Source: a virus (Duplodnaviria; Heunggongvirae; Uroviricota; Caudoviricetes). From it: a DNA stretch of 21,482 nt. The stretch is taken from positions 1 through 21,482 of the IMG/VR virus record IMGVR_UViG_3300017989_000062; one strand, 5' to 3'. The notes below the pieces were generated by a model. The model was not told where the DNA came from. It ran no database searches and was given only the letters and a program-made list of their open reading frames with translations. The number at the start of each line of letters is the position of its first letter. The first letter of the stretch is position 1. Below are positions 1-21,482 of the stretch, piece by piece. The translations under genes and the position numbers were made by a program.

Positions 1-231
1 TAATCTTAACTTTGTAATGCAAGGATGTTTAATTTTACCAGTTCTAAAACCAGACCCGGTTAAGTAGTTCATTGTTATCTTGATCTTGTCATTACTTGTT
101 TTATGTATAGGACCAAGATATTTCCTGAGTTGAGCGCAGCACCATTCTGGTTTCTTACTCCACTGTCCGAGCAATTTTTTTCTAACTGCTTGCCACTCTT
201 TGTCCTTTACAAGCTCTGACATTTTGCTCAT
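1..231 (-). CDS. Hypothetical protein, truncated by window edge (MSKMSELVKDKEWQAVRKKLLGQW...)
   Basis: ATG at 231-229 overlaps the TAA of the upstream gene (TAATG); frame open to base 1. Confidence 0.7.
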   Translation of the reverse strand, partial: MSKMSELVKDKEWQAVRKKLLGQWSKKPEWCCAQLRKYLGPIHKTSNDKIKITMNYLTGSGFRTGKIKHPCITKLRL

Positions 232-935
232 TATTTTACCTCGGCTGTGACCTTTTTGTAATAATCTTGCGGTTCTACAATAACTCTACCTGAACCATTA
301 CATTCCCCACATGTAAAGTATTGTCGTAAAGCAAAAACTTTTCCACTTCCCCGACAAGTAGGACATTGTCTCTTCACTTGGAAGACCTTTTTAACAGGAA
401 TGGTTAGTTTAACTTCTTTCTCACTATCCCATGAATGTTCTTCACCACCCATCCCCATTGTCACTTTCTCTGTGATATGGGTTCTGACTACAACCTGTTT
501 TTTGTCAGCGATGTATTTTTCAAAATGACACCACTGTTTTCCTTCGAGTTTCTTATGTGTTACCTCACATTGAGACCACCCACAGAGTTTTTCAAATAAA
601 CACCAGTTGGTTGGCTTAGGTTTTGGTTTATCATATTTGAAGACTAACTCAATCTTACTTCTCCAATCATGGTGTTTATCACAGATCATTTTACTACTCA
701 AGAATTCTTCACACCCTTCCATTTTTCCAAGAGCATCAAGAAGTTGAATGATAATTCCATTTGCAGTCTGACTTGAAAGAATAAACTTTCTGGTTCCTTT
801 TTTGTCCTCTACGTCAAAGTGAATATTACTAGATTGAATTTCGTCCAACTCTACTGTTTGATCTCTTCCAAGATACAAATTCCTTATCCAAAAATTGTCA
901 GTTTCATTTTCTCTTATACCGTATTTTTCACTCAT
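231..935 (-). CDS. Hypothetical protein with C-terminal DnaJ-type zinc finger
   Basis: 234 aa ORF; CPTCRGSG and CGECNGSG motifs; AGGAG RBS upstream. Confidence 0.75.
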   Translation of the reverse strand: MSEKYGIRENETDNFWIRNLYLGRDQTVELDEIQSSNIHFDVEDKKGTRKFILSSQTANGIIIQLLDALGKMEGCEEFLSSKMICDKHHDWRSKIELVFKYDKPKPKPTNWCLFEKLCGWSQCEVTHKKLEGKQWCHFEKYIADKKQVVVRTHITEKVTMGMGGEEHSWDSEKEVKLTIPVKKVFQVKRQCPTCRGSGKVFALRQYFTCGECNGSGRVIVEPQDYYKKVTAEVK

Positions 936-950
936 TTCGCCAGTTCTCCT

Positions 951-1139
951 TTACCACCCCCAAAACCATTCAATGATCCAAATACCAGCGAGAAAAATCC
1001 ATGGAAGAAATCTCATGAATTTATCTCCTGTTCTATTCCAAATCAGTTTGATTGTATCATGATATTCTTTATTTTCATCACAACCTTCTCGACACGTTGG
1101 TGAAATAATACACCATTTACATGGATCCCTAAATCTCAT
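951..1139 (-). CDS. Small Cys-rich membrane protein
   Basis: GAAAGGA RBS; PCKWC...C...C then hydrophobic C-terminus. Confidence 0.65.
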   Translation of the reverse strand: MRFRDPCKWCIISPTCREGCDENKEYHDTIKLIWNRTGDKFMRFLPWIFLAGIWIIEWFWGW

Positions 1140-1152
1140 TTGAATCCTTTCG

Positions 1153-1241
1153 TGGCGGTGAGGACAGGATTTGAACCTGCAAGAGCTGTTAACTCAATCA
1201 GTTTAGCAAACTGACGCCTTTACCGACTCGGCCACCTCACC
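1153..1241 (-). tRNA. tRNA-Ser(GCT)
   Basis: Cloverleaf; anticodon arm TCAGT-TTGCTAA-ACTGA; long variable arm; G73 and CCA. Confidence 0.95.
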
Positions 1242-1380
1242 TGTATGTTAAAAAAAATGCCATTATAACTAACAACCATAAAAACATTTCAGGCCTCACA
1301 CCAGCAACCATTGTATTTCTAATTGCCAGCCACCATAACCGCATGAACTTCCAATAATACAACTCAAGTAATTTAAACAT
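1237..1380 (-). CDS. Possible 47-aa hydrophobic protein (MFKLLELYYWKFMRLWWLAIRN...)
   Basis: ORF fills the gap between hsp20 and tRNA-Ser; no clear RBS; TGA stop lies inside the tRNA 5' end. Confidence 0.35.
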   Translation of the reverse strand: MFKLLELYYWKFMRLWWLAIRNTMVAGVRPEMFLWLLVIMAFFLTYR

Positions 1381-1381
1381 A

Positions 1382-1399
1382 GGGACTCACGGTCAGTCA
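1382..1399. repeat. Inverted repeat arm downstream of hsp20 (GGGACTCACGGTCAGTCA)
   Basis: 17/18 reverse-complement match to 1956-1973. Confidence 0.9.
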
Positions 1400-1407
1400 G
1401 ATAGATG

Positions 1408-1935
1408 TTAATTGATGTCGATTGTGAGAGAACCTTTTCTTACCTCAACCTTTTCTTTCTCGAAGGTGAGTGTTAATATACCGTTCTCAAATACTGCTGC
1501 AACACCGTTGGTGTTGATTTTCTCAGGGAATTTGATAACTCTCTTAAAAGTCCTTTGAGAGACTTCTTGCATGAGATATCGTCCCTTTTCCTCTTGTTGA
1601 TCTTCTTTCGTTGCTTGCAAGAATAATACATTATCCTTGAGTTCAACATGGATGTCATCTTTTGAGAAACCAGCAAGAGCGAATTCAGCAATGTACTGAG
1701 TGTCAGTTTCTCGAATGTTGCCTTTGGGTAAAGTTGATCTTGGCTGCATACGTTTAAATATCTTCTTTGTCACTGGTGGTGTTACCCAACCATCATCAAA
1801 GAAACTTCCAAATGCATCACCAAATGTTTCGAACAGTCCTTCGAACTGGTCGAAGAGATCATCAAAACGATCAAAAGCAACGAGTCCATCCATTGGATCT
1901 GACTTCTTTACTAGATCTTTTGTTTCTTTACTCAT
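1408..1935 (-). CDS. hsp20: Small heat shock protein, Hsp20/alpha-crystallin family
   Basis: LAGFSKDDIHVEL, FKRVIKFP, AVFENGILTL motifs; start moved to ATG 1935 (CAGGAGGA RBS) because the longer ORF runs into tRNA-Asp. Confidence 0.92.
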   Translation of the reverse strand: MSKETKDLVKKSDPMDGLVAFDRFDDLFDQFEGLFETFGDAFGSFFDDGWVTPPVTKKIFKRMQPRSTLPKGNIRETDTQYIAEFALAGFSKDDIHVELKDNVLFLQATKEDQQEEKGRYLMQEVSQRTFKRVIKFPEKINTNGVAAVFENGILTLTFEKEKVEVRKGSLTIDIN

Positions 1936-1955
1936 GGTCTTTCCTCCTGTTTGAG

Positions 1956-1973
1956 TGACCGACCGTGAGTCCC
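1956..1973. repeat. Inverted repeat arm upstream of hsp20 (TGACCGACCGTGAGTCCC)
   Basis: Pairs with 1382-1399. Confidence 0.9.
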
Positions 1974-2017
1974 AAATTTTAGTTATTGTTGATTTAAACA
2001 TTTTTGATTTCTTTCTA

Positions 2018-2094
2018 TGGCGGCTCCGACCGGGTTCGAACCGGCAGTAACGCCGTGACAGGGCATCGTGTTGACCGATTAACACTACGGAGCC
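2018..2094 (-). tRNA. tRNA-Asp(GTC)
   Basis: Anticodon arm ATGCC-CTGTCAC-GGCGT; T loop TTCGAAC; GCCA end. Confidence 0.95.
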
Positions 2095-2114
2095 TAAAAT
2101 TGGATTTTACTAAT

Positions 2115-2138
2115 AGAGGGGAGTTTTGTCTTCCCTCT
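2115..2138 (-). terminator. Hairpin, possible terminator or processing site
   Basis: AGAGGG...CCCTCT stem downstream of the small ORF; weak U tract. Confidence 0.4.
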
Positions 2139-2164
2139 TTAACCAAGAAGGAAGTCAGACTATC

Positions 2165-2287
2165 TTAAGATGTGATTCCTTCGTGGGTTGTTGGTTCAAT
2201 ACTATCTGTTGCTGGAACCATATAACCGGTATGTGCGCAGGCGTTCTCACTAAACCATCTCGGTGATTTTAATTTGAGTGCTTGCAT
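2165..2287 (-). CDS. Possible 40-aa peptide (MQALKLKSPRWFSENACAHTGYMVP...)
   Basis: GGAGG RBS 5 nt before ATG; AAGAACA promoter-like motif upstream. Confidence 0.45.
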   Translation of the reverse strand: MQALKLKSPRWFSENACAHTGYMVPATDSIEPTTHEGITS

Positions 2288-2311
2288 TACTACCTCCACA
2301 TACGACTATTA

Positions 2312-2327
2312 TTTATATTATGTTCTT
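2312..2327 (-). promoter_or_regulatory. Candidate phage promoter motif AAGAACATAATATAAA
   Basis: Similar AAGAACA + A/T motifs at 12348-12360 and 19875-19890, all upstream of minus-strand units. Confidence 0.45.
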
Positions 2328-2341
2328 GTTACAAATGAATA

Positions 2342-2668
2342 TTACACTTCTGTTTGTTTCTCGGGTTCGACTAGTTTCCAACCCTTCTTTTTCATATCCT
2401 TTTTGATCTTTGAGTGTGTTTCTGGAATATCCTCACAATACGAAACCCTAATTGAATCGTGAATTAAAATTAACTCAGCTCTGGTATCATATAACAAAGA
2501 TTCAATCCAGAAATGTTCTTTATTTTCTAATAACAAAGATGTGTGAAGAACAGGCATATAAAGAAAGTCATCATATTTCTCAAAATGATATCGAACATCT
2601 TTAGATCCACTGTTCTCGCGAATGTAAACTGTTTTGATTAGTTTTGTAGTTATCAACCCCATTGACAT
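2342..2668 (-). CDS. Hypothetical protein
   Basis: 108 aa ORF with GAAAGGA RBS, directly after tRNA-Ser. Confidence 0.7.
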   Translation of the reverse strand: MSMGLITTKLIKTVYIRENSGSKDVRYHFEKYDDFLYMPVLHTSLLLENKEHFWIESLLYDTRAELILIHDSIRVSYCEDIPETHSKIKKDMKKKGWKLVEPEKQTEV

Positions 2669-2677
2669 TCCTTTCAG

Positions 2678-2764
2678 TGGCGGCGGGAACAGGAATCGAA
2701 CCTGCTACGCTTTTTTAGGACGCCCGACTTTTCGAGAGTCGTTATCCCCATGGATGACCCCGCC
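2678..2764 (-). tRNA. tRNA-Ser(CGA), atypical short D arm
   Basis: CGACT-CTCGAAA-AGTCG; D arm ATCC-ATGG-GGAT; long variable arm; G73 CCA. Confidence 0.88.
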
Positions 2765-2766
2765 TT

Positions 2767-2852
2767 TGGTGGCTAAGGAGGGAGTCGAACCCTCACGCCC
2801 AATGGACACTAGATTTTGAATCTAGCGCGTCTGCCAGTTCCGCCACTCAGCC
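2767..2852 (-). tRNA. tRNA-Leu(CAA)
   Basis: CTAGA-TTCAAAA-TCTAG; long variable arm; A73 CCA. Confidence 0.95.
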
Positions 2853-3101
2853 TTGTTTTATTCGAATACCTGACCAGTTATAACCGCCTTCGCCCAGCAT
2901 TTTCTTTGCTGTCTCTCGCTCTTCTGGGTCTTTCCAAATAATGTAATGGCCATTGGCATCACAAAGAGCTTGCATTCCTTTTTCAACATTTTCCCAACAC
3001 ATCATACCTGGATGACTGCAATTTACCGTAGAATGGTCTAACGGGATTTCTGTAAAACCTTTACTCTCGATATCGCTTGCAAATGATAACTGACTGCCCA
3101 T
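2847..3101 (-). CDS. Hypothetical protein
   Basis: 84 aa ORF, GGGAGA RBS; TGA stop inside tRNA-Leu 5' end. Confidence 0.7.
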   Translation of the reverse strand: MGSQLSFASDIESKGFTEIPLDHSTVNCSHPGMMCWENVEKGMQALCDANGHYIIWKDPEERETAKKMLGEGGYNWSGIRIKQG

Positions 3102-3119
3102 TTATGTTTCTCCCTTCTC

Positions 3120-3377
3120 CTAGTATACTTTCACTCTCGTTAACTTTTCACAAGGAACACAAGTAAGACCAAGACCAGATTGATTGGCTGTACCAGTTTT
3201 CCTGCTTGCAATAGTTGCAAAACATAATCCAGTTCTTGAATCTTTAAAGTAAGTTAATTCCGTTGCCATTTTGATAGCATGGTCTCCATCAATTTTTGAA
3301 GGTTCCACTGAACATCCTGTAAGACTCAAAGACATCACCAAACCCATACACAATACCGCTAACAATACATATTTCAC
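3120..3377 (-). CDS. Putative lipoprotein
   Basis: Hydrophobic signal peptide ending in lipobox LTGC; GTG start, GAGG RBS. Confidence 0.75.
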   Translation of the reverse strand: MKYVLLAVLCMGLVMSLSLTGCSVEPSKIDGDHAIKMATELTYFKDSRTGLCFATIASRKTGTANQSGLGLTCVPCEKLTRVKVY

Positions 3378-3427
3378 TTTTACCTCGCTTTCATTCTTAC
3401 TTTGGAGAAATTAGGATCTTGATATTC

Positions 3428-3580
3428 TTATGTTACTTCCCAAGATTTCAATTCTTCAACTCTCACCCAACCACATTCAAAACACGTTGTGACTTTTTTG
3501 AATTGGCCGTCAGGTATTGTTTCCGCAATTCCATTACACTTATGACAAGTTGGTTCTACAATCCAATGAGATTGCTCCAT
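3428..3580 (-). CDS. 50-aa zinc-ribbon protein (CHKC...CFEC), absent from ORF track
   Basis: ATG overlaps upstream stop (TAATG); two CxxC motifs. Confidence 0.7.
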   Translation of the reverse strand: MEQSHWIVEPTCHKCNGIAETIPDGQFKKVTTCFECGWVRVEELKSWEVT

Positions 3581-3780
3581 TATCTTCTGCCTTTCTTTTT
3601 CTGTTTTTGTTGTCCAACGCGAATTTTATTTTTCTGTTCTTCTTCGATTTTTGTATGAGTAGCCATGTTACATTTTCCGAGTCGCCACTTTGCTTTTGGA
3701 TATAAATATACAGAACAATACCCTTCAGCAACTCGGATACAACCCTCGCACTCGTCTACTACCGGTAGTTTTTCTTCCAT
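3580..3780 (-). CDS. PxxKW family cysteine-rich protein
   Basis: PVVDECEGC...YCSVY..PKAKW..G.CNMATH with basic tail; AGGAGGA RBS. Confidence 0.8.
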   Translation of the reverse strand: MEEKLPVVDECEGCIRVAEGYCSVYLYPKAKWRLGKCNMATHTKIEEEQKNKIRVGQQKQKKKGRR

Positions 3781-3791
3781 TGGTCCTCCTT

Positions 3792-4169
3792 TTACATCCA
3801 GTGACCAAAATCATTGAGATGAGGAATATCAAACTCATATTCATCACCACCCCACTGATATGGTTTTTCTTTTGTAGTTTCCTCTTGTGTTACTTCTGGA
3901 TTTTGCTTCTTTTGATAAGCTTTTACCCATCTTGAATTAGGATTAGTTGATGTACAACTAACCAGTTCAATCTCATCACGCCAATCAACTGTTTCTTCCC
4001 GTTTCCATTTAAGAGATGCAAAACATCTGAAACATTGATCTGGTAACTCATCCTCCCAAACTTTAACTGGTTTGACAGGGTCATGTTCTAATCTATGCGC
4101 CAAAACTGGCGCTCCACAAACAGTTCATGTATCATCAGGAACAATAGCCTGTAGTATTCGCATGAACAT
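3792..4169 (-). CDS. Candidate selenoprotein with UxxC...CxxC (125 aa, in-frame TGA at codon 15)
   Basis: AGAAAGGA RBS and ATG 4169; MFMRILQAIVPDDT-TGA-TVCGAPVLAHRLEH continues in frame into the 3792-4103 ORF; SECIS-like hairpin follows. Confidence 0.7.
4097..4112 (-). promoter_or_regulatory. Bacterial SECIS-like hairpin GCGCCA-GUUU-UGGCGC
   Basis: Perfect 6-bp stem starting 12 nt after UGA (4127-4125); loop begins GU, 18 nt from UGA. Confidence 0.65.
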
Positions 4170-4183
4170 AGATTCGTCCTTTC

Positions 4184-4379
4184 TAATGGGAAATATATTT
4201 CACATTAACATACAAAATTGGCTATAACGGGAAATATATTTCACATTATAGCAATTTCAAAAATGGGAGTTAAACTCCCCATTAAGCGAGGTTAAGGGGT
4301 GTTATAACACCCATTTTCACTTTTCGTTAATGGGAGTAAAAAGGGGTGTTAACCCATAAAAAGCGAGCTAACACCCCTT
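4184..4379. repeat. Non-coding palindrome and repeat cluster
   Basis: 20-bp direct repeat GGGAAATATATTTCACATTA (4188-4207, 4229-4248); palindrome GGGTGTTATAACACCC (4297-4312); 11-bp IR 4341-4351/4369-4379. Confidence 0.85.
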
Positions 4380-4397
4380 AAAACACCTGTTATAAAA

Positions 4398-4485
4398 TGG
4401 TGCGACTGAGAGGAATTGAACCTCCACGGACTTGCGTCCACTAGATCCTAAGTCTAGCGCGTATGCCTAGTTTCGCCACAGTCGC
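4398..4485 (-). tRNA. tRNA-Leu(TAG)
   Basis: CTAGA-CTTAGGA-TCTAG; variable arm GGAC-GCAA-GTCC; ACCA end. Confidence 0.95.
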
Positions 4486-4492
4486 ATAGTTA

Positions 4493-4579
4493 GGTGCTAG
4501 AATCTACTCATACTACCCTCAAGCAATGTACCGCGCGATATACTGCTGTCTCGTTTAGTCATGTTGCAGCTCTAGCACC
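4493..4579 (-). ncRNA. Candidate rod-like structured RNA element
   Basis: Nested stems GGUGCUAGA/UCUAGCACC, CUGC/GUAG, CAUGACUA/UAGUAUG, AGCAGUAUAUC/GGUACAUUGCU. Confidence 0.4.
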
Positions 4580-4982
4580 AAGCTGACATTAAAACTTCTT
4601 TGACGTCATTTCCGTCTGCTTTTCCTTTGAGGTCCTTCATGATTGGACCCATTGCTTGCATCTTGTTTTTAAACTGAGACAGATCGACGTTGTCAGTTAT
4701 ATGTTTGAATATTTCATCTTTTGACATCATTTGAGGTAAATAAAATTCAACGATCTCAAGAAACGTTGTTGGTTTTCCATCTCCGATAACCTGGAGTTCA
4801 TTCTTTCTGAGTTTTCGGAGAATACCAATCATTTCTTCTTCCGTTGCTTCCTCCCCAGCCTTTTTGTTCAGCCTTGGAATCTCTCCGAGTATGACTCGAA
4901 TGGCATCTTTTCGATCTTGGTCATTTGTCATCATTGCAAGTTTCAATGCAACTCTGAGTTGTGTTTCAGTTAAACACATCAT
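4572..4982 (-). CDS. yqeY: GatB/YqeY domain protein
   Basis: LKLAM...IRVILGEI...EFYLPQMMS..EI...MGPIMKDLKGKADG pattern. Confidence 0.88.
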   Translation of the reverse strand: MMCLTETQLRVALKLAMMTNDQDRKDAIRVILGEIPRLNKKAGEEATEEEMIGILRKLRKNELQVIGDGKPTTFLEIVEFYLPQMMSKDEIFKHITDNVDLSQFKNKMQAMGPIMKDLKGKADGNDVKEVLMSAWC

Positions 4983-5605
4983 CGTCTCCGTCCTTTCTTT
5001 TTCTTTCCCTTGCCGCCTCTACTCGGAATATGGAGTCGAATTGCAATGTCTCCAAGTGTTCTCAAGACTGCCATGTTCTGTTTGTATACTTGAGGGTCAA
5101 GATTCCTACAACAATGTTGATATTCCGGAGAATCAAGCCATTCAATATATTTCATATTGCCTCTTGTCTTGTTACATCGTCGACATGCTGAAACAAGATT
5201 CTCTTCAATACTTGGTCCACCATCTTCCCACAAGACCAGATGGTCAACTGTTAATGGTAAATCATCTCTTCCACAATATCGACATTTGTATCCATCACGT
5301 TTGTATACACGCCATGACACCATTTGATCGATTTGTCTTGCTGATTTACGAAGAATGATTTTAACAAGACCTGTTTCATCTTTACTCAAAACTTCTGTCT
5401 CTTGAAGATCGCTCTGTCGTAAAAAGGCTTTCCAGTCCTCATACGTCAACTCTAACCATACTAAATGGTCTAAGTCTAGTTCGGGAAGAGGAACCAGATA
5501 GGTGTTATCATTATCAGAAAGCATAATACCTGACATTTGAATGTCAGTCCCAAATTTTAATAGATCAAAGTCCTCCATTCGCTTGTGGCTAATGTCCACT
5601 TTCAT
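4979..5605 (-). CDS. HNH endonuclease with uncharacterised N-terminal domain
   Basis: RDGYKCRYCG...TVDHLV...GG...NLVSACRRCN..RG; start at ATG 5605 (GAAAGGAGA RBS), longer ORF overlaps tRNA. Confidence 0.85.
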   Translation of the reverse strand: MKVDISHKRMEDFDLLKFGTDIQMSGIMLSDNDNTYLVPLPELDLDHLVWLELTYEDWKAFLRQSDLQETEVLSKDETGLVKIILRKSARQIDQMVSWRVYKRDGYKCRYCGRDDLPLTVDHLVLWEDGGPSIEENLVSACRRCNKTRGNMKYIEWLDSPEYQHCCRNLDPQVYKQNMAVLRTLGDIAIRLHIPSRGGKGKKKKGRRR

Positions 5606-5619
5606 TCTCCTTTCAAAAA

Positions 5620-5707
5620 TGGTGGGCAAGGCGGGAGTTGAACCCGCACAGAGTCAAGCTCCGCAAGATTTTAAGTCTTGTGTGTCTACCAGTTTCACCA
5701 CTCGCCC
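5620..5707 (-). tRNA. tRNA-Leu(TAA)
   Basis: CAAGA-CTTAAAA-TCTTG; long variable arm; ACCA end. Confidence 0.95.
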
Positions 5708-5714
5708 ATTAAGT

Positions 5715-5828
5715 TTACTTTTTCTTTAACTCCAGTCCATAATTAAACCACCACGACAATCCTTGTTTAATTTTAATCCAAAACCACAACAGATTATCAA
5801 ATACTTTCACAACCAAAGATTTCTTCAT
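5715..5828 (-). CDS. Possible 37-aa peptide (MKKSLVVKVFDNLLWFWIK...)
   Basis: GAGGGAG before ATG; fills gap before tRNA-Leu. Confidence 0.35.
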   Translation of the reverse strand: MKKSLVVKVFDNLLWFWIKIKQGLSWWFNYGLELKKK

Positions 5829-6603
5829 CTTGCTCCCTCATACGTTGGACGAGTTGGTCTTCCATTTCTAACTCTCGAGTGATCTCATCACAAATCTTTT
5901 CAATCTTCTCAACTAGATCAGGTTTAATCAACATGATTGATCCAATAGCTATTTCTCTAACTCCAAGAAATTTAATTAAGTATTTAAGTTCGTCTATATT
6001 TGTGAACGAGCACCCAGACACATTCCAACCCTTTTTAATGAGGTGTTTCAAAAACCACCAATTTTCAAACTGAGCACCTTTTCCAGAAACTGCCCAACCA
6101 TCTCTAAACCAACTTTTCTTCCACACTGAATTCAATCGAATACCTTCAATTCGATCAAGGTCTTCAATTTTCTCGTCGAATTCATAATCACAACTTCCAA
6201 CTTTTAACCAAATTGGATGTCTTGATTCTGGTATTTGATGAATCTGTATCTTACGAAGTTTTGTATTGGGACATGAGATGTTAATTTCAATTCCTTTAAT
6301 CTCAAGTTTATCTAACTCGGAGACTATATAATCAACTTCTTCTTGGGTCCCTGCAATCGAAACAATTGCTCTTTCATTGGGTTTATAAAATTTTTCTTTC
6401 CAAATTTGAAATCCGGGATTGTGTAAAGCTACTTGGTTATATATAGATTTATTCCATCTCCATATTCTCCACGGATGTCCATTTTTGGGGTGAAGTGTTA
6501 TTGTTTTTGTGACAAAGGGAAATTTTGGAAATTCAAATAAATAATGCCACATATACCCTTCACCGTAATATCCCATTGCTCCTGCAGAATATACATATTT
6601 CAC
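5797..6603 (-). CDS. Dihydroorotate dehydrogenase-like FMN protein (divergent)
   Basis: TKTIT..P..G.P.R, N..L.NPG, VSIAG, EINISCPN, VSG motifs; GTG 6603 start after GGGAG is inferred. Confidence 0.75.
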   Translation of the reverse strand: MKYVYSAGAMGYYGEGYMWHYLFEFPKFPFVTKTITLHPKNGHPWRIWRWNKSIYNQVALHNPGFQIWKEKFYKPNERAIVSIAGTQEEVDYIVSELDKLEIKGIEINISCPNTKLRKIQIHQIPESRHPIWLKVGSCDYEFDEKIEDLDRIEGIRLNSVWKKSWFRDGWAVSGKGAQFENWWFLKHLIKKGWNVSGCSFTNIDELKYLIKFLGVREIAIGSIMLIKPDLVEKIEKICDEITRELEMEDQLVQRMREQDEEIFGCESI

Positions 6604-6607
6604 ATGT

Positions 6608-6892
6608 TCACTCCCAGTTAATGTGTACAGGATGGTTCGGACTTCTCCATTGAACTCCTTTAGGAGTTTTACCACATTTTTCACAAACAAAATATTCCGA
6701 ATTTCTTACAGTGATTTTCGATACTGAAAATACAGCACCACAGTGTTTGCAATCTTCTATAAGATATTTTTTCTCTTCTGGTTTGTGTCTTTGACGATCT
6801 ACTCTGAAAATATAACACTCATCGTCAAATTCACCTTCAATCCAACAATGTTCAATCCTAAAACACATCTCTTCAACAACGTCTCTCTGCAT
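6608..6892 (-). CDS. Zinc-ribbon hypothetical protein
   Basis: CKHC...CEKC; start trimmed to ATG 6892 (AGGAG RBS) outside the tRNA. Confidence 0.65.
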   Translation of the reverse strand: MQRDVVEEMCFRIEHCWIEGEFDDECYIFRVDRQRHKPEEKKYLIEDCKHCGAVFSVSKITVRNSEYFVCEKCGKTPKGVQWRSPNHPVHINWE

Positions 6893-6915
6893 AGGCCAGT
6901 TGCTCCTTTTAGAGA

Positions 6916-7005
6916 TGGTGGCGGAAGTGGGATTCGAACCCACACGAGCTAATGCTCACAAGATCCTCGGTCTTGCGCGGCTGCCATAGTTTACGCCATT
7001 CCGCC
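6916..7005 (-). tRNA. tRNA-Leu(GAG) with C at position 33
   Basis: CAAGA-CCGAGGA-TCTTG; long variable arm; ACCA end. Confidence 0.9.
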
Positions 7006-7011
7006 ACTTCG

Positions 7012-7641
7012 TTAATCTGGAATTACAACATCCATCTTTTCCATAATCTTTTTGAAATATTGTGGGTTGACTCCAAGAGCTAACGAAGCTTTTTTAAGAT
7101 CACCTTTACAAAGCTTAATAGCAATTTCAATATACCGTTTTTTCGTCATATCTTGAAAGGTTGCCCATAACATTCCTTGGTGAAATAAATCGACTAATAC
7201 ATCGTCTAATTTTTCTTCAGTAGATGATTTATTCGTCTCATCTTCGATAACTTCACCATCTTGTACATCTCCATCATATGTGATGAGTTTAGTTTGGACT
7301 TCATTCAATTCTTGTTGAAGTCTTTTAATTTCTTGTTGATCTGCAGTTATCTGAGCAGGTCGCACTTTACATTGACCAGTTAAAAGTGCTTCGTGAAGAC
7401 TATCAACAGTCCTCAGAGCTTCAATCACATTGACTGCCAACTGCCGATTATCAACATGGTTTTGAAGCTGTATGATGTTAACTCCATCCTTCTTAATGGC
7501 GCTTGTAAGGCTAACTCCAAGTGTTTGTGTTAATGACACATCTTTGTCTTGTTCTGCTGGAGTCGTTGATTCCTGAAGAATCTGATACAACGAATCTTTC
7601 AATTCACCTACTTCAGTTGGCACAATGTTTGCCGCCGGCAT
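7012..7641 (-). CDS. Protein with coiled coil and C-terminal Fis-like HTH
   Basis: KRYIEIAIKLCKGDLKKASLALGVNPQYFKKIM resembles HTH_8; GAAAGGAG RBS. Confidence 0.7.
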   Translation of the reverse strand: MPAANIVPTEVGELKDSLYQILQESTTPAEQDKDVSLTQTLGVSLTSAIKKDGVNIIQLQNHVDNRQLAVNVIEALRTVDSLHEALLTGQCKVRPAQITADQQEIKRLQQELNEVQTKLITYDGDVQDGEVIEDETNKSSTEEKLDDVLVDLFHQGMLWATFQDMTKKRYIEIAIKLCKGDLKKASLALGVNPQYFKKIMEKMDVVIPD

Positions 7642-7669
7642 TTTTTAACTCCTTTCGTTATTCTAAAAG

Positions 7670-8029
7670 TGGTGGAGGTGCCGAGAGTCGAACTCGGGTC
7701 CAACGATGTTCCATATCAGTATCTACGCTCATATCTGCACTACTATTCCAACTTTGGGGGCGTGGTGCAGAACTTCCCAAAGAGGTTTGCTGGTAATCTT
7801 TATCTAAATGGTCCCAGCACCGTATCTAGATGCATCTCTCTAGTCGACGCTCAATTCCAGATAGAGAGAAGTCTCTGGATTGAACGAACCCGCTTTAAGC
7901 AGCGAGTCTAACTTCAGTATAATAATCGTCTGCAGTTATGTTTAAGTAGTCAATTTTTAACGCAGCCTTTTGACCAACTGCGGAGCGCAACCTTTACTTC
8001 TCCATCCCTGTCGATACCTTTTCACCCCC
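7670..8029 (-). ncRNA. ssrA: tmRNA, tag (A)ADDYYTEVRLAA
   Basis: GGGGGTG/CACCTCC-A-CCA acceptor with G3-U70; T arm CCGAG-TTCGACT-CTCGG; ATAACT then GCA resume codon, tag frame 7933-7895. Confidence 0.96.
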
Positions 8030-8393
8030 GTTTTAGTTTAAGCCGATACCATAAATCTCCAACTTCTATTTCTTCTTTTTTATGAACTACTTCAAAACAT
8101 AATAATTGTTCTGGTTTAGTTGTCACTAAAGGACTTTCTTTAAATATTTGCCTAAAGTTTCTAACGTTGTTGTGAATATTACTGTCCATAGAAAATTCAA
8201 AAACTTCTTTTAATTCATGACATGTAATTTCAAAATCTAAACACATTTCTTCCCAGAAAGAGGAGTATTTGAGATGATCTATGATATGTTCAGTGCCGTT
8301 ATTCAATTTAGCGCTGATTGTAAGTACAGAATCAAGATCAAAAAACCAATCTCGATAATCTTTAAATGGTTTGATTAAGATTTTGCATTCCAT
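8022..8393 (-). CDS. Hypothetical protein
   Basis: 123 aa ORF, GGAGGA RBS; TGA stop inside tmRNA 5' end. Confidence 0.7.
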   Translation of the reverse strand: MECKILIKPFKDYRDWFFDLDSVLTISAKLNNGTEHIIDHLKYSSFWEEMCLDFEITCHELKEVFEFSMDSNIHNNVRNFRQIFKESPLVTTKPEQLLCFEVVHKKEEIEVGDLWYRLKLKRG

Positions 8394-8394
8394 T

Positions 8395-9354
8395 CTATCC
8401 TCCGAAGAGTTTCAAATTCATATTCTCTATTCTCGTTACTAACTGAGCTATTTGAGTATAACCATAGTTAACTAACCTTTGATTAACTTCTTTCTCTGCT
8501 TCTGCCCAGGTTCTATTTAGATCTTGTCTAATCATCTTACAAAAGTTCCAAGTAAAAGCTCCTTGAACTTTATTATTGAAATAACCTTCATAAGAGTAAT
8601 TATCTTCAGCACAACCAGCAAATAGAATGTGTCTTTGATCAACAATTCCAACAGTCGCTTTTTGACCAAATCGTTTGATTTTAGTTCTCCCAACAAGCTG
8701 AGCTGCCAGATGTTGTGGAGGCGCTAAAAATCTAATTTTACGTTGTTGAAATGTATTAATCCTTGATAATGCTCTTGAAACAGTTCCGCTATGACAAGAA
8801 TCACAAATAAATGTCATTTGCGCTCCTTCTGGAACTTTCTTGAAATAGGAGGCAAGAATGTCATCAGTAAATGGATCGTCAAAATTCAGATCTGTGGGAC
8901 AGATAATTTCATCCATTCCATCTGCTTCATCCGCGTTATTATCAGGAACTTGTGAACCATGACCAGAAAATGACATAACAAGTTCATCACCAGGAATAGC
9001 ATTATCTACAAGATTAGCCAAACCTTTAATAATGTTGGATTTTGTTGCCTCATAATCAAATATCAATTTTATGTTTTGAGTTTGAAAATCAAACTTAGAA
9101 ACTAAAATATTGTCTATGTTTAGAGCATCTTGTACACACCCGCTTAAATCACAATCGAATGCTGGATCATATTTATTTACTCCAATGAGCAACGCTCTTT
9201 TCTCTGGCTGTCGTGTTGGTGTTTCTACAACAGGTTGAGATACAGATACTGTTTCTGGAGGTGCAACAACAACTTCACTCTTCATCATACTAATCGCGTC
9301 ATTTATTTGTTGTTGAGCAGCTTCTAATTTTTGAAGAATGACAGTTTTGTTCAT
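8395..9354 (-). CDS. Metacaspase / peptidase C14 family protease
   Basis: KRALLIGVN, FSGHGSQ (His) and DSCHSG (Cys) catalytic dyad, GAFTW. Confidence 0.93.
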   Translation of the reverse strand: MNKTVILQKLEAAQQQINDAISMMKSEVVVAPPETVSVSQPVVETPTRQPEKRALLIGVNKYDPAFDCDLSGCVQDALNIDNILVSKFDFQTQNIKLIFDYEATKSNIIKGLANLVDNAIPGDELVMSFSGHGSQVPDNNADEADGMDEIICPTDLNFDDPFTDDILASYFKKVPEGAQMTFICDSCHSGTVSRALSRINTFQQRKIRFLAPPQHLAAQLVGRTKIKRFGQKATVGIVDQRHILFAGCAEDNYSYEGYFNNKVQGAFTWNFCKMIRQDLNRTWAEAEKEVNQRLVNYGYTQIAQLVTRIENMNLKLFGG

Positions 9355-9363
9355 TGCTACTCC

Positions 9364-9966
9364 TTATTTTAGGAGATCCACAGGAAATTCAGTTTCTTTT
9401 CCTGGCTCCCTATCATACGCGGCTTGGAGAACTTTTTTGACGTCCTCTATATTTGAGCCGTCTGTTTTTAATACGTGTTTATTAAACCAAACTTTGTTGC
9501 CTTCAGTCATTGGCATTATCCCAAACGCTCGTTTACGCCATTTTAACCAATCCTCCATATAAAGGGGATAGTCATCAACTAGGACCCGTCCATAGACCAG
9601 TCCTTTGTTCTCAGTTATGGTTATAGGGACTCCGCCAATATGTTTCTTACACCATTCAACTTTTTCTAACCAAGCATGAGGTTTTGTGGTAGGTCCTTTT
9701 GTTAACACATTAATGGTGAAACCAATTTGAGCTGCAGCATTCATAATGTCAAAACCGAGTTTCTTTGGTGGTAAATTTCTCCACCAACCTCTTTGCTGCA
9801 TAATCAAATGTTTACGACGCTGCAACCAGATCGGAGCTGTTTTATCATGTACAGTTATTGGTTTCGGGTCTTCAGGTCCTTGAATATCTAATAGATCTTG
9901 TAGCATTCTCCCGTCAAAATCTACAAGAGTATCATCCATGTCAAATAATGCTATTTGTTCTGCCAT
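9364..9966 (-). CDS. 5'(3')-deoxyribonucleotidase, NT5C-like HAD protein
   Basis: FDMDDTLVDF, WWRNLPP, EKVEWC, VLVDD motifs. Confidence 0.85.
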   Translation of the reverse strand: MAEQIALFDMDDTLVDFDGRMLQDLLDIQGPEDPKPITVHDKTAPIWLQRRKHLIMQQRGWWRNLPPKKLGFDIMNAAAQIGFTINVLTKGPTTKPHAWLEKVEWCKKHIGGVPITITENKGLVYGRVLVDDYPLYMEDWLKWRKRAFGIMPMTEGNKVWFNKHVLKTDGSNIEDVKKVLQAAYDREPGKETEFPVDLLK

Positions 9967-9983
9967 TCAAATTTCCTTTCGTA

Positions 9984-10073
9984 TGGCGGCGGGAACAGGA
10001 TTTGAACCTGTGGGGCTATTACACCCACTGCCTTTCCAAGACAGCACCATAAACCAGACTCGGACACCCCGCC
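9984..10073 (-). tRNA. tRNA-Ser(GGA)
   Basis: CTGTC-TTGGAAA-GGCAG; long variable arm; GCCA end. Confidence 0.95.
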
Positions 10074-10232
10074 TTATTCTATTAACTCAATGTCATATTC
10101 ATGCCAATCCAATAATCTCAATGGCTTAGAAGCAATGACGGATAATATCAACGTATCTTTCCCAGGTCTCAAAATTTTTTCTTTTCCTGTTTCTTTCTCG
10201 GTGATTTTGACTCGCACATTGTCAATATTCAT
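10074..10232 (-). CDS. 52-aa hypothetical protein (MNIDNVRVKITEKETGK...)
   Basis: AGGTG RBS; ORF fills the gap between two tRNA-Ser genes; TAA abuts the tRNA. Confidence 0.6.
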   Translation of the reverse strand: MNIDNVRVKITEKETGKEKILRPGKDTLILSVIASKPLRLLDWHEYDIELIE

Positions 10233-10252
10233 TGTTCACCTATTCAATAAAA

Positions 10253-10339
10253 TGGCGGAGAAGACAGGAATCGAACCTGCTACGCTTTTTCAGGGCGCCC
10301 GAGTTTTCAAGACTCGTTATCCCCATGGATGACCTCTCC
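10253..10339 (-). tRNA. tRNA-Ser(TGA), atypical short D arm
   Basis: CGAGT-CTTGAAA-ACTCG; same D arm as 2678-2764; G73 CCA. Confidence 0.88.
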
Positions 10340-10346
10340 TTATGCA

Positions 10347-10856
10347 TTAGAATACCCCTAACTCTTTCAGAATGTCGTCGATTCCAAAACGTTTCATTCT
10401 CAACATTAAGAATTCCATAATAGTTGGTTGAATTGGACGTCTTGGCAATCTCATCTTAGCTTGTCTTGGTGTTCTGTTTCCCTTGTCATTGTTACAAGGT
10501 TTACAAGCAGCCACGCAGTTTTCCCAAGAAGATATTCCACCTTGTCCTCTTGGTGTTACGTGATCAATAGTTAACTTTTGTTTCTTAGTACCACAATATT
10601 GACAAGTGAAATTATCTCGATAGAGAACATTTCTTTTACTGAAAGGAACTTTACTTCGGTAGATTGTCCGGACTAAATGAACCAGGCGGAGAACTTTTGG
10701 AACGGTTCTCTCCCACGCATTTTCAAGACTTTTGATAATCTTTTTTGAAGCTTTGACAATTTCAACTTTACCTTTTTCAATAAGGCACATCGCCTTTTGC
10801 CAACTGATTGTGTTCAAGAAACTGTAGTCTGCATTTAATAAAATTACTCTATTCAT
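10347..10856 (-). CDS. HNH endonuclease (McrA-like)
   Basis: VILLNADY, RDNFTCQYCG, LTIDHVTPR..GG...WENCVAAC..CN..KG; ATG 10856 with GGAGG RBS. Confidence 0.9.
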   Translation of the reverse strand: MNRVILLNADYSFLNTISWQKAMCLIEKGKVEIVKASKKIIKSLENAWERTVPKVLRLVHLVRTIYRSKVPFSKRNVLYRDNFTCQYCGTKKQKLTIDHVTPRGQGGISSWENCVAACKPCNNDKGNRTPRQAKMRLPRRPIQPTIMEFLMLRMKRFGIDDILKELGVF

Positions 10857-10857
10857 A

Positions 10858-11568
10858 TCAGACCTCCACATGTTTCCACGATCTACCTGTTTTGATATCG
10901 TAAACCGTGGCTGCAGAAACATTATAGTCTCTTGCGATTGTTTTTAATCCTTCAAAATTAGAAAGCCGGTTCTTAATTTGTATAACTTGATCCTCAGTCA
11001 ATTTAGCACTAGAATTCTTCTCACCAAATTTTACACTATTCGTTCCGGGTTGAAATCCGCTTACTTCAATATGATTCCATGAACCACCAGAACTAATACT
11101 TGCGATAGCAGTTCCAGAAACACCATATTCTTTACACAAAACTGAATGTAGTTCACCATCTCGTAATCTTTCTTTTATTTTTCTAACATCATTTCTTGTT
11201 AATTTTCTACTATTAGTTCCTCTTTCCTTAGCAGTTTGAAAAGCTCGTTCTCGTTCAAGTTTCATTTCTTGTTTTGTTAGGAGAGACCGATGTATTTTCA
11301 TATGTTTTGATCTGGTAACTACTTCAAGATTTTCTAACTGGTTATCACTAGGAATTTGATTCTTATGATGTACAATTTCATTTGTTGAAAGTTTTCTTTT
11401 TAGTTGAGTTTCAACTACTGCTCTATGAACAGGTTTTTCTTTTCTTTCATTCCCCATGTAATATTGATAACCATTTTTGTCTGTTACGATTTTATGACAC
11501 TTTCGTTTGTGCATTGTAAACCCGCTTTGTGATGTGCAGATTCTTCCACATTTTTTACAAACGAACAT
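10858..11568 (-). CDS. HNH homing endonuclease with C2H2-like finger and two HTH repeats
   Basis: CKKC...H...C; VHR...VHHKN....DNQLENLE; duplicated KLT..(D/Q)V..IK.RL...Y.VS...I..G.SW.H. Confidence 0.85.
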   Translation of the reverse strand: MFVCKKCGRICTSQSGFTMHKRKCHKIVTDKNGYQYYMGNERKEKPVHRAVVETQLKRKLSTNEIVHHKNQIPSDNQLENLEVVTRSKHMKIHRSLLTKQEMKLERERAFQTAKERGTNSRKLTRNDVRKIKERLRDGELHSVLCKEYGVSGTAIASISSGGSWNHIEVSGFQPGTNSVKFGEKNSSAKLTEDQVIQIKNRLSNFEGLKTIARDYNVSAATVYDIKTGRSWKHVEV

Positions 11569-11591
11569 ACCAATACCTTTCTTTTAAAAGA

Positions 11592-11703
11592 TTCGGGGAC
11601 AGTGGGAGTTCCTGCAAATCCATGGGTGGATATTTAACGGCTCTGCCAGCAGTTACTCCACTGCCCATTCAACTGATGTCCGAAGACATACACTGCCCCC
11701 AAA
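11592..11703 (-). ncRNA. Candidate structured ncRNA of unknown family
   Basis: 13-bp terminal stem, cUUCGg hairpin AUGUC-UUCG-GACAU, further internal stems; GC-rich; directly 3' of tRNA-Gln. Confidence 0.55.
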
Positions 11704-11707
11704 ATTG

Positions 11708-11784
11708 TGGAAGGCGGGGTGGGAGTCGAACCCACAAATGTCCGAGGGTCAAAACCTCGCGCCCTACCGTTGAGCTACCCGCCT
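11708..11784 (-). tRNA. tRNA-Gln(TTG)
   Basis: CGAGG-TTTTGAC-CCTCG; A1-U72, U73, CCA. Confidence 0.88.
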
Positions 11785-11785
11785 A

Positions 11786-12010
11786 TTAATATTCTATGAA
11801 AAGACTTCGACTGAAGTTTGTTTTGGAAGGATCTGGAGATACTACGTTGATAGGACACTCCGTAAACTCAGTAAAAGATTCTCGCTCAAGAGATCGTGGA
11901 GCACAATCACATTGAAACATTGATTGAAACTCAGCAATAGCTTGGCAACCTTCCAAACAATCTGGAAACTCCTTTTTATGTCTATCACATTCCCTACACG
12001 GACTCTTCAT
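11786..12010 (-). CDS. Small Cys-rich hypothetical protein
   Basis: MKSPCRECDRH...PDCLEGC; GGGGAGGA RBS before ATG 12010. Confidence 0.7.
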   Translation of the reverse strand: MKSPCRECDRHKKEFPDCLEGCQAIAEFQSMFQCDCAPRSLERESFTEFTECPINVVSPDPSKTNFSRSLFIEY

Positions 12011-12038
12011 AGGCAATCCTCCCCTTATGAAGTGAAGT

Positions 12039-12115
12039 TGGCTCCGAGGGCGGGACTCGAACCCGCATGAGACACTGGTTAACAGCCAGCCGCTTCACCG
12101 TTGAGCCACCTCGGA
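12039..12115 (-). tRNA. tRNA-Asn(GTT)
   Basis: GCTGG-CTGTTAA-CCAGT; U1-A72; GCCA end. Confidence 0.93.
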
Positions 12116-12174
12116 ACATGGGTTAATCCGTTGGAAGTTTCAAAATATATGTTAAGTTACCTTCTCTTTTACTG

Positions 12175-12252
12175 TGGTAGTGCGAGGAGGATTTGAACCT
12201 TCCGTTAATCGATTATAAGTCGACCGTTCTGACCAGACTGAACTACCGCACC
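12175..12252 (-). tRNA. tRNA-Ile(TAT)
   Basis: GTCGA-CTTATAA-TCGAT; A73 CCA. Confidence 0.88.
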
Positions 12253-12258
12253 ATAGAA

Positions 12259-12330
12259 TGGCAGGCCTGCGAGGAATCGAACCCCGTCCTACTGTTTTGG
12301 AGACAGTTTGGTAACCATTACCTCAGACCC
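12259..12330 (-). tRNA. tRNA-Trp(CCA), atypical short D arm
   Basis: ACTGT-CTCCAAA-ACAGT; D arm GGTA-ATGGT-TACC; 72 nt; GCCA end. Confidence 0.85.
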
Positions 12331-12347
12331 GCAAGAATGTATCCTTG

Positions 12348-12360
12348 TTTATTTGTTCTT
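12348..12360 (-). promoter_or_regulatory. Candidate promoter motif AAGAACAAATAAA
   Basis: Upstream of the tRNA-Trp/Ile/Asn block; matches motif at 2312 and 19875. Confidence 0.45.
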
Positions 12361-12367
12361 CCTTAAA

Positions 12368-12622
12368 TCAAATATCGCCATTTTCTTCAATTTTCTTATC
12401 TTCATATGGTGCTACCTTTCGCCTATACAACTCCAATTTCGCTGCTTCTAACGATGAGATACAAACTGCATAGTTCTGGTATGATTCTCCATGACACTCA
12501 ATAAAATGTTTACACATCATAGAAAAACAATAATTTAGATCCCCACCATTAGAAACAAACGTGGCCAGCATGTTTAAAGCTGGATCAAGATTTACTCGTT
12601 TTGTTTGTTCAATGTATGGCAT
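12368..12622 (-). CDS. Conserved phage protein (DUF6899-like)
   Basis: MPYI...GDLNY...LEAAKLELYRRKVAPYEDKKIEENGD pattern. Confidence 0.75.
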   Translation of the reverse strand: MPYIEQTKRVNLDPALNMLATFVSNGGDLNYCFSMMCKHFIECHGESYQNYAVCISSLEAAKLELYRRKVAPYEDKKIEENGDI

Positions 12623-13068
12623 TACTCGTCTTCCTCTTGGAGTTTAGTTCGGACTTCCATTAACAATTTCCCAAGCATATTTTCACCATGCACATTCTCA
12701 CACTTTATACATGTACAGTTGCCAAAAATGTTGTCATGCCACCAGTTTCCTTCTTCCAAATAGCGATTCTCAGTTGCGAGTAAACGATCTTTGTATTTTT
12801 CTATTTGAAACTTCTGATGAAGGAGTTCTCGCATTACGTCGAATTTAAGACCTTCTTGCCACCCATGTCTCAAAGGAACTTTTTGTCCAAGCTCCTTTGC
12901 TTTACCTGGAGTGTCCGCATGTTGTATTTGGCGTCGCAGGTCTAGTTCTAAGGTTTTTGCTGCCTGATAAGCATGTTCAACTGTAGAATATTTTTCTCCT
13001 TCATATTCCACAACCGTTGGATGATAATTACTAAGGAACGCATTCTCACCTCTAAAACTATTAATCAT
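12622..13068 (-). CDS. NADAR family protein (YbiA-like glycohydrolase)
   Basis: FLSNY, TVEHAYQAAK, KF, LEEGNWWHDNIFG, NMLGKLLMEVR; start trimmed to ATG 13068. Confidence 0.92.
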   Translation of the reverse strand: MINSFRGENAFLSNYHPTVVEYEGEKYSTVEHAYQAAKTLELDLRRQIQHADTPGKAKELGQKVPLRHGWQEGLKFDVMRELLHQKFQIEKYKDRLLATENRYLEEGNWWHDNIFGNCTCIKCENVHGENMLGKLLMEVRTKLQEEDE

Positions 13069-13351
13069 TATCTTTGTCCTTATGGGCGTTCCATTCAAAA
13101 TAATAATCACCTTTGTTATAATACTCTTCATAAGAATGTTCACCCCGCAACTCATACTCAGCCGCATCTCCAGAACCATCAGAAACTAGAATACGATCTG
13201 GATATCTAAAATCTTGAGTACACTGACTTACTTCAATAACTTCCATTTTATCAGCAAACGTATGATTTTCTTCACATTCCTTTGCTTCACTTTCTGTTGG
13301 ATGAAGAGTTTCACATTTATCACATTCCCACAATTCTTTTCTCGTTGCCAT
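13061..13351 (-). CDS. Hypothetical protein with N-terminal zinc-finger-like motif
   Basis: WECDKC...AKECEENH; ATG 13351 after AAGGA. Confidence 0.7.
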   Translation of the reverse strand: MATRKELWECDKCETLHPTESEAKECEENHTFADKMEVIEVSQCTQDFRYPDRILVSDGSGDAAEYELRGEHSYEEYYNKGDYYFEWNAHKDKDND

Positions 13352-13673
13352 TGTTAGATTCCTTTTCAGCCATAAAACGATCTTGGGCAATACAATAATA
13401 CAGATCTTTTTCTAATCTCTGCAGAATGTCAGAAACATATTCTAGAGGAGATGTATATTTGCTTTGTGGAGCATCTAAATATGCACCTGCTAGAGCATAA
13501 GCAAATGGGTACATATCTGGTTGATTTCTTGAAGCTACACACTTTGAACATACTGCAATGTTTATTAATCCAAAATACACACCGCCCTTGTCAAATGTTT
13601 GACCACAATAACAACATATAATATTTTCTTCTGTATCATGCATCCCCATAGTTTGTAGTTGAGACATTCTCAT
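13320..13673 (-). CDS. Hypothetical zinc-finger protein
   Basis: CCYCG...VCSKC. Confidence 0.65.
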   Translation of the reverse strand: MRMSQLQTMGMHDTEENIICCYCGQTFDKGGVYFGLINIAVCSKCVASRNQPDMYPFAYALAGAYLDAPQSKYTSPLEYVSDILQRLEKDLYYCIAQDRFMAEKESNNGNEKRIVGM

Positions 13674-13681
13674 AAATACAC

Positions 13682-14272
13682 CTAAATTTGTGTCATCATC
13701 AAAAGAGCTGCTGTATATTCAGATCTACATTGCGCATGGTTCATGAAATCACCAGAAAGACTTTGAATATACGCCTTATCAACATATATTGTCACAGCAA
13801 TTCCTTCAACACAATTCTTCTTTTTCGAATCATAATATGTTGAAAGTGTCTCAGAAATAATTCCAGTTAAATTTCTCATCGCTTGAAGATTATTTTCAAT
13901 TAGTCCAGCAGCTTGATAAGCGTCCAGTGCTCCATTAACAACTTGGTCAATATCACTTACATCTTCATCGCAGATCATTGAAATATAAATCGGCCAGTTT
14001 GTTACAGCTGTTGCATTGAATTTTCGAATAAACATTGGACTATAATTTTTTGAGATGAGATTTGTATTACATTCATCATCATTTATTCCCATTCGTTGAC
14101 CAGCCAGTTGTCTAATAGTTATCAATTTCTCTGCAATTTGTCTTGGATTAGGCATAAAACAATCTTCCAACATTGCTTCAAATTCCAAATCTGATTCGGA
14201 CATTCCATCTACATCAGTTACTGTTACCATAGGTGTTTCTCTACCACATTTACAACTTTCTGGTCCTGCCAT
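13682..14272 (-). CDS. Hypothetical protein
   Basis: 196 aa ORF with GAGGAG RBS. Confidence 0.75.
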   Translation of the reverse strand: MAGPESCKCGRETPMVTVTDVDGMSESDLEFEAMLEDCFMPNPRQIAEKLITIRQLAGQRMGINDDECNTNLISKNYSPMFIRKFNATAVTNWPIYISMICDEDVSDIDQVVNGALDAYQAAGLIENNLQAMRNLTGIISETLSTYYDSKKKNCVEGIAVTIYVDKAYIQSLSGDFMNHAQCRSEYTAALLMMTQI

Positions 14273-14319
14273 TTCTATTCTCCTCTAAACAAAAAAGTTT
14301 TTAAAAGTTAAACATATGC

Positions 14320-14345
14320 CCAGCCTACTAATAAAAGTAGGCTGG
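14320..14345. terminator. 10-bp hairpin CCAGCCTACT-AATAAA-AGTAGGCTGG
   Basis: Perfect intergenic stem; no strong adjacent U tract. Confidence 0.5.
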
Positions 14346-14366
14346 ACAAAGAGGTGGTTCAATAAA

Positions 14367-14377
14367 TAATATATATA
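14367..14377 (-). promoter_or_regulatory. Candidate promoter motif TATATATATTA
   Basis: Same 11-mer at 19939 and 20431, each oriented toward a downstream gene. Confidence 0.5.
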
Positions 14378-14378
14378 G

Positions 14379-14816
14379 TTATTCGGAGTATTCAAGAGTC
14401 GAAACTATATAATCAAAACATGATTTAATACTATAAAAGAATTTGGTTGTGTGATATTTTAACCAAACATCCTTTTCAAATTGACTATCCTTCTCTACAA
14501 TCAAATAAACAGGTGTTTGATTATTCCAAGCATGAAGTATCTCCATGATTGTTCCAGCTGAATACCTTCTAACATAAGCAACAACAATATCACAAGTATC
14601 GATTGCGGCCTTGTCAAGCTCAACAATCTTCTTAATCTCGTCATCGCCAAATGGAATTGTTTTTAAATCATCAACCTTACTGATATCAACGTTTAAAACT
14701 CCAGCCTCAATTTCTTTCAATGGATCAAAAATGTTTAGGACTTCAGAATATTCCCTTGCAACCTGAGCGCGATAGTCTTTTTCATAAACACTTCCTGCAA
14801 CATATACTTTTAACAT
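14379..14816 (-). CDS. Nucleoside 2-deoxyribosyltransferase-like / nucleotide N-glycosidase
   Basis: VYVAG, IFDP, D..AI..CDIVVA, SAGTIME...A....PV motifs. Confidence 0.85.
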   Translation of the reverse strand: MLKVYVAGSVYEKDYRAQVAREYSEVLNIFDPLKEIEAGVLNVDISKVDDLKTIPFGDDEIKKIVELDKAAIDTCDIVVAYVRRYSAGTIMEILHAWNNQTPVYLIVEKDSQFEKDVWLKYHTTKFFYSIKSCFDYIVSTLEYSE

Positions 14817-14827
14817 GACTATTCTCC

Positions 14828-15349
14828 TTACAAATTACCGTTACTTTCTCGAATTTCTTTAAATGACTTCTTTTGCCTGTTTTTATCCTTTGTTTTAATA
14901 TACTTCATAAGCCTTATAGCACTTTCTTTTAACTCCTTCATTTTTTCTGGTGTAGGTTCTGATTCCAACATCACATCTTCAAATTCAAAGCCAAGATCCT
15001 CAGCCTCAACAGTGTCAAACAAGTCCTTACAACGATCATCCTTATCTGGATGATGCTTTTCATACCACATTAATGACATACAATACCATGCAGCCATTGC
15101 TAAATGATGACAGCCACTTTCTTTGTCAAGACTTTCTCCGCGAAACCACCGCCAGGAATGACGCATCATGGCACCAAAACAACGACTCCATGACATTCCT
15201 TTTCTCCAATTATGATCCGCATATTTTGTCGCTCCATAGGTATACACTTTTACAAGTTGATCTAAAGAGTCTCCTGGTATTAAATCATATCTAGCTTTAC
15301 CATAGTCATATTTTTTACCTGGTTCATTTTGTCTTTCTTTTATCTCCAT
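14828..15349 (-). CDS. DUF5664 dATP/dGTP diphosphohydrolase domain protein
   Basis: GKKYDYGK.RYDLIP, YGATKY..HNWRKG, MRH...W..GE..D.ESG..HLA. Confidence 0.88.
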   Translation of the reverse strand: MEIKERQNEPGKKYDYGKARYDLIPGDSLDQLVKVYTYGATKYADHNWRKGMSWSRCFGAMMRHSWRWFRGESLDKESGCHHLAMAAWYCMSLMWYEKHHPDKDDRCKDLFDTVEAEDLGFEFEDVMLESEPTPEKMKELKESAIRLMKYIKTKDKNRQKKSFKEIRESNGNL

Positions 15350-15350
15350 T

Positions 15351-16205
15351 CTAACCTCCTGTACATATTATTTTCGCTAATTCTGTAGTCGAGCATTCGT
15401 CAACATGACCATATTTATAATGACATTGAAAGCAACAGGCCACTCCATTATCAGGATCTAGGGAGAAAAATGGTTCTAATTTCTGAGGCCTTATATGATG
15501 GACTATTGTTGCTTTCTTACCACAATATTCACATTTATTATTTTCTCTTATTAATAATGTCCTTCGCCATATATTGTATTCTTGGTCTGTATACATTTTT
15601 CTAGAATTATTAATCATACTCATCGGATGTAAATTATATAAAGGACATTCTACTTTACATTCTTCAGAGCAGTAAAAATTAGACTCACCAGAGCCATCGG
15701 GGTGTTCTAAAGATCTAATTCTTTCAGTAATCTGTCCTCTTGTTAGTTCAAACCATCCACCTTTTTCTTTCGAATGTTTACAGTTATGATTTTTACAATG
15801 ACCATATAACTTTTTTGTTTTTATATCCTCTCTTAATTCTTCTGCTTTCGCAAACGTGGGATAACGTTTTTGTAATTGCTTTAGATTTTGGTGATTCCAT
15901 GGAATTCTGCCTCTTAATTTTCTAGATATTTTTTGTCGTGTTTCTTTTGTATGAGATGGTGTTTGTGTGATACCTTTTCTTTGAGAAGACATTTTTCTTT
16001 TTGTTTTTTTAGTATGTTTCTTTCCGGTGCTTGATGCCCGCATTTTTTGTAAAGCTTCGTCTGAATATACACCAGTCATTCCTTTGTTCCACGGCAATTT
16101 CTCCCTTATTGCTTGACATTTAGATATATTATCACTACAACACCATTTACCGTTCTTGAATTGGTGGGTTGCTGTTTTGCCGCAATAACTGCAAATTTCA
16201 CCCAT
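15351..16205 (-). CDS. HNH endonuclease with NUMOD3-like repeats
   Basis: PWNKG, GKKHT..TK.KMS; C-terminal CEYCG....VHHI.P...DNG..CC..CH. Confidence 0.85.
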   Translation of the reverse strand: MGEICSYCGKTATHQFKNGKWCCSDNISKCQAIREKLPWNKGMTGVYSDEALQKMRASSTGKKHTKKTKRKMSSQRKGITQTPSHTKETRQKISRKLRGRIPWNHQNLKQLQKRYPTFAKAEELREDIKTKKLYGHCKNHNCKHSKEKGGWFELTRGQITERIRSLEHPDGSGESNFYCSEECKVECPLYNLHPMSMINNSRKMYTDQEYNIWRRTLLIRENNKCEYCGKKATIVHHIRPQKLEPFFSLDPDNGVACCFQCHYKYGHVDECSTTELAKIICTGG

Positions 16206-16885
16206 TAAAAACTACCTCCGAGAAAAAATTCACCAAATTCAGCGCTTATCGGCCACATAGTTAGTGGGACGATTTGCATTTCTTTATGTATTCTCTTTTC
16301 TTCATCTTGTAGTATATCCAATGCAACATAATCAGACACAATTCTAACAGGTTCTGGCTCAATACCCTGACCACATTTAATCTTACTCCGAGCTGCTCTA
16401 CAAATCATTGGTCTCACTGGATAAATACTACATTTTTTCCTTTTGTTTAAGTACGGACACGGATTGCCAAAATTATCTTTTTCAATCTTCTTCTTAACGG
16501 CATCCATGTTATTATTCGAGGCAAAAAGTTGCTCTGTTTGTTTATGAAATTTTAGAGCTTTCTTTTTGACTCTGTTTAATAAAAGACGTCGGGGTTTACG
16601 AGGAAGGGTTGTAATATATGCAACAATGTTTTCCATCTCAATTGTTATACAAGGAACAAGTTGATGACAACAGGTTGCACACCCAGAACCACATGCTACT
16701 TCATTATAATCCAACCATTTTTTACTATAGATATCTGCTTGACTATGTACTGCTCGAACAAGCGGTAAATCTCCAACAGATCTGACTGGCTGGATTATTT
16801 TAAGAAATTCTTCTTTGGCTCGATCACATATCTCAAAATGTTCAGGTGTCATATCCTCTTTTAAAAGCGGAATTTCTTGTAACAT
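16205..16885 (-). CDS. YkgJ family CxxCxxCC cysteine-cluster protein
   Basis: CGSGCATCC, CPYL....CSIYPVRPMICR. Confidence 0.88.
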   Translation of the reverse strand: MLQEIPLLKEDMTPEHFEICDRAKEEFLKIIQPVRSVGDLPLVRAVHSQADIYSKKWLDYNEVACGSGCATCCHQLVPCITIEMENIVAYITTLPRKPRRLLLNRVKKKALKFHKQTEQLFASNNNMDAVKKKIEKDNFGNPCPYLNKRKKCSIYPVRPMICRAARSKIKCGQGIEPEPVRIVSDYVALDILQDEEKRIHKEMQIVPLTMWPISAEFGEFFLGGSF

Positions 16886-17226
16886 TAGAACATCAACTTA
16901 TACAAGATACGTAGAAAAATAAGAGAACCAAATGCAAGACCGAGAATCCATCCTACAAAATTAAGCGGATAAGCATAGGCATATTCACGAACTTTTTTTG
17001 TCCACTCTTTCCAAACTCCAAACCAATCCAAATCTTCTGGTACTTCTCTGTGATCTCTTGTGTACATTTTTGAATTCCTTTCTTTCTCTTTTCTCTCGAT
17101 TTCTCTAGCTGTTTTCGAAAAACTAAAAGCGTCTGGTCTTCCATAACTACTACGAGATTCCCAACCGCCATCCCCTACTACTTTTAACAATAATAAATTT
17201 CTAGTTAAATTTCCTGGTCCCATCAT
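16885..17226 (-). CDS. Hypothetical membrane protein
   Basis: C-terminal hydrophobic helix; stop overlaps next start. Confidence 0.65.
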   Translation of the reverse strand: MMGPGNLTRNLLLLKVVGDGGWESRSSYGRPDAFSFSKTAREIERKEKERNSKMYTRDHREVPEDLDWFGVWKEWTKKVREYAYAYPLNFVGWILGLAFGSLIFLRILYKLMF

Positions 17227-17230
17227 TCAC

Positions 17231-17836
17231 CTACTTGGTCAATGGTTGCTCGTTAACTCTATGCCATTGAGGAATTGACCTTTCTGTAAAAGTTGTTCCT
17301 TGATAATTTCGAAATTGTCGATCACCAAAAACTCTGAATTTTAAGTTGCTGGACATCATTAAATATTCAGCTGATACATCATAATATTCAACTTTAGTTA
17401 CAACAATTGCTTTAACACCAGCATTAAGAATTTCTACAAGACATGGAGAACAAGGAATACCACAATCCATATACATAATAGTATCTCTTGTCTCAATACC
17501 ATTCCTTGCTGCATTAATCAAACAATTTCTTTCAGCATGACCAGCAACACACCATTCAAGACCTTCTCCAGATTTGAATCCAATTATTTGTCTTGGACAT
17601 TTGCCTGATTCAAATGCAGCCTGAGGATCAACTCCATTCTCTATTAAACAATCCATCAACGACCCGTCATTTAAACATCGGTCTTGACACGTCATAACAC
17701 CACGAGGCGGACCATTATATCCTGTTGAAACAATACTCTTGTCTCTGACGAGTATGGCGCCAATTTGACGCGATCTACATTTAGTGTTCTTCCCTACCGC
17801 TTTACATAATTCGTGAAAATATTCATCCCAGCTCAT
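17231..17836 (-). CDS. dCMP deaminase (ComEB/DCTD family)
   Basis: SWDEYF, C..RQIGA, TGYNG.PRG, HAERN, PCSPC. Confidence 0.92.
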   Translation of the reverse strand: MSWDEYFHELCKAVGKNTKCRSRQIGAILVRDKSIVSTGYNGPPRGVMTCQDRCLNDGSLMDCLIENGVDPQAAFESGKCPRQIIGFKSGEGLEWCVAGHAERNCLINAARNGIETRDTIMYMDCGIPCSPCLVEILNAGVKAIVVTKVEYYDVSAEYLMMSSNLKFRVFGDRQFRNYQGTTFTERSIPQWHRVNEQPLTK

Positions 17837-17988
17837 CTTGGTCCACTTCCTTTTTTATTCGGTTTTTTCACTTCTTCTGATATCTGTACTAATGCATCTC
17901 TGATATCAATCAGAACTTCTAAAACTATTTCGTTGTATGTATCAATTTGAGTTTCAAATTTTTCTAAGATTTCTTTTTTTGTTCTCAT
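17833..17988 (-). CDS. 51-aa hypothetical protein (MRTKKEILEKFETQ...)
   Basis: Fills gap; ATGA overlap with dCMP deaminase start. Confidence 0.6.
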   Translation of the reverse strand: MRTKKEILEKFETQIDTYNEIVLEVLIDIRDALVQISEEVKKPNKKGSGPR

Positions 17989-17989
17989 A

Positions 17990-18175
17990 TCACCCCATCG
18001 GAATCTTTTGTAGAATATCTATAATCCACACAGTAAACATTCCAAATATAAAGTAGTCACTAGGTGTAGTTAAAAAACGTCGTTTCTTTTCACAATCATA
18101 TCGAAATACAATACAAGCTGCACCGGCAAATGCCCAAAGATATTCTTTACCAAGTATAACTACCCAATCATACAT
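17990..18175 (-). CDS. Small membrane protein
   Basis: Two hydrophobic segments; TAATG coupling. Confidence 0.6.
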   Translation of the reverse strand: MYDWVVILGKEYLWAFAGAACIVFRYDCEKKRRFLTTPSDYFIFGMFTVWIIDILQKIPMG

Positions 18176-18429
18176 TATCCTTTTTTCTCGCTTTCGTCGT
18201 CTGAGTCTTCATCTTCAGATTCATCTGTTATATAAGCGTCGCCATCAGCATCTAAATGATCAGGCGGCCAACCTTGTGTTGTAATGTTAATTGTTCTTAA
18301 AACACGACTCAAAAGAATAAAAAACTTATTGACCAAAATTGTAATTGGCCAAGCCATTGCCGGTAACACAATAATCATAAAACAAAAACCAATGTAAACA
18401 TGTCGATCAAGATACGTGAAAAGATCCAT
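18175..18429 (-). CDS. Small membrane protein with acidic tail
   Basis: TM helix then GWPPDHLDADGD; TAATG coupling. Confidence 0.7.
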   Translation of the reverse strand: MDLFTYLDRHVYIGFCFMIIVLPAMAWPITILVNKFFILLSRVLRTINITTQGWPPDHLDADGDAYITDESEDEDSDDESEKKG

Positions 18430-18767
18430 TAGCGATTGTCTCCATCACCTTTAATCACATTCCTTTCAATTCGACTTTTTAGTTTTTCTATGTTCGTTAT
18501 GGCTATGTCTTCGAGGTTAATATCAAGTTCCGTTGCCAACATTGCTATATACCACATTACATCACCCAACTCTTTTTTGAGTTCGGTTCTGCGACTACCA
18601 TCAACAACACCGTTATTATCACGAATAATCTTTTTGATCTTTTCTGCAACTTCTCCTGTTTCTCCTGCTAAACCTAATGTTGGGTAAACAAAGTTTCTCC
18701 CAATATCAGGATATTTTGCAGTTAGAATACAAGCTTTCTGATATTCTGTAAAGTTCAACTTAACCAC
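18429..18767 (-). CDS. MazG-like NTP pyrophosphohydrolase
   Basis: LGLAGETGEVAEKIKK, KELGDVMWY, NIEKL..R....I.G.GDNR. Confidence 0.92.
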   Translation of the reverse strand: MVKLNFTEYQKACILTAKYPDIGRNFVYPTLGLAGETGEVAEKIKKIIRDNNGVVDGSRRTELKKELGDVMWYIAMLATELDINLEDIAITNIEKLKSRIERNVIKGDGDNR

Positions 18768-19293
18768 CTTCCGTATATTCTGGGTTTAACCAAAATGTCA
18801 CTCTTGGTTGCGACGCATGTTGAAATGAATGCTTTGCCAAAAACAACTGACACCCTTTTTTCCATATTCTTCGTTTTGTTACTCGATCAGTATGATATGT
18901 AAGATATGGAAATACTGAATCATTAAATCTTCCCATCTTAGGATCATTATTAAATAACTTTTCTCTTCTGCACCATAACAACCCACGAACCAGTTCTTCA
19001 AAATCATGGTTGTTAAATAGATATTCTTCATTGTGGTCATCAAAAACAATTAGAGGACCGATTCGAGGTTCCTCATAACTAACTGTTTCAATTACCCAAT
19101 AGTTATGTTGCCAGTCCATACCATTGACCCAAATCTCTGCATAATATTGATCAGTTGGATCTCCAAATCTAATGCTAGATGGGTATGGCCAATTTTCAGA
19201 AGCTAAATGAAATTGTTCAGTAGCTCTTTTTACTAACTCAACACCTGCTAAAAAATGAGTTTTTTCTTTAGATGTTGTGTTACAGTAAATCAT
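18760..19293 (-). CDS. Hypothetical protein
   Basis: 177 aa ORF coupled to the QueC-like stop. Confidence 0.7.
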   Translation of the reverse strand: MIYCNTTSKEKTHFLAGVELVKRATEQFHLASENWPYPSSIRFGDPTDQYYAEIWVNGMDWQHNYWVIETVSYEEPRIGPLIVFDDHNEEYLFNNHDFEELVRGLLWCRREKLFNNDPKMGRFNDSVFPYLTYHTDRVTKRRIWKKGCQLFLAKHSFQHASQPRVTFWLNPEYTEGG

Positions 19294-19844
19294 TATAGAT
19301 CTCCATATCCGCTAAAATATTCCTCTTCTTTTATTCCAAATCCTTTTAATAAGGTTATTGCTAATTCTTTTGAAATACCAAGTAATGGAGCTTCTACTTT
19401 AATTTCTTTCGGTCCGCCATATTTTAACATTTCATTTACACGCACGAAATATTCTTGATAACAATCAGGAAATAATCCAAGACGATCTGACCAATCACTC
19501 CCAATCCAAATAGTATCAATATTCATGCTTTCAGCAATGCTAAATGCGATACTAATGAACATCGTATTACGACCTGGCACGTACATCTCATGAACTTGTC
19601 CAGTCTCGTTCTTCTCACCACTTCCAGTCAAACCACTGTTTACACCAAGATTCTCGATTGATACAACTCGATGTGGAATCTGCAATTTGTTCAACTGAGC
19701 CGAAGCAGATTCTAATTCTTGACCGTGGAGTTGACCATAATTAACAAGCACTCCATAGGGTTTCTTACCTGCTTTAATTGCCATTTCAACCATTAACCTA
19801 CTATCAGCTCCACCACTAAACAGAATAACTAAATTTTCAGACAT
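19293..19844 (-). CDS. queC: QueC-like (7-cyano-7-deazaguanine synthase family) protein lacking the C-terminal zinc motif
   Basis: PP-loop FSGGADS, YGQ.H..E, YVPGRN..F, FPDC, APL; ends at 183 aa. Confidence 0.8.
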   Translation of the reverse strand: MSENLVILFSGGADSRLMVEMAIKAGKKPYGVLVNYGQLHGQELESASAQLNKLQIPHRVVSIENLGVNSGLTGSGEKNETGQVHEMYVPGRNTMFISIAFSIAESMNIDTIWIGSDWSDRLGLFPDCYQEYFVRVNEMLKYGGPKEIKVEAPLLGISKELAITLLKGFGIKEEEYFSGYGDL

Positions 19845-19874
19845 TCTAAATTCTCCTTTTAACCTAACGTTTGA

Positions 19875-19890
19875 TTTATTATTTGTTCTT
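19875..19890 (-). promoter_or_regulatory. Candidate promoter motif AAGAACAAATAATAAA
   Basis: About 30 nt upstream of the QueC-like start, at the head of the minus-strand block. Confidence 0.5.
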
Positions 19891-19938
19891 ATTCAAAAAG
19901 AAAAATACTCATTTTCAATTTGGGATAGAAACAATTGT

Positions 19939-19949
19939 TATATATATTA
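19939..19949 (+). promoter_or_regulatory. Candidate promoter motif TATATATATTA
   Basis: Upstream of the 20016 gene; identical copies at 14367 and 20431. Confidence 0.5.
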
Positions 19950-20015
19950 TTAACCAGAGAAAGGATATTGTTTTTTCGGTTTGTTAAATAATTCAACGTG
20001 AAAGGAGTACTAATC

Positions 20016-20303
20016 ATGGACGAAAAAAAGATGGAAGGTATGTTCAAAAAGATCAATGATCGTTTGGATGACATGGACAAGAAAATCAAAAACGGTGGCA
20101 AGACGGCCAAGAAAGCCAAACCGGCCAAGAAAGCCAAAACCAAAAGCGACAAACGTTTCCTCGGCGGTTTCAGGGATTCTGTTTCCGACAAGTTTGCCAA
20201 ATGGTGGAAGCCTGTTCTCAAGTACGGTGCTGCTGCCGGTGTCGGTCTTGCCGCTGGTAAAGGGTATGATTACATGAACAGTGAGACGGGGGAAGAGGCC
20301 TAA
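20016..20303 (+). CDS. Lys/Ala-rich hypothetical protein with C-terminal Gly/Ala membrane-type helix
   Basis: AAGGAG RBS before ATG 20016; AKKAKP repeats; GAAAGVGLAAG. Confidence 0.75.
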   Translation: MDEKKMEGMFKKINDRLDDMDKKIKNGGKTAKKAKPAKKAKTKSDKRFLGGFRDSVSDKFAKWWKPVLKYGAAAGVGLAAGKGYDYMNSETGEEA

Positions 20304-20325
20304 CAGCCATGCCCTGTCAATGAAT

Positions 20326-20363
20326 AAAAAATTGGGAGTCTGCGCAGCAGAGTCTCAATTTTT
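20326..20363 (+). terminator. Intrinsic terminator-like hairpin
   Basis: AAAAATTG...TCTGC-GCA-GCAGA...CAATTTTT with further T run. Confidence 0.6.
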
Positions 20364-20430
20364 CGGTTTAATTTTTTTTGTCATTTATAAAACTTATTAT
20401 ATAAGTAGTTTAATATATAGTTTCTAACTG

Positions 20431-20441
20431 TATATATATTA
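20431..20441 (+). promoter_or_regulatory. Candidate promoter motif TATATATATTA
   Basis: Upstream of the 20490 gene. Confidence 0.5.
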
Positions 20442-20489
20442 CTCATTAGAAAAGTCTGTTTGCAAATAATTAGATGGAAGGAGGGTGTG

Positions 20490-21467
20490 ATGGGAATAAC
20501 AAATCGAGTAATTGAGATTATGGATTCGCCGCATGCTGACGAGTTCGCTGAACGATTCACGTTTTACTTTATGACAACAACTGGTTGGAATGCATGGGTA
20601 TCAACCAAAACTGCCATGGAAACCGTTATGGAAGAAGGTGTTCACGCAGATCAGGTGGAGTTTAAGAAAGTTGGTTATGAGCCAACCTTTGTAAACACTC
20701 CAATTGATCCAGGCAATGAAGCTGTAATTCAGTTTGGTCCATTGTCTCTTTCAATCGAGCAAACAAAAATCAAGTATCGTAGTTGGGATTACATTGATCA
20801 GTTGCTTTATGATATAGATAAGGCTGATGCTGTAAGCACGATGAAAGACTACATTAAACCCGAGATGTTGATAAAACATTATGTAGAGAATCTTTTGGCG
20901 GAAGGATTTCATTTATCTTTTGATCATTTCACTAAATGGGCTGGTCCATGGATCGATAAGTTGCTGGGTAATCAAGATATCCGTTTGGATCCGGCATCAG
21001 TTGCAACGAAATCTCAAAAACGACAAGCAAGACAAGAAAGGAATGAGCAACTAAAAACCCTTAAGAAAGAGCTAAAGACAACAAAACGAACGTTGCGAAC
21101 CAAAAGGGTATTAAATGATAGAATTGAATTCAATCGTTTAAAGAGAAAGGAAAGAAACCTACGAACCAAAATAGAGCGAGCTGAAATTCTTGCGTTAGGA
21201 GGTAAAGAAGCAAGACAAGAACTCAAGGAGAAGCTCAAAAAAGAACGAAAGGAAATTGTCACAAAGTTAAGTTCCCCTGCCATACAAAACCAGCCTGTTG
21301 AATTAACCAAACTTCAAAATCGGAGGAATCATATAGACAATAAACTTGATATGCTTCAACGAGCTCAATCTTTCATCATGCAAGAAAAAACAAGGTTTAA
21401 CTCCAAGAAAGTCATAGATTTACTACGCCGAGCTGCCATTGGAAAATTGAAACAAATAAGGCTTTAG
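20490..21467 (+). CDS. Hypothetical protein with basic coiled-coil C-terminal half
   Basis: AAGGAGG RBS before ATG 20490; next gene's GGAGG and ATG at 21480. Confidence 0.8.
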   Translation: MGITNRVIEIMDSPHADEFAERFTFYFMTTTGWNAWVSTKTAMETVMEEGVHADQVEFKKVGYEPTFVNTPIDPGNEAVIQFGPLSLSIEQTKIKYRSWDYIDQLLYDIDKADAVSTMKDYIKPEMLIKHYVENLLAEGFHLSFDHFTKWAGPWIDKLLGNQDIRLDPASVATKSQKRQARQERNEQLKTLKKELKTTKRTLRTKRVLNDRIEFNRLKRKERNLRTKIERAEILALGGKEARQELKEKLKKERKEIVTKLSSPAIQNQPVELTKLQNRRNHIDNKLDMLQRAQSFIMQEKTRFNSKKVIDLLRRAAIGKLKQIRL

Positions 21468-21482
21468 AAAGGAGGACATATG

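Follow-up and report, generated by a model that had tools for sequence, protein, structure and literature searches.

Among viruses, the selenoproteins known so far belong to the poxviruses molluscum contagiosum and fowlpox and are glutathione peroxidases captured from the host, as described in the available part of PMC8310308. For huge phages, the available text of PMC10747093 reports tRNA-Sec genes and only suggests selenoproteins. The words 'phage', 'virus' and 'viral' do not occur in the accessible portion of the 2026 inventory of 119 prokaryotic selenoprotein families (PMC13188914), and no report of a phage-encoded selenoprotein was found in the literature searched; metagenomic candidate lists could include phage contigs. 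The consensus for the bacterial SECIS element (bSECIS; Zhang and Gladyshev, restated in the same portion of PMC13188914) comprises a loop of 3-9 nt with a G in its first two bases, a stem of 4-16 bp, a spacing of 16-37 nt and an MFE of -7.5 or lower; in the available part of PMC1976440, the standard for a selenoprotein is a UGA aligned to Cys in at least two homologues.

Here we describe a small gene in a 21,482-nt stretch of viral DNA (the window), the first 21 kb of a linear record of 149,482 bp (36% GC, 48% complete by CheckV) that was found in sediment and seawater metagenomes. We propose that the gene probably encodes a 125-residue phage selenoprotein in which the UGA at codon 15 is read as selenocysteine (Sec) by the host. 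Its features are:

3792..4169, minus strand: candidate selenoprotein gene, full ORF of 125 aa if the TGA is read through
4184-4177, minus strand: Shine-Dalgarno sequence (SD) AGAAAGGA, 7 nt ahead of the ATG at 4169
4127-4125, minus strand: in-frame TGA, predicted selenocysteine, codon 15 in the context U-T-V-C-G
4097..4112, minus strand: candidate bacterial SECIS upper stem-loop GCGCCA-GUUU-UGGCGC, with the loop G 18 nt past the TGA
4101..4103, minus strand: TTG start of the 103-aa form chosen by gene callers, inside the hairpin
4023..4034, minus strand: second knuckle C46-F-R-C49, 27 residues on from the first pair

Gene frame and start signals

The translation of 125 residues begins MFMRILQAIVPDDT-U-TVCG. 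The TGA at 4127-4125 is the sole internal stop, and the frame is open to a TAA at 3794-3792; with the TGA read through, it contains U15-x2-C18, C46-x2-C49 and C72, and its C-terminal half is acidic and polar. The locus has the proper start and the in-frame UGA in an otherwise intact ORF that are expected of a selenoprotein gene. An earlier note on this DNA had claimed a strong ribosome-binding site and an ATG at 4169 in frame with a UGA at the first Cys position of a CxxC, with a CFRC downstream, and re-reading of the frame bears out both claims. The SD of this ATG gives a duplex of -9.9 kcal/mol with a generic anti-SD, a strength equalled in 32 of 115 genome ORFs, and that of the TTG at 4103 is weaker (-5.6 kcal/mol). 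Codon adaptation is 0.62 before the TGA, 0.72 in the hairpin region and 0.77 in the remainder.

The TGA is unlikely to be a sequencing error. A 550-nt contig spanning 3658-4207 occurs with no differences in four of four metagenome runs, so that the check for an assembly error at 4125-4127 returned TGA in every assembly, and the X4 run again shows this contig at relaxed likeness; run X5 gave no cover of the site, an outcome that carries no weight either way. These four assemblies are contigs, not reads, and three may be source data of the window; they therefore argue against a lone assembly slip and do not show fixation of the allele. The site may be polymorphic, since contigs do not prove a fixed allele.

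The hairpin behind the TGA

The hairpin begins 12 nt past the TGA, with arms GCGCCA at 4112-4107 and UGGCGC at 4102-4097 enclosing the loop GUUU at 4106-4103. This stem, spelled out in the earlier note, is a perfect 6 bp, and both the MFE and the centroid structure contain it in each of the four folded windows (shuffle z-scores of -0.98 to -3.42, varying by window). The wobble-rich lower stem of that proposal fared less well: it forms in two of the four windows, is replaced by other pairing in the remaining two and is not fixed. With a loop of 4 nt opened by G then U, a stem of 6 bp, a spacing of 18 nt and -11.5 kcal/mol, the site lies within all the published bSECIS constraints in our own implementation of the model, consistent with the bacterial SECIS geometry claimed for it. 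We infer that SelB binds the loop; pairings of SelB and SECIS can be specific to a species.

Our implementation is permissive, and passing it is worth about tenfold: under the loose model, a hit follows 57 of 569 Cys codons, 309 of 3000 codons picked at random (about 10%) and 2 of the 40 first Cys codons of CxxC motifs. Strength sets this hairpin further apart. Within the ORFs of the genome, 67 of 36096 codons and a single one of the 569 Cys codons are followed by a G-loop hairpin at -9.5 kcal/mol or better, and such a hairpin arises in 86 of 20000 trials when this peptide is re-encoded with synonymous codons at genome usage, at a threshold chosen post hoc with the hairpin already seen; at -5 kcal/mol the counts are 905 of 36096 and 18 of 569. 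Taken over the entire 48-nt segment, the MFE is not exceptional (863 of 5000 resamplings). The stem's two Ala codons are both GCG, which makes up 11% of Ala usage, and the gene has no other GCG codon. Among the 6546 TGA triplets of the 149-kb contig, five combine an SD-led start and at least 30 open codons with a GC-rich G-loop hairpin, and nine combine an SD-led start with UxxC or CxxU; the TGA at 4127 is the only one with an SD-led start, such a motif and the hairpin together.

Genomic setting and relatives

The record encodes a terminase, a ribonucleotide reductase and two large RNA polymerase beta-subunit-family proteins, and ARAGORN finds 12 tRNAs and one tmRNA on it; on these grounds the virus is a jumbo phage.

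G000:C1 73830-76844 and 108780-111479, plus strand: RNA polymerase beta-subunit PHROG matches, two separate large proteins
7670-8029, minus strand: tmRNA with tag ADDYYTEVRLAA

The polymerase matches suggest two multi-subunit polymerases in this phage; phiKZ-like phages have two multi-subunit RNA polymerases. A tRNA cluster at 1153-12330 holds 13 tRNAs skewed to Ser (four) and Leu (four), including a tRNA-Ile with a TAT anticodon; one of these Leu tRNAs, at 6919-7005, was detected by Rfam only (anticodon GAG, by eye). Host-like genes on the minus strand encode a caspase-domain (C14) peptidase (8395-9354), a dihydroorotate dehydrogenase (5797-6690), YqeY (4572-4982), Hsp20 (1408-2085) and QueC (19293-19844). 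Elsewhere in the record, at least five plus-strand ORFs (G000:C1 93416, 98710, 99261, 123887 and 126333) carry the motif MK(Y/F)K.SE(V/I)TNSSS.SF at or near the start, and would by this motif be a paralogous family with a common N-terminal peptide.

As for the decoding machinery, neither selA, nor the SelB wing, nor the AIRS domain of SelD, nor a tRNA-Sec above the cut-off was found in the contig, which is 48% complete, and no tRNA-Sec above the cut-off was found in nine related viral records. This agrees with the earlier suggestion of Sec machinery from the host or encoded elsewhere; host machinery would be needed for decoding. A single hint from one neighbouring gene, falling short of a host assignment, suggests a Desulfobacterales-like host: the only taxonomically named relative looked up for the PxxKW protein encoded next to the candidate gene is from Desulfobacterales, and the representative of its cluster is 56% identical to the phage protein. 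Deltaproteobacteria are rich in selenoproteins according to the available part of PMC5029168. Plasmid tblastn and tmRNA blastn, run to find the host, returned no match.

The candidate gene leads a cluster of three small genes rich in Cys, which is preceded by a palindrome array:

4184..4392, no strand assigned: palindrome array of 20-26 nt units, between a tRNA-Leu and the Cys-rich gene cluster
4273-4245: sigma70-like site within the palindrome array
3580..3780, minus strand: PxxKW/DUF6811 cysteine-rich protein gene, second of the three, with its SD directly 3' of the TAA of the candidate gene
3428..3580, minus strand: 50-aa ORF with two CxxC pairs, third of the three, kept in the sibling phage

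The latter two genes (3428-3780, minus strand) form a conserved Cys-rich pair, and at least 18 viral contigs contain PxxKW relatives; the term 'PxxKW' was not found in the literature searched. Most of the palindromes have GGG/CCC arms and AT-rich centres. Those at 4184-4207 and 4225-4248 are near-identical, and the 24-nt unit has no other copy in the contig at up to four mismatches. The array is probably the control region of the gene cluster, and its palindromes might serve as operators, as hairpin promoters for a phage RNA polymerase or as an origin; the five promoter-like sites found, against 3.4 +/- 1.5 in shuffles, are not a significant excess.

The nearest sibling phage, L012, is about 80% identical in nucleotide sequence; it conserves the structure of the array in five copies (L012:2721-2990) and retains the SD of the candidate gene and the PxxKW gene, and lacks the candidate gene itself. 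The gene's place in L012 is taken by about 111 nt, which contain two further palindromes and, read by eye, a 16-codon mini-ORF that sits behind the same SD and ends in TGA. A clean 397-nt deletion in the sibling was considered and rejected, as a 264-nt contig carries the roughly 111 other bases there; this contig agrees with L012 at eight of eight substitutions compared by eye. A 151-nt contig from run X1 has a palindrome directly ahead of the PxxKW start. Since the gene is missing from the sibling and other bases stand in its place, it reads from these alignments as an accessory insertion at a variable site.

The earlier note had looked to homologues with Cys or a conserved TGA at this column. 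The search yielded no true homologue and a single borderline clostridial repeat protein with Cys there. A HMMER search of 1.84 billion representatives returned two proteins, the gene's own 103-aa truncated form and a clostridial surface protein (E 7e-4), whose TCTVCG repeat places a Cys against the TGA; the repeat inflates this score, which is counted as resemblance, not homology, and by that resemblance the TGA region would read like a Cys knuckle. No true homologue came from a word-index search (two candidates, one of them the truncated form), from viral, metagenome and genome contigs (three loci of 18-20 residues, judged chance) or from INPHARED phages, and PDB sequences gave no true match (best E 0.018). 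Degenerate DNA patterns gave two loci out of frame with the first pattern, none with the second and 27 with the third, none of them homologous, and the candidate gene is in none of 20 + 9 related viral records. Databases store it solely as the 103-aa form, which is gene-caller output. With no true homologue, the gene has no support from a Cys/Sec alignment or from covariation of the hairpin, and by the standard in the available part of PMC1976440 the gene is a candidate only.

A scan for TGAs covered 788,365 nt, namely the phage's own contig and 35 partly overlapping stretches from nine related records. It gave 33,067 TGAs, of which 308 have an SD-led start and at least 25 open codons. A hairpin at -5 or better is present in thirteen entries, of which two are duplicates that come from near-identical records; the strongest hairpin among all 308 sites is that of the TGA at 4127. 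One other entry lies in a Cys motif, and the remaining 11, which have no Cys-type motif, are treated as background.

L119:2521-3069, plus strand: second candidate phage selenoprotein, 182 aa, in record G002 (IMGVR_UViG_3300009149_005307)

G002 is related by synteny, with 21 of 160 ORFs in common at a median identity of 47%, and its gene is unrelated to the first candidate. The TGA stands at codon 13 in CPEGHRW-U-PIKKKC, followed 25 nt on by the G-loop hairpin CCCUG-CGGGU-CAGGG. The TGA column is Cys in all three homologues returned and in another three members of the cluster; one more member, which is shorter, starts past the motif. No second TGA copy was found among 11 loci, 10 of which match the C-terminal part only, so the TGA is known from a single record. 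The gene has no NCBIfam family, and its C-terminal motif is common to many large phages and to G000 near 37,034-37,108. A second TGA-at-Cys gene with a hairpin, met in an unselected scan, would make Sec decoding in the hosts of this clade more likely.

Readings of the TGA and described systems

The Sec reading draws on the SECIS geometry, the strength of the hairpin, the lack of an assembly error and the absence of a phage tRNA-Sec, and just 4 of the 64 other one-step changes that would create a stop in the gene begin at Cys codons. What the first proposal of this reading did not gain is comparative support. Against it stand the lack of a homologue and the choice of the window from very many for this pattern. 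We regard the gene as a real, well-formed phage selenoprotein candidate from a new orphan family, with strong internal signals, no conservation support and one strain, and with the G002 gene as a second candidate in a relative.

The rival that survives best, which we consider unlikely, is that a recently acquired accessory Cys-knuckle gene was inactivated by a TGY-to-TGA nonsense change and that the hairpin is incidental. That the gene is missing in the sibling and in the 29 related viral records searched makes it dispensable; it is seen in a single strain with no conservation, and one codon in ten passes the loose SECIS model. Such an inactivation would require two coincidences, however, a stop that falls on a Cys, as in about 5 of the 65 routes, and the hairpin following it (1 of 569 Cys codons at the strict threshold and 18 of 569 at -5 kcal/mol). 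The remaining frame is, moreover, intact and of normal codon usage, and the G002 gene, with its own TGA at Cys and its hairpin, came from an unselected scan of relatives.

It is distinctly improbable that a 14-codon leader peptide ends at the TGA and that the 103-aa protein restarts at the TTG at 4103, its start masked by the hairpin until a passing ribosome opens it, in a form of translational coupling. A GGAG lies 8 nt ahead of the TTG, the 103-aa form is the only one in databases, and the mini-ORF of the sibling indicates that short TGA-ended leaders occur behind this very SD. Yet the leader is in frame with the ORF, and the codons from TGA to TTG encode T-V-C-G-A-P, with which a CxxCG knuckle is complete as the partner of CFRC; of the neighbouring starts tested, none has a weaker SD than the TTG, which lies within the stem, and database starts, as gene-caller output, are no evidence. 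Decoding of the UGA as Cys or Trp, whether leaky, SECIS-guided or under a phage-wide code change, is the least probable: Desulfobacterales carry a selC* tRNA-Cys and a second SelB (available part of PMC5389517), but genome-wide TGA reassignment is excluded by the 26 of 115 non-overlapping ORFs that end in TGA, by the sibling, in which 8 of 19 orthologues of TGA-ending genes carry TAA or TAG at the same position, and by the lack of a suppressor tRNA, no UCA anticodon being found among the 13 ARAGORN genes or in the extra Rfam tRNA at 6919-7005.

Under the selenocysteine reading, the UGA at codon 15 would be decoded through host SelB and tRNA-Sec, which the G-loop hairpin 18 nt downstream is predicted to recruit. 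Sec15, Cys18, Cys46 and Cys49 would then bind a metal, most likely Zn, ahead of an acidic and probably disordered C-terminal tail. When selenium is short, translation would stop after 14 codons, making the output selenium-dependent. The protein could serve as an accessory, early-expressed host-takeover or regulatory factor of the three-gene Cys-rich cluster; at about even odds, it would be a small accessory protein that probably appears early and works on a partner in the host.

Proteins with two CxxC pairs spaced by 27 residues and a Gly after the first pair most often coordinate a single Zn. The spacing of a C4 zinc ribbon is found here in U15/C18 and C46/C49, and only with the TGA read through; given Sec, the chance that the four residues form one metal site of zinc-ribbon type, with Zn the most likely metal, appears to be about even. 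This site has no profile or structure support: an AlphaFold2 single-sequence model has a mean pLDDT of 37.9 and is unusable. Together with the second CxxC, the UxxC looks like part of a four-ligand metal knuckle, not a thioredoxin-type redox motif. A likeness to rubredoxin was tested and rejected, as there is no PF00301 match and the protein scores 4.7 bits against our own profile of 26 rubredoxins, a score reached by 260 of 2000 knuckle-fixed shuffles and ranking 23rd of 61 dual-CxxC segments.

The protein matches no Pfam, PHROG or NCBIfam family (Pfam at E 0.01, best E 0.13; NCBIfam at E up to 1). The earlier note had not recognised the family among known selenoproteins, and these scans, with no match to an NCBIfam or Pfam model, uphold it: the catalogued prokaryotic selenoprotein families with such models are excluded, in a scan that covered those of the 119 families of PMC13188914 (in its available part) defined by a Pfam or NCBIfam model. 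Sec may be a metal ligand in some families, according to the same text. It is conceivable, and no firmer than a tentative idea, that jumbo phages infecting sediment anaerobes rich in selenoproteins have repeatedly and independently put Sec into small Cys-knuckle proteins of their own, as a metal ligand and not as the catalytic residue of an enzyme, so that the output of phage genes senses the selenium and redox state of the host; the proteins meant in this doubtful generalization are the orphan gene described here and the CPxGxRW-U-PxxxxC protein of G002.

The case rests on one strain without homologues. If it is true, phage genes tap SelB/SECIS decoding of the host, gene callers truncate phage selenoprotein genes (as in the 103-aa entry stored for this one), and the uses of Sec extend to a non-enzymatic one, as a metal ligand.

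Among described systems, bacterial selenoprotein genes with a SECIS element inside the ORF share with this locus the UGA in UxxC, the 4-nt loop opened by GU, the 6-bp stem, the 18-nt spacing and an MFE below -7.5; the candidate differs from them in being phage-borne, in having neither a Cys/Sec homologue nor an NCBIfam or Pfam match, and in having no Sec machinery on the same DNA. Rubredoxin (PF00301) and C4 zinc ribbons likewise have two CxxC pairs 27 residues apart, the first as CxxCG, whereas the candidate has a CFRC without Pro or Gly, a long acidic tail and no significant profile match. The FmdB-family regulatory protein has a zinc-ribbon fold. In the available part of Table 1 of PMC13188914, FmdB (TIGR02605) is small and has Sec in an x-x-spaced pair, as here, but its motif is UxxU and it is cellular; OS_HP3 (NF041197) is small with paired CxxC, like the candidate, and is cellular, not phage. 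Poxvirus glutathione peroxidases, as far as the available part of PMC8310308 describes them, are alike in being virus genes that depend on Sec decoding by the host, and differ in using the eukaryotic SECIS and machinery and in being captured host enzymes of known function.
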